This document shows positions 1 to 64,000 of a stretch of DNA of 64,000 nt, one piece after another; within the stretch, counting starts at the first letter, position 1, and every line of letters begins with the position of its first letter. The DNA comes from a virus. The position numbers and the translations under genes were made by a program. The notes below the pieces were generated by a model. The model saw only the letters and a program-made list of their open reading frames with translations, was not told the origin of the DNA and ran no database searches. The stretch lies in IMG/VR virus record IMGVR_UViG_3300003155_000003; one strand, written 5' to 3'.

Positions 1-4
1 AGCA

Positions 5-700
5 ATGATTTACATTGGTGATTCAGTTCACTTACTTTCTAAAGTAACTAACCGTAACATAGAAAGAAATATGAAACGGTTAAGAGAATCAGATGATGAG
101 TGGGATAAAGACACTGCTCGTATAGTATTTGAATTTGATAGATGGAACAACTTTAGGATATTGCCTAAGATGTTACAGCAACCCTCTGCATTCAAGAGAC
201 GAGCAAATAAGAAGGACAAGATATATATCAAATATCTTCTTAACCGTATCCCAGAATGGATGCACACTAAATTAAGAGAAAGGTTTAAGTATAAAGTAAA
301 ACCCGGTAAAAAGAAATACTGGGTATGTTTGATATCAGAAGAATTATATACAGATGGCTACTTATTATTGCCCGTAAGACCTTTGCAAGAAGTTATTGAT
401 GAATTTAGTAGATTCTATATGTACGTATTTCCTACTAAGGACGATGCAGATACATTTGGTTTTATGGTATCCAAGTTTATGATTAAAACTGGTAGTGTAA
501 GGCTTGGACAAGGGTTCTGGCCTGAATACCGATGCTGCATTGAAAAAGCATTGAACTATAATCAAGTGAACAACATAGAATTCTCTGTTAAGAATTTAGA
601 CATGGCCTACAATCCTCATAAAACCAAAAGGGAAAAAAAAGCTAAATCTACCGGAGCCAAACGTATCGAGGATACCTCAGCTTTTTATAAAAAAGATTAG
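5..700 (+). CDS. hypothetical early protein (N-terminus may lie upstream of window)
   Basis: 231-aa ORF. The frame is open back to the window edge. Basic C-terminus, no recognisable motif. Confidence 0.5.
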   Translation: MIYIGDSVHLLSKVTNRNIERNMKRLRESDDEWDKDTARIVFEFDRWNNFRILPKMLQQPSAFKRRANKKDKIYIKYLLNRIPEWMHTKLRERFKYKVKPGKKKYWVCLISEELYTDGYLLLPVRPLQEVIDEFSRFYMYVFPTKDDADTFGFMVSKFMIKTGSVRLGQGFWPEYRCCIEKALNYNQVNNIEFSVKNLDMAYNPHKTKREKKAKSTGAKRIEDTSAFYKKD

Positions 701-738
701 AAAAGTATTTTTATATAAAATATTTATTCTTATATTTG
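674..738 (+). promoter_or_regulatory. early promoter P1 (CCTCAG box + TATATTTG -7 box)
   Basis: ACCTCAG at 674-680. TATATTTG at 731-738. ATG at 775. Confidence 0.65.
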
Positions 739-774
739 CAGAGAATTAATGAAAACAACAAATTTAATATAGAT

Positions 775-1347
775 ATGAAAAAGAAAAAGAATAAACCAGC
801 ACCTTCTAAAGAGAAAGCCAGTTTCCTTGGTCATGCAGGAAGAAACATGACCTACAGGGATTTAAAAAGAAAGGCTGTCATATTGGGAATGCCTTTTCCT
901 GATGCTTGTGCTGCAGGAATATTCGATTTAATTGGTTATATAGAAAGGTCAACCAACAAACCAGACAAATCATTAATTGACCAATATGATGATTGGATGG
1001 ATAAACAATTAGAGAACATAGGTTATTCAAAGGATGACCCATTAAGAAGTTCAAAGTTAAGGCTTGGGTTTCTCGGAGAAGAAGGAGAAAATGGGAAGAG
1101 GAGAAATAAAAGAGTTCCCGGGATAAAGAAGCCAAGAGAAAAAAAGCCACCGAGAGAAAGAGATGAATTTAATCTCATCAAGGGCACAAAGAAATCTTAT
1201 GTATGGTCATTAGTTTCAAAGGGTTATGATTTGGATAGAGTAACTCGGAGAATGAAAAAGAAATTCCCGGATGCAAATGATAAATCGATAACACTTTGGT
1301 TTAGAACTGCAAGGAGAAGTATAAATGGTAAAGTTAAAGGAGAGTAG
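775..1347 (+). CDS. hypothetical basic protein
   Basis: The track start at 736 is a TTG inside the -7 promoter box. The first ATG is 775 (MKKKKNKP...). K/R-rich. Confidence 0.55.
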   Translation: MKKKKNKPAPSKEKASFLGHAGRNMTYRDLKRKAVILGMPFPDACAAGIFDLIGYIERSTNKPDKSLIDQYDDWMDKQLENIGYSKDDPLRSSKLRLGFLGEEGENGKRRNKRVPGIKKPREKKPPRERDEFNLIKGTKKSYVWSLVSKGYDLDRVTRRMKKKFPDANDKSITLWFRTARRSINGKVKGE

Positions 1348-1894
1348 CAGGGAACCAATAAGGTCAGATAGATATTATATTTGGACTTGGAGACCAGATA
1401 CTACCAATAAGTATATTACCGAAAAGAAATTATATCGGAAACATCTTACAGGTATACCATACTTTACTAGATACCAAATAAAAAAGACTCTTACTTACAT
1501 GTATGGAGTTGATGTTCTTCAATATATTCATATTATATCTGGTAGAAAGCTCATTAGGCTGGGCATAAGACAATTATCAGATATGAATGGGAAGTTATTA
1601 AAACATGGTTCTACTAAATTCTGGTATAAGGGTAAATTAGTTAAGGCTAGAAAATTTATCATACCTGACGAATATAAATTAGATAAACATAGAAGACGAA
1701 GGTTCATGGTTCAAATGCACCGGGTATTTAAAAGTAAAGGGAAGGAGGCATTCAATGAAAGGTACTCACAAAAACTCTATGGACAACGGGAAGGCATATC
1801 TCCCCAGTATATCCGGAAGAAGAGAATACAAATCCGTTCTGCTATCTTACAGGATTTACAACAGGCTAAGTCAAGAGGAAAAGAATACATATAA
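1325..1894 (+). CDS. hypothetical basic protein
   Basis: 189-aa ORF on the same strand, with a 23-nt overlap with the upstream gene. Confidence 0.5.
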   Translation: MVKLKESSREPIRSDRYYIWTWRPDTTNKYITEKKLYRKHLTGIPYFTRYQIKKTLTYMYGVDVLQYIHIISGRKLIRLGIRQLSDMNGKLLKHGSTKFWYKGKLVKARKFIIPDEYKLDKHRRRRFMVQMHRVFKSKGKEAFNERYSQKLYGQREGISPQYIRKKRIQIRSAILQDLQQAKSRGKEYI

Positions 1895-1955
1895 TATTCT
1901 ATCCTTACAGTATCCACCTTTGGTAGGTTCATTGGCCCTCTATCTAAGAAAGAAA

Positions 1956-2303
1956 ATGAATATCCCAATGCATAAAGTACTATTTATCAAAGCACAGAGG
2001 GATATGATAGATATCTTTTATCAAGAATCCTTAAACCATTTAGGATGGGTTCCTAAAGAAAGATATCTGGTAAAAGCTTTAAGATTTCAAGGGTTTGTTC
2101 CTGCAAGCAAATATAAGATGCGAAGCAAATATGCCTACATCATGACCAACAGGATGCTAGAAAAAGAATATTGGGTATTTCCTATGAGACTAGCTGATAA
2201 CTATAAATCAATGCAAAATCCAAAATACAAATTCTATACGGAAGTATTTGGTAAAGCAGGTATTCCAGGTATAACTAAAATTAAATACAGTAATGGAGAC
2301 TAA
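1956..2303 (+). CDS. hypothetical protein
   Basis: Track ORF 1755..2303 overlaps the previous gene by 140 nt. The first ATG after that gene's stop is 1956 (MNIPMHK...). The true start is uncertain. Confidence 0.45.
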   Translation: MNIPMHKVLFIKAQRDMIDIFYQESLNHLGWVPKERYLVKALRFQGFVPASKYKMRSKYAYIMTNRMLEKEYWVFPMRLADNYKSMQNPKYKFYTEVFGKAGIPGITKIKYSNGD

Positions 2304-2532
2304 AAATAAGGTACCGGAAGTAAAGGTACACCAACCACTAAATCCATTCATGGGTAAAACCTTTAAGGTATTAACCTATAATGATGGTGACCAGGTAATT
2401 GATACCGAAACCGTAAATATAGAATCTCAAGAAGAATTAAAGACCCTTCTAGGAGAGATAAAACAATATAATTCTGAATATGCTTATCTAAGTAATTCGG
2501 AAAAGAAGTATAAGAAACTTATAACAGAGTGA
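2293..2532 (+). CDS. hypothetical protein
   Basis: 79-aa ORF, tightly packed on the same strand. Confidence 0.5.
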   Translation: METKNKVPEVKVHQPLNPFMGKTFKVLTYNDGDQVIDTETVNIESQEELKTLLGEIKQYNSEYAYLSNSEKKYKKLITE

Positions 2533-2570
2533 TATAACTATTGATTATTAACATTTTAAACATTACGAAA

Positions 2571-3086
2571 ATGGCTAAGAAAAAAGAAACCAAGAAAGAG
2601 TTGAAAGAAGTATCTCGTAAAGAGATTAACGGTGCAATCATTATCACCTACGAAGATGGTTCAGTAAAGATTATCCCGGCTCCTATTGTACTTTCGGCAG
2701 AAGAAGCCGCAGACCTTTTTGGTTCTGAAGATGCAGATGACGAAGATGAGGACGAAGAAGAGGAAGACGATGATGACTCGGATGATGAAGATGAAGATGA
2801 TTCCGATGAGGATGACGATGACTCTGATGAAGACGAGGACGAAGACGACGAAGATGATGAGGACGAAGAAGAGGAAGAAGAAGAACTGACCGGTGAAGAC
2901 CTTGCAGAAATGGACTTCGAAGAACTGGAAGATGTTTGCGACGACAAAGACCTTGAAACTGACCCGGACGACTTCGAAGAAGAAGACATTGAAAAACTTC
3001 GCAAGGCAATTGCCAAAGAATTGGGTCTCAAATTGCCGGCAGCAAAGAAAGAAGCCAAAGGGAAAGGTAAGAAAGGGAAAAAATAA
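2571..3086 (+). CDS. poly-Asp/Glu acidic protein (DNA-mimic or chaperone-like candidate)
   Basis: First ATG at 2571 (MAKKKETKK...). A central tract of about 65 residues is almost pure D/E with a few S, and the tail is K-rich (KGKGKKGKK). Codon usage is rich in CCG, CGT and GAC, like the capsid gene. Confidence 0.7.
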   Translation: MAKKKETKKELKEVSRKEINGAIIITYEDGSVKIIPAPIVLSAEEAADLFGSEDADDEDEDEEEEDDDDSDDEDEDDSDEDDDDSDEDEDEDDEDDEDEEEEEEELTGEDLAEMDFEELEDVCDDKDLETDPDDFEEEDIEKLRKAIAKELGLKLPAAKKEAKGKGKKGKK

Positions 3087-3179
3087 TCTATTACCTTTCA
3101 AAGGTTATGAAGGTTGGGCTAAAGCAATAGCCCACCTTTACCAGAAATCTAATTCTATTAATTAAATAAACTAAAAGTT

Positions 3180-3560
3180 ATGGCAACTAAGAAAAAAGAA
3201 GACTCTAAGAAAAAGGGTACAGAGAAAGTAAAGGACGAAGCTAAAGAAGCAAAACGTAAAGCAAGAATGGAAGCCTTGAAAAATCGTCCTGCAGAACAAC
3301 GCCCCAACAGCAAACAGATTGATGTTATCAAAATCAACGAAAAATCCGAAGTTCGCAATTACGGTTATGCAGTAAAGAACAAAGAAGGCTATCAGGGAGT
3401 AGTGGTAACATCGGTTCTGGTCATCGAGGGAAAACCCACAACCACATCAGTGACTTTCGTTCCGGGTAATTTAACCGTTAAGTCTAAAAAGGGACACGGA
3501 ATCATTTGCAATCCGAAGTCTAAAAAAGACAAAGAGGAAGCAGGAGATTCCGAAGATTAA
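3180..3560 (+). CDS. hypothetical protein with Lys-rich N-terminus
   Basis: 126-aa ORF. The N-terminal 45 residues are K/E/A-rich. Codon usage resembles the capsid gene. A hairpin follows at 3629-3659. Confidence 0.65.
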   Translation: MATKKKEDSKKKGTEKVKDEAKEAKRKARMEALKNRPAEQRPNSKQIDVIKINEKSEVRNYGYAVKNKEGYQGVVVTSVLVIEGKPTTTSVTFVPGNLTVKSKKGHGIICNPKSKKDKEEAGDSED

Positions 3561-3628
3561 CGGACTCATATAGCGAGTACATCGCTAATGGTTTGCATAG
3601 TTTATTAGTATTTCAAAAATTACACCGG

Positions 3629-3669
3629 AAGCCAATTGCCTGGGATAGGTAGTTGGCTTTATTTATTTT
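3629..3669 (+). terminator. hairpin + T-rich tail
   Basis: AAGCCAA at 3629-3635 pairs with TTGGCTT at 3653-3659, followed by TATTTATTTT. Confidence 0.5.
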
Positions 3670-3670
3670 A

Positions 3671-3901
3671 ATGCCCATGGAATCATACAAAAATGATATC
3701 AGAAAGAATATTACTATCCTCGCATTGGATAATCTTATTCAGAATTATACTAATGCACTAGAAGATAAGAATATGAACCCTCCCTTATCAAACGAAGAAA
3801 GGGAATTAGCTGATTTAATAATTAAAGAGGCTAAAGAGATGCTAACGGAAATTGCTGTAGAAAATACTAACCATATAATACCGAGACCAAAATGGAAATG
3901 A
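3671..3901 (+). CDS. hypothetical protein
   Basis: The track start at 3653 lies inside the terminator stem. The first ATG is 3671 (MPMESYK...). Confidence 0.5.
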   Translation: MPMESYKNDIRKNITILALDNLIQNYTNALEDKNMNPPLSNEERELADLIIKEAKEMLTEIAVENTNHIIPRPKWK

Positions 3902-4272
3902 CAGTAAGAGACATTATTCAAACTCTACAACAGTTAATCAAGGATAGAGACTTCACTATCTATCAATTACAAGTTGCTCAGAGACAAGGTAAGAGAGGAT
4001 ATGCCCAAAAATATGCTATTCACTTAAAATATGTTAAGAATCGGATTAAAGACCTCTCTGATAAATTAGAGAAGAAACTAAAAGGCACTATCTCTACCGT
4101 TAAGTACTGTTATCATAACGGATGTGGTGGATTGGTTACTGTAGAACAAGAATTTGTGAATCTATCTGAACAAGAGATACGAGATATAATGGAAGTTCAG
4201 GCCATTATACATAAAATGGATATAACTATCCTAGAAATTAAAGAAATCTCCACTCAGGTTAGGATTATATAA
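3892..4272 (+). CDS. hypothetical protein
   Basis: 126-aa ORF with a 10-nt overlap with the upstream gene. Confidence 0.5.
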   Translation: MEMTVRDIIQTLQQLIKDRDFTIYQLQVAQRQGKRGYAQKYAIHLKYVKNRIKDLSDKLEKKLKGTISTVKYCYHNGCGGLVTVEQEFVNLSEQEIRDIMEVQAIIHKMDITILEIKEISTQVRII

Positions 4273-4321
4273 CTATGGATAATTACTAAGGAAAATTTTA
4301 ATCCACTTAAAAATTAAAGAC

Positions 4322-4867
4322 ATGAAGAAAGACAAGAAGAAGGCTAAACCGGTTAATAAGACTCCGGAGCTTTCAAAAGCAAAAAAGGCATTGGATGCTT
4401 ATCTTAAAGAAAACAAGTTGGACCCTCAAAAGGATTGGACCAAAGACAAGAAACACGGTAAGAAGGTTACCGAGCTTGTTAACAAGCTCAACAAGGAACG
4501 GGACAAAGTCGCTGCCGAATATCCTGAAAAGGATTTGAAGAATGAGGCTAAACTCGTTAAGATGAAAGAGAAGAAGAATGCCGAAAAGACTGAAAAGAAA
4601 AAAGAGAAGAAGGAAAAAGCTTCTTCAGGTAGAACGGTAACGAAATACGATTATCCTCTCATCGATGGTCGGGAAATGACTTCCGATGAAAAGAAAAAAT
4701 ATCGTACCGAACAAAGAAGACTCGCTGCTGGCAAAGCTCCAAAGGAAGAAAAACCGAAAGAGGAGAAAACCAAGAAGGTAAAGAAGGAAGAAAAAGAGGT
4801 TCCGGCAAAGAAGGACAAAAAGGCCAAAGACAAAAAGAAAAAGAAGGCCGTCAAAGAAGAGGATTAA
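4322..4867 (+). CDS. highly charged K/E-rich protein (histone-H1-like composition)
   Basis: 181 aa, dominated by K, E and D with KKEKK runs. CCG/CGT codon usage. A strong terminator follows at 4902-4944. Confidence 0.65.
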   Translation: MKKDKKKAKPVNKTPELSKAKKALDAYLKENKLDPQKDWTKDKKHGKKVTELVNKLNKERDKVAAEYPEKDLKNEAKLVKMKEKKNAEKTEKKKEKKEKASSGRTVTKYDYPLIDGREMTSDEKKKYRTEQRRLAAGKAPKEEKPKEEKTKKVKKEEKEVPAKKDKKAKDKKKKKAVKEED

Positions 4868-4901
4868 TTCCATAATCGATATAAATATTCGTTAATGATG
4901 T

Positions 4902-4944
4902 AAAGGCCTGAGTATTCCCATAGTACTTGGGCCTTTTTCTTTTA
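4902..4944 (+). terminator. rho-independent terminator
   Basis: AAAGGCC...GGCCTTT stem with an extended imperfect pairing, followed by TTTTTCTTTT. Confidence 0.7.
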
Positions 4945-4957
4945 AAAGATTAAATAC

Positions 4958-5824
4958 ATGGAAGAAAAAATATATAAACCCAAACTTCGTATCACAACTC
5001 TCGAGGAAAATGGCTCCTACATTCAAGATAGATTGGTAGATGCCTATACCGAGATGAATTCAGGTCCTAAGGTACAACATAATGGACCTATAAGAATAGA
5101 AGTTACTCTTACTTGTAAACACGATGTAGAGAACTTTAAGACTTACTTAGATAGATTGGTAGGTAACCTACCTATCAAAGAACAATCCGTAGGCAGAGGT
5201 AGACCTTCAACTGGCAGTAAGCAATTAACTGAATCACCAAGAGAAGACATACTGGCAGATGTAGAGAAAATGGTGAATGAAGGAAAGAGCCAACAAGAGA
5301 TTATTAAGTATCTAAGGGAATTAGGATTTGTCTTTATTCTTACAGAAGACTTTCTTTTTCACTTTCCAGGATTTGAGTTCAATCTTAAGGACGTGGGAGA
5401 AGCAACGGATAATAAACAATATCCGAATTCGTACTCTTGGATGGCAAGATGTATCAAACGAGCAAAGGACCCCAAAGCAGATAAATTTGACCCAATGGTC
5501 ATCTTCGGTTTCAGCATCCTTGGTGGACCCTCAAAGAAAATTATTCCATACCTATATAAGGAAAGGAAGAAACCGTTAAGGGCCTCTGTTGGTAAAAAGA
5601 CCATCTCCTTCTCTCAAGCAGAATTCACTAAGTTCCCAAAATATCAACTTGAAGAAGAACGATTGAAATTCTCTGCCGAGATGAGGCAATTAATGACCAA
5701 CCCAGAAAAGAAGCCTTCAAAATTCTTTTTACGTTGGGCACCAGATGTACTGTTATCTCCTAATGCCTATGAGTCTCTTAAGAGATTAAATATTAAGTTT
5801 GCAAATGACCACCCAAAAGGATAA
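4958..5824 (+). CDS. hypothetical protein
   Basis: 288-aa ORF with no recognisable motif. Confidence 0.6.
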   Translation: MEEKIYKPKLRITTLEENGSYIQDRLVDAYTEMNSGPKVQHNGPIRIEVTLTCKHDVENFKTYLDRLVGNLPIKEQSVGRGRPSTGSKQLTESPREDILADVEKMVNEGKSQQEIIKYLRELGFVFILTEDFLFHFPGFEFNLKDVGEATDNKQYPNSYSWMARCIKRAKDPKADKFDPMVIFGFSILGGPSKKIIPYLYKERKKPLRASVGKKTISFSQAEFTKFPKYQLEEERLKFSAEMRQLMTNPEKKPSKFFLRWAPDVLLSPNAYESLKRLNIKFANDHPKG

Positions 5825-5856
5825 CCCATCTAGGTTTACCATACTAAAGATCCTCA

Positions 5857-5910
5857 ACCTCAGTTTATTATAAAAGTGTATTATTATATAAAATAAAATT
5901 CTTATATTTG
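5857..5910 (+). promoter_or_regulatory. early promoter P2
   Basis: ACCTCAG at 5857-5863. TATATTTG at 5903-5910. ATG at 5932. Confidence 0.65.
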
Positions 5911-5931
5911 TATAACGAAAAATTTAATAAA

Positions 5932-6291
5932 ATGGATTTAGAAACCAAAGAGGTAGTAAAGAACATTGCTCAGATTCAAATTGAGGCTCTTACTAATATC
6001 CTTAACAACCTGGATAATACAGAACCCGATTTACTCAGAAAGTTATTACAGATAACCGATGACGATATTAGGGAATCATTAATTGCCCACATCCAGGTTT
6101 ACAAAGAAATATTGGAAATGCCTCAATTGATAAAAACCTTACCTGAATACCAGTTATTCGTTTGCTCCCACATTCTATTCAGAATGGAAGACGAATGGAT
6201 ACCTGATAATTCTCAAGGAGTATATGGGACATGGGCTTTACTCCAAACGGAAACAAAGAAATTCCATCCGGAACTAACACTAATATTTTAA
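5932..6291 (+). CDS. hypothetical protein
   Basis: The track start at 5908 is the TTG of the -7 box. The first ATG is 5932 (MDLETKE...). Confidence 0.55.
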   Translation: MDLETKEVVKNIAQIQIEALTNILNNLDNTEPDLLRKLLQITDDDIRESLIAHIQVYKEILEMPQLIKTLPEYQLFVCSHILFRMEDEWIPDNSQGVYGTWALLQTETKKFHPELTLIF

Positions 6292-6298
6292 TTTAATT

Positions 6299-6565
6299 AT
6301 GGACAAGAACGAATATTTAGAAGCAGTTGAATTGAACACTGGAGTTGAAATGATTCCTTGCGAATCATCTAACATTGAAGGCTATGGCTATGACTCCAAG
6401 AATAAACAGTTATGGGTTGCTTTCAAAAACAACAAAGTTTATCGTTATGATGGTGTACCTCACGAAGTCTGCAACGAATTACACTTAGCAGAATCCAAGG
6501 GTAAATACGTTTCTTCTAACATCAGGAATAAATTTAAAACTACAGGCTATGAACTCAGGTCTTAA
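6299..6565 (+). CDS. KTSC domain-containing protein
   Basis: IEGYGYDSKNKQLWVAFKNNKVYRYDGVPHEVCNELHLAESKGKYVSSNIRNKF matches the KTSC pattern as I recall it: Y-D...L.V.F..G..Y.Y.gVP...y..l..a.SkG.y....I. Confidence 0.6.
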   Translation: MDKNEYLEAVELNTGVEMIPCESSNIEGYGYDSKNKQLWVAFKNNKVYRYDGVPHEVCNELHLAESKGKYVSSNIRNKFKTTGYELRS

Positions 6566-7115
6566 AAAATTACCCATCATAGGGCTAGCAGGATTTATCT
6601 TAATCGGGATAGCTTTTGGCTCAAAACCTAAAGCTACATCGAACGAGGCAAATCCTGCTTCGTTGTTCTGGGCAGGTTTACCTACACCAGAATCTCAAGG
6701 TTATAATATAACCTTTGAATCGGAACCTAATCAACCCAAATCATTGAAGGACTCCATTAAAGAGATGGCAAATAGGTTGGGTAAAAGAATCTACGAATAT
6801 ATTGTAGAAACAGAAATAATCCCAGAGAATCAAATCTACCAGATAAGTAATTCTGGATACCAGCAATATGAAGTAACTAGAAAGGGAGTAGGTTATTCCT
6901 ATACTGTAGTTAAATTTTATACAGATAAGAAACTAACCTATCAGGATGCAATTAAATATGCCGAAAGACATCCAGAACATTGCATACCTATAATTCCTAC
7001 ACCTAAAGAGAAAAGCGAACTAGATTATTACAACGAGAACCTGGACGAATACCTTTCAGACCCAGAGAATGAAATTGATTTTGTACCAGAGATCTTCGAC
7101 TTCCTATCTGATTAA
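6549..7115 (+). CDS. membrane-anchored or secreted hypothetical protein
   Basis: N-terminal hydrophobic segment LPIIGLAGFILIGIAFG followed by a hydrophilic domain. Confidence 0.55.
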   Translation: MNSGLKKLPIIGLAGFILIGIAFGSKPKATSNEANPASLFWAGLPTPESQGYNITFESEPNQPKSLKDSIKEMANRLGKRIYEYIVETEIIPENQIYQISNSGYQQYEVTRKGVGYSYTVVKFYTDKKLTYQDAIKYAERHPEHCIPIIPTPKEKSELDYYNENLDEYLSDPENEIDFVPEIFDFLSD

Positions 7116-7178
7116 CCTCAGCTATTGAAAAATAAATAATAAATTTGTTTGCTATTAAAAATAAAGTTTTTATATTTG
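7115..7178 (+). promoter_or_regulatory. early promoter P3
   Basis: ACCTCAG at 7115-7121. TTTG -33-like box near 7144. TATATTTGCAATGTGATAAT from 7171. Confidence 0.7.
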
Positions 7179-7224
7179 CAATGTGATAATTAATTAACTA
7201 TTTAATCATTTTAATATAGACATT

Positions 7225-7716
7225 ATGAAAAAGAATGAATCAAAGGTTGCTAACCTTATCAGTAACAAAGTTGCTCAACAGTTAGAAGGAATTAAGGATG
7301 CTACATCCAAGTCTAAAACTCCAAAAGCCAAAAAGACTAAGGCTCAATTGGTAGAGGCATCAAAGGATGCTGCTAAGGAATTTGCCGATGCCAAATTGGT
7401 TCCACTTAAATCCGAAGACCAAACCTTAAAAGGTAAATCCAAAAAGGAACAGGTTATCAAGGAAGTCGAAAAACAACAGAAACCATCCATTATCGAAAAG
7501 GTAATCTCAAATCGGGAAGTAAAATACGTATACCCAGAGGATATCACCGATACCCTGGCCCGGAAGAAATGGAGACAACAAACTCGTAATGAACTTCATA
7601 GACTTGAACGGGAAATGTTCCGTATCAAGGACCAAAACTCCAAGGAGTTCAAGAAAGCTGCCAAAGCTTATGAGGACTTTCGTAATAAGGTTCTCAAACC
7701 AGAACAAGTTGCATAG
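7225..7716 (+). CDS. Lys-rich hypothetical protein
   Basis: 163-aa ORF 47 nt downstream of promoter box 7171-7178. K-rich, with CGT/CGG codons. Confidence 0.6.
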   Translation: MKKNESKVANLISNKVAQQLEGIKDATSKSKTPKAKKTKAQLVEASKDAAKEFADAKLVPLKSEDQTLKGKSKKEQVIKEVEKQQKPSIIEKVISNREVKYVYPEDITDTLARKKWRQQTRNELHRLEREMFRIKDQNSKEFKKAAKAYEDFRNKVLKPEQVA

Positions 7717-7811
7717 ATATTATCTTTCAAGGAAGTCATGCTTAGTTCCTTAGGTTTACCAGAGCCTCCCGGATTAAGTTATGGCTTCCTTTCACCATTA
7801 ATACTCGTATA

Positions 7812-8114
7812 ATGGATTATACTATATTCTCCGCCAAGGAGATGTTAAAGCAGGACAAGGAATTAGTGGAGTTACATAAGAGATGCGTAAAAACATATCT
7901 AGTGCAACGTTCACTAAAGCATGCTAAGATTAAGAAGTTCTTTATTGTATACGACTGGTATATTAATCCCAGTAACGTGAGGAATTTCTTTTTCAGGCCA
8001 GTACATTTATTTGTGCAGGCATTACTCTTGGGACAATTAGACGAAATATCAGATTACATAGAAAAAGACAACAATGGTAAGAAACGTAAGAAAAGAAGAC
8101 ATAGAAAAGGTTGA
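7812..8114 (+). CDS. hypothetical protein
   Basis: 100-aa ORF with a basic tail, KKRKKRRHRKG. Confidence 0.45.
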   Translation: MDYTIFSAKEMLKQDKELVELHKRCVKTYLVQRSLKHAKIKKFFIVYDWYINPSNVRNFFFRPVHLFVQALLLGQLDEISDYIEKDNNGKKRKKRRHRKG

Positions 8115-8382
8115 TGTAGAATACATCAAAGGTAAATACCAGTATAAAAAATCCTATGGTACCATCAGTAGAAAGAACCATAAAATCCTTTTCTCTGGTC
8201 CAGTAGTTGATTTACAACCTGCATTAGAGAATATCCGGTTATTGGTAAGGACTCCAGAAAACCGAATCTCTACTGAATCTCGGAGAAAACTAAAGGCTCT
8301 TGAAGAAAAGGCTTCCAACCTTAATAACTTCAAGGACCAAGGTATAACCCACATAATCATATACAGATGTTTGGAAATATAG
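8074..8382 (+). CDS. hypothetical protein
   Basis: 102-aa ORF with a 41-nt overlap with the upstream ORF. The start is uncertain. Confidence 0.45.
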   Translation: MVRNVRKEDIEKVDVEYIKGKYQYKKSYGTISRKNHKILFSGPVVDLQPALENIRLLVRTPENRISTESRRKLKALEEKASNLNNFKDQGITHIIIYRCLEI

Positions 8383-8720
8383 TCAAGGACCTATACATAG
8401 GTAAATCAAAGTTGATAATAAAATGTAATCAAAGAGAATTACCGCAAACCACCTTAGTAATGGATGTATTACAACCTACAGGTTTTACTGGTAATATGCC
8501 AGATTATGGTACTTATGGTAATTTACTTACTACCGGTGAGTTTGAAATAACTCCTGTGATGCCTAAACATAGACTTTATGTTACGGGTATACCAAAAGGG
8601 GCAATCCTTGATAATTTTCGGATTAGAAGGGTTTATTGGTCCTCATACTATGAGGATGATATAAGGGGATACTTATTTCAGATAACTGATGAATATCCTA
8701 AGTTGATAATTGCAAAATAA
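8367..8720 (+). CDS. hypothetical protein
   Basis: 117-aa ORF on the same strand. Confidence 0.5.
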   Translation: MFGNIVKDLYIGKSKLIIKCNQRELPQTTLVMDVLQPTGFTGNMPDYGTYGNLLTTGEFEITPVMPKHRLYVTGIPKGAILDNFRIRRVYWSSYYEDDIRGYLFQITDEYPKLIIAK

Positions 8721-8726
8721 AGTTAT

Positions 8727-9146
8727 ATGGAAGCAATAGATTACGTTAAACAGTTTAAACTCGACCAAGAGAATTATGACTTTAAAAGGGAAGAGTTTAT
8801 TTCCGAACTTGGTAAAGAGTTTCTAGAATATTGCCAAACGACTACCATTGGCATTAACTCGGAGACCAAGCATATATATTATTACCGGTTCAGGGAAATA
8901 GTAAAGAATTTCCAAGAGAAGTTCTGGAGTATTTCAAAGCTAAAGATAGGAGAACCATTCTCGGAGAAGTTATGGAATGCCTTCTTTGCAACCCAGGTAG
9001 TTCCTTTAAGGAAAAAGTTATTCCCCGATATTCAGAAATTTATTGAGGAAAGGAAAAGGAATAACCTTGATAAACAAGACAAATTACCATTGGACCTTAA
9101 AAAAGGTAATTATGGCAAAAGAAATCCTAGACCTACACGGAAATAA
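8727..9146 (+). CDS. hypothetical protein
   Basis: 139-aa ORF on the same strand. Confidence 0.5.
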   Translation: MEAIDYVKQFKLDQENYDFKREEFISELGKEFLEYCQTTTIGINSETKHIYYYRFREIVKNFQEKFWSISKLKIGEPFSEKLWNAFFATQVVPLRKKLFPDIQKFIEERKRNNLDKQDKLPLDLKKGNYGKRNPRPTRK

Positions 9147-9387
9147 ATTTAAGGTAGGAGATTATAAACTTAGCCTTGAAATTCCGATAGGTAAATGTAA
9201 TAAATTAATATTCACCCGGGACCACATCTCGGGTGAAACCTTTAATTTGTTTGTGAAAGGTAAAATCTATAAGGCCTATTTCTATAACCTTAGCATTAAC
9301 TGTTATGTATGTTATAAACTAGAGCTGGTAGGTTATGATGAATCTAAAGATATAAGAAAGGCTTATTTGTATGGCAAAAGAAGATAA
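9112..9387 (+). CDS. hypothetical protein
   Basis: Track ORF 9043..9387. The internal ATG at 9112 (MAKEILDLHG...) reduces the overlap with the upstream gene to 35 nt. Confidence 0.45.
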   Translation: MAKEILDLHGNKFKVGDYKLSLEIPIGKCNKLIFTRDHISGETFNLFVKGKIYKAYFYNLSINCYVCYKLELVGYDESKDIRKAYLYGKRR

Positions 9388-10285
9388 AATAGTAAGATTC
9401 CCACGTCCTCTGGGTACTACAGCAATGATACTCGAATATCAGAAAAGTGGTAATCCAGAGGATTTGACTAAGGTACAGAACTACCTTATTAATCAATGGC
9501 TTTTGGGAAATGGAGTTCTTTGTGGAGTGACCTATGATATCAATTCATTTTCTAACCGATTAGGGATTGATACAGAGTATGTACGTATCTTTATGAGGGA
9601 TAGATTACTATCCTCTAAGATTTGGGATAGAGATAAACAAGAAGAATTATTACAAGCATTAATGGGAGAACAACTAGCATGGGCTTTAGAAGACCGTATG
9701 GAAATCTCTCATCAATTGCAAATATTAAGGGATTCACAGGGAGGCAAATATACTCCATTTATATCTGCTGAGGTAAATAAGACATTGAAGCTTAAACTGG
9801 AATCCTCTACATCCTTGCAATCTATTATCCGTAATCTTACAGGAGGCAATACAACCAATATATTCAATCAATTCAATCAACAGAATAACCTTGGTGCTCC
9901 GGTAGATACTATCTCAATAGAGGAGGCCAGAACCATTGTATTAGAATCTCAGAAGGTTCTATCTAAGACTGAAGAGGCTAAACTATTAGAAGAGAAGTAT
10001 GACATCAATAGCCTACCAGAAGTAGTAGCTACCAAGCAAGAAGGAGTAGATACCTCTAAAGAAGGCCTTAATCTGAATAAGAAAGAACTTAATCAGATTA
10101 CTGATAATTATAAGGCTGCAATGGAAGTATCTTCTAAAGAGCATCATGAATTACGTAGGGAGATAGAAATGAGGATTGACCCAGATGAGGAAGACCCAGA
10201 AATGGATAGGTACTTGGATGAGGATATTGTTGAGGCAGAAGAAGTTCCTTCAATTGCATCTTCATTCCTTAACAAAAGACGATAA
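9371..10285 (+). CDS. hypothetical protein with acidic C-terminus
   Basis: 304-aa ORF. An imperfect hairpin follows at 10291-10315. Confidence 0.6.
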   Translation: MAKEDKIVRFPRPLGTTAMILEYQKSGNPEDLTKVQNYLINQWLLGNGVLCGVTYDINSFSNRLGIDTEYVRIFMRDRLLSSKIWDRDKQEELLQALMGEQLAWALEDRMEISHQLQILRDSQGGKYTPFISAEVNKTLKLKLESSTSLQSIIRNLTGGNTTNIFNQFNQQNNLGAPVDTISIEEARTIVLESQKVLSKTEEAKLLEEKYDINSLPEVVATKQEGVDTSKEGLNLNKKELNQITDNYKAAMEVSSKEHHELRREIEMRIDPDEEDPEMDRYLDEDIVEAEEVPSIASSFLNKRR

Positions 10286-10310
10286 CTAAAGAGGCTACCT
10301 ACTATTGGTG

Positions 10311-10364
10311 GCCTCAGTTGTGTATATACGGATTTGCATATTAAAAATAAAAGAATTATATTTG
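10311..10364 (+). promoter_or_regulatory. early promoter P4
   Basis: GCCTCAG at 10311-10317. TTTGCA at 10333. TATATTTG at 10357-10364. Confidence 0.7.
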
Positions 10365-10392
10365 CATATCAATTTTAAAAATAGACGAAAAT

Positions 10393-10608
10393 ATGGAAAC
10401 ATTCAACCAAGAACACAAGGAGACTAAGATTAAGAACATTAATCAAGGTACTTACTTTAGACTCAAACCCTCGGATACTGCACCTGTATGGGTCAGAGGA
10501 GAATATAACCGTTTAGCTGGTAAATACTCCTGCTGGAAATTCGATGATACTAATCATGAAAAACTCATGAAAGGTTCTCAAACCGTATATATTAACTTTA
10601 CATTTTAA
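10393..10608 (+). CDS. hypothetical protein
   Basis: 71-aa ORF 29 nt downstream of promoter box 10357-10364. Confidence 0.5.
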   Translation: METFNQEHKETKIKNINQGTYFRLKPSDTAPVWVRGEYNRLAGKYSCWKFDDTNHEKLMKGSQTVYINFTF

Positions 10609-10612
10609 CAAT

Positions 10613-11293
10613 ATGTTCAAATTCTTCAGAAAGAAAAAGAAAGTTAGAGTCATCAAATGTTCTAACCTATTTAAACTACAAAAGATAGAGGGCTTAGATA
10701 ATTCTTATAACATTACCATTAGTAGCTATCTTCAAGATTTTCAGGTTAGAGTACAATCAATTCTTAATGAACTCCATATCTACGATGACCGAGTATGGAT
10801 AGAAGCTTATCGGGAATATCAGAAACATTACAAGGTATATGATAGAGTACCAGATTTATTACTTTATAAGATACCCGTATTATTTGCTTTATCCTATCCA
10901 GAAATAAAAACTAAAATGGATAAGGATTTTACCTTCAGATATTATATCCCAGACCAATCCTATTATGAGGCTCTACCAGATGAGTTCAAATTGGGTTGGA
11001 TTGAGGATGAATTCAAAACTCTGTATTCAAGGATATATGGGTATCTACCCGAAAGAAAGGTAACAATAGATGAATATATACAAATTATTAGGTTCAACTA
11101 TTGTAAGAACTGGGACATCCTTAGGAATAATCCATCCAGTATTCATAATTACTTTGATGAATGTATGGATATCATCATGTCATTCATAGATGAAGATTGC
11201 TTGGTAGTAGTAAGTAATATCATTGAAAGATGTGCTGAAGAACTCAAAGAGAAATTACGAACCCTTAAAAATAACAAAGATGAACAAGTTTAG
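10613..11293 (+). CDS. hypothetical protein
   Basis: 226-aa ORF. Confidence 0.55.
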   Translation: MFKFFRKKKKVRVIKCSNLFKLQKIEGLDNSYNITISSYLQDFQVRVQSILNELHIYDDRVWIEAYREYQKHYKVYDRVPDLLLYKIPVLFALSYPEIKTKMDKDFTFRYYIPDQSYYEALPDEFKLGWIEDEFKTLYSRIYGYLPERKVTIDEYIQIIRFNYCKNWDILRNNPSSIHNYFDECMDIIMSFIDEDCLVVVSNIIERCAEELKEKLRTLKNNKDEQV

Positions 11294-11600
11294 ATTCAAG
11301 GTATCTACCATGTTAGAACAGGTAGAGGACGATTACATTAAATTCGTGGGAGATAACTATGGTGTAAACCGGGATGAGTTCCTTAAAGACTTCAAGGATA
11401 AACTTAATCTTGAAAGTCATCATGTATCTACAGTACATGCAGAATTACTTGAATACGAACCAAATCGTATCATCATTCAGACCTCTAAGTATAATACCAT
11501 ATCAAAGGAATATAAAGACCATTACCTTTGGGTATTTACTAATAAGGGAGACAGAAAGTACGATTGGGACTTAAACAGATTCCGGGCTCTACCTCAGTAA
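11280..11600 (+). CDS. hypothetical protein
   Basis: Track ORF 11223..11600. The ATG at 11280 (MNKFRFK...) gives a 14-nt overlap with the upstream stop. Confidence 0.5.
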   Translation: MNKFRFKVSTMLEQVEDDYIKFVGDNYGVNRDEFLKDFKDKLNLESHHVSTVHAELLEYEPNRIIIQTSKYNTISKEYKDHYLWVFTNKGDRKYDWDLNRFRALPQ

Positions 11601-11654
11601 TTATTAAATAGTTTATTAATTCTTTTGCAGATATAAATATATTTCTTATATTTG
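11591..11654 (+). promoter_or_regulatory. early promoter P5
   Basis: ACCTCAG at 11591-11597, inside the last codons of the upstream gene. TTTGCA near 11625. TATATTTG at 11647-11654. Confidence 0.7.
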
Positions 11655-11688
11655 TAATGAATTAATAAACTATTAAAATTTTATAACC

Positions 11689-12156
11689 ATGCAAACCAAG
11701 TATTACTTAACCTTCGAACAAGTTGGAATCATTAGACGTATTCCACTTAAGGAACAGGACCCCGATATGCAGGGAATCCTAGATGCTTTCATCCAAGCCT
11801 TCAGAATTACCAATGAACTGGACGATGATGATACCGTTAATACGGTAGACCTAATCAATGCTCTTAACCATATAGATGACATTTACATTGATACAGTAGA
11901 GATTTACGAAGATGGGTTCGAAATGATTGAACAATCTATACCTTTGGGAGATGCTAGCAAATGCGTAAGTAATCTCTTACAGATTGTTCAATACAACGAT
12001 GCCTTTGATTTAGCTGCTAATAATCTTGCTCTTGAGATTAAAAACAGTGTAAGATTCCATTGGAGACAACTTAACCCAGGTTCTTCAACTCCTGAACCCG
12101 AGTTCATAAATCAATTCTACAAAGAAGTCATTAACCGTTTAAAAACAAAAATATAA
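11689..12156 (+). CDS. small acidic hypothetical protein
   Basis: 155 aa, D/E-rich, 35 nt downstream of promoter box 11647-11654. Confidence 0.55.
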   Translation: MQTKYYLTFEQVGIIRRIPLKEQDPDMQGILDAFIQAFRITNELDDDDTVNTVDLINALNHIDDIYIDTVEIYEDGFEMIEQSIPLGDASKCVSNLLQIVQYNDAFDLAANNLALEIKNSVRFHWRQLNPGSSTPEPEFINQFYKEVINRLKTKI

Positions 12157-12587
12157 TGCTAAAAATCGTATTTACCTCAGAAGACAATGAAAACTCTATG
12201 TTCGGCATAGAGGAATTCCCTATCTCAGCAGAACATGCCTCACAATTAATGCGAGGCGATATGTGCATAGAGAGGTTCTTGAACGATAACCTAAATGCTC
12301 CTGATGACATTTCTCGATTCAAAGGCCTTCTCCTAGAAGGAGATACCATTGACCATGTTACAGTTGCTATCAAATTTGAACCAGAATCCGATGTCAAAGA
12401 AGACATTAAAAAGCATCTGGTTAATGAACTATGGGAAACCATATATGATACTCTTTATAGCTCAAAGGATACCATAACCCAGGAGACTATAGAAATGCTT
12501 CATTCCAATATCGATGCTTTCTACAAACAAGAAGTTACCCGGGAAGTAAAGCCATTCAAAAAGAAGAAACCTTCTTATCAGAGTTAA
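12156..12587 (+). CDS. small acidic hypothetical protein
   Basis: The start overlaps the upstream stop (TAATG). D/E-rich. A terminator follows at 12600-12628. Confidence 0.55.
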   Translation: MLKIVFTSEDNENSMFGIEEFPISAEHASQLMRGDMCIERFLNDNLNAPDDISRFKGLLLEGDTIDHVTVAIKFEPESDVKEDIKKHLVNELWETIYDTLYSSKDTITQETIEMLHSNIDAFYKQEVTREVKPFKKKKPSYQS

Positions 12588-12599
12588 CAAATCAATCAA

Positions 12600-12628
12600 A
12601 AGGCAGTCAATCCAACTGCCTTTTCTTG
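12600..12628 (+). terminator. rho-independent terminator
   Basis: AAGGCAGT-caatccaa-ACTGCCTT followed by TTTCTTG. Confidence 0.75.
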
Positions 12629-12636
12629 TATGTAGA

Positions 12637-12700
12637 ACCTCAGCTATATTAAAATAATTGCATGAATAAAGTAATATTTAAAATAAAATGCTTATATTTG
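12637..12700 (+). promoter_or_regulatory. early promoter P6
   Basis: ACCTCAG at 12637-12643. TATATTTGTAGTG from 12693. Confidence 0.7.
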
Positions 12701-12726
12701 TAGTGTAATAATTAAATAATAAAAAT

Positions 12727-13107
12727 ATGAAAACAACAACATCTAAATCCTCCATCCAGAACTTAGAAGAGGTACTTCAAAGATTCATTGCTAACAAAAA
12801 CACTTTCTCCCTCTGTAATGGAGAAAAGGAAAACCTAAAGGCTAACTTATACGAGTTACTTAGTAAGTTATACGATAACTATCAACTTGCCTGCATTGAT
12901 ATCAATCAAATCTGGGTATACGAAACTTGCTATTATACATTTACATTTGAAAGCCTGGTTACAGTAGACCGACCAAGAGAAAACATCATTGCCGATGGCT
13001 GCATACGATTTATGCAAAATTTTACCGATGGTGACGGTATCTTTATCTCATTCACCAAGCTGGATAAAAATCATTGGGTTTACCAACTTAACTTCAGAAT
13101 ATCATGA
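12727..13107 (+). CDS. hypothetical protein
   Basis: 126-aa ORF 27 nt downstream of promoter box 12693-12700. Confidence 0.55.
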   Translation: MKTTTSKSSIQNLEEVLQRFIANKNTFSLCNGEKENLKANLYELLSKLYDNYQLACIDINQIWVYETCYYTFTFESLVTVDRPRENIIADGCIRFMQNFTDGDGIFISFTKLDKNHWVYQLNFRIS

Positions 13108-13286
13108 ACGAAGAAGAATTAAAATCTCTGGCCTTACAGTTACATAAGGCACAGATACAAGAATATCCCTGGGTCTCAGCAGACCCAGAGGATGCTGAAT
13201 CCTATATTAGGACTTACGGAGATACTAACGTACACTTGTACTACGATTATTTACTTGCTAACGGAATAGGAGAAGTAACGGAATAG
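13104..13286 (+). CDS. small acidic hypothetical protein
   Basis: ATGA start/stop overlap with the upstream gene. 60 aa. Confidence 0.5.
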   Translation: MNEEELKSLALQLHKAQIQEYPWVSADPEDAESYIRTYGDTNVHLYYDYLLANGIGEVTE

Positions 13287-13299
13287 GAGAAGTAGAATT

Positions 13300-13722
13300 A
13301 TGAAAATCAGAGCTATCTTAGAAACAGAAACAATGGACCCTGACTTCAGGGAACCATTCTTAAATGGTATGCCATTTGACATTACAGAATCAACGTTTGA
13401 TAGAATTGTACGCTATGCTTCAGGATGTACCGATGTTCAACAACCAGATGTAATTGCCATGGTTATTCAACATTCTTTGGATAACCGTAAAGAGTTATCA
13501 GAATTACTTGACATATGTAATCATACTACACAAATGAGAGTACTCATACCAGTACCAATCTCTTCAATTACCTTTATCAATCAGTACCAAAATACTCTTA
13601 AAAAGGCATTAAAGGAGAGAATCAAAGGAACACTGGATGGCCTATCAAAAGAACAACGTGCAGAACTCCTTAATGAGGTACTTAATGAAACTTTAAATGA
13701 GGGTTCCCTTAACGACGATTAA
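13300..13722 (+). CDS. small acidic hypothetical protein
   Basis: 140-aa ORF. A 9-bp-stem hairpin follows at 13746-13782. Confidence 0.55.
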   Translation: MKIRAILETETMDPDFREPFLNGMPFDITESTFDRIVRYASGCTDVQQPDVIAMVIQHSLDNRKELSELLDICNHTTQMRVLIPVPISSITFINQYQNTLKKALKERIKGTLDGLSKEQRAELLNEVLNETLNEGSLNDD

Positions 13723-13782
13723 CCAGTTGTTTTCATATCTATCCCAGAGGCAGGACTCTAACCTAACTAAGAGCCTGCCTCT

Positions 13783-13826
13783 ACCTCAGTTATATTTGCA
13801 TATATTATTTATTATTCTTATCTTTG
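13783..13826 (+). promoter_or_regulatory. early promoter P7 (tandem -7-like boxes)
   Basis: ACCTCAG at 13783-13789. TATATTTG at 13791-13798 and TATCTTTG at 13819-13826. Confidence 0.6.
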
Positions 13827-13873
13827 TAGTGAGAAATAAAAATATATTTATTCATTTTAAAATAGACAACAAC

Positions 13874-14299
13874 ATGGTTAATCTTTACAAACTCACCAAC
13901 TTACTTGAATCTGGGATGACAATATTCCAGCTCAATCAATGGAAAAACGAAGGTATCTGGTATCCAATTACTCAATACAAAAAGCCTTCAAACGAAATTG
14001 AGGTAGTCACCAACCTATTTATCCCAATCGATACGGAAACACAACGTTATCACATTCAATTAACTGCTAACTATGATGCTAGCGAAATGGATGAATGGAA
14101 ACGATTCCTAGAGGATAACCAATGGAAGCTATACCCATTACTCAAAAACATCATGGATGTATTCTTGCCACATTCAGATTATGGATATCGAATCCTATAT
14201 ACCTTATACCCGGAAGGATTCATATCAGTACTTGCTGAAGAATTACCTGCTGAACCCTACATACCCTTGAATCAACAAATTAAATCAGAGGAGGACTAA
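13874..14299 (+). CDS. small acidic hypothetical protein
   Basis: The track start at 13697 would read through a hairpin and two promoter boxes. The first ATG after the box at 13819-13826 is 13874 (MVNLYKLTN...). Confidence 0.55.
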   Translation: MVNLYKLTNLLESGMTIFQLNQWKNEGIWYPITQYKKPSNEIEVVTNLFIPIDTETQRYHIQLTANYDASEMDEWKRFLEDNQWKLYPLLKNIMDVFLPHSDYGYRILYTLYPEGFISVLAEELPAEPYIPLNQQIKSEED

Positions 14300-14301
14300 C
14301 T

Positions 14302-14622
14302 ATGACACCATCAAAGACTTATCTTAAATTCCAAGAGACAGGGTCCAAAGAGGACCTTGATACTCTTAATGGGTATTTACTCAGACTGCAACAAATCTCG
14401 GTTATCCTAAATGGAGATACAGAACTTTCCAATGAGGAAGAGAACAAACTATATGACGAAGACGAAACCCTAACAGACAAAGTCTTACGATTATTATTTG
14501 GAGATACATTCTTTACCTTCATTGCCGAATACAACCTCGATGGATACGATTCCTGGGAGGATACCGTCGAAGACTTAGTAGAAGACCTATGGATGACCTA
14601 TTGGGAATTACATGAAGCCTAA
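14302..14622 (+). CDS. small acidic hypothetical protein
   Basis: 106 aa, very D/E-rich. Confidence 0.55.
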   Translation: MTPSKTYLKFQETGSKEDLDTLNGYLLRLQQISVILNGDTELSNEEENKLYDEDETLTDKVLRLLFGDTFFTFIAEYNLDGYDSWEDTVEDLVEDLWMTYWELHEA

Positions 14623-14736
14623 TATTATACTTATCTTAGTCATGGGAGGGATTATCCTAATAATGGGTGCATCCTCCCATCCTACTAGCAAAGAACCTTT
14701 AACTTATGAGAATACTCATTGCTTAATATTAATAAT

Positions 14737-14967
14737 ATGCTAGAACAGTCCAAATTTTTAGTATCCTTCGATTGCCAAAACGAAAAGTTCTGCGAAGAAT
14801 TAATCATAACCTATAGAACTGAGGAACTAAGGCCATACTTAATATTCCCAAGGGTAAAACTAAACCCCAACCATCTTCATGTATATCATACTAAAAGGAT
14901 AATCTCAGAACTTATAGGTATGCCATACTCTTCCATCGAAATAGTTGACCTTATAAGGCTCCAGTAA
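14737..14967 (+). CDS. hypothetical protein
   Basis: The track start at 14719 is TTG. The first ATG is 14737 (MLEQSKF...). Confidence 0.45.
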   Translation: MLEQSKFLVSFDCQNEKFCEELIITYRTEELRPYLIFPRVKLNPNHLHVYHTKRIISELIGMPYSSIEIVDLIRLQ

Positions 14968-15011
14968 GTAATCGGGGTTATTGCATATTTAAAATATTAT
15001 TCTTATATTTG
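14958..15011 (+). promoter_or_regulatory. early promoter P8
   Basis: Variant GCTCCAG at 14958-14964. TTGCAT at 14981. TATATTTG at 15004-15011. Confidence 0.65.
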
Positions 15012-15035
15012 CATAAACATTTAAAAATAGACGTT

Positions 15036-15281
15036 ATGAATGAAGAAAGTAAATTAATCGAATTATTTAAAAAATACCCCGGAATTGCTGCACGCATACG
15101 GAGGTCATTTGCTTATCACTACGACCAAATCCAACGGGAAATCGAAGCCGAGGTTGCTACAATTAACAAAGACGATGCTGCAACCATTATCGATTATACT
15201 ACCGAATATATGGAGGAATCCATGGGTTGGCCTGATGCCGATGACCAAACAACATTCAACAATCAAATCGCTAACAATTAA
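15036..15281 (+). CDS. small acidic hypothetical protein
   Basis: The track start at 15009 is the TTG of the -7 box. The first ATG is 15036 (MNEESKL...). Confidence 0.5.
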   Translation: MNEESKLIELFKKYPGIAARIRRSFAYHYDQIQREIEAEVATINKDDAATIIDYTTEYMEESMGWPDADDQTTFNNQIANN

Positions 15282-15307
15282 CATTAACCAATAAAACTTA
15301 TAACATC

Positions 15308-15814
15308 ATGACAACATTAAAATCTACTTCAATCCTTGCTTCAATCCTTGCTCAAAACCCTTATCACATTATCTCCATCCAAGGTCAAATGCCTATGTCA
15401 CATGCTCAAAATACATATGACTTCGAAATTGCCGAGGATGACCCACATTACGAGGAGATATCGGATTATTCACTCGAAATGCTCTGGGTATATACCTATG
15501 CCGATAAGGAATCCCTGGAACTTGACCTAATGGAAATCCTCAATCAAATGGATTTGCTCAGAGGCTGCGATGACCAATACTTCGATTATAACGTAGACGA
15601 AGTAGACATGGTACTCTACGGTGCAACTCTTATCCTTGAACAGGAAAAATACAAACCACTTATCATGGAAAAATTCCAATACTACAAGGATAATTTCAAC
15701 GAGGAAGAACATGCCGAGGAAATCGAATATTACCTTAACTTTCTCGAAAAACCAGAAACTCTTTACACTTTCACTGAAAATACTATCAACTTTTTCAAAT
15801 CCCTTATCAAATGA
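15308..15814 (+). CDS. small acidic hypothetical protein
   Basis: 168 aa, D/E/Y-rich. Confidence 0.55.
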   Translation: MTTLKSTSILASILAQNPYHIISIQGQMPMSHAQNTYDFEIAEDDPHYEEISDYSLEMLWVYTYADKESLELDLMEILNQMDLLRGCDDQYFDYNVDEVDMVLYGATLILEQEKYKPLIMEKFQYYKDNFNEEEHAEEIEYYLNFLEKPETLYTFTENTINFFKSLIK

Positions 15815-16074
15815 GAACTAAACTTATAATCCTAACATCAATTGCCATGGCTCTAGTAGTCATGGCTTTCCCTACCAATAAATTCCAACCTAAAACAGTA
15901 TGGGAACACTACTGCAAGTATACATTGCACATACACCCATCACAGGCAACCGAGGACCAATATGATTACTTCCTTGATTGCTGGTCAGGAGATGACGAAT
16001 ATACTTATCTCTATGACTACTACGAGAACAAATACCCAGAATATAATCACCAACTAAAACATTACGGAAAATGA
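15811..16074 (+). CDS. small membrane-anchored hypothetical protein
   Basis: ATGA overlap with the upstream gene. N-terminal hydrophobic segment LIILTSIAMALVVMAF. Confidence 0.5.
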   Translation: MRTKLIILTSIAMALVVMAFPTNKFQPKTVWEHYCKYTLHIHPSQATEDQYDYFLDCWSGDDEYTYLYDYYENKYPEYNHQLKHYGK

Positions 16075-16319
16075 AACTAAGAATCACAACTCTGGTAATC
16101 GTAGAAGAAGGCCAAGTCCAAGATATCTACCATTCATTCGAAGATGACCAAGACAAGGCTTATCAAGAAATCATAAACCAGGTAAATGCTGAATATGGAG
16201 ACGGAGGAGTATTACAATTCTATTCTCTACAGGGTATCAAAGAATACTTCGAAATCGTACATATAGAGACCCAAGAACTAACTCCAACAGGATTTAAAAC
16301 AGCCATCTTAGACCAATGA
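16071..16319 (+). CDS. small acidic hypothetical protein
   Basis: ATGA overlap with the upstream gene. 82 aa. Confidence 0.5.
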   Translation: MKLRITTLVIVEEGQVQDIYHSFEDDQDKAYQEIINQVNAEYGDGGVLQFYSLQGIKEYFEIVHIETQELTPTGFKTAILDQ

Positions 16320-16492
16320 AAAAGAAGAACAAAGACATAATATACATACCAGGCCAAGATACATGGTCTGAACATTTCCCTACTCCAGGTAAACTAAGAC
16401 CCAGTAACTTCGGACATATGTTCTGTGAACCTAACTCCCAATTCAACAAGCTCCTCCGTACCCAGAACAAACTAAAATCCAAAAGAAAATGA
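16316..16492 (+). CDS. 58-aa hypothetical protein (below the ORF-track cut-off)
   Basis: My own translation is MKKKNKDIIYIPGQDTWSEHFPTPGKLRPSNFGHMFCEPNSQFNKLLRTQNKLKSKRK. ATGA overlaps occur at both ends, at 16316-16319 and 16489-16492. Confidence 0.4.
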   Translation: MKKKNKDIIYIPGQDTWSEHFPTPGKLRPSNFGHMFCEPNSQFNKLLRTQNKLKSKRK

Positions 16493-16677
16493 TACCACTA
16501 ACCTTAATATTAATCCTAGCCATAGGGATATCCCATATCCTAATCCGAAATGAAACCAGGTACCTAATAAGAATAAAGTACCCCACCAACAAACAAAAAT
16601 ACCAATACTACCTAACACAATTAATATACCTACTAATCCTAATCATCCTAGAAACCTTAATCCTAAGATACCTCTAA
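16489..16677 (+). CDS. possible 62-aa hydrophobic protein (doubtful)
   Basis: ATGA-coupled to the upstream ORF. However, it lies wholly in a G-depleted, CCTA-repeat tract, which by itself would translate as L/I-rich sequence. Confidence 0.3.
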   Translation: MIPLTLILILAIGISHILIRNETRYLIRIKYPTNKQKYQYYLTQLIYLLILIILETLILRYL

Positions 16678-16715
16678 CCCACCAAACAAAAACAAATATC
16701 AAAATAAATACTAAA

Positions 16716-16751
16716 GCCCAGTATGAACAATAAACAAAATCATACTGGGCC
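16716..16751 (+). other. 11-bp perfect-stem hairpin without T-run
   Basis: GCCCAGTATGA at 16716-16726 pairs with TCATACTGGGC at 16741-16751. The loop is 14 nt. Confidence 0.6.
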
Positions 16752-16980
16752 TAACTATGTTACATAACTAAGATACAAATACCCCAATATCACCAATCAT
16801 ATAATACTAATCAATATACATATAACTAATTTGAAGGCCTTCCGGGGGTGTTGGGATTAAGGCAAACTTCTAGGCCTAGCCTACCTCTCACTATACAACA
16901 CCCCTACTCTATAGCTACCTAACACATCAGTCTCAAGGTCCTAAGGCTATATAACCAATTGCCTAAAAGGCACCTAATAA

Positions 16981-17270
16981 AGGCCATTCAAGGTACCTAA
17001 ATCCGATAAATCCTAGACCCCTAATGGCCGCTTTTTATATAAAATTAGGTACCTTTTTGTCGGATTGGGGCCCCTAAATTTAATAAATCCGAGGTAATTT
17101 TAGGCCATTCAAGGTACCTAAAAACTAGTAACTATGTTATTAATGGCCCTTGTAATTAGTTAAAAAGAAACTTTAGATTGCTAGAAGAGATACTTCTTTT
17201 GAGAGAGTATTGATAGAGAGATACGTAATATTAGTATTAGAGCTATAGTACATTATCCATTAATGGCTTC
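16981..17270. repeat. degenerate tandem repeat of about 120 bp (about 2.5 units) containing a perfect 21-nt direct repeat
   Basis: AGGCCATTCAAGGTACCTAAA occurs at 16981-17001 and 17102-17122. TAATGGC(C) occurs at 17022, 17141 and 17261. The spacings are 119-121 bp. Confidence 0.75.
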
Positions 17271-17329
17271 AGTAGGATTTATAAAAATTGATTAGGATTT
17301 TGCTATATTATTTATTATTCTTATATTTG
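17266..17329 (+). promoter_or_regulatory. early promoter P9
   Basis: Variant GCTTCAG at 17266-17272. TTTGCT at 17299. TATATTTGCAATGTGATAAT from 17322, identical to P3 over 20 nt. Confidence 0.7.
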
Positions 17330-17375
17330 CAATGTGATAATAAACAAGAATATTAATTTTTAAATCCTATATCCT

Positions 17376-17732
17376 ATGCGTAGTATTAAACCCAACTTAG
17401 TTAAAACTTGGTTCACTAAAAACCAAGCAATCCTAAACATTGATTCTCAGGTAGATGAGAAAGGAGTTCTTGAGTATCTTTCCTTCCTAATAGACGAAGG
17501 ATATCTACACATCCCAGAATTTACCTTCAAGGCATATAATTGCTCAGAACTAGCTCCCGGTCGTATAGTACATAATTTCTATTATGAACTTTCTAATAGA
17601 ACTCTTACAGAAGCCCAAATAAACTCTATACTTGCCGAATGTCCTTTACTATTCGATGATGGTTCTCAACCTAAGCCTGCCTATACCGCTTATCTGGGTT
17701 CATTATACATTACCCTTATTGCAGAAGCCTAA
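17376..17732 (+). CDS. hypothetical protein
   Basis: 118-aa ORF 47 nt downstream of promoter box 17322-17329. A terminator follows at 17754-17789. Confidence 0.55.
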   Translation: MRSIKPNLVKTWFTKNQAILNIDSQVDEKGVLEYLSFLIDEGYLHIPEFTFKAYNCSELAPGRIVHNFYYELSNRTLTEAQINSILAECPLLFDDGSQPKPAYTAYLGSLYITLIAEA

Positions 17733-17753
17733 TCGCTAACTTAGGTACACCTT

Positions 17754-17789
17754 AAGCCCATGCCTATCTAAGGTACTGGGCTTTTTCTT
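17754..17789 (+). terminator. hairpin + T-run
   Basis: AAGCCCA at 17754-17760 pairs with TGGGCTT at 17777-17783, followed by TTTCTT. Confidence 0.55.
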
Positions 17790-18159
17790 AAGCCTTTCTA
17801 TGTAGGCCATCATGGGACTTACTAAGGCTTACCATAGGCTTAACTACAGACCTATAGGCCATAGTACTCTATAGACTCCATGGATGGCCCTGGGCATTAT
17901 AGGATTACCTGCTAGTCACCTAATGGCCTTTATATATGATAATATACAGATAATAACTACCGGACTGTATGGGGCCTCCAAATTTCTAAAGTGGTACCTA
18001 TACCAACCCCTTCTATATCCTACCTTATATCCATCAATATACCCCTATCTAATGCCCACAACCATGCCCACCTTTCAAACCTCTAAAACCTACTTGCAAA
18101 TTTTTCATACGAAATTATTAAAAATAATTTTTAAAATATTTCTCGAAAATTTTTCTATA

Positions 18160-18195
18160 AATGTTTTGCAGATTAAAATATATTTTTTATCTTTG
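18160..18195 (+). promoter_or_regulatory. island promoter P10 (no CCTCAG box)
   Basis: TTTGCA near 18165. TATCTTTG at 18188-18195. Confidence 0.5.
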
Positions 18196-18261
18196 TATTG
18201 TTGAAAAAGCAAAGAGATATTTAAAATTTTGATTAACAATTTTTAAAAAGAAAATTCTCTG

Positions 18262-18297
18262 AAAATTTTGCTAATTAAAATATAAATTGTATCTTTG
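18262..18297 (+). promoter_or_regulatory. island promoter P11 (no CCTCAG box)
   Basis: TTTGCT near 18267. TATCTTTG at 18290-18297. Drives ORF 18439. Confidence 0.55.
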
Positions 18298-18352
18298 TAA
18301 TGTAATCAAAAAGCGATACTTGATATATTGAAACAATATAAAATTAATTTAT

Positions 18353-18400
18353 TCCTTTTCTCTTTTTCTTATAAATCTTTTAGTTTTATAGAGAAAAGGA
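18353..18400 (+). other. 5'-leader hairpin upstream of ORF 18439
   Basis: TCCTTTTCTCT at 18353-18363 pairs perfectly with AGAGAAAAGGA at 18390-18400. The loop is 26 nt. Confidence 0.6.
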
Positions 18401-18438
18401 TATAATAAAATAAACATAAAAACTAAAAGTATTTTATT

Positions 18439-18918
18439 ATGGAAGAATTAAAAAATGTAGTAGTTGAAAACAAAGAAGTTTCTAACAACAAAGTAAACAA
18501 AGTTAGTGCTAATAAAGCAAAAGCACAAGCAAAAGCAAATAACACTATTAAATTATCAGTTGATTCGATTTTTAAAAATCTAAACGAAAAAACAAACGGA
18601 CTTTTAAAAACTTCTTTAGGAAAGAAAACAGAAATTTATATTGAATCTTTGTTTTCAGAACTAAATGAAAAACAAAAAAAAGCATATCGAAAAAAGTTAA
18701 GAAATACAACTTTTTCTTTGCTTGATTCGATTTGCAAAGCGAAAGAAGAAAAGAAACAAAATGAACTAAAAACACTTGTTTCTGCATTTACAGAATTTTA
18801 TAAGCAAGTCTACAAAGTGAATGATTTTTCTTTTGCTTCTATTGCAAGCGAAAATACAAAGGACACAAAAAAAGAAGTTCTAACAAAAGGTTTGAATATT
18901 GTTAAGAATTTCAAGTAA
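18439..18918 (+). CDS. hypothetical Lys-rich protein in AT-rich island
   Basis: 159-aa ORF with its own promoter (18290-17-type box at 18290-18297) and a perfect 10-bp-stem terminator at 18929-18956. Composition is visibly more AT-rich than the flanking sequence. Confidence 0.55.
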   Translation: MEELKNVVVENKEVSNNKVNKVSANKAKAQAKANNTIKLSVDSIFKNLNEKTNGLLKTSLGKKTEIYIESLFSELNEKQKKAYRKKLRNTTFSLLDSICKAKEEKKQNELKTLVSAFTEFYKQVYKVNDFSFASIASENTKDTKKEVLTKGLNIVKNFK

Positions 18919-18928
18919 CTAACTGCAA

Positions 18929-18956
18929 AGGGAAAGATTAAATCTTTCCCTTTTTA
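18929..18956 (+). terminator. rho-independent terminator
   Basis: AGGGAAAGAT-taa-ATCTTTCCCT followed by TTTTT. Confidence 0.85.
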
Positions 18957-18969
18957 AAATTTTAAAGAT

Positions 18970-19260
18970 ATGAACAAAGAACTATTAAAGAAATTTTTAA
19001 ATCATTCGATTTCTAAGAGTGACGGAAAGATAAATATTTCCGTTTTAGATATGCAAAGCGAATCTTTGCAAGACGAAGAAGAAACAGAAAAGCGTTTAAA
19101 TGAAACGTTTGAAACATTAGATAAAATGCTTTTGCAAGACGGACACAAAAAAATAATTGAATCAGATTATTATAATATCTATTCAAGAAAAGACGATAGT
19201 AGCGAATTATTTGTTTTGCAAAACAAAGATACATGTGTTACTTTGATTGAATTAATTTAA
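18970..19260 (+). CDS. hypothetical acidic protein in AT-rich island
   Basis: 96-aa ORF followed by a 9-bp-stem bidirectional terminator at 19268-19307. Confidence 0.55.
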   Translation: MNKELLKKFLNHSISKSDGKINISVLDMQSESLQDEEETEKRLNETFETLDKMLLQDGHKKIIESDYYNIYSRKDDSSELFVLQNKDTCVTLIELI

Positions 19261-19267
19261 AATTGAA

Positions 19268-19307
19268 AGGGACAAACATTTTTATTTGTCCCTTACTTTT
19301 TATTTTT
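19268..19307. terminator. bidirectional terminator between convergent units
   Basis: AGGGACAAA at 19268-19276 pairs with TTTGTCCCT at 19285-19293. T-runs occur on both strands. Confidence 0.8.
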
Positions 19308-19437
19308 GAATGTTAAATTTAACGTAACCGTTCCCCCCATTTACTACCACACAAAAATCGCTCCTCGTATTAAGGGGTACCTAGACATCCCACAAACCAC
19401 ACAAAGAAGCCAGAGACCTAATATCCCTGGCAACTTA

Positions 19438-19704
19438 TCATAAAATACTATCTAATAAGTTATTGGTCCTTTCCCTACCTAATACTCCCTTAATCTTACC
19501 ACCATTCTTTCGATAAAAGAAAACATACCACATTTGAAGATTAGGTAACCACCATCTCTTAACTTCATTATAACCTTTAAAGTATCTTTCAATACAATTC
19601 ATATCCAAATCAGTAATCCATAACTGATACCAAATCCTATTGCCTTCAGAACACCTTAGGATTCTCTTAAATTCATCCTCATATACTGTATCAACCTTTA
19701 CCAT
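19438..19704 (-). CDS. hypothetical protein
   Basis: 88-aa, W-rich ORF. It is the last gene of the minus-strand island. Confidence 0.5.
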   Translation of the reverse strand: MVKVDTVYEDEFKRILRCSEGNRIWYQLWITDLDMNCIERYFKGYNEVKRWWLPNLQMWYVFFYRKNGGKIKGVLGRERTNNLLDSIL

Positions 19705-19906
19705 ATTGCCTAAACATTTCTTGGTTCATCCTAAATCCAGGCCTAGATATAATCATCCTCTGGATATCATGTATCTTCATCGCTATCTCATTTGCCTCCA
19801 TCGGATGATTGATAGGTAATGCCAAAAACCTATTCCAAATCTCTTCGGTAAGCATAAGGATTTCCTCTTCCTCTTTGGTAAGCTTTGCTAAATCTTCCAT
19901 ACTCAA
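19691..19906 (-). CDS. hypothetical protein
   Basis: 71-aa ORF that overlaps both neighbours by a few nt. Confidence 0.5.
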   Translation of the reverse strand: MSMEDLAKLTKEEEEILMLTEEIWNRFLALPINHPMEANEIAMKIHDIQRMIISRPGFRMNQEMFRQYGKG

Positions 19907-20433
19907 TACATTATAGGTTCTTCAAATGTAAGAGGAGGGAGCTTTGGTTCTCCCTCCCTTTTAATTCTCTCTAAGTCCTCAAGGGCACACTCTAGTATTT
20001 TAATACGTTCAGCATTATATTCTTTAGATACTGGGAACCAGAATGCTGTTCCTAAAAGGTATTCGTGGTCCTTAAGCTTTTCTAAGGATACCTTGAACCA
20101 AACTCTCCCATCTATATCTAGAACTTCTTCCTTCAGATGTTGGATTAAAGGAGTAGAATATCCAAAGTATACATAGGTAAGGTTAAACCTTTGAGGAGTG
20201 AACCAAGATTTAATTACCTTTCTCCAAAGAATCCTATCTGGGTCATCCTTATAGTTAGAAGCCTCAATTAGGTCAGCACATAATCCTACTGGTGAATTGG
20301 GATTTTTTACTCTTTTATTGAATACCTTGTAGAAAGTATTCTTTATCTTTGAGTAGTTATCTCTTACCAATCCTTCAATTACCTTATTTTCTAAGGAGTT
20401 ATAATCGATTGCAGTGAACGTAGGCTCTTCCAT
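19903..20433 (-). CDS. hypothetical protein
   Basis: 176-aa ORF with a 4-nt overlap with the downstream gene. Confidence 0.55.
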   Translation of the reverse strand: MEEPTFTAIDYNSLENKVIEGLVRDNYSKIKNTFYKVFNKRVKNPNSPVGLCADLIEASNYKDDPDRILWRKVIKSWFTPQRFNLTYVYFGYSTPLIQHLKEEVLDIDGRVWFKVSLEKLKDHEYLLGTAFWFPVSKEYNAERIKILECALEDLERIKREGEPKLPPLTFEEPIMY

Positions 20434-20543
20434 CTTTCTTTAATATTCTTTCAAACCATTGGCAGGTAATACACTTTGGGCTTCCTACCATTATCTGTAC
20501 TTCTCCCTTAATTACTGGGCATGGGTTGGTAAGCTTCTTTTGC

Positions 20544-20756
20544 CTACCTACCTTCTTCGTTGTTATTTCTCTGTTCATAGTTCTTAAAGTATGTGATTAG
20601 TAAATATATCGGAAATAGAGGCATGATTAACCAGATAGTTAGGAAAAAGAACCCCACCCTTTTCATTGGGTGGGTAGAGGTAATTAATCTTGTCATAAAC
20701 CATGCAGGTATAGCACATACGGCATATATAATACCTAAGATTATCCAAGTTGTCAT
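20544..20756 (-). CDS. small two-TM membrane protein (class-II-holin-like or exclusion-protein-like architecture)
   Basis: 70 aa with two hydrophobic segments, WIILGIIYAVCAIPAWF and VGFFFLTIWLIMPLFPIYLLI. The C-terminal tail is charged (YEQRNNNEEGR). Confidence 0.5.
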   Translation of the reverse strand: MTTWIILGIIYAVCAIPAWFMTRLITSTHPMKRVGFFFLTIWLIMPLFPIYLLITYFKNYEQRNNNEEGR

Positions 20757-21139
20757 TGCTCAAAGTACTTAGTTACGATTTTGGATATCTTTTTATCTAA
20801 CTCTACGATTAGTTCACTGAACTCTTTGTCCTTCATATCTTTTATCTTGGCTTCGATAAAATCCAAGTTTCTCTTAATAGAGAAGTAAGCTTTGAAGGCT
20901 TGGTAATCCAATTCGGATTTATCCGTTAAAGGTAATACCATAGATGATTTACCATCTAACCTTGTGTAACATCCATCTGGTCCAATAGTTCTTGATACTT
21001 TTACTTTATTGCTCAGTACTGCAAACCCACCTTTCTTATCGATAGATTCTACGATTACCTTCTCCATTAAGGTTTTGCCATCAGAGAAAATGACTTCTTC
21101 ACCCTCCTTTAGCTTTTTGGTTTCTTTGTTCTTTTTCAT
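20753..21139 (-). CDS. hypothetical protein
   Basis: The track start at 21166 is the TTG of a minus-strand -7 box. The first ATG is 21139 (MKKNKETKK...). Confidence 0.55.
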   Translation of the reverse strand: MKKNKETKKLKEGEEVIFSDGKTLMEKVIVESIDKKGGFAVLSNKVKVSRTIGPDGCYTRLDGKSSMVLPLTDKSELDYQAFKAYFSIKRNLDFIEAKIKDMKDKEFSELIVELDKKISKIVTKYFEQ

Positions 21140-21163
21140 ATCTTTATTATTAAAATGTTTATG

Positions 21164-21227
21164 CAAATATACAAAATTATTTATTATCTGTATAATTTTG
21201 AATCATAAATTTTAAATCCTCTGAGGT
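21164..21227 (-). promoter_or_regulatory. early-type promoter P12 on minus strand
   Basis: The reverse complement of 21164-21171 is TATATTTG. The reverse complement of 21221-21227 is ACCTCAG, 56 nt upstream. Confidence 0.65.
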
Positions 21228-21659
21228 AAAGGATTTGCGACTTAAGAGTTCCATAAGTTCTACGGGAGTAAGGATTATTCCATTTGGAGTAAAAAGTCCT
21301 CTAGAGTGTTCTGGAATTATTCCCTGGAATCCCCAATTATTATACGAGTTAATAACCATGGAATTATCCCCGGTGAGCATGGCAATATATTTTTCTGAAG
21401 TTTTAATACATTCTCTTCTGAAAGTACCAACTTCTATCCATAAGGAATTAAGATGGATAGTGTAATGAAGATAATCAGGAGTGATTAATGGAATCGAAGA
21501 ATCTTTTCTTACCTTATCATCTTCATTCTTAATGTTTTGCCAGAAAGCACAATGAAAGCAAAGTTGTTTGGCTTCCATTATTTTAGGGATTGCCCTATAT
21601 AATTCGTACTGATGTAAGTTGATAGGTTCATTGCATAGGTGACATTTTTCTGTTTTCAT
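21177..21659 (-). CDS. hypothetical protein with N-terminal CxxC...CxxC zinc-ribbon-like motif
   Basis: MKTEKCHLCNE...LCFHCAFW places four Cys in two CxxC pairs within the first 40 aa. Confidence 0.55.
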   Translation of the reverse strand: MKTEKCHLCNEPINLHQYELYRAIPKIMEAKQLCFHCAFWQNIKNEDDKVRKDSSIPLITPDYLHYTIHLNSLWIEVGTFRRECIKTSEKYIAMLTGDNSMVINSYNNWGFQGIIPEHSRGLFTPNGIILTPVELMELLSRKSFTSEDLKFMIQNYTDNK

Positions 21660-21766
21660 ATTTCTACATTATTAAATTATATAGGATAATAGAACCCAAG
21701 GAACCCTCCCAAGTAAGGTATTCAGCAATACTTTCTAACCTTTAATGAACTTTAAAATATAACGTT

Positions 21767-22363
21767 ATGGATAAGTTAACTAATGAAATGATTGTGGCTC
21801 TAGCCAATGATTTAGGACTGGAGCCAGCTCTTTTAAAGGCAGTACAACTGGTTGAAGGAGCAGGTAGAGATGGATTTCTAGTAGATGGTAGACCTCAAAT
21901 TCTGTTTGAAGGTCACATTATGTACAAAGAAATCAAAAATAAGTTCGGTTTAGACAAGTCAGTAGCTGCTCAAAAGAGTTACCCTACGATTTGTTTCCCA
22001 AAATGGGATAAATCGAAGTACTTAGGAGGAGCAAGTGAGTACAAAAGACTCGAAATTGCCAAGAAAATCGACGAAGAATGTGCTTTGAAGTCAGCTTCTT
22101 GGGGAATGTTTCAGATTATGGGCTTCAATCACCTCTATTGTGGCTGTAAAGACGTCTTCGAATTCGTGAAAAAGATGCAGGAATCTCATGAAAGTCAGTT
22201 AAAACTCATGTATTACTACATGAATAATACCAGTTGCTTGAAAAATCTGAAAGAACATGACTGGGCAGGCTTTGCTCGGAAGTATAATGGTCCTGGTTAT
22301 GCTGAAAATGCCTATGACCAGAAGTTAAAAAACGCTTACGAAAACTTTAAAAACAAGATATAA
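21767..22363 (+). CDS. endolysin, N-acetylmuramidase (DUF3380/PF11860-type)
   Basis: GAGRDGFLVDGRPQILFEGHIMYKE...ALKSASWGMFQIMGFNH...DWAGFARKYNGPGYAENAYDQKLKNAY are the characteristic conserved blocks of this muramidase family. Confidence 0.85.
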   Translation: MDKLTNEMIVALANDLGLEPALLKAVQLVEGAGRDGFLVDGRPQILFEGHIMYKEIKNKFGLDKSVAAQKSYPTICFPKWDKSKYLGGASEYKRLEIAKKIDEECALKSASWGMFQIMGFNHLYCGCKDVFEFVKKMQESHESQLKLMYYYMNNTSCLKNLKEHDWAGFARKYNGPGYAENAYDQKLKNAYENFKNKI

Positions 22364-22710
22364 TGAAGGTAATTTACAACAAATTCATCCCTTTCAAGGG
22401 ATACAAGGCAATGAACCTATTCGGAATTGTCTTTGTGAGAAAAGGTGCTAAGTTTGATACTTATGATTACAACCATGAGCACATTCATCTCAAACAAATG
22501 CAAGAGATGTTGTGGATATTCTACTACTTATGGTATGCAATCGAGTACTTAATCATCATGTGCTTTGCCAAATGGGATAAACAGAATGAAAGATATCATG
22601 ATGTAAGTTTCGAAGAAGAAGCCCACAATAATGATAAGAATCTGAGCTATCTGGAAGACCGTAAGCCATTTGCTTGGATTAAGTACATTAAATTGAGAAG
22701 CTACAAATAG
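22363..22710 (+). CDS. HExxH-motif membrane protein coupled to the endolysin
   Basis: The start shares a base with the endolysin stop (TAATG). It carries the motif NHEHIHLKQMQE, a central hydrophobic stretch MLWIFYYLWYAIEYLIIMCFA, and a second acidic block FEEEAHNND. Confidence 0.55.
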   Translation: MKVIYNKFIPFKGYKAMNLFGIVFVRKGAKFDTYDYNHEHIHLKQMQEMLWIFYYLWYAIEYLIIMCFAKWDKQNERYHDVSFEEEAHNNDKNLSYLEDRKPFAWIKYIKLRSYK

Positions 22711-23279
22711 GGTTTAGTTATAGGGTCTATACCCTTAACTATTTTAGATATTACGGATATAGGCATCTTGAATTTATTACTAAGTTCTTTTAGTAATACT
22801 TTGGGATGCCTCCGTTTATATCTGAAAACTCTTAATTTTAATCTATTAGAGTATTTAGAAGTAGGAGAATTTTGACCTATTTTACCAAAAGTTCTGTTAT
22901 ATGAGTATCTGCCATCTCTAATACATTGTTGCATATTCTCAGCTTGTGTACCCCAATATAAATTATCTACATGATTATTTAATGGGTTATTATCTTTGTG
23001 ACATACACAAGGTTTATTCTCAGGATTAGGTATATAAGCTAAAGCTACCAACCTTGATACTTTTAGAGAACGATTTATATCTTTAACACATACATGAACT
23101 TTTGGGCAAGGGTATTTACCTTTACGATTAGTGTGTATTGATATTTTTAATTCTTTCCAATCTCCATTTCGTTTTTGGAATACCTTACCACTACGCCCAT
23201 CTATGTATTCATCTTTTCTGAATACTTGACCTTGTTTACTTACAAAATAACAAGGTAAACCAGGAATATTTTCTTTCAT
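22701..23279 (-). CDS. HNH homing endonuclease (NUMOD4 + HNH_3-like)
   Basis: The N-terminal block IPGLPCYFVSKQGQVFRK is NUMOD4-like. VSRLVALAYIPNPENKPCVCHKDNNPLNNHVDNLYWGTQAENMQ is an HNH core. It is antisense to both neighbours, and its 3' end overlaps the convergent gene by 10 nt. Confidence 0.8.
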   Translation of the reverse strand: MKENIPGLPCYFVSKQGQVFRKDEYIDGRSGKVFQKRNGDWKELKISIHTNRKGKYPCPKVHVCVKDINRSLKVSRLVALAYIPNPENKPCVCHKDNNPLNNHVDNLYWGTQAENMQQCIRDGRYSYNRTFGKIGQNSPTSKYSNRLKLRVFRYKRRHPKVLLKELSNKFKMPISVISKIVKGIDPITKPYL

Positions 23280-23317
23280 TTTAACAGGTTTTTAAATTTC
23301 ATACCCATATAGTCACA

Positions 23318-24334
23318 ATGGAAAAGTTTAATTTATTGGGAGTAAGCGCAGGTCAAGGTGCTTTATTATTCCCTTTTATAAAATCTAAAAAGTACAAGCT
23401 CCTGGGTAATATTGAACCAAGAGGAGTTTTTCATACAAATTGCGAAAGTCAGTGGAAAGCCAATTTTAAGGATATACCGTTCTACAAAGGATACTGTTTA
23501 CAAGAGTTTGATGAGAAAGTAGATATCATAATCTCTTCTCCAGACTGTGGAGCATCATCAATTATGAGACTTTCAAAGGTTAAAGAATTGGGTAAGCCCA
23601 AAGATAACCGAAGTTTAAATCTAGTAATAGAAGGAATCAATTATTACAAGCCTAAGATTTTTCTTATAGAAAACCTACCTCGTTTGCTATCTCTCTTACC
23701 CAATGAATACCTTCAGGAAGCCTTTAAAGACTATAAACTTATTTTTCATGAAAGAAGCGTTTCCGACTATGGGAACTCCCAAGTATCAAGGAAGCGTTTA
23801 GTTATCGTTGGAGTGCATAAGAAAGCCGGTAAGAAATACTTGAATGCTTTTAATGAAGTATTCCAAGTAAAAACTCCAACAATTACTAGAAATCTACTTA
23901 ACGATTACCAGAATCCATTGAATTATAACATTCCTTTGGATAAAACCCTGGCAATGTATGATTATCGGAAGCTTCCTAAAAAGAAGAATCTAACCGTTAA
24001 AAAGATTCAGCTATTGTGGAATAGTGACTTCAAGAATGAAAAGAAATGGCCCATAAAGACTGCTAAGATGAGTACTCTCCCAGGAGTGTATCGATTAGAG
24101 TTAGATAAAGCTCCTCTAACTTTAAGACCTGCTGATAGACAGTTCCGACCCGATGGTTACCCTCTTGGGATTTTAGATTTCAAAGCAATTATGGGATTCC
24201 CTAAAGCCTACAAGATTTTCATGGATGAAGGCAATTACCTTTACTGGCTTAACAAGGCAAGGTATACCATAGCTAAAGGGTCGGTCTACGAAATTTCAAT
24301 ATGGTTCAAACGTTGTATTAAGAAGGTTTCATGA
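23318..24334 (+). CDS. DNA (cytosine-5)-methyltransferase
   Basis: The motif order matches C5-MTases: LGVSAGQGAL (I), IIISSPDCGASS (IV, atypical PDC in place of PPC), IFLIENLPRL (VI), QVSRKRLVIVG (VIII). Confidence 0.75.
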   Translation: MEKFNLLGVSAGQGALLFPFIKSKKYKLLGNIEPRGVFHTNCESQWKANFKDIPFYKGYCLQEFDEKVDIIISSPDCGASSIMRLSKVKELGKPKDNRSLNLVIEGINYYKPKIFLIENLPRLLSLLPNEYLQEAFKDYKLIFHERSVSDYGNSQVSRKRLVIVGVHKKAGKKYLNAFNEVFQVKTPTITRNLLNDYQNPLNYNIPLDKTLAMYDYRKLPKKKNLTVKKIQLLWNSDFKNEKKWPIKTAKMSTLPGVYRLELDKAPLTLRPADRQFRPDGYPLGILDFKAIMGFPKAYKIFMDEGNYLYWLNKARYTIAKGSVYEISIWFKRCIKKVS

Positions 24335-24417
24335 GCCCCTTATAATTATATTATAAGTATACTTGTAAAATCTTCTATCATCACTTAAGACCTCTTACCA
24401 ATTAGGATTTAGGATAT

Positions 24418-24453
24418 TTCTCATTCGAATAGCTAAAGCTATTCTCATTCGAA
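24418..24453. promoter_or_regulatory. 12-nt direct repeat pair flanking a palindrome (operator-like)
   Basis: TTCTCATTCGAA occurs at 24418-24429 and 24442-24453. The palindrome GAATAGC-TAAA-GCTATTC at 24427-24444 bridges the two copies. Confidence 0.4.
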
Positions 24454-24581
24454 AAAACGCGAAGGTACCATGAATTTTTCTTACCTAACTAGTTGAATTA
24501 GAATTAGTTAGATAGTGTTTTGGCTCGCAGAATATGTAAATCAAGGTGCCAGACCTACCAAATACTATCAGTACTATTATC

Positions 24582-24606
24582 ATTTGAAAACCTAAAAATT
24601 TTAAAG
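24582..24606 (+). promoter_or_regulatory. putative late promoter/leader motif L1
   Basis: ATTTGAAAACCTAAAAATTTTAAAG immediately before the ATG at 24609. Confidence 0.35.
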
Positions 24607-24608
24607 AA

Positions 24609-24878
24609 ATGAAGTCACCGAAAGTAACTAAGCAAGAAGCCAGAGATTTAAAGAATATGGGCTTCATCCCTCAATCGATTAACAAATTGATTCAGAGACA
24701 TCTAATTAAGAAAATGATTCCACTTGGAGCAAGAGTTTCTATGAAACGTTCAGATAACTCTTTGTTTGTAGGATATTCAATCCCATTAAACCAAAAGAAC
24801 CTGGATTTAAGTGAAATTGAAAAACTCGAAGAAGTTATTGATGAACTGAAAGATATCATCAAGAAGAATAAATTTTAA
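24609..24878 (+). CDS. hypothetical protein, first gene of late operon
   Basis: 89-aa basic ORF. It sits where a small terminase might be expected, but no motif supports that call. Confidence 0.5.
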   Translation: MKSPKVTKQEARDLKNMGFIPQSINKLIQRHLIKKMIPLGARVSMKRSDNSLFVGYSIPLNQKNLDLSEIEKLEEVIDELKDIIKKNKF

Positions 24879-24883
24879 CCAAC

Positions 24884-25528
24884 ATGAAGAAATGGAAAGA
24901 TGTATTAGTTCTAGTCTTACTAGGATTTACTATTTACCTTTGCTTCAGGAATTACAAATTGAATTCGTATATCAGTCAACTTCCTGATTCATCGGTCATT
25001 GGTATCTCTGATACAATCAAACTGAAAGAAAAGTTTAAGCCCCAAAAACCTTTTTCCCAGTTAATTGAACCAAGTAGAATCCTTCTCTACGACTTTTATA
25101 GAAACAGCAATAGAATGACTAAATCTCCAAGTTCTGATTCAACAGCGGTTGATTCTGACCATTCGGTAAAAGTCAGCAAGAAGGATTCTCTGGTTCAGTT
25201 TACTCTAGACAACAACAAGTTAAATATCAGTCTGTTCAATAAGGAGACAGATTCTTATTCAACTAGAATGTTCAATCTAGACTTAGGGAATTACAAATAT
25301 AACTGGTATGAGGGACAATTAACTCAGAAGAAAATTCGGAAACTTAGTATTAGTCCTTATGTCTACGGTAAATACAGACCCTTTAATCAACTGTTTGATA
25401 TCGGAACTGGCCTTACAATCAAGACTACGAATTTTAATTACAAACTCGGAGTTAATGCTTTCTGTTATCCGAAATACTTTTCAGGTATAAAAGCTGACTT
25501 AGAGTTTTCAATTCAATATAACTTTTGA
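24884..25528 (+). CDS. membrane-anchored protein with beta-barrel-like C-terminus
   Basis: N-terminal anchor VLVLVLLGFTIYLCF. The C-terminal 60 aa or so alternate hydrophobic and polar residues and end in ...DLEFSIQYNF, a terminal aromatic as in OM beta-barrel signatures. Confidence 0.5.
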   Translation: MKKWKDVLVLVLLGFTIYLCFRNYKLNSYISQLPDSSVIGISDTIKLKEKFKPQKPFSQLIEPSRILLYDFYRNSNRMTKSPSSDSTAVDSDHSVKVSKKDSLVQFTLDNNKLNISLFNKETDSYSTRMFNLDLGNYKYNWYEGQLTQKKIRKLSISPYVYGKYRPFNQLFDIGTGLTIKTTNFNYKLGVNAFCYPKYFSGIKADLEFSIQYNF

Positions 25529-25529
25529 T

Positions 25530-27035
25530 ATGGCGAAAAAGATAATCACAGAAAATCACACTTCCCTTAACCGGGAGGAATTAGCAACCCTTGCAAAGGT
25601 TTCTAATGATGTTTTCTATTTCAGTCTTTTCACCTATGTGATACACCCAATGAGGGGAAAGGTTAGATTTGAACTTTATCCATACCAAAAATCGGTACTG
25701 TATAATTTCGTAAAAGAACGTTTCAATATCCTGCTTAAGTTTAGACAGGCTGGTATTACAGAACTTATTTCTATGTATTGCCTTTGGTTAGCAATGTATC
25801 ATCCTAACAAGAAGATTAACATTATCTCAATCAAAGACACAACTGCTAAGAAAGTACTTAAGAAGATTAAGTTCATGTATAAGAACCTGCCATGGTATTT
25901 ACAAACACCGATTATCAATGGTAGAGCTGGAGAATATGGTTCTGCATCCATGATAGAATTCGATAATGGTTCTTTCATAGAATCTATCCCTACATCTTCG
26001 GAAGCTGGTCGTTCAGAATCTCTTTCCTTACTGGTAATTGATGAAGCAGCAGTAGTTAGATGGGCAGCCCAGATTTGGGCAGCCGCTTTTCCTACTCTTT
26101 CCACTGGTGGAGCTGCTATCATCAATTCCACTCCCTACGGAGTTGGTAATTTTTATCACTCTACTTGGGTAGATGCAATTGCTGGAGGAAACCCATTTAA
26201 CCCACTTCGATTGTATTGGCAAATGCACCCAGAACGAGATATCAATTGGTACAATGAAATGTCTTCTGCCTTGGGAACCAAAAGAACTGCACAAGAAATT
26301 GATGGTGACTTCTTATCATCTGGAAATACAGTCTTCGACCTGTCTGATATCAAGGCAATCGAAGACTGCCTTAGTGATTATCCAGTTCTTAAGAAAAGGT
26401 TTAATGGTCAGTATAGGCAATTCTGCGAACCAGAAGATAACAAGGAATACTTTATTGGTGCCGACGTTTCTACTGGTAGAGCAACTGACTACTCTGCTTT
26501 TACTTGTATGGATAAAGCTGGAGAAGAACAAGCAGTATTCAAAGGCAGGTTATCAGTAGATAAGTATGCTAGATTACTGGGAGATACCGGTCAATTATTT
26601 AATTTTGCAACTATTGCTCCAGAATCAAACGATGTTGGATTGGCAGTAACCTCTAAACTTCAAGATGAAGGATATCCTAAACTGTATTACTACCAAAAGA
26701 TGCTTAAGAAAAAAGGTAAATCTAGACCCGAGATGGATAAATCTCCTGGATGGTTAACTACTCAAAGGAACCGTTCAGTAATCATTGAAGGTTTAGAACA
26801 AGATATACGAGAAGATAATATCACTTGTAAGGACCCATTCTTTGTTCAAGAAGCATATACCTTCATATATGATGGTTTGGGTAGGCCAGTTGCAATGGGT
26901 AAACATAGAGCTAACAATTCAGCAGTAGATGTAGACCTTGAAGGTGATGTCTATTCTGATGACTCCATATTTGGTAAAGCTATATGTAATCACATAAGGA
27001 AAGGAAAAACTAACGTAATTGTACAACCAAAATGA
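25530..27035 (+). CDS. terL: terminase large subunit
   Basis: ATPase blocks LKFRQAGITELIS (Walker-A-like) and SLLVIDEAA (Walker B). Nuclease block FIGADVSTGRATDYSAFT. 501 aa, directly upstream of the portal gene with an ATGA overlap. Confidence 0.85.
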   Translation: MAKKIITENHTSLNREELATLAKVSNDVFYFSLFTYVIHPMRGKVRFELYPYQKSVLYNFVKERFNILLKFRQAGITELISMYCLWLAMYHPNKKINIISIKDTTAKKVLKKIKFMYKNLPWYLQTPIINGRAGEYGSASMIEFDNGSFIESIPTSSEAGRSESLSLLVIDEAAVVRWAAQIWAAAFPTLSTGGAAIINSTPYGVGNFYHSTWVDAIAGGNPFNPLRLYWQMHPERDINWYNEMSSALGTKRTAQEIDGDFLSSGNTVFDLSDIKAIEDCLSDYPVLKKRFNGQYRQFCEPEDNKEYFIGADVSTGRATDYSAFTCMDKAGEEQAVFKGRLSVDKYARLLGDTGQLFNFATIAPESNDVGLAVTSKLQDEGYPKLYYYQKMLKKKGKSRPEMDKSPGWLTTQRNRSVIIEGLEQDIREDNITCKDPFFVQEAYTFIYDGLGRPVAMGKHRANNSAVDVDLEGDVYSDDSIFGKAICNHIRKGKTNVIVQPK

Positions 27036-28516
27036 AAAAGAAGTTCAACTTTAATTGGAGTTGGGGGAGAAAGAAGGACCCACCTCCAGAACCCTACAAA
27101 GAGGGGAAGAAATCAAAACCTTCTACTATCTCTCCTGGTAGAGTTTCAGTCGATGAAGATGAATCTCTTATCAGTTCATTAAAGGGTATTACTGCAATGG
27201 TAGACCCTTCTTTTCGTGTTGAAGTAATACCTCTAATTCGAGATTTATATAAAGTAAATCCGGATATGGGCATTGCTTTGCAGGATATGTTTAAGTTAAC
27301 CAATACTGGGCATACAGTAACATTCCCTAATAATACGGATGAAGAAGCAGATAAGATGAGGAAACACTTGGCTGAGAAAACTAAGAAATGGTCAAGGTAT
27401 ACTGCTGGAATAGATGGCTTGGTTAACAAGATGATTGTACAATGTCTTGTTGGCGGAGCTATTTCTGTTGAAGGAGTTCCTGATGAAAAGCTGGAAGGTT
27501 TGGATACTATTCTATTCCTTAGACCTGAGAACATTGTATTCAAAAGGGAAAACAATGGAGTATACTCTCCTTATCAAAAGAATAAGAATTATTTCATAAA
27601 GCACCAGGATTACATTAAGCTTAACCCAGAGACTTATGTATATGCTGCAATGTATAATGATACCGATGAACCATACGGAATACCACCGTTCATGGCAGCA
27701 TTAGATTCATTGAAAGGGCAACATGATATGAGGGTAAACTTTAAACATATCATGGAAGTCTGCGGTATGGTAGGATTCTTGGAAGCTAAGATGGCTAAAC
27801 CTGACCAATCTGGTAATGAAAGTGTAAGGCAATATGAAGCTAGACTAGAAAGAAACCTAAGAGACCTAAAGAGAAATCTTAGGGAGGGTATGAAAGATGG
27901 AATCGTAACCGGTTACATTGATGACCATGAGTTTAAGCTTAACTCTACCACTAAGGAATTAGGTAACATCAAGGAACCTTGGAACATGAATCAACAATCA
28001 GTTGCCAATGGTTTGGGAGTTAATGGTAATCTTATCGGAGTTAGTTCAACAACTGGTGAAGGAGCAACGGGGATAATGCTCTCTAAATTAATCAGCCAGT
28101 TAAAGAATCTACAAATGCTTGTAACTTATGTATTAGATTTTCTTTATTCTCTAGAACTGCGCCTGGCTGGCTTTAATAACAAGGGAATAAAGATTCAATG
28201 GGGGACTTCAACTATCTCGGATGAAGTTAAAGTTCAACAAGGTCTTCAATACAAGATACAGAATTTGGATTTGTTGTACAAAGCTGGTATCATTAGCCAA
28301 GACCAATATGCTTGGGCAATGGGATATGATTCTCCTGATGAGGATGAACCAAGAGTTTCACTTGAAGACCAGTTTGCTAAAGGTGGTAATTCAGACCCTC
28401 AAGAAGGTACTAAGAAGAAACAAAGGCAGGCTGATAAGAATCAATCTGCTCGTAGGTCAAGAGATAAAACTAATCCGGCTCCTTCTCGAGGAGACCAAAA
28501 TACTAAAGCAAGATGA
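27032..28516 (+). CDS. portal protein
   Basis: 494 aa, translationally coupled to terL, with a basic and disordered C-terminal tail. The call rests on size and synteny. Confidence 0.7.
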   Translation: MKKKFNFNWSWGRKKDPPPEPYKEGKKSKPSTISPGRVSVDEDESLISSLKGITAMVDPSFRVEVIPLIRDLYKVNPDMGIALQDMFKLTNTGHTVTFPNNTDEEADKMRKHLAEKTKKWSRYTAGIDGLVNKMIVQCLVGGAISVEGVPDEKLEGLDTILFLRPENIVFKRENNGVYSPYQKNKNYFIKHQDYIKLNPETYVYAAMYNDTDEPYGIPPFMAALDSLKGQHDMRVNFKHIMEVCGMVGFLEAKMAKPDQSGNESVRQYEARLERNLRDLKRNLREGMKDGIVTGYIDDHEFKLNSTTKELGNIKEPWNMNQQSVANGLGVNGNLIGVSSTTGEGATGIMLSKLISQLKNLQMLVTYVLDFLYSLELRLAGFNNKGIKIQWGTSTISDEVKVQQGLQYKIQNLDLLYKAGIISQDQYAWAMGYDSPDEDEPRVSLEDQFAKGGNSDPQEGTKKKQRQADKNQSARRSRDKTNPAPSRGDQNTKAR

Positions 28517-30018
28517 GTAAATTTACAAAGAAAAACAAAGAGCATCTTGATTCAATGGTGATTGGGCAAGGGCATACCATTATGGCTGGGTATATCCCAG
28601 AATCTGTTGGAGCCCAAGCTTTCTCCGAGAATTATTATAAATGGAAGACTCCAACACCGGACTCCATTGCTCAATTTGGATTTTGGGGAGGTGATATAGA
28701 TTACAATACTTATTATCCTAACCTTGATAAATCTGAACTTACTCCTAAGGACGAAGAATTTATCGAACCGATGTTTAGATTACTTTCAGAAACGATTGTA
28801 TCTAAGAATTGGAATCCTACTGACTTTAGTCAAAATGGAGTACTAAAGGCATCAATGAAACTGTTACTTGGTCAAACCGTAAACTGCGACCATGAAACAA
28901 ACATTGGTAATGCAATCGGGGCTGTATCTCAAGTGATGTGGCAAGAATCTTATAAAGATGGACACTTCACTATTCCTGCAGGTATCAATGGTATTCTGAA
29001 GATTGATGGTAAGGCAAATCCAAGAATTGCTAGAGGAATCCTTATGGAACCTCCTTCAATCCACAGTAATTCAGTAACTGTACAGTTCAAGTGGGATAAA
29101 TCTCATCCAGGAATGGAAGATGGTGAATTCTACCAGAAGCTTGGTACCTATGATTCTAAGGGAGAGATGGTACGTAGAATAGTTACTGAGATAGTTCGTT
29201 ATTTGGAAACTTCATTAGTATCCCATGGTGCTGATTCATTTGCTCAAAAGATTGGTTCAGATGGTAAAATTGTTAATCCTACTTTTGCAAAAAGAACCTG
29301 GGCTTCTTATGAGGAATATAGGGATGACAAGTCCAAACAGTATTTCTTTACTGACTACAAAACAGATCTCTCAGAGTTTCAAGAAAAGGACGATACTCAG
29401 GATTCTTTAATTGATAACCAAGAAAACCAAAATAATAATAAAGAGAATATGAACAAAGAATTGCAAGAATTTCTTGAAAAGCTTTTCGGGGATAACATGC
29501 TATCCCTTGCAGAAGGCAAAGAGATGACTCAGGAAGAAGTTATCTCATGTATTCAAAGCTTGGTATCATCCAAAAACAGTCTTCAGACTACGGTTGATAA
29601 TCTGACTACAGAGAAATCTTCTCTCACTGAACAGATTACTAATCTGAATGCTGAAGTAGCAAACTTGAAGGAAATGGCAACAGTAGGAAAGAATCACATT
29701 GCTTCTCTCCGTGAAAATGCCGTAGGTACTTATAAGAAGTTGATGGGTGACAAAGCCGATGAAACTATCATCACTATGTTGAATGCCGAAACTACTGGCA
29801 TGGTTACTTTGATTTCTCTCCAGAAAGACTATCAGGCTCGTTTGGAAGAGAAGTTCCCAATGGTATGCGCAAGCTGCGGTTCTCACGATGTAAGCCGTGC
29901 TTCTTCAGCTCAGGAAATTGATGAAAAATCAGGAACTCAGACTGAGGATAAAACTAAATTGGCCGAAAGATCTACTTCCGATGTTCTTGATGACATCTAC
30001 AAGAGTAAGTTCAAATAA
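28513..30018 (+). CDS. putative prohead protease / scaffold fusion
   Basis: ATGA-coupled to the portal gene. The N-terminal half has an HK97-protease-like block, NCDHETNIGNAIGAVSQVMW. The C-terminal half looks like a coiled coil by eye (LTTEKSSLTEQITNLNAEVANLKEM) and carries a CASCGSH motif. Confidence 0.4.
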   Translation: MSKFTKKNKEHLDSMVIGQGHTIMAGYIPESVGAQAFSENYYKWKTPTPDSIAQFGFWGGDIDYNTYYPNLDKSELTPKDEEFIEPMFRLLSETIVSKNWNPTDFSQNGVLKASMKLLLGQTVNCDHETNIGNAIGAVSQVMWQESYKDGHFTIPAGINGILKIDGKANPRIARGILMEPPSIHSNSVTVQFKWDKSHPGMEDGEFYQKLGTYDSKGEMVRRIVTEIVRYLETSLVSHGADSFAQKIGSDGKIVNPTFAKRTWASYEEYRDDKSKQYFFTDYKTDLSEFQEKDDTQDSLIDNQENQNNNKENMNKELQEFLEKLFGDNMLSLAEGKEMTQEEVISCIQSLVSSKNSLQTTVDNLTTEKSSLTEQITNLNAEVANLKEMATVGKNHIASLRENAVGTYKKLMGDKADETIITMLNAETTGMVTLISLQKDYQARLEEKFPMVCASCGSHDVSRASSAQEIDEKSGTQTEDKTKLAERSTSDVLDDIYKSKFK

Positions 30019-30044
30019 AGAAATAATCGATAAATATCACTGTT

Positions 30045-30512
30045 ATGACGAAAATCGTAAACAAAGACCAAGCAATGACTCTCTTTGGGGAAAAGACTCC
30101 AAGAGCGGTGATTTACAAAAGTGAATCCCACAAATTGCACCAAGCCTTCAATGTAAAAGAAGGAGAAACAATCGTTCAGGGTATGCCGGTAGCAATTGAT
30201 GAAACTGGCCTCATATTCCCTTTTAAAGCTGCTGATACTGAAGTATATTTGGGAGTTGCTGTTACTGATAACATCAATCCGGCTTACCGTGCCCAACATA
30301 ACTTCCCTGTAGAAGTTACAGTTGCCATGGAAGGTTACATGATTTGTAATTGGGTATCAAATACTACTCTTACTGCTGGTTATGTAATCCCTTCTGGAGA
30401 TTTGCTAAATGACCGTTTTGTAAAAGCAAACCAGGAAACCTCAACAACTCCTTTCATTGCTCTTACTCCGGCAGACGAAGCAAACGAGTTAATCCAAGTA
30501 CTTATTAAATAA
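30045..30512 (+). CDS. head decoration protein (DUF2190-like)
   Basis: EGETIVQGMPVAIDETGLIFPF...YLGVAVTDN...VEVTVAMEGYMI resembles the DUF2190 pattern. The gene sits immediately upstream of the capsid gene. Confidence 0.55.
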   Translation: MTKIVNKDQAMTLFGEKTPRAVIYKSESHKLHQAFNVKEGETIVQGMPVAIDETGLIFPFKAADTEVYLGVAVTDNINPAYRAQHNFPVEVTVAMEGYMICNWVSNTTLTAGYVIPSGDLLNDRFVKANQETSTTPFIALTPADEANELIQVLIK

Positions 30513-30527
30513 GAAGAAAAAGAAATT

Positions 30528-31646
30528 ATGGAAAAAGTTGATATTTCAAAACTGAAGAAGGAAGACTTTATCAAAGAACTTCCTCAAATGGTAAGTCAGC
30601 TGGATGCTTTCCGTCAGGGAGCCCAGAACAAAAAGCCGGTAGAAGTTACATTGGGTGAACTTGCTACAGGTAAGTGGGGAATTACAGAAGATGAACTGTT
30701 CGAAAAGGTTGGTATCAATCCAAAAATCGATACAATGGAAAATATCTTCACTATGCCTCAGCAAGATGTTCGTTGGATTGTTCCGGAAATCATTCGTTCT
30801 GCAATTACTTTGGGTATGCGACAAGCTCCGTTCTATCCGGAGATTATCGCATCTGACCAGTCTATCAATGGATTGACTGCTATCATGCCGATGATTAATA
30901 TGTCCGATGCTGCACCGGCTAAGGTTAATGAGGCAGAAACCATCCCATTGGGAGATGTAAGCTTTGGACAGAAATCAGTTTCTCTGTTCAAAATCGGTAA
31001 AGGTTTTAAACTTACTGATGAAGTTCGTAACTACGTTTCTCTTGATGTATTGGCAATCTACCTTCGTGACTTCGGTGTTCAGCTGGGTTATGCAATGGAT
31101 ACATTGGCCATGGACGTTGTTATCAATGGTAATAAACCGGATGGTTCAGAATCTGCTCCGATTATCGGTGTATACGAAACAACCAATGGTATCACATATA
31201 AGGACCTTCTCCATATCTGGGTACGTGCTGCTCGTATGGGACGTAACTTCACTACAATGATTGGTGGAGAAGACCAAGCTATCGAAATGTTGAACCTGCC
31301 AGAATTTAAAGACCGTCATTCAGGTACTACTGAAGCTACACTCAACATCAAGTCTCCGGTACCTAAGAATGCCAACTTCTACATCCATCCGGGAACTCCG
31401 GACCAAGGCCTTCTGCTGATTGATACAACGGCTGCCTTGATTAAGCTTACTGCTAAGCAGTTGATGTTGGAATCCGAAAGAATCGTTTCCAATCAGACTC
31501 AGGCAATCTATGCAAGCTTGACTACTGGCTTCTCTAAGATGTATCAGGATGCTGCACTTATCTTGTCTGCGAATAAGAAGTTCTCTGAAGCTGGATTCCC
31601 AGACTTCATGAACATCGACCCGTACTTGATGGTTAACCTGGAGTAA
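30528..31646 (+). CDS. major capsid protein (HK97-fold by position)
   Basis: 372 aa following the protease/scaffold and decoration genes. It shows strongly biased CCG/CGT/GGT codon usage and is followed by a perfect 10-bp-stem terminator. Confidence 0.75.
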   Translation: MEKVDISKLKKEDFIKELPQMVSQLDAFRQGAQNKKPVEVTLGELATGKWGITEDELFEKVGINPKIDTMENIFTMPQQDVRWIVPEIIRSAITLGMRQAPFYPEIIASDQSINGLTAIMPMINMSDAAPAKVNEAETIPLGDVSFGQKSVSLFKIGKGFKLTDEVRNYVSLDVLAIYLRDFGVQLGYAMDTLAMDVVINGNKPDGSESAPIIGVYETTNGITYKDLLHIWVRAARMGRNFTTMIGGEDQAIEMLNLPEFKDRHSGTTEATLNIKSPVPKNANFYIHPGTPDQGLLLIDTTAALIKLTAKQLMLESERIVSNQTQAIYASLTTGFSKMYQDAALILSANKKFSEAGFPDFMNIDPYLMVNLE

Positions 31647-31681
31647 ACCCGGTTTTATTTTACACAGTTCTAATTTCGAAT

Positions 31682-31717
31682 GGGATAGGGTTTTGAGAGG
31701 ACCCTATCCCTATTTTA
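31682..31717 (+). terminator. rho-independent terminator after capsid gene
   Basis: GGGATAGGGT-tttgagagg-ACCCTATCCC followed by TATTTT. Confidence 0.85.
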
Positions 31718-31734
31718 AACATCTAAAAACTTAG
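31713..31734 (+). promoter_or_regulatory. putative late promoter/leader motif L2
   Basis: TTTTAAACATCTAAAAACTTAG directly after the capsid terminator, 7 nt before the ATG at 31741. Confidence 0.4.
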
Positions 31735-31740
31735 TAGATT

Positions 31741-32136
31741 ATGAGTGAAAAAATAAAGGTAACTGTAGGAGCTAAAGCTTACAGTTTTCATGACCAGTCA
31801 ACTGGTATCACAATCGCAAGAGGAGAAGAAAGAGAACTTACTCTCCGTCAACTTGGTTCAAAGAAAATCCAAATGGCTTTGAACTCTGGTCATCTTCGGA
31901 TGATTGCTGATAAAAACAAAGTAGAGAAATATTCAGCAAGTGACTTGGATAAGCTGGAAAAGAAACTTACTGCTCAGTTTGAAAAGGGTATGGAAGTTGC
32001 AAAGATTGCAAAAGCCTACACTCTTGAAGAACTCACTCTCATTGCTGCTCGCCACGAAATCGTAGCCGAGAAGAATGATACCCCGGTAACCCTGGTTCAG
32101 GCTTTGCTGGAAGAGTTCGAAGAACAATCTAAATAA
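31741..32136 (+). CDS. hypothetical virion-module protein
   Basis: 131-aa ORF following the post-capsid terminator and the shared CTAAAAACTTAG leader motif. Confidence 0.5.
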   Translation: MSEKIKVTVGAKAYSFHDQSTGITIARGEERELTLRQLGSKKIQMALNSGHLRMIADKNKVEKYSASDLDKLEKKLTAQFEKGMEVAKIAKAYTLEELTLIAARHEIVAEKNDTPVTLVQALLEEFEEQSK

Positions 32137-32142
32137 TCCCTC

Positions 32143-33033
32143 ATGGAAAATCTAGACTTCGTAGCTACTACGAATGGTCTGGAAGTTTCATTTAGAGTAC
32201 TAAGCCAAGTCCCAGTCAAGGCCATTTTTGACTGGGACTTTGGTGATGATAAGGGGTCCGCTTACGATGTTAAGCAACCAACTTACACTTATGAAAAGTC
32301 CGGATTTTATACAGTAGCATTGAATATCACAAACTCCGATGGACTTAATCTTTCTGCTACCAAATTAGTAATTGTAAATACAAAGGCTGTTACTACATTA
32401 ACGGACAGTATATATAACCTTATTAATTATCTCATCCCTTCAGAAATCTCCGATGGTATGACCCTTGAGGAGAAGGAGATGTACATAACTAAATGGCAAT
32501 TATATATCCAACCACTAGTAAATCATTGTATTCCCTTGGATAAATATAATGATGAATTAATGTATGAAGCTCTAGAAAACCAATTAATAATGGAGTTGGC
32601 AGCCTGGGATTATCTAAATGTCAAGCTCCTTAATTTATTAACGAGTACCGGAGAATACCTTAGTCAACTAACATCAACCAAAGAACAAGCGGGAGATGGT
32701 AGTTCGAAACCAGAACTTACCCGAGGTGATAGGATTAAACAAATCACTACTGGGCCTACTGAAGTACAGTACTATGATATGCTTTCAGATTCAACATCTT
32801 CATTATGGAAAACATTCTCACAAGCTTTGCAACCTGGAGGTGTCATAGACGAATTAAAACAAAGACTTTGTATGTTAGCTACAAGATTGGAAATCTACTT
32901 ACCATTCTGTGCACCAGTTAATAAGTTAGTAGTTCCTCGAGTAGTTGACAGAAGAAGACCCGGTATATTGGATGGACCTAATCCAAGTGTACCAGTAAAA
33001 AGAAATGGTAGAACCTTAATCAAGAAAAGATGA
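32143..33033 (+). CDS. PKD/Ig-like domain virion protein
   Basis: The N-terminal block FDWDFGDDKGSAYDVKQPTYTYEKSGFYTVALNITNSDGL is a classic PKD signature (WDFGDG...H.Y...G.Y.V.L.V.N). Confidence 0.65.
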   Translation: MENLDFVATTNGLEVSFRVLSQVPVKAIFDWDFGDDKGSAYDVKQPTYTYEKSGFYTVALNITNSDGLNLSATKLVIVNTKAVTTLTDSIYNLINYLIPSEISDGMTLEEKEMYITKWQLYIQPLVNHCIPLDKYNDELMYEALENQLIMELAAWDYLNVKLLNLLTSTGEYLSQLTSTKEQAGDGSSKPELTRGDRIKQITTGPTEVQYYDMLSDSTSSLWKTFSQALQPGGVIDELKQRLCMLATRLEIYLPFCAPVNKLVVPRVVDRRRPGILDGPNPSVPVKRNGRTLIKKR

Positions 33034-33506
33034 CCAAGACTCCTCATAGAATGGTAAAGAATCGTTCTTGGGATAGATACAAGAAGATTATCAATGACTT
33101 CTTGGACATAGATGCTGGAAGGCAAACTATAACTTGGGCAAAGAATGTAAATCAACTCCTAAGTCATGGAGAAGATTATATCCCTAAATATTATAATATA
33201 CCCATCGAGGCTCTCTGTTATTACAATGCCTTTCGAAACTGGCCTATCAATAAAGCCACAATCACTGGAGAACTCGATGATGAGAATCTATCCATACTAG
33301 TTACAAAATCCTATATAGAAAACCTGGGATACTTAACTCCAGAAGGTTATTGGGATTTTAACTGGTCTGAGGATAGGTTCGTAATTAACGGTATTACTTA
33401 TAAACCTGCAGGAGATACACAAGTTGCCCAGGCCAAAGATGAAGCATTGGTGTTCATGGTCATTCTCAAGAGAGATAGAGATACTAAAATCGAATTTGTA
33501 GAATAA
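33030..33506 (+). CDS. hypothetical head-tail joining region protein
   Basis: 158 aa with an ATGA overlap with the upstream gene. The call is by position only. Confidence 0.45.
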   Translation: MTKTPHRMVKNRSWDRYKKIINDFLDIDAGRQTITWAKNVNQLLSHGEDYIPKYYNIPIEALCYYNAFRNWPINKATITGELDDENLSILVTKSYIENLGYLTPEGYWDFNWSEDRFVINGITYKPAGDTQVAQAKDEALVFMVILKRDRDTKIEFVE

Positions 33507-33518
33507 AAATGAACGTAT

Positions 33519-33935
33519 ATGGCAAAGATGTTACAATTACGATGGACTCGAATTGAAACCCAAAATGGGATTTGGTTCGATAGTAATAGGGTAATCCTAC
33601 ATGGTATATGCGGAATACATGTTGAAATGAAAGGGCAAGGAAATGATATTACAGCCATGCAATCCATGACTGGTGATAAATACGTTTCTTGCTTTCAAGA
33701 TTATTTCGGAGACCTTTGGGATAAGATAATACCTCATCCAGGTATTGGGCAAACTATGAAGTTCAGAGTCAATAGATTACCAGATTATGCAATAATCAGA
33801 GGTGATGTTGAGGATGGCGGAGACGTAGACCCAGATAATCCAGAAATACCCATGAATACTTTCTGTGGTTCAGAAGGAGAACCATTCAGAGGTAATAATA
33901 CTGAACTGTTCTTGGGTAAACAACCTATTAATTAA
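33519..33935 (+). CDS. hypothetical virion-module protein
   Basis: 138-aa ORF. Confidence 0.45.
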   Translation: MAKMLQLRWTRIETQNGIWFDSNRVILHGICGIHVEMKGQGNDITAMQSMTGDKYVSCFQDYFGDLWDKIIPHPGIGQTMKFRVNRLPDYAIIRGDVEDGGDVDPDNPEIPMNTFCGSEGEPFRGNNTELFLGKQPIN

Positions 33936-33956
33936 CCCTTAAATATATAAACCTAT

Positions 33957-43098: not shown

Positions 43099-43115
43099 AA
43101 CACCTAAAAACTTAG
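43094..43115 (+). promoter_or_regulatory. putative late promoter/leader motif L3
   Basis: GTTTTAACACCTAAAAACTTAG directly after terminator 43056-43098, 5 nt before the ATG at 43120. Confidence 0.4.
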
Positions 43116-43119
43116 AGAG

Positions 43120-43320
43120 ATGGAAAAAGAAAAACTAACCGAATATCAGATACAGATATCTTTGCCTGCTCCTAATCAAGAGATTGCTCAAGAAGTAGCA
43201 AACAAAGCCCAAGCCCTTGTAGACCAGTTCGGATACTATCAATTCTTAAACTTGGTAGACTTCATGCAGAAGAATCCAGGTGCAGTATCATTCGGTTTAA
43301 ATTTAATAAATAGGAGGTAA
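43120..43320 (+). CDS. hypothetical protein
   Basis: 66-aa ORF after the shared CTAAAAACTTAG leader motif. Confidence 0.45.
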   Translation: MEKEKLTEYQIQISLPAPNQEIAQEVANKAQALVDQFGYYQFLNLVDFMQKNPGAVSFGLNLINRR

Positions 43321-43322
43321 TT

Positions 43323-43871
43323 ATGGAAGAATTGATTTTTTCGAAACTACAAAAAGGTGATACATTGTATACCCTAGAAAGAGACAGACGTTCTATGTAT
43401 CCAATCTTTGATAAGGCTACGGTAGTCAGGGTTGGTGAAATTAAACCTATGTCTTCAGGCAATGATGGCAACTTTGTTTCAAGTATAGAAGTAGTAATTC
43501 AGGATTCAGTATCCTCATTAACTATTTTTTTACCCGTTCAAACTACGGAAGGTATTCATAATGGTATATACTACACTACCGACCTTAAGAATATTGTTAA
43601 TGAGGTAAATGTTCAAAGAACTAATGCCTTGAATATCCTTAATAACCGGGATAAGTACGAGGCCATCGTATCTGAATGTGATAATATCTTTAAGACTATT
43701 GAAGGTATGATTGCTCCTCAAGCTCCGGCTCAGGCTTATAAACCTGAAGAACTTGAAACATTCAAAAGAGAGATAGATACCCGATTATCAACTCAGGAGA
43801 ATCTTCTCTTGCAAATTGCCCAAGAGTTAGGATTAAATAACAAAGAAAAGAAAGATGGCAAAAAAGGTTAA
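43323..43871 (+). CDS. hypothetical virion-module protein
   Basis: 182-aa ORF. Confidence 0.5.
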   Translation: MEELIFSKLQKGDTLYTLERDRRSMYPIFDKATVVRVGEIKPMSSGNDGNFVSSIEVVIQDSVSSLTIFLPVQTTEGIHNGIYYTTDLKNIVNEVNVQRTNALNILNNRDKYEAIVSECDNIFKTIEGMIAPQAPAQAYKPEELETFKREIDTRLSTQENLLLQIAQELGLNNKEKKDGKKG

Positions 43872-44412
43872 CATAAATATATCGCTCCCGATAGGAAGTG
43901 TTCAGATTTATGTAGACCCAAGAAAACAAATGCAAGCAGAAAAGTTGATTACTAGAACTCCCCAAATTATGCAAAGAGGTTATGATTTGGGTTCAAGGAA
44001 GTTCGGTAATCAACTTCTTCGTATTGTTAAGAGGAGCTTAAATACGGGAGTTCCTCCTCCAGGTTCCGGAGTATCTTGGCCACCACATTCAGTAGCTACA
44101 CTTAAGAAGTATGGTTCTCATACTCTATTAAACCTTACTGGTCAATATGCAAGGTCAGTTACTATAGTGAACCGAAAAGATAGAACCTTTGTTGGTCTAC
44201 CTCCTGGATTGAAAAAGACAACCTACTTTGGAAAGACTTCTCGTAAAACCCTTAATCAAATTGCCATTATGTTAGAGTATGGTAGTAGAGATGGTAACTT
44301 ACCACCTCGTGAATTATGGGGTCCTGCTTATAAAGCTGCAGGTGGAGCTGATGCTTTACAGAAGTCTATACGTAATGAAGTAAGAAAAGAACTTAGAAAA
44401 TATACAAAATAA
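43855..44412 (+). CDS. HK97 gp10-like head-tail/tail-completion protein
   Basis: The block IAIMLEYGSRDGNLPPRELWGPA resembles the gp10-family motif (lEfGT...paRPF..pa). The position in the neck region fits. Confidence 0.5.
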   Translation: MAKKVNINISLPIGSVQIYVDPRKQMQAEKLITRTPQIMQRGYDLGSRKFGNQLLRIVKRSLNTGVPPPGSGVSWPPHSVATLKKYGSHTLLNLTGQYARSVTIVNRKDRTFVGLPPGLKKTTYFGKTSRKTLNQIAIMLEYGSRDGNLPPRELWGPAYKAAGGADALQKSIRNEVRKELRKYTK

Positions 44413-45311
44413 TGGCAGATTTTGAAGTAGATAAAACATCTGGTAAAGGTCCTACACTTGTAATGGTACACCCATTAAAGATGAATGATACTGAATCGGA
44501 TAAGAAGGCTTCATTGATTGTAGATGTCAATGGAGTTACTAAAACAGTTAGCCTTCTTCAGAAGAAAGGTACCCTTAGTTACGAATATCAATTAGAGGTA
44601 GATAAGGATACACTTAATATTCCGGGTAAAGGTGGCACTGATACTTTGGTAGTTACATCCCGTCGTAGGGGAATGATTAATGGTACTCCTCAGGGAGATT
44701 GGGAAAATGTACATGTTATTGCTGAACTTGTAGAGGGAAATCCTTTTACTGATTATGTTGTTAGATTTACTGACCAAACAGAAAAGAATCTAGAGGTAAA
44801 AATAAATTCTAAGAATAAGACTGAACAGGATATTACCGGAACTCTAATTATAAAACAGAGTGAAAGTAATGATACTAAAACTATCAAGGTTATTCAGGCT
44901 GCAGGTACAGTTTCTTATACTTATAGGTTAGAACCACCAACTGTAAATTTATTAGTACCAAAAGACCAGAATGTTAATGAATATGAAACTTCTGTTGGAT
45001 TTACGATTACTGGGTATAGAAGTAAATTAATAGAAGGTGAAAAAGTCTCTGAAGAAGTTATGGCTTTTAAAATCCCCACTGTTGGTCAATCACAGGATGT
45101 TAAGTTATTTAATTCTAATGTAACTGTAACATATTGGATTACTAATTATGGTAATATATCAAATACACCTAAAACTATTTTGTCAGCAACGGTACATGCT
45201 AAAAAAACTGCAGGAGTGATGATAAATGGAACTTCTGCTAACTTCGAGTGTGTATTTACTGATGGTGGAAAATATGCGTTTACTCCGATATTAGTGGCTC
45301 AATTAGTATAA
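44412..45311 (+). CDS. BACON-like/Ig-like repeat virion protein
   Basis: SGKGPTLVMVHPLKMNDTESDKKASLIVDVNGVTKTVSLLQKKG and DITGTLIIKQSESNDTKTIKVIQAAG carry the same ...R/K.a.i.V...g....v.v.Q..G signature as ORF 40177. Confidence 0.5.
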   Translation: MADFEVDKTSGKGPTLVMVHPLKMNDTESDKKASLIVDVNGVTKTVSLLQKKGTLSYEYQLEVDKDTLNIPGKGGTDTLVVTSRRRGMINGTPQGDWENVHVIAELVEGNPFTDYVVRFTDQTEKNLEVKINSKNKTEQDITGTLIIKQSESNDTKTIKVIQAAGTVSYTYRLEPPTVNLLVPKDQNVNEYETSVGFTITGYRSKLIEGEKVSEEVMAFKIPTVGQSQDVKLFNSNVTVTYWITNYGNISNTPKTILSATVHAKKTAGVMINGTSANFECVFTDGGKYAFTPILVAQLV

Positions 45312-45315
45312 TATT

Positions 45316-46035
45316 ATGGTAAATACAGAAGAAATAGTAGAAAGGACTTTCTATATCTGTCTACTAACGACGGCATTAAAAAGAAAGCTTACACTAAATC
45401 CTGATGATTACCTACCATTATCCTTAGAGAATGAGAAAAGATTTAAGGAAGACTCAGAAGCCTTAAAGAAATTCATACCTATCTTTGGAGTAGGTAATAA
45501 TCAGGTAAAAGGTGCAAAGACTTGTCCCAGAATCACCATAGAATTGCAAGGGTTCTATAATGGTGATATTGGTGTGAACAAATATATCATAGGAGATAAA
45601 CTAGAGAATGGTAACTACCAAGCTTCAGAATTTCCTTATGAGACTAAAGACATAACTCTGGATATACATCTTGTGGCAAATACTCAACAAGATATGAGAT
45701 TACTTCATAGTATCATGTATGAAGCTTTGCCATCAAGAGGATATGTAAGACCTTACTATAATGACATAGAAGAATGGGAAGAGGGTAAGGTTGCTCCTAC
45801 TGGAAACCTTTATATAGAGATAGGTAATTACTATGACCATCCCGATGAAAGTCATGGCCTACTCGAAAAGGTATACCAGTACATATGTAAAGACGGTATC
45901 TTGCCTGAAAAACTTGCAGGAGAAGGAGAATTGGTTCCTATCACAGATATCTCAGTACTCTTAGGTACAGTAGAAAAGAAGGAAAACGATTTACTTCAAC
46001 TCCAAGTGAATAAGGACAATACTTCAGGGTATTAA
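45316..46035 (+). CDS. hypothetical tail/neck protein
   Basis: 239 aa, immediately upstream of the sheath gene. The call is by position only. Confidence 0.45.
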   Translation: MVNTEEIVERTFYICLLTTALKRKLTLNPDDYLPLSLENEKRFKEDSEALKKFIPIFGVGNNQVKGAKTCPRITIELQGFYNGDIGVNKYIIGDKLENGNYQASEFPYETKDITLDIHLVANTQQDMRLLHSIMYEALPSRGYVRPYYNDIEEWEEGKVAPTGNLYIEIGNYYDHPDESHGLLEKVYQYICKDGILPEKLAGEGELVPITDISVLLGTVEKKENDLLQLQVNKDNTSGY

Positions 46036-46070
46036 TTAAATAAGTAACTAACTTTTAAATTAAGTATAAT

Positions 46071-47843
46071 ATGCCAAATTCACCTTCAGTTAAGTTTGAG
46101 TTTGAGAACAGAAATGTTCAACAGACTACTCCTATGTTAGGAGTTTCATGTGTATTGGCTAGAACCACGAAAGGTCCTTATGATGACCCTTCAGAAATCA
46201 TCAATTCTTTCTCACATTTCCAAAGAGTCTTTGGTTCTGAGATAGTACCAGATGGTTCTGTATCAAATATTGAGAAGGCTTTCATGGGTGGTTCTAAGCT
46301 TCGTGTTATTAGAGTATTGGGTAAGGGAGCAACCAAGGGAGTTATATCTGTAGCTGCAGCAAGAGGTGCTAGAGCAGCAAGGTCTTCTGAAGATGGTTCT
46401 TCTGTTACTGAATCTACTTCTGAAGAAGCAAGTCCTAAATCTCTCTTTAAGTTTACTTCTGGTTCTACTACAGTAGGATTCGGATTGGTAACTAAGGGTT
46501 ATGGAGACCCCATCGGTAGTGCTGAAACCTTCAATGTAAAAGTTTACAAACAAGCTAACACAATCTACTATCAAGTAGTAAGTGCTAATGGTCAGGTATT
46601 AGAACAAGGCCCTATCATTACCTACAAAACAGCAGATACTGTAAACAACACTTCAGTAGACTACCTTGCTCTAAGCGCTTTTGCAAAGAATTCAGAATAC
46701 CTTGTACCGGTTATGACCGATACAGTAGAAGGTATTAAATCTTGGAATAACCTCATTAAATGGTTAACGGATGATGTCGATGGAACAAAGAACCCAATCG
46801 ATATCAAACTTAACAATGCAGCAATTACTACCGATGTTGTTAATCTTAATGGTACTATAGGTAATGCAGGTACTACTCCAACTGCAGACGAATGGATTGC
46901 TTCTTTAGAATTCGTAAAGGATTATGTAGATGTATATCAATTCGCTTGCTCTCATATTCACCAACACCTTACTAAAGACCAAGATGTACTTAAGGTACAC
47001 AAGGCTGCAGTAGATATGGTTAAGGAATTGCAGGAGTATACCTATTATATCGAAGTACCTAAGTATACCACTCACTATACTCAAGGCGACCAGCCAAGAG
47101 ATTTGAAAAGTATCAATAGCTGGGTACAGACTTGCCTGGGTACTGTAGGTAACTCTAAGTATGTAGCTTACTTCGGTGGTGGTATTAAATACTACAACGA
47201 AGACGGTAACTTGGTAGATTCAGATGTACTGGGAACTATCTTTGGTTTGGGTGATGCTTCTGCAACTCAATTCGGTGTATGGAAATCATTTGCCGGAATG
47301 AACCGAGGTATTATTTATGATGGTAATGGTCCTGTATGTCCGAATTATGGTTCTCCTTCAAGAACTAATGAACTTAATGAGTTGGCTCAGAACTACGTAA
47401 ATATCATTTGCGTAAAGGATGTACCTAACCAGGGTAAGAGAACTTTGTTATGGCATTGCTTCTCATCTCAGGTAAAACAAGATTCAGAAAGATTTCTGGC
47501 TATTGTAAGATTGAATCTGTATCTCAAAAAGAATCTTAGACCAATCCTAGAAAGATATTTAGAAGAACCCAATATCTGGAACACTTGGAATAAGATTTGG
47601 CTTGAGGTTAAACCTATTCTTGATGCCTGCGTAGATGGCGATGCTATGTCAGAATATACCTGGATGGGTGACCAAGATGCTAACTCATACAGTGAACTCT
47701 CAGTGAACAACGAACAAGATGTTCGTCAGGGTAAGTATAAAGCTATCCTGAAATATAAAGATATCGTACCAATGCAAGAAGTTACAATGTCAATCATTAT
47801 TGACCAGGCTTCTAAGTCGGTATCAATTATTGAAAACGAATAA
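46071..47843 (+). CDS. tail sheath protein
   Basis: 590 aa, directly upstream of a gp19-like tube gene, with highly biased codon usage. The order sheath-tube-chaperone-TMP is the canonical contractile-tail order. Confidence 0.7.
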   Translation: MPNSPSVKFEFENRNVQQTTPMLGVSCVLARTTKGPYDDPSEIINSFSHFQRVFGSEIVPDGSVSNIEKAFMGGSKLRVIRVLGKGATKGVISVAAARGARAARSSEDGSSVTESTSEEASPKSLFKFTSGSTTVGFGLVTKGYGDPIGSAETFNVKVYKQANTIYYQVVSANGQVLEQGPIITYKTADTVNNTSVDYLALSAFAKNSEYLVPVMTDTVEGIKSWNNLIKWLTDDVDGTKNPIDIKLNNAAITTDVVNLNGTIGNAGTTPTADEWIASLEFVKDYVDVYQFACSHIHQHLTKDQDVLKVHKAAVDMVKELQEYTYYIEVPKYTTHYTQGDQPRDLKSINSWVQTCLGTVGNSKYVAYFGGGIKYYNEDGNLVDSDVLGTIFGLGDASATQFGVWKSFAGMNRGIIYDGNGPVCPNYGSPSRTNELNELAQNYVNIICVKDVPNQGKRTLLWHCFSSQVKQDSERFLAIVRLNLYLKKNLRPILERYLEEPNIWNTWNKIWLEVKPILDACVDGDAMSEYTWMGDQDANSYSELSVNNEQDVRQGKYKAILKYKDIVPMQEVTMSIIIDQASKSVSIIENE

Positions 47844-47854
47844 AACTAAAAGAC

Positions 47855-48319
47855 ATGGGAGCAAAAGTAAAAAATCCGAGAAAGAAATTCCTTTGGAGTA
47901 TCACTTTCCCTAAGCACCCAATCAATACCTATCTGTTCCAAACTTGTACTTTGCCAGATATTGAGATTGACCAGGTTGCTCATGGGGACGTTAACCGGGA
48001 CGTTAAAACTGCCGGTAGAGTTACAGTAGGTAACTTAGTAGTAGGGAAGTTATTAACTACTGCAGGTTCAGATACATGGCTTCATGACTGGCTTTATTCA
48101 TGCCAGGATATGATTGCAGGTGGTGGTTTGGTACCAAGCCAATACTGGGAAAATGTAATCGTAAACGAACTTGCCGAAGACGGAGTTTCTGTACTCAACA
48201 CCCACTTCTTCGAAGAGGTATGGCCATGTAAGATTACAGGTTTAGACCTGGACCGAATGGCTTCAGAAAACACAATCGAAAGTATCGAATTCTCAGTAGG
48301 TACTGTCGATAAGTATTAA
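47855..48319 (+). CDS. tail tube protein
   Basis: 154 aa. N-terminal KKFLWSITFPKHPINTYLFQTCTLPDIEI resembles gp19-type tube proteins. A terminator follows at 48356-48397. Confidence 0.7.
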   Translation: MGAKVKNPRKKFLWSITFPKHPINTYLFQTCTLPDIEIDQVAHGDVNRDVKTAGRVTVGNLVVGKLLTTAGSDTWLHDWLYSCQDMIAGGGLVPSQYWENVIVNELAEDGVSVLNTHFFEEVWPCKITGLDLDRMASENTIESIEFSVGTVDKY

Positions 48320-48355
48320 AAGCTTAGTCTATTTTCAACTAAGATTTTTAGGTGG

Positions 48356-48397
48356 AGGGGTGGGATTCCTAGAAAGGGCTCACCCCTTTCTTGTTGT
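48356..48397 (+). terminator. terminator after tube gene
   Basis: AGGGGTG at 48356-48362 pairs with CACCCCT at 48381-48387, followed by TTCTTGTTGTT. Confidence 0.6.
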
Positions 48398-48443
48398 TAT
48401 ATCAGATACTATGGATTTAAGTAACCAATTAAAATAAATAAAT

Positions 48444-49205
48444 ATGGAATTTAGAACTTGTGAATTTACAGCACCGTCAGGATTTAAGTATTCAATCCGT
48501 GAACAGAATGGAGCCGATGAGGATATTTTATCTAACCCTATGGATTCTAAGAACCTGATGAACCTTACCAAGTTTATTCAAGCAATCGTGGTAGATACGG
48601 ACTTCACTCCTAACAGGAGACTTACGGTAGAGGATGCAGACCGTATCCCTTTGAATGACCGGTACCACATTATCTTCATGTCAAGAATTTTCTCACTCGG
48701 TGAAGAAGTAGAATTTGAATATAATTGGGGCCAGAATGGTGGGTCAGTAACTTATGGTCAATCACTTCGGGAAATGGTATTTGAGAATTATGGAACATTA
48801 CCTACAGAAAAGGAAATGGATGAAAAACCTAATGCTATTCCTTATTATCCTGAGCAGAAGAAACTCGTAGACTACGAAGTAGTATTATCTTCTGGTAAAC
48901 AAGTTATGTTTGACTTGATGACCGGTGCAGGAGAACGTTGGTTGGTTATGTTACCAATAGAAAAACAAACCAAGAGTGCTGGCTTAATGGCAAGAAACCT
49001 AAGGCTATCAGTAGATAACAAATGGGAAAAGGTAGAAAACTTCTCTCTCTTTTCAGTAAGGGATATGGCTGAAATTCGTAAGGCAGTATTTACCTATGAC
49101 CCAGTATTCAGCGGTAATACCGAAGTAGAAAATCCTACTACTGGAGAAAAGGCTGAATACCCAGTTATGTTGTCATCCTCTTTTTTCTACCTGACGGAAG
49201 CGTAG
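48444..49205 (+). CDS. tail assembly chaperone (zero-frame product)
   Basis: 253 aa between the tube and tape-measure genes. It contains the slippery heptamer T_TTT_TTC five codons before its stop. Confidence 0.7.
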   Translation: MEFRTCEFTAPSGFKYSIREQNGADEDILSNPMDSKNLMNLTKFIQAIVVDTDFTPNRRLTVEDADRIPLNDRYHIIFMSRIFSLGEEVEFEYNWGQNGGSVTYGQSLREMVFENYGTLPTEKEMDEKPNAIPYYPEQKKLVDYEVVLSSGKQVMFDLMTGAGERWLVMLPIEKQTKSAGLMARNLRLSVDNKWEKVENFSLFSVRDMAEIRKAVFTYDPVFSGNTEVENPTTGEKAEYPVMLSSSFFYLTEA

Positions 49206-49354
49206 ACCACCCGGGTACATTTACTTATATATGTAGAGCTGAGATAGTCCTTGATTATCTCAGCTTTTTGCGTCTTCCGTATCGAGAAAGAAAAAGATTT
49301 AAAGACTTAGCCGATGAATATTATGATAACCTAAAAAAGATTAAAAATAAATGA
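48444..49354 (+). CDS. tail assembly chaperone, -1 frameshift-extended isoform
   Basis: After a -1 slip at 49181-49187, the frame stays open for 55 codons (LPDGSVDHPGTFTYICRAEIVLDYLSFLRLPYRERKRFKDLADEYYDNLKKIKNK). It stops at TGA 49352-49354, which overlaps the tape-measure ATG at 49351. Confidence 0.7.
49181..49187 (+). other. -1 programmed ribosomal frameshift slippery site T_TTT_TTC
   Basis: An X_XXY_YYZ heptamer in the correct phase with the zero frame (codons tct ttt ttc at 49179-49187). Confidence 0.7.
49237..49270 (+). terminator. hairpin + T-run inside the frameshift extension (terminator/attenuator-like)
   Basis: AGCTGAGATA at 49237-49246 pairs with TATCTCAGCT at 49256-49265, followed by TTTTTG. 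Confidence 0.55.
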
Positions 49355-51303
49355 TAAACAGTAGAAGCTTAGTTGAGGTCGGTGTTGCAATGGTATTAAA
49401 AGACCGATTCTCCAATGAAGCAGGCAGGATATCTAATTCATTCAGAACAATGATGAATGATATGAATACCTGGAATAGAGGTATTCAAATGTCTGCTGCT
49501 AATGCTTTTGATTTTGGAAAAGAATTGGTTGGTGGTATGGCTAAAGCCTACCAATATTCTGCAGGAGTATACGACCAAGTATTCTTAGCTTCTAAGATGT
49601 CTGGAGCAAATGCTGCTCAACAGGCAAGGCTAATGCAGGTTGCTAAGGAGGTCAACGAGGTAACACCTCTTACAGCAAAAGATATTGCATCAGGAGAAAG
49701 GTACTTGGCAATGGCCGGTAACAATGTAGAGCAAATTGAAAAAATGATTGGCCCTGCAGCTAAACTGGCTTCTATCTTTAGTATGCCTCTTGGAGAGAAA
49801 GGTGGAGTTGCTGACTTGATGACTAACATCATGCAGACCTTCAATATACCTTCTCAAAATGCTACTCAGGTAGTAGACCAATTGGCAACTGCAGTAAATT
49901 CTGCAAATATATCATTAACCGACCTTGCACAATCTTTCCAATATTCAGGAGCCGAATTTAGAAATGCCAAAATCAGTATGGGTGATGCAGCTGCAGCAAT
50001 TGGAGTACTTGGTAATCAAGGTATCCAAGCTTCATCCGCAGGTACTGCATTGGCAAACATGATGCGCTATTTAACACTTTCCGTAACCGGGCAGAAAAAA
50101 GCAGGTAGTACTATGCTAAAATCTTTAGGTATAGACCCGGCTTCTCTAGTGGATTCCCAAGGAAACCTTTTAAGGTTAGATAAGATTATAACCATGCTGG
50201 GAGATAAACTTAGAGGTAGAAGAGGTATAGATATATCTTCTGCTCTGTTCAATATCTTCGGAGTTCGAGGTACAAGAGCAGCATCTGCTTTACTTCAGGA
50301 TTATTGGTCAGGTACCAATAAGCTTACTGAACTTATGGATAAGGTAAACTCAGCAAAAGGTACAGTAGAAAGTTTAGCCCAAGAAAGATTACAAACTCCT
50401 GCAGGTATTATCGAACAGTTTAAATCAAACTGGGAGAACTTTGTAGTAACTGTAGGTTCTACCTTAGCTCAGGTATTTAATCCTTTACTAAAATTTGGTT
50501 CAGGTTTACTTAAGATAATCAATGATATCCAAGAAATTTGGGCTGGTAAATTCTTAGTAAAGGTAGTTGCTACTGGAGCTTTAGTTGGTACCTTGTATCA
50601 GGGGTTTAAGTTTATCTCGGGTACCATTAGGATGATTAGTACATTCCAAGCTTTAGCTACGGCAGAGACTGAAGGTATGGCTGCGGGTATGACTAAAACA
50701 AATGTTCAAGCTACTATCCTTGAAGGTCACCTTAGGAATATATCTGCAATGATGATGAGGATGACTGCCTTACAAATGGCTCCAGGTAAATTCTTTGCAT
50801 TACCAATGGGAGGTACTGTAGGTAAAACCAAAAAAGGTACTGTAGTAGCCAGAGATTCACAAGGGAGATTTACTTCAATGAGTACACTTGCTGGAGCAGG
50901 GGCAGGAGCTGCAGTAGGTTCTACTGTAACTAGAACAGCAGGTCAACAGGTAGCTAAGAGAGGTGCTATAGGGTTTGGTGCTAGATTACTTGGTAGTAGA
51001 CTTTTGGGATTCTTAGGTGGTCCATTGGGATTAGCTTTATCTATAGGTATACCTTTACTTATAGAGGTAATCGGAGGCCTTACAAATTCTGTAGATAAGA
51101 ATACTGAAGCTTTAAACTCTGATGATAATAAAGCTTCTATTCAAGAAAGAAACCAACAGGCTTTTGTTGAGGCAGTTAGGTCTGCAATCAGAGATGGCTT
51201 CAAGGATTCAAGAATTAATATCTCAGTAGATGGAGAACCAGTTGGAGATTTTGCTCCAGGTAATTCATCTGATTTTACTGGTATAGCTTTAGGAATAAAC
51301 TAA
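49351..51303 (+). CDS. tape measure protein
   Basis: 650 aa, A/G/L/M-rich and probably helical, with C-terminal hydrophobic Gly-rich segments (GAGAGAAVG...LLGFLGGPLGLALSIGIPLLIEVIGGL). It follows the frameshifted chaperone. Confidence 0.8.
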   Translation: MINSRSLVEVGVAMVLKDRFSNEAGRISNSFRTMMNDMNTWNRGIQMSAANAFDFGKELVGGMAKAYQYSAGVYDQVFLASKMSGANAAQQARLMQVAKEVNEVTPLTAKDIASGERYLAMAGNNVEQIEKMIGPAAKLASIFSMPLGEKGGVADLMTNIMQTFNIPSQNATQVVDQLATAVNSANISLTDLAQSFQYSGAEFRNAKISMGDAAAAIGVLGNQGIQASSAGTALANMMRYLTLSVTGQKKAGSTMLKSLGIDPASLVDSQGNLLRLDKIITMLGDKLRGRRGIDISSALFNIFGVRGTRAASALLQDYWSGTNKLTELMDKVNSAKGTVESLAQERLQTPAGIIEQFKSNWENFVVTVGSTLAQVFNPLLKFGSGLLKIINDIQEIWAGKFLVKVVATGALVGTLYQGFKFISGTIRMISTFQALATAETEGMAAGMTKTNVQATILEGHLRNISAMMMRMTALQMAPGKFFALPMGGTVGKTKKGTVVARDSQGRFTSMSTLAGAGAGAAVGSTVTRTAGQQVAKRGAIGFGARLLGSRLLGFLGGPLGLALSIGIPLLIEVIGGLTNSVDKNTEALNSDDNKASIQERNQQAFVEAVRSAIRDGFKDSRINISVDGEPVGDFAPGNSSDFTGIALGIN

Positions 51304-51310
51304 AACAATT

Positions 51311-52234
51311 ATGGCAAGAATATTGAATCAAATAGCAGGTGGGGTTGTTGAAAAGTATAATGATCTTACCCGGGATTCTGCCGGAGTTCTTACTGGTCCT
51401 TTAAATAAACTTTGGAGGGCCAGGATTTATTTAAATAGGGCTACATCTACTTTACCTAAAGACACTGCAGATAAAGGAAAGATATATGACCCTAATAATC
51501 CTTTTGGACCAAGAGCTACCTCAAAGAATCCCAAAGTAAACCAAAGGATACAAAACCAATATCGGATGGAATTAAAACATCAGGTAGAGGGTGGAGTTCC
51601 TTTTGGCTATGAAGAGATGGACCCAGCTAAGGGTAATTCCGTAAATAAGAATAAAGAACTTTTTATGGTAATGCCCGAAGTTCGTAATATGAACCAAGTA
51701 GTAATATATAATTTGGTATCAACACCTTATCAATATATCACTCTTCAAAATAGACCTTCCTCTATTGACTTCCGAGGAGAAACTACTTGGGCTACCATTA
51801 AATCAATGGGACGTAATACTCCCATGTATCATTACACTGGAGCAGAGGATATAATTCAATTCAATGTATCTTGGTTCTGTAATGACCCAGAAAATCCAGA
51901 AGAGGTAATCACTAAATGTAGGTTATTAGAGATGTGGTCTAAGGCAAACTCCTATCAGGCAAGCCCACCAATACTAAAGATTGAATGGGGTAATTCTGGT
52001 ATATTTGAGAACCATCAGTATATACTTACTTCAGCAACCTATACCTTAAACAATTTCCGAAATGCTTCAAGGACAAGGGTTGCAGGTAAATCATGCGAGA
52101 TTGATGATTTGAAATTACTTCCTGCAGCTGCAACTCAAGAATTAATCTTCAAGAGAGTAAGTGCTTATAACTTATCCTATGCAGATATTGTAAATGAAGA
52201 AACTCTAAAGAAAACGAAAGGAATAAGTTTATGA
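51311..52234 (+). CDS. hypothetical tail/baseplate protein (post-TMP position)
   Basis: 307-aa ORF. The call is by position only. Confidence 0.45.
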   Translation: MARILNQIAGGVVEKYNDLTRDSAGVLTGPLNKLWRARIYLNRATSTLPKDTADKGKIYDPNNPFGPRATSKNPKVNQRIQNQYRMELKHQVEGGVPFGYEEMDPAKGNSVNKNKELFMVMPEVRNMNQVVIYNLVSTPYQYITLQNRPSSIDFRGETTWATIKSMGRNTPMYHYTGAEDIIQFNVSWFCNDPENPEEVITKCRLLEMWSKANSYQASPPILKIEWGNSGIFENHQYILTSATYTLNNFRNASRTRVAGKSCEIDDLKLLPAAATQELIFKRVSAYNLSYADIVNEETLKKTKGISL

Positions 52235-52521
52235 TAGACTTAAATCAATACTTAACTGGAGCTAGCCCCTATGATGGGGCAGTAGCTCTTAAATATGATG
52301 AGGGGGATTATTCCTTAGAAACAATCCCACCCTCGGTTCCATATACAAATAATGATAAGCAACATACTGTAATGGATGGAGAAACCTTGCAGAACATTGC
52401 TTATCGTTATTATGGTGATTCGGGAAAATGGTATTTAATAGCTGAGGCTAATAATATCCTAAACCCTTTTGCAGAACTTGAACCTTATCAGTTAATAAGA
52501 ATACCAATGTATGGCAACTAA
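52231..52521 (+). CDS. LysM-domain tail protein (P2 gpX-like)
   Basis: HTVMDGETLQNIAYRYYGDSGKWYLIAEANNILNPFAELEPYQLIRIP matches the LysM consensus. ATGA overlap with the upstream gene. Confidence 0.75.
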   Translation: MIDLNQYLTGASPYDGAVALKYDEGDYSLETIPPSVPYTNNDKQHTVMDGETLQNIAYRYYGDSGKWYLIAEANNILNPFAELEPYQLIRIPMYGN

Positions 52522-53008
52522 GAAACCTAATCAATCAATTCTTTATAATGGAACAGCAACACCCTATATGGCACTGTTCGATTCTGGAGGTATGCCTATA
52601 ATGAATGTAATTACAGGTATACCTCTTGGCGCTTATATAAGTAATTGGAGCTACAAATATGATGAGGAGAAGGAGAACTTAGCAACCATCACATTTGATA
52701 CTGGAGACCCAGATACAGTAGATATCCCAGAACTCCAGGAAGGCTCTATTATTTATCTTCAGTGGGGATACATATATCCAGATGGCCAATTTATTTCAAG
52801 TCCCATACGAAGTATTAAGGTAAGGGATTTGGATTGTGTATTCGATTCTACTGGTACTCATGTGACATTAAAGTGTATAGATACCGTTGGAGATTTAAGA
52901 TTCCAACCACCATACACCTATTCGGATTTATCGGAGTATAGCTTATCTAATTTTTTAGATAAGGGTTGTAACAATGATATCGGTGTAATCATAGAAATAT
53001 TTCAGTAA
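52511..53008 (+). CDS. hypothetical baseplate-hub-associated protein
   Basis: 165 aa, coupled (TAATG) to the downstream gpD-like gene. Confidence 0.45.
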   Translation: MATKKPNQSILYNGTATPYMALFDSGGMPIMNVITGIPLGAYISNWSYKYDEEKENLATITFDTGDPDTVDIPELQEGSIIYLQWGYIYPDGQFISSPIRSIKVRDLDCVFDSTGTHVTLKCIDTVGDLRFQPPYTYSDLSEYSLSNFLDKGCNNDIGVIIEIFQ

Positions 53009-54912
53009 TGGCTAAACAAGTAATAAGTAATAAAGTTTACGAGTCACTACAGGTCCCGACAGAACAGAGTCGAAATACTGTTGGAAAGATACTTTACTCT
53101 AATAGTTTTAGTGGAGTAGCTCAAGTACCTATGCCAGCAGATTTGAAAGCTCTGATAGATAGTGACTTAGGGTTAATAGGTAATAACATCTTAGTTCAAT
53201 TAGAACAAAAGATGAAAGGTTATCCTAATGGTCCTTGGTATATTGATTCTCGAGATGGTGTAATCTATATTCATAATCGAAAGTTTACCCAAGAGCCAGA
53301 ATATAATTATATATACCAATCCGAAAATGGTGAGGTACTCAAAGTATCATTTACCATGCAGAATGTAAAGAAAAGAGTTAAAGCAATTCTATCCCAAACT
53401 GTAGACTCGGATGAAAAGGATATTATTGTGGGTTCTACTGGTATTCAAGAACCAGACAAGGATAAAGAACAGATAACCCCTAAACGGGATAAGGCAGTAA
53501 CTCCTCAAGATAATACTGAAGTAGTACCCTCTTGGGATTATAATACCGGTCAGAATTTCGGATTGGGTCACCCTAATACTCAGGCTGAATTTGTAGATAA
53601 TCAGAAGAGAGCAAAGGGTTTTGCTGTTCCAGATTTAAAAACTCTGAGAGAAGCTAATTCAAAAGAACCATTACCTACTCCGGGCCAATCTTTTAATGCT
53701 AGTAAAGAGGCTAAGCTTAATCAGATGTCTGTTGAAGATTATCAAAGAGCTATATCAGAAGTAGAGAGAACTTTACCTGCTGATAAACGAGCTATACTTC
53801 AACAAATTAAGAAAACCTGTAAGACTGGTAAATCCGTTGAAAGTAATCTAAAACAATATTTTGAAGCTGAGAAATATGTATTTACTGGTGATGAACAGAT
53901 AAGGTATATGGCTGAAGAATATATAGACCCTACTGAGTATGACCCAGAAGGTTATAGGATAAAATCTGGTAGAGCTATGGGTGGTTTAGAATACCAAACT
54001 AGTTATTCTAGTGCTTGGGATAGAGGTTATGGAGCTATGCAAAAAGACCCAAATATTGTTGAGGTATCTTCAACCGATACTCAACAATATAATTTGGGTT
54101 ATGGTAATATGGGTAAGAAAGTAAAAGTACGCCGTTGGAAGAAACACGATTTATCAGTACCTCTATACAAGTTATATCACAACTTATTTAGTAGATATGG
54201 TGGAGCAGATAAATATATTTGGGCTATGAATGCTAATGCTAATGGTGGTCTTAAAACTACTGAAAGAAAACTTTCTTGTCAAATGACCGTAGTTGGTAGA
54301 CCTTCATTACAATCTTCTCAGGTAATTTTTTTAGGGAATGTAGGTAAACGTTGGTCTGGGTATTGGTATATTAAATCAGTACAACATTCGATGGATGCAG
54401 GTCAGGGTTATCTATGCACTCTAGATTTGATTAAGAATAATGCTCGGGATGGACAGATAACTGCTAAGTCTCACCTAAGTACTCAGGATATTGTAAGCAA
54501 TGATGCTGCTTCCGGTGCTAAAACCCCGTTTGGTAAAGATAAGAAAAAATCTGGGCCTGATTCTAGTATTAACTTTAACTTTACTAATAATGAAGTAACT
54601 TATTTTGTTGAAGCTTATATGGACCCAGAAACTGGTAAAATGGTAGACCCAAAAGGTGCTGGAAAATTTTTACTTAATAAGCTTTATACGGATGAGATAT
54701 ATGCTAAAGACCCAATGGCTATAGCTGCTGGTACTGTACAAACTGAGGGCAATATGGTATATTCTGACGGTATTCTTAAACCGGGTAAAGTTACGGTAAA
54801 ATGGGTAGACCCAAGTAAGATTACCCCAGAGATGAAGGCTAAGTATAATTTTGATTGGATTAACTATGCTGAGAAGATGTACATTCAGTATAATAAAAAC
54901 AAAAAAAAATAA
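53008..54912 (+). CDS. baseplate hub / late-control gpD-like protein
   Basis: MTVVGRPSLQSSQVIFLGNVGKRWSGYWYIKSVQHSMDAGQGYLCTLDLIKN matches the C-terminal gpD-family pattern (G.p.l.aG..v.l.g.g..f.G.y.i..v.H......Gy.t.l.l). The gene lies upstream of the gpV-like spike. Confidence 0.65.
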   Translation: MAKQVISNKVYESLQVPTEQSRNTVGKILYSNSFSGVAQVPMPADLKALIDSDLGLIGNNILVQLEQKMKGYPNGPWYIDSRDGVIYIHNRKFTQEPEYNYIYQSENGEVLKVSFTMQNVKKRVKAILSQTVDSDEKDIIVGSTGIQEPDKDKEQITPKRDKAVTPQDNTEVVPSWDYNTGQNFGLGHPNTQAEFVDNQKRAKGFAVPDLKTLREANSKEPLPTPGQSFNASKEAKLNQMSVEDYQRAISEVERTLPADKRAILQQIKKTCKTGKSVESNLKQYFEAEKYVFTGDEQIRYMAEEYIDPTEYDPEGYRIKSGRAMGGLEYQTSYSSAWDRGYGAMQKDPNIVEVSSTDTQQYNLGYGNMGKKVKVRRWKKHDLSVPLYKLYHNLFSRYGGADKYIWAMNANANGGLKTTERKLSCQMTVVGRPSLQSSQVIFLGNVGKRWSGYWYIKSVQHSMDAGQGYLCTLDLIKNNARDGQITAKSHLSTQDIVSNDAASGAKTPFGKDKKKSGPDSSINFNFTNNEVTYFVEAYMDPETGKMVDPKGAGKFLLNKLYTDEIYAKDPMAIAAGTVQTEGNMVYSDGILKPGKVTVKWVDPSKITPEMKAKYNFDWINYAEKMYIQYNKNKKK

Positions 54913-54919
54913 GTGAATA

Positions 54920-55639
54920 ATGTACTCAACTGCTAAATTGATAACAGAAGAAGGCCTCGAAGGATTGGGTAGATATTACTCAGTCTATCGAGGCATTGTG
55001 GTAGATAATGATGACCAAGAGAAACATATGAATCGTATCAAGGTATGTTGTCCTGAAGTAATGAGTGGCATTATATCTTGGGCTTACCCAAAGAGTCAAC
55101 ATGGTTCTATCAACAATGGTTTTAAGTTCTTAGCTCCTAAGGTTGGTGATATAGTATTTGTTACTTTTGAGTTTGGAGACCCAACTAAACCCCTATGGGA
55201 ATATCATGGTTGGGCTTTAAATCAAATACCAAGTCCTTTAGATGGACCAAACAAAATGGGTATTATTACTCCAGAAGGCAATGTAATAGTTCTAGATGAT
55301 GATAATGGTAAACTAACCATGTACATCAATGGAGACATTGGAGTTACTGCAAAAGGTAACATATCTATCCAAGCTCAAGGAGACGTAAGTGTAGGTTCTG
55401 GTGATACAGTAATCTTAAACAAAGGAGAGAATCAAGGAGTAGTTAATATTAAAGAACTAACCGAAAAGCTAAACCAAACTGTTCAAGAACTAGAATCACT
55501 TAGAGCTCTATTTAATTCTCATGTACACTCTGGTGTAACTACTGGACCAGGTTCTTCGGGTCCTACTGTAACTCAAGCAAGTAAACCATTCTCGGAATTT
55601 AAACAAGAAGATTACGAGGATACTAAATGTATACACTAA
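54920..55639 (+). CDS. baseplate spike, gpV/gp5 OB-fold family
   Basis: YRGIVVDNDDQEKHMNRIKVCCPEVMSGIISWAYPKSQ...LAPKVGDIVFVTFEFGDPTKPLWEYHGW is the classic gpV N-terminal signature. Confidence 0.8.
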   Translation: MYSTAKLITEEGLEGLGRYYSVYRGIVVDNDDQEKHMNRIKVCCPEVMSGIISWAYPKSQHGSINNGFKFLAPKVGDIVFVTFEFGDPTKPLWEYHGWALNQIPSPLDGPNKMGIITPEGNVIVLDDDNGKLTMYINGDIGVTAKGNISIQAQGDVSVGSGDTVILNKGENQGVVNIKELTEKLNQTVQELESLRALFNSHVHSGVTTGPGSSGPTVTQASKPFSEFKQEDYEDTKCIH

Positions 55640-56061
55640 TGGATAATTACTTTACTGACATAATAGGGAAAGGGGTGACTTTCCCTATTCAACTAAGTAG
55701 AAATGAAAAGGGTGAAACTGGATGGTATCCGGTTAATGGAGATATGGAGTTAGTAAGAAATAATATTAACTCTATCCTATATTATATGATAGGCCAGAGA
55801 TTTCGACAGGAAAACTTTGGGAATCGCTTATGGGAATGTATAGAAGAGCCAAATTCACAAGCCCTGAGTTTTATTATTAAAGAGTTTATAAAAACTGCAA
55901 TTGGTACCTGGGAACAAAGGTTAACCTTTAAAGGTATCAAGGTTGCTAGAGTTGATGCAAAGGTAAATATAGAAGTAGAATATTCTATTAATGGTACAGG
56001 CTCTAGCCAATATCTATACCTTACCTACAACAACTTAGATAATTCATTAAATACAAAATAA
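55627..56061 (+). CDS. baseplate wedge protein, gpW/gp25-like
   Basis: GKGVTFPIQL...VRNNINSILYYMIGQRFRQENFGNRLWECIEEPN matches the gp25-family pattern (i.qsi..il.T..GeR...p.fG..l....). Confidence 0.8.
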   Translation: MYTLMDNYFTDIIGKGVTFPIQLSRNEKGETGWYPVNGDMELVRNNINSILYYMIGQRFRQENFGNRLWECIEEPNSQALSFIIKEFIKTAIGTWEQRLTFKGIKVARVDAKVNIEVEYSINGTGSSQYLYLTYNNLDNSLNTK

Positions 56062-56062
56062 T

Positions 56063-57784
56063 ATGGGAATCACTAATAAATGGCTTAACCCTTATCAGAG
56101 GTCTTATCAACAGATTAAGGCCAAGCTGATAGAATCTCTTATGGGTATAAAAGACAGAGAGGGGAATGTACTCATAACAGATTACTCGGAAGGAAACATA
56201 TTAATCATTATCCTTTCATTATTTGCGGCTATTGCCGAAGTTCTTCATTACTACATTGATAACATGGCAAGGGAAACCTTCTTACCTACTGCCAGAAAGT
56301 ATGGTTCAGTAGTTAAGCATGGTGCCTTGGTGGATTATCATGCAAGAGGTGCTATTGCTGCATCGGTAGACTTAATGATATCAAGGGATGTATCTGGAGA
56401 TTCCATTGGAGCTAAGTTAACTATACCTGCAGGTACTTTATTCACAGACCAATCAGGGAACAAATGGTTATCTACTAGAGATGTAGTTTGGTATTCAAAT
56501 GTGACTGATTGTAAGGTACCAGTAGTACAACATGAGTTATACACTGAAAGTCAGGTTAATGGTATGATTATACCATCCGAAGAAAAATTAAGAATTACTC
56601 TCGGTACTTTACCCAATGGTAAATACTATGAACATGGAACTATGAACATGAAGATTGGTGGAGAATCTTGGGTATTAGTAAATACCTTCGCTTATTCAAA
56701 ACCTACCGATAAACACTTCATGGTAGTAGTAGATGAATCTCTAACTCCTTATATTACCTTTGGAGATGGTTTATATGGTAAGAAACCTGCTGCTGGTGCA
56801 AAGATATCTGATTTAACTTTTTACCTTACATCTGGTAGTAACGGTAATGTTAAGTCTGGTACCATTACCTCAGTACCGTCAGTAATATCTTCTTCAGTAT
56901 CTGATGCAACTGTAAGTAATACTTATAATGCAGGTGGTGGCTCTAACTACGAAAACTTTGGTATGCTCAAAGAACATATACCTTTGAGTGTTAAGACTAT
57001 GGGAGTAGCTGTTACTAAACAGGACTTTGTAGACTTGGCTAAACTGGTAGATGGAGTTAGTAAAGCTAAAGCTGAATATGAATGCGGTAGAAAACTTATT
57101 GTATACATTGCTCCAGATAATGGGGTAATTGCCAATTCTTCCATGATTAAGAAGGTATATGATATCTTACATCAGAATTCACCTCTTACTACTTGGTTGA
57201 CTGTTAAGTCGGCAGGTAAAGTTAATATTATACTGGATATCGAAGTTACTGGTAAGAAGTCATATAAAACCTCAGAAATTCAATCTCAGGTACTCGGTGC
57301 TTTGTTTAATGCTTATTCTCCTGAGAGTTCAGACATTGGTGGTAGTGTAAGAATCTCAGATATCTATGCCCTTATAGATAATCTGGAATCAGTAGATTAC
57401 CTACACTTAAAGAAATTCTATACTAAACCTTGGCCTACAACCCTTTATGGTAACAAGGAATTAATCCTTGGTCAATTCCAATTGGATAAGGCTAACGGTT
57501 CTATGGCTTATTTTATATCTTTCTCTTCAGGAACTACGTTTACCCTCAAGTCTCTGAAAGGTGGATTTTCTTATGATGGAAAAATAGGTAAGACTACACA
57601 GATTCGAGATAATATAAATGGGTTTATCTTTGCCCTTGATATTCAGAACAATGGTTATCAATCTGGATTCAGATATACCATAACCATTGCCGAACCTAAC
57701 AAGGATTATACAGACCCAGGTTATAATATCCCGGTATTCGAAGATTCAAGTCAGTTAACACTTAAAGTAAATGAAACAGTATGA
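56063..57784 (+). CDS. baseplate wedge protein, gpJ-like
   Basis: 573 aa, immediately after the gpW-like gene and before the gpI-like gene, following the V-W-J-I order of P2 and Mu. Confidence 0.7.
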   Translation: MGITNKWLNPYQRSYQQIKAKLIESLMGIKDREGNVLITDYSEGNILIIILSLFAAIAEVLHYYIDNMARETFLPTARKYGSVVKHGALVDYHARGAIAASVDLMISRDVSGDSIGAKLTIPAGTLFTDQSGNKWLSTRDVVWYSNVTDCKVPVVQHELYTESQVNGMIIPSEEKLRITLGTLPNGKYYEHGTMNMKIGGESWVLVNTFAYSKPTDKHFMVVVDESLTPYITFGDGLYGKKPAAGAKISDLTFYLTSGSNGNVKSGTITSVPSVISSSVSDATVSNTYNAGGGSNYENFGMLKEHIPLSVKTMGVAVTKQDFVDLAKLVDGVSKAKAEYECGRKLIVYIAPDNGVIANSSMIKKVYDILHQNSPLTTWLTVKSAGKVNIILDIEVTGKKSYKTSEIQSQVLGALFNAYSPESSDIGGSVRISDIYALIDNLESVDYLHLKKFYTKPWPTTLYGNKELILGQFQLDKANGSMAYFISFSSGTTFTLKSLKGGFSYDGKIGKTTQIRDNINGFIFALDIQNNGYQSGFRYTITIAEPNKDYTDPGYNIPVFEDSSQLTLKVNETV

Positions 57785-60237
57785 CAAATCTTAAAAACCT
57801 AATTGATTTCTTACCATTTGAATTTAAGGAGCAAGATACTTATAAAGTCAATGGTAAGGGTATATTAGAAAGATTTCTAGAAATATGTGGTTCATACTTC
57901 CAAGATAATATTACTTCTGATATTGATAATATTCTAGATTTAATCGATATCGATAAAACTCAACAGAGGTATTTAAACTACCTCTGGGAGTTCTTGGGAG
58001 AATTACCCTTTGCTAGAACAGGAGAACATACAGGAGTTCCTAATCTAAGTGATGAACAGATTCGTACAATTTTAAAGTACTCAATCTCATTACTTAAGAT
58101 TAGAGGCTCAAGGAAGTTCTTCGAAATTCTTTTTAATATGTATGGGTTAACATGTACCATTGTAGACCCAACAGATGGAGAGATGGATAAATGGGAAAAG
58201 GTAGACCCATTATATGATACTGATTATTCCCGGTACGATAAGTACAACTATGATAAGATTTATGGTTGTGCTCAATGTATCGAGGTAGATATTAGTATCG
58301 GTGGCCATGGCTTTACATCTCCAACTAAAGAGTTCAAGGCTTTCAAACAATCAATTGATAAATTATTCGATAGGTTCTTACCTTATAATGTATCTGGAAA
58401 TATTAAATATGGTTTTGACTTAGCCTACAATTATAAGATAGTTGCAGAACCAATGGTATCTCCGGCAAAGATTGTAACTGGCCATATTACAGAAGTACCT
58501 ATTAGAGTAACTGTAACTTCGGATTATGAGGATGCAGACTTAAGGTATCAGGTAACTGGATATGACCCCTCAAAAAACAAGTGGAGCTCTAAACTATACG
58601 AAAGTGGTTCTATCTTTTATGCAAAGAAAGGTGACCAAAGATATTATTTCAGAAGCGTTGGAGATAATTCGGTAACTACTTATGTAGATATAGGTTTAGA
58701 GTACTACACTAAGTCTTATCATATCTATGCAGACTTAATAAGTGGCGGTACCGACTTAGATAACTTGGTAATCACTGGTAGTAATACTAAGATTGAAGTT
58801 AAGGTTACTGCTAATTTGAATTATCAAGGTAGTATTAAACCGGTAGGTGTTCAGTTAATAAATACTCATGAAATTAAACCTTCTGGTTCTATTTGGGAAA
58901 TAACTTCTGCAGGTACTTACGAATTTGTTATTGCAGACTTCCCGGCAAAGAGGATAATCTTAAAGGTTACTTCAATAGCTACTAATTATACTGTAATATG
59001 TGAACCTCGAAATGTAAACATTACTAATTTAGAATCATCTAAGATAACTATTCGTTCCTCAGACCCAAATGAAAATACTACTAATTTGATTGCCGTACTT
59101 ACTACAGACCCAGGAGTATTGGTTAGGAATGGTTCTAGATGGACTCCTACCCGAGTAGGTACATTCTTATTCAGATGTACCAAAGATACTTCTGGTAATT
59201 CTGCAAATTATGGTACAGTAGTTGCTTACAAATTGGGATACACAATTACTTATGGTATTGGAGTATCTAATAAGAAGCTTAGCTTGAATGCTCAAGGTAC
59301 TGCTTCTATTAAGTTGTTCCTTACTTCGGGTATCTATTATTCTACCTTTGAAAGTGCTAACCTATATTCATACTTCAATGATACCATAAATGTATACAGA
59401 AAGAATACCTCGGGTACTTGGGTAAAATTAGGGGATGTAGAATTAGAAGATAGATATGTAGAAGGTCCAGATTTCTATTATGGTAAAAGTATAGATTACC
59501 TATTTAATGAAGTTGGTACTTATAAGTTTGAATCCGTAGGAGACCCAACCAAAACGGTAGAGGTAGAGGTATTAGAATATGTACCTACACCTGAATCCTA
59601 TTTATGGTTAGAACCAATGAATCCCGATGATGAAAATTGGTATGAACTAGAGCCATATTCTCAAACGGAATCCACTAAATATATTAAGGCTGGTTATCAA
59701 TTAACCAAGAATCAGAATTGCCAATTCTATTTAAGATATGGAGATGGTGGTAGTCAGATAACTGGTATTACAGTAGAAGGTTTATCCGAAACTTATAGTT
59801 CGAATATCTTAATTACCTTTGATACTGCTGGTACCTATAAATTTTATTATCGAGGTTCAGTAGTAACTTTAACCGTAAAAAAAGTAGTACCTCAGTATAA
59901 ATTAACTCTTAATCCTGTAAGTGCAGAACTAAGCGATAGTGTACCAGAAGTATCTACTATTGTAACATGTACTTCGGATACTGGAGACTCTGGTGATATA
60001 GTTTATGAGACGGTTCCCGATGTAGTTCATACCAGTCCCTATCAGTTCTTTACCAATCTACCTGGAAAACATACTTTTTATGTAAAAGATAATCCTGCAG
60101 TCAAAGTAGTATTTTTAGTAAATATAAAAGACATAGTAGATAAAACAGAATTAGTATGGGAGTCTAACGATATATCAGAGCAGGGAATCCAAATAGAGGT
60201 TCCCGAAGAAACAGAATGGAAACTTAAAATAGAATAA
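57781..60237 (+). CDS. baseplate/tail protein, gpI-like N-terminus with long C-terminal beta-rich extension
   Basis: The N-terminus LIDFLPFEFKE...RYLNYLWEFLGE...LLKIRGSRKFFEILFNMYGL resembles the Tail_P2_I pattern. ATGA overlap with the gpJ-like gene. Confidence 0.65.
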   Translation: MTNLKNLIDFLPFEFKEQDTYKVNGKGILERFLEICGSYFQDNITSDIDNILDLIDIDKTQQRYLNYLWEFLGELPFARTGEHTGVPNLSDEQIRTILKYSISLLKIRGSRKFFEILFNMYGLTCTIVDPTDGEMDKWEKVDPLYDTDYSRYDKYNYDKIYGCAQCIEVDISIGGHGFTSPTKEFKAFKQSIDKLFDRFLPYNVSGNIKYGFDLAYNYKIVAEPMVSPAKIVTGHITEVPIRVTVTSDYEDADLRYQVTGYDPSKNKWSSKLYESGSIFYAKKGDQRYYFRSVGDNSVTTYVDIGLEYYTKSYHIYADLISGGTDLDNLVITGSNTKIEVKVTANLNYQGSIKPVGVQLINTHEIKPSGSIWEITSAGTYEFVIADFPAKRIILKVTSIATNYTVICEPRNVNITNLESSKITIRSSDPNENTTNLIAVLTTDPGVLVRNGSRWTPTRVGTFLFRCTKDTSGNSANYGTVVAYKLGYTITYGIGVSNKKLSLNAQGTASIKLFLTSGIYYSTFESANLYSYFNDTINVYRKNTSGTWVKLGDVELEDRYVEGPDFYYGKSIDYLFNEVGTYKFESVGDPTKTVEVEVLEYVPTPESYLWLEPMNPDDENWYELEPYSQTESTKYIKAGYQLTKNQNCQFYLRYGDGGSQITGITVEGLSETYSSNILITFDTAGTYKFYYRGSVVTLTVKKVVPQYKLTLNPVSAELSDSVPEVSTIVTCTSDTGDSGDIVYETVPDVVHTSPYQFFTNLPGKHTFYVKDNPAVKVVFLVNIKDIVDKTELVWESNDISEQGIQIEVPEETEWKLKIE

Positions 60238-60243
60238 AAATAG

Positions 60244-60750
60244 ATGGAAAGCAACTCTTTTAACACAGTCTTCAAAACTAGCCTTATAGGATTCACTTCT
60301 GAATTCTACGGTATTATCTTTGACCTAAGGTGGATGATTTTATTAGCCTTTGTATTAATACTCTCGGACTTCTGGTTTGGAATATCCGTCAGTAGGATGC
60401 AGGGCATAGAAGTAAGAAAATCTAGAGCAGGAAGAAGAACTCTTAATAAAATTATTGATTATTTATGTTACGTATTACTTGGAGCCATTATAGGTAAGGC
60501 TATTGGAGACCCCTATGGACTTAATCCTATAACAGTTTCTATAACAATCATGATACTATGTTATTGTTTCGAAATAGATAGTATTTACAACCATATCTGT
60601 GAACTTCATGGAGTAAAGAAAAGGTATAGTATATGGGCTATCTTATGGAAATTTATAACATTCAAGTTCAAAGATGTAGGAGAGGCTTTCCAAGATATGA
60701 AAAATCAATCGAAAGATTTTAAGAACAATAAAAACGAGGATACAGTATGA
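60244..60750 (+). CDS. holin-like membrane protein (Phage_holin_4-like)
   Basis: 168 aa with three to four hydrophobic segments. LILSDFWFGISVSRMQG...SRAGRRTLNKIIDYLCYVLLGAIIG...CFEIDSIYNHICELHG parallels the holin-4 family layout (D..tG......S.k...G..kK...). Confidence 0.55.
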   Translation: MESNSFNTVFKTSLIGFTSEFYGIIFDLRWMILLAFVLILSDFWFGISVSRMQGIEVRKSRAGRRTLNKIIDYLCYVLLGAIIGKAIGDPYGLNPITVSITIMILCYCFEIDSIYNHICELHGVKKRYSIWAILWKFITFKFKDVGEAFQDMKNQSKDFKNNKNEDTV

Positions 60751-62012
60751 AAACTTATTTCGATTATGAAGGTATTATTAAATCCAAGGATGCAGCTGAA
60801 GCCATAGCTGCACCAGTTGGTATAGGCCCCTTTTGTGGATTTGGTTCAGCAGTGATAAATAACAATGCTATCACAATATCTCCAAATGGAGAACCTACCT
60901 CACCGGCTTACCTGGCAATAAAGGATAGAATTATTGCAAGGTATATGACTAAGGCTTCGGATTCTGGAGAAGGCCCAGAAGTTAATTTCGGATGTATTGC
61001 CAGGGATGGTATGATATTTATATCGGATGCTGCAACAATCCGTATCTCAAATATCGAAGGTTCTAAAGGTAGTAATGAAGATGTGATTGTATTTGCATAT
61101 CATACTCCTTTGGAAGAACCAGTACAGAACCCAGTACAATTTAGAGCTTTCTGGAATGAATCAAATTCCTTCTACAGTTTGTATAAGAAGTCGGTAGACC
61201 CCTTATATCCAAGTGCTAAGGGGTCTAGAAACTTGTCAAAAACAAACGTATTAGAAGATACGGAATTAACTTATGAGTCACTAGCTAGTAGAGCTATGGC
61301 TTCGGTAGCTCAAGGCTTGGTAGACAAATCATCCATGGTACTGATAGGTATTTATGGTCAAGGTATTAACTCTATAGATAATACAGTAGAGAAATATTCT
61401 ATTGTCCCCTATGGGGGAAGATTCCCTCAACCAGTAGAATATAATACTGCTATCCATGGTATGCAACAATCTAATGTAGAAACTCTCTTACGGTTATTAC
61501 AGGGATTCCCTAATTTTGATATTAAGGCTTATATTGATGAAAAATTAGGTAGTAGTAATAGTGTGGGAGGCTCAAGTATACCGAGAGGATTAATTGCTAT
61601 GTGGAATGGTACTCAGATTCCTGATGGCTGGGCTTTATGTAATGGTCAGATTGTAGATGATTTACAAACTCCAGACTTATCTGGTAAGTTTATAGTAGGT
61701 TGGCAATCTGGTAATGAGGATTATAATCTTATTGGTAATACTGGAGGTAAAGATAAAGTTACATTAAGTGCTACCGAGATACCTGCTCATAACCATGAAT
61801 TTCAAGATGCCTATTTTTGTGAAGCTTTTTCAGATATGGTTGCTCCCAATGGTACGAAATGGATTGGTAATAACCTTACTGGTGCCAAATCTTCCGATAG
61901 AGATAATTCCTATGTATCCCTGTGGAATCATAATACTCTTGATACTGGTGGAGGACGAGCTCATGAGAATAGACCTCCCTATTACGTACTAGCTTACATT
62001 ATAAAACTATAA
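60747..62012 (+). CDS. tail fibre with phage tail-collar domain
   Basis: IPRGLIAMWNGTQIPDGWALCNGQIVDDLQTPDLSGKFIVGW followed by GNTGGKDKVTLSATEIPAHNHEF is the canonical tail-collar motif. Confidence 0.8.
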   Translation: MKTYFDYEGIIKSKDAAEAIAAPVGIGPFCGFGSAVINNNAITISPNGEPTSPAYLAIKDRIIARYMTKASDSGEGPEVNFGCIARDGMIFISDAATIRISNIEGSKGSNEDVIVFAYHTPLEEPVQNPVQFRAFWNESNSFYSLYKKSVDPLYPSAKGSRNLSKTNVLEDTELTYESLASRAMASVAQGLVDKSSMVLIGIYGQGINSIDNTVEKYSIVPYGGRFPQPVEYNTAIHGMQQSNVETLLRLLQGFPNFDIKAYIDEKLGSSNSVGGSSIPRGLIAMWNGTQIPDGWALCNGQIVDDLQTPDLSGKFIVGWQSGNEDYNLIGNTGGKDKVTLSATEIPAHNHEFQDAYFCEAFSDMVAPNGTKWIGNNLTGAKSSDRDNSYVSLWNHNTLDTGGGRAHENRPPYYVLAYIIKL

Positions 62013-62078
62013 TAATGTGTAACTACTTGTAACAATATCAATGAACTTTTAATTTATGAATTGCTTAACAATTGGGAT

Positions 62079-62108
62079 AGGGACGTTGGGAAACGCCCCT
62101 TTCTTTTT
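62079..62108 (+). terminator. terminator at end of late operon (between convergent genes)
   Basis: GGGACGTT-ggga-AACGCCCC (one mismatch) followed by TTTCTTTTTG. Confidence 0.6.
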
Positions 62109-62112
62109 GTGT

Positions 62113-64000: not shown

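Follow-up and report, generated by a model that had tools for sequence, protein, structure and literature searches.

What is the function of the long G-poor and motif-rich stretch at 16489-17330 of this phage genome? The window analysed here, 64,000 nt of the record IMGVR_UViG_3300003155_000003, derives from an uncultured gut phage of ~85 kb that matches what is described for the proposed family 'Flandersviridae'. The host is probably Bacteroides, and no cultured phage of this kind was found in the collections searched. The hosts inferred for 'Flandersviridae' are Bacteroides and Parabacteroides. An earlier note on this DNA had read the interval as iterated, phased binding sites with strand-asymmetric flanks, reminiscent of an origin, a packaging region or a regulatory hub. 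Its observations are borne out in part and its interpretation is supported in part: the locus does contain structure that the genes do not explain, as a spacer found in more than 120 related contigs and as significantly clustered short motifs, but it is a conserved spacer between two early transcription units rather than a phased repeat array. The non-coding spacer spans ~620 nt, is kept in both sub-clades of these contigs, and comprises an extremely C>G-biased untranslated tail with one invariant hairpin, a mosaic element of ~200 nt, and GC-cored stem-loops, three of which are followed by U runs.

From 11689 to 16677, every ORF is on the + strand, and several overlap at their start and stop codons. 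The last gene of this early operon (16489-16677, + strand) overlaps the preceding ORF at ATGA and encodes a hydrophobic/membrane protein of 62 aa with frame-preserving homologues in 12 loci (tblastn). Thus, the first 189 nt of the interval, previously taken to be non-coding, are coding, whereas the remainder is indeed non-coding: the claim that it lacks ORFs of at least 60 aa can be tightened, as no ORF of at least 40 aa exists inside 16678-17375. All eight CCTA within the 62-aa gene are in the phase NNC-CTA, and CTA serves for 10 of its 15 Leu codons. The CCTA repeats in the left part therefore stem from Ile/Tyr-Leu codon pairs, and the left half of the G-poor, CCTA-rich tract is accounted for by this gene. 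The reported saturation with CCTA does not hold for 16489-16830, where nine copies are observed against 5.8 ± 1.9 expected and 75 of 1000 local dinucleotide-preserving shuffles reach nine; eight of the nine reside within the ORF and one in the non-coding 16678-16830. Within 16489-17160, enrichment of CCTA, CCTAA and GGCC is confined to 16831-17160 (12 versus 4.9, 8 versus 1.9 and 7 versus 2.3 expected, respectively), counts that are matched by 0, 0 and 3 of 1000 shuffles. The depletion of G is as described, with 6% G in 16489-16830 and a longest G-free run of 72 nt starting at 16579; among 150-nt windows of the 64 kb, C>G skew is strongest at 16561-16710.

Immediately downstream of the 62-aa gene, the + strand carries an untranslated A/C-rich, G-poor tail (16678-16832) of rut-like composition, within which the 78-nt window 16750-16827 contains 18 C and 2 G and ranks in the top 0.2% of all 78-nt windows. 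RhoTermPredict defines candidate Rho-dependent terminators by a 78-nt window with C>G and a pause hairpin no more than 150 nt further on (PMC6407284). Judged by composition only, an untranslated C>G window of ~78 nt with such a hairpin within 150 nt is present here, and we suggest that the tail may act as a Rho loading site. The GC-cored hairpins at 16871-83 and 16960-72 have loops of 3 nt, shorter than the 4-8 nt used by RhoTermPredict. The arrangement is similar to that of Rho-dependent terminators such as the lambda nutR-tR1 region in that a ribosome-free, C-rich, G-poor stretch of ~80 nt ends an early operon and is followed within 150 nt by GC-rich hairpins. It is distinct in that the regularity of the C residues is moderate, no nut-like boxA or boxB was identified, and the G-poor bias extends over upstream coding DNA; indeed, this bias spans about 5 kb of coding sequence and thus does not set the untranslated tail apart. 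Chains of C residues spaced 11-13 nt apart in the tail reach at most four members. The composition of the tail is kept while its sequence diverges: the equivalent 160 nt in 86 clade-1 and 35 clade-2 sequences contain about 5% G and 22-27% C, with an identity of roughly 60% in one example clade-1/clade-2 pair. A second C>G tract (17995-18072; 32 C, 2 G) is located upstream of the next promoters.

The tail also contains hairpin H1 (16716-16750, + strand), in which the arms 16716-16726 and 16740-16750 form the 11-bp perfect stem noted earlier and close a 13-nt loop, with a folding energy of -17.8 kcal/mol. Of 40 distinct clade-1 sequences, 39 share an identical stem, which offers no covariation; the loop varies in length, and the structure conservation index is 0.87; clade 2 lacks the 5' arm. 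A U run is absent from the + strand of H1, and a T-rich run follows the hairpin only on the - strand.

Beyond the tail, the spacer is dominated by GC-cored palindromes and stem-loops. The GGCC palindromes GAAGGCCTTC (16833), TAGGCCTA (16871) and GGGGCCCC (17067) are present as described, as are the GGTACC sites at 16992, 17048 and 17113, to which we add a fourth at 16559; the 64 kb contain four AGGTACCT, all of them within 16558-17119. An inner stem-loop on the + strand (GGCCATT, 16982-88, with AATGGCC, 17023-29; -12.1 kcal/mol; T5 at 17032-36) is nested within an outer one (16965-78 with 17044-57; -22.7 kcal/mol; T5 at 17054-58). These nested stem-loops (16965-17058) appear terminator-like, though with large loops. 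In relatives, their 5' arm is still an imperfect reverse complement of ACCCCTAATGGCC, and the GGCC and GGG(G)T ends are kept. Further stem-loops on the + strand are formed by TCGGATT and AATCCGA around GGGGCCCC (17059-17092; -7.6 kcal/mol) and, weakly, by AGAAG and CTTCT followed by TTTT (17182-17201; -4.3 kcal/mol; conserved in part). As intrinsic terminators, the stem-loops of the spacer look poor, with loops of 22-34 nt and no + strand U run at H1; the hairpins ending at 17029 and 17057 are each followed by T5 and have loops of at least 34 nt. A simple consensus terminator scan of the + strand of the spacer found none. Canonical terminators occur at 17754-17790, 18927-18957 and 19266-19300, and this phage thus uses hairpin-plus-U terminators.

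The spacer leads into a promoter module (17255-17375, + strand) that comprises an upstream element TAATGGCTTCAG, a -33 TTTG (17299-17302), a -7 TATATTTG (17322-17329) and a leader reaching to the ATG at 17376. The upstream element reads CCTCAG in relatives and is common to all members of the promoter family at 708, 7148, 11624 and 17299. Exact matches to TTTG-N19-TAnnTTTG are found at 7148, 11624, 17299, 18165 and 18267, all on the + strand, with none between 11624 and 17299, and no Bacteroidetes-type promoter is seen on either strand inside 16680-17290. In near and distant searches of 50,697 phage records at the DNA level, only the promoter (17300-17365) matched, the matches being intergenic in four B. 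fragilis phages. In relatives, the 17299 promoter is followed by at least three different genes. Comparison of the non-coding tracts 16678-17298 and 17733-18164 revealed no paralogy, only shared words of 8-12 nt. The distant relative MT121964, whose TerL is 72% identical, has a gap of 600 nt at the corresponding position, in which AAGGCC...GGCCTT hairpins and T runs precede a promoter-like sequence and then a low-GC gene.

Part of the spacer is a conserved mosaic element, here termed element E (16833-17030, + strand), which combines invariant blocks at 16842-49 (CCGGGGGT), 16890-97 (ACTATACA), 16913-27, 16958-70, 16991-17004 (GGGTACCTAAATCC) and 17009-29 with one hypervariable block (16850-16889) that exists as about seven discrete alleles. 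The blocks, 8-21 nt in length, are at least 95% conserved in 82 sequences, and 92 IMG/VR stretches each contain a single exact copy of the 21-mer 17009-17029. Element E is single-copy and is not repeated at other promoters. Its median identity to relatives is 86-87%, compared with 77% for adjacent genes; several neighbouring genes are 91-98% identical and thus exceed the overall value of E. A diverged, collinear E is present in 36 clade-2 loci, a clade that came to light through the loose pattern CCGGGGGT-N30-60-ACTATAC, most matches of which were unrelated contigs. The 5' and 3' variants of E assort freely. The bases of E that are most conserved are located in 'loops' (GGGTACCTAAATCC, AATCCTAGACCCC) rather than in stems, which would not be predicted for a plain terminator and points to sequence-specific recognition; the conserved core is a possible nucleoprotein or regulatory site.

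The exact 21-mer pair at 16981 and 17102 that had suggested a periodic array is real, as 0 of 100 shuffles gave two matches, but the perfect repeat is unique to the source genome. In the 92 related contigs the two sites share 6-13 nt, usually around GGGGTACCTAAA, such that one of the 93 sequences has more than 13 nt in common. Copy 2 (17102-17122, + strand) resides inside a stem-loop formed by GGCCATT (17103-09) and AATGGCC (17142-48; -11.4 kcal/mol), and its site is nearly invariant in relatives with the same module. Copy 1 (16981-17001, + strand) is confined to this lineage, probably as a product of conversion from copy 2. A degenerate search with up to seven mismatches found no further copies. 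The proposed period of 119-121 bp derives from two copies of one 21-mer plus TAATGGC(C), and Tandem Repeats Finder detected no repeat of ~120 bp. Although TAATGGCC does occur at 17022 and 17141, the spacing of AATGGCC in many relatives is 44 and 187 nt, and the spacing of TAATGGCC differs from that in the source genome. The third TAATGGC is likewise present at 17261, but forms part of the CCTCAG-type upstream element common to other early promoters. With the repeat missing from relatives, the spacing different, the third TAATGGC belonging to a promoter and the CCTA tract being largely a gene, the notion of iterated, phased binding sites falls away.

At the right-hand boundary of E, the genomes of relatives diverge in content. 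The identity of the source genome to many relatives is 70-84% to the left and 96-98% to the right of a recombination and indel joint at 17030-17045, with the jump placed at 17031. Most relatives carry at this joint an A/T-only quasi-palindrome of 20-30 nt and about 70 nt that are absent from the source genome; of the A/T stretch following AATGGCC, the source genome keeps only TTTTTATATAAAATTA. In 8 of 84 relatives, these stretches are replaced by a 141-aa gene with a weak NUMOD4/HNH-like N-terminus and a weak match to phrog_6086 (E = 0.0036), and Pfam, PHROG and PDB sequence searches of the neighbouring proteins were otherwise uninformative. Both this gene and the ~70-nt block vary by presence or absence between relatives, a mosaicism from which we infer that recombination takes place at the spacer. 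As at insertion sites of freestanding homing endonucleases in phage intergenic regions, the 141-aa gene is present or absent at one precise joint adjoining highly conserved DNA; unlike there, the protein match is weak and comes with no catalytic-motif evidence, and the gene is absent from the source window. A second parallel is provided by the PeSLs (promoter-early stem-loops) of T4-like phages, small composite terminator/promoter motifs that mediate modular shuffling (PMC2839356, PMC4122927). The spacer resembles PeSLs as a non-coding unit that joins stem-loops to an early promoter, of a family that recurs in a region of ORFan early genes, and sits exactly at joints where relatives gain, lose or replace small genes. 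It differs in having no sequence relationship to them, in belonging to another phage family, in its promoter of the Bacteroidetes -33/-7 type, and in its size, some 620 nt including the single-copy E as opposed to small composite motifs.

The invariant blocks of E raise the question of whether the spacer serves a further purpose. One proposal, which we consider unlikely, is that E and the A/T-only core that follows constitute a DNA site for a protein complex, such as a replication origin or a landing pad for a phage regulator, with the motifs GGTACCTAA, AAATCCKA, ATTGCCT/AGGCAAT and GGCC-N4-GGGGT in opposite orientation flanking an easily melted A/T stretch. AAATCC[G/T]A motifs, which may be protein-binding sites or arms of hairpins, cluster in 16999-17369 (+ strand at 16999, 17008, 17085 and 17362; - strand at 17273 and 17293; a 7-of-8 copy on the - strand at 17060). 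Six of the 22 AAATCCKA of the 64 kb fall within these 370 nt, which 0 of 10000 random placements reach, but the motifs, this one included, were picked after seeing the data. The confinement of AGGTACCT to this locus, the invariant blocks separated by variable DNA, TAAATCC pairs 9-10 or 20 nt apart, and a promoter flanked by two TAGGATTT and one AAATCCTA would all suit such a site. In addition, the common architecture among relatives repeats the motif set, inverted, beyond an A/T-only quasi-palindrome such as CTTATTATATATAATAAG, and motif copy number differs among relatives, as expected for redundant binding sites. In the source genome and 4 others of the 93 sequences compared, however, the A/T palindrome is gone, together with about 70 nt of the right arm. 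Moreover, no array of at least three direct repeats exists, the one long repeat being lineage-specific; 16-18.5 kb contains no DnaA box with at most one mismatch; and cumulative GC skew, taken at large scale, reaches its minimum near 21 kb rather than at the spacer. The adjacent genes include none for replication and none that is recognisably DNA-binding, and Pfam/PHROG searches of the larger ORFs scanned in 1-24 kb gave no replication-gene matches; phages of this family have their replication module beyond the opposite end of the ~20-kb ORFan block (PMC8008677). A classical iteron origin of the lambda ori or plasmid oriV type fails on most defining features (repeat array, initiator gene and DnaA boxes). 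The spacer shares with such origins an intergenic location, strand-asymmetric flanks and a cluster of short repeats, which in most relatives lies near an A/T-only stretch, but has only two copies of the long repeat (with up to three or up to seven mismatches allowed, and no array by Tandem Repeats Finder), found in the source genome only and without helical phasing. A broader formulation, possible if doubtful, is that E, the A/T-only quasi-palindrome and the inverted motif set represent an undescribed cis-acting element, either an origin or regulator landing pad or a new structured RNA of ~200 nt, with the hypervariable 40-nt block as specificity determinant.

The RNA version on its own, in which 16833-17036 encodes a structured RNA of ~200 nt or forms one in the 3' UTR of the operon, closed by GGCC...GGCC and GGGGGU...ACCCC and ending in a U-rich tail, strikes us as improbable. 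The same closing helix does recur in the MFE folds of nearly all alleles and in the consensus fold, and a U-rich tail follows in most relatives. Judged by eye, each hypervariable allele retains some complementarity to the invariant GGUACCUAAAUCC, and a short inverted-segment polymorphism preserves pairing to UAUAGC. Against this, z-scores computed on single sequences amount to only -1.7 and -2.1, the structure conservation index comes to 0.39-0.44, and clade 2 alters the 3' end without 5' compensation. The 5' and 3' variants assort at random, both for hypervariable alleles with the 3' variant and for 5' GGCC variants with the base after the 3' GGCC. As the columns of the closing helix are invariant, the aligned relatives offer no covariation. 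Column-shuffle z-scores are strongly negative for every segment on both strands, but reflect only the inverted repeats and therefore provide no evidence for an RNA, and the G-poor + strand disfavours structure. The element has no upstream Bacteroidetes-type promoter on either strand and matches no Rfam family at threshold (best E-value 0.044); across the whole window none reached the gathering threshold (best sub-threshold hit pntA, 29.9 bits versus 54), permissive E-values yielded nothing either, and a tRNA and tmRNA search found none. The earlier suggestion of a structured non-coding RNA finds no backing in covariation, in Rfam or in a promoter of its own.

Alternatively, the interval could be spacing only, left behind by small-gene cassettes that have decayed and by old terminators, and would look alike among relatives through recent common ancestry and frequent recombination. 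Large indels, lineage-specific conversion and presence/absence blocks within a mosaic would fit this scenario, as would an overall identity of E below that of several neighbouring genes, a TAATGGCC that reads as overlapping stop and start, and the occurrence of short ATGGCC-initiated frames. We nevertheless hold it to be distinctly unlikely, given blocks conserved far beyond the adjacent genes, a second clade with a diverged but collinear element, and a G-poor composition retained despite differing sequence. A packaging (pac/cos) site or physical genome end is extremely improbable. Short CCTAAAG-like repeat arrays are carried by the ends of T7, and such generic resemblance to repeat-rich terminal regions is the sole point in its favour. 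The repeats here are not conserved, the putative position of the small-terminase gene is 7.5 kb away, TerL lies 8.2 kb downstream of the spacer, clustered contig ends map to 18149-18245, 0.8-1 kb downstream of the spacer, and relatives assemble as circles and 2x-genome contigs (PMC8008677). An attP role was also considered and rejected: none of 185,579 species-representative genomes contains the 21-mer core, and no integrase was found among the window ORFs scanned.

We tentatively favour, at somewhat short of even confidence, a terminator-to-promoter boundary, made up of a Rho-type tail and hairpins, that is also a linker for cassette exchange, analogous to the T4 PeSLs. The operon driven from the promoter at 11624 would close with the gene for the 62-aa membrane protein, after which host Rho would load onto the unstructured, very G-poor C/A-rich tail with its one conserved hairpin once ribosomes leave the RNA. 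RNA polymerase would then pause and terminate within a zone of 200-370 nt that contains stem-loops with GC cores (GGCC, GGTACC), three with U runs, before the next Bacteroidetes-type promoter, upstream element then core, would start the following unit. As the conserved blocks of the spacer are flanked by fast-evolving gene cassettes, they may also serve as homologous joints, at which recombination would swap cassettes and the homing-endonuclease-like gene would insert.

Phages of this kind are among the commonest in the human gut, and ~20 kb of their genome is unannotated. Current ideas are not overturned by these findings, which concern an element of an ordinary kind in a phage that has received little study. 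If the reading of E as a novel element is true, it would act in cis in a family of Bacteroidales phages that is very prevalent in the human gut; in any case, E offers a concrete target for studies of origin, regulator-binding or RNA function, and as a single-copy conserved element could be a candidate diagnostic marker for the clade. The mapped transcription-unit boundaries, Bacteroidetes-type early promoters and exchange joints provide a first regulatory map of the unannotated region, one that also accounts for the shuffling of its ORFan genes.

The window is a tailed phage, with genes for TerL, portal, protease, major head protein and tape measure at 25–51 kb. No Pfam or PHROG match above threshold was obtained for any of the larger ORFs scanned in its first ~20 kb, all of which lie on the + strand. 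No close relative is present among 50,697 phage records; its TerL shares 72% identity with the counterpart in 'Phage DP SC_6_H4_2017', which comes from human faeces. The 84–88 kb genomes of relatives, the gene order and a long ORFan block fit the proposed family 'Flandersviridae', whose hosts are inferred to be Bacteroides and Parabacteroides (PMC8008677). Two IMG/VR relatives, L009 (170,446 bp) and L015 (170,751 bp), were assembled at ~2x genome length, which points to assemblies that are concatemeric or circular-duplicated. Next to the terminase genes, on their upstream side, an HNH endonuclease gene (22701–23279, − strand; phrog_59, E = 1e-32) adjoins a DNA methyltransferase-like gene (23318–24334, + strand), and the 2072-aa protein encoded at 33957–40175 has phage tail-fibre repeats and, at its C-terminus, an endosialidase-chaperone (Peptidase_S74) domain.

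The hairpin, palindromes and repeats listed in the earlier note are each present where it placed them. The interval it considered non-coding (16489–17330) begins, however, with a 62-aa hydrophobic ORF (16489–16677), which overlaps the preceding ORF and has frame-preserving homologues in relatives; the remainder is a real conserved non-coding region. Similarly, the proposed saturation with CCTA does not exceed local dinucleotide-preserving shuffles in 16489–16830 (9 observed versus 5.8 expected), whereas CCTA, CCTAA and GGCC are clearly enriched within 16831–17160 and only there. All eight CCTA copies in the ORF read in frame as NNC-CTA (ATC-CTA or TAC-CTA), CTA provides 10 of its 15 leucine codons, and the non-coding part of 16489–16830 contains a single CCTA.

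Relatives were collected as 33 loci fetched via the downstream gene, 92 IMG/VR stretches containing one copy each of the exact 21-mer AATCCTAGACCCCTAATGGCC (17009–17029), and 36 loci from a second clade that is more distant. Conservation of the spacer is mosaic, with blocks at least 95% conserved across 82 sequences that include the 11-bp perfect hairpin H1 (16716–16750) with its 3′ flank, CCGGGGGT, ACTATACA, AGCTATCTAACACAT, ATTGCCTAAAAGG and GGGTACCTAAATCC; AATCCTAGACCCCTAATGGCC also reaches this level, a biased value as it served as the search key. The ~40-nt block between CCGGGGGT and ACTATAC occurs as ~7 discrete alleles. Median identity to relatives is 86–87% for 16833–17030, 77% for the adjacent genes (16071–16677) and 98% for the downstream gene. 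At 16935–16950 (columns ~287–310 of alignment A1) two states are observed, AGGTCCTAAGGCTAT and ATAGCCTTAGGTCAT, the latter being identical at 14 of 16 positions to the reverse complement of the former, and this polymorphism looks like a short inversion.

The period of 119–121 bp suggested previously is not borne out: Tandem Repeats Finder detects no ~120-bp tandem repeat, and the period consists of only one 21-mer pair plus TAATGGC(C). Nor do the sites appear iterated and phased, since the perfect 21-nt repeat is private to this genome and the AATGGCC spacing differs in relatives (44 and 187 nt in many). The region is not a phased iteron array. The two repeat sites share 6–13 nt in the other 92 sequences, mostly around GGGGTACCTAAA, and the repeat, being private, is most simply explained by recent conversion of one of these similar sites by the other. 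The third TAATGGC (17261) falls within the promoter upstream element, where relatives read GGCCTCAG; this element is CCTCAG at promoters 708, 7148 and 11624.

At ~17031, identity to many relatives rises from 70–84% to 96–98%, and this probable recombination joint exists in three states: an A/T-only quasi-palindrome with extra motif copies, the shortened form of this genome (5/93), and a 141-aa gene replacing 17033–17255 (8 of 84 contigs). This gene (L020:3039–3464; also in L044, L046 and other contigs) has an N-terminus that weakly resembles NUMOD4/HNH and a C-terminus that is HTH-like, and is probably a freestanding homing-endonuclease relic. The ~70 nt located 3′ of 17030 in most relatives are lost here. 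Within the conserved element, 5′-end variants occur in free combination with 3′-end variants. Nearly all contigs carry a Bacteroidetes-type promoter 250–650 nt downstream of the core, but the leaders and genes that follow it are of at least three unrelated kinds among the contigs.

All four copies of AGGTACCT in the window and 6 of 22 copies of AAATCC[G/T]A cluster in the spacer region, where the putative hairpins have long loops and the most conserved bases lie in loops rather than stems; a transcription boundary would not account for these features. In the architecture common among relatives, these motifs occur again in inverted orientation across the A/T core, as expected of a protein-binding DNA site, either an origin or a regulator pad. 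A classical origin, however, is disfavoured by the absence from the spacer region of a repeat array, an adjacent initiator gene, DnaA boxes and the GC-skew minimum, as well as by loss of the A/T core from this genome. A structured RNA is possible but unsupported: the folds of most alleles share a closing helix (GGCC...GGCC, GGGGGU...ACCCC), the columns of which are invariant, so that covariation gives no test of it, but Rfam returns no match, single-sequence z-scores are −1.7 and −2.1, the structure conservation index is low (0.39–0.44) and in clade 2 the 3′ end has changed with no compensating change at the 5′ end.

The exact Bacteroidetes promoter form, TTTG-N19-TAnnTTTG, occurs on the + strand at 7148, 11624, 17299, 18165 and 18267, and four B. 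fragilis phages contain intergenic DNA that matches 17300–17365. No host-type promoter is found between 11624 and 17299, nor on either strand of the spacer, which therefore represents the 3′ end of the operon starting at 11624. The coding strand of this operon is C>G throughout 12000–17000 (GC skew as low as −0.4 to −0.68 over 200-nt windows), opposite to the late genes, whose coding strand is G>C. The most C>G-skewed 150-nt window of the 64 kb is 16561–16710, and in the untranslated tail, which is extreme in composition, 16750–16827 (18 C, 2 G) ranks in the top 0.2% of 78-nt windows. The bias of the tail (~5% G, 22–27% C) is kept in 121 sequences of both clades, with tail identity of ~60% in one example cross-clade pair. 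Rho loading sites are expected to combine C>G composition with pause hairpins within 150 nt (PMC6407284), a description that the tail, judged by its composition, appears to match. Downstream of the tail lie stem-loops TCGGATT/AATCCGA, a second GGCCATT/AATGGCC and AGAAG/CTTCT, the last followed by TTTT, and nested stem-loops (−12.1 and −22.7 kcal/mol) with 3′ arms AATGGCC and AGGTACC, each followed by T5. Predicted hairpin arms, with A runs 5′ and T runs 3′, would account for most GGCC/GGTACC 'palindromes'.

A tract of like composition, 17995–18072 (32 C, 2 G), the second most C>G stretch of the window, precedes the next promoters. It lies in a second non-coding or doubtful-ORF region (17733–18164), similar in kind to the spacer, with a canonical terminator (AAGCCCA...TGGGCTT+TTTT, 17754–17790), several TAGGCC/GGCC motifs and CCTAATGGCC at 17919; the ORF at 17884–18204, which crosses it into the promoters, may not be real. 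The 18100–18300 segment is AT-rich (GC 15–19%) and holds two tandem Bacteroidetes-type promoters (18165, 18267). The ends of three ~85-kb IMG/VR contigs (L003, L023 and L026) correspond to window positions 18149, 18192 and 18245; assembly may have broken here at a repeat or at a joint that varies between strains, or a real end may lie here. Beyond, within 18439–19300, two low-GC (~25%) genes (18439–18918 and 18970–19260) each end in a canonical hairpin-plus-T terminator (18927–18957 and 19266–19300). The second is missing from several relatives and so looks like a moron-type cassette, while the first has a homologue in the distant relative MT121964. At the position equivalent to the spacer, MT121964 has a 600-nt gap with textbook AAGGCC...GGCCTT hairpins and T runs, then promoter-like sequence and this homologue.

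As the best reading we tentatively propose, at slightly less than an even chance, that the region is a terminator-to-promoter boundary that also acts as a cassette-exchange linker. Embedded within it is a single-copy conserved element (16833–17030), a candidate binding site. The role proposed for the boundary and linker would be comparable to that of the promoter-early stem-loops (PeSLs) of T4-like phages (PMC4122927).
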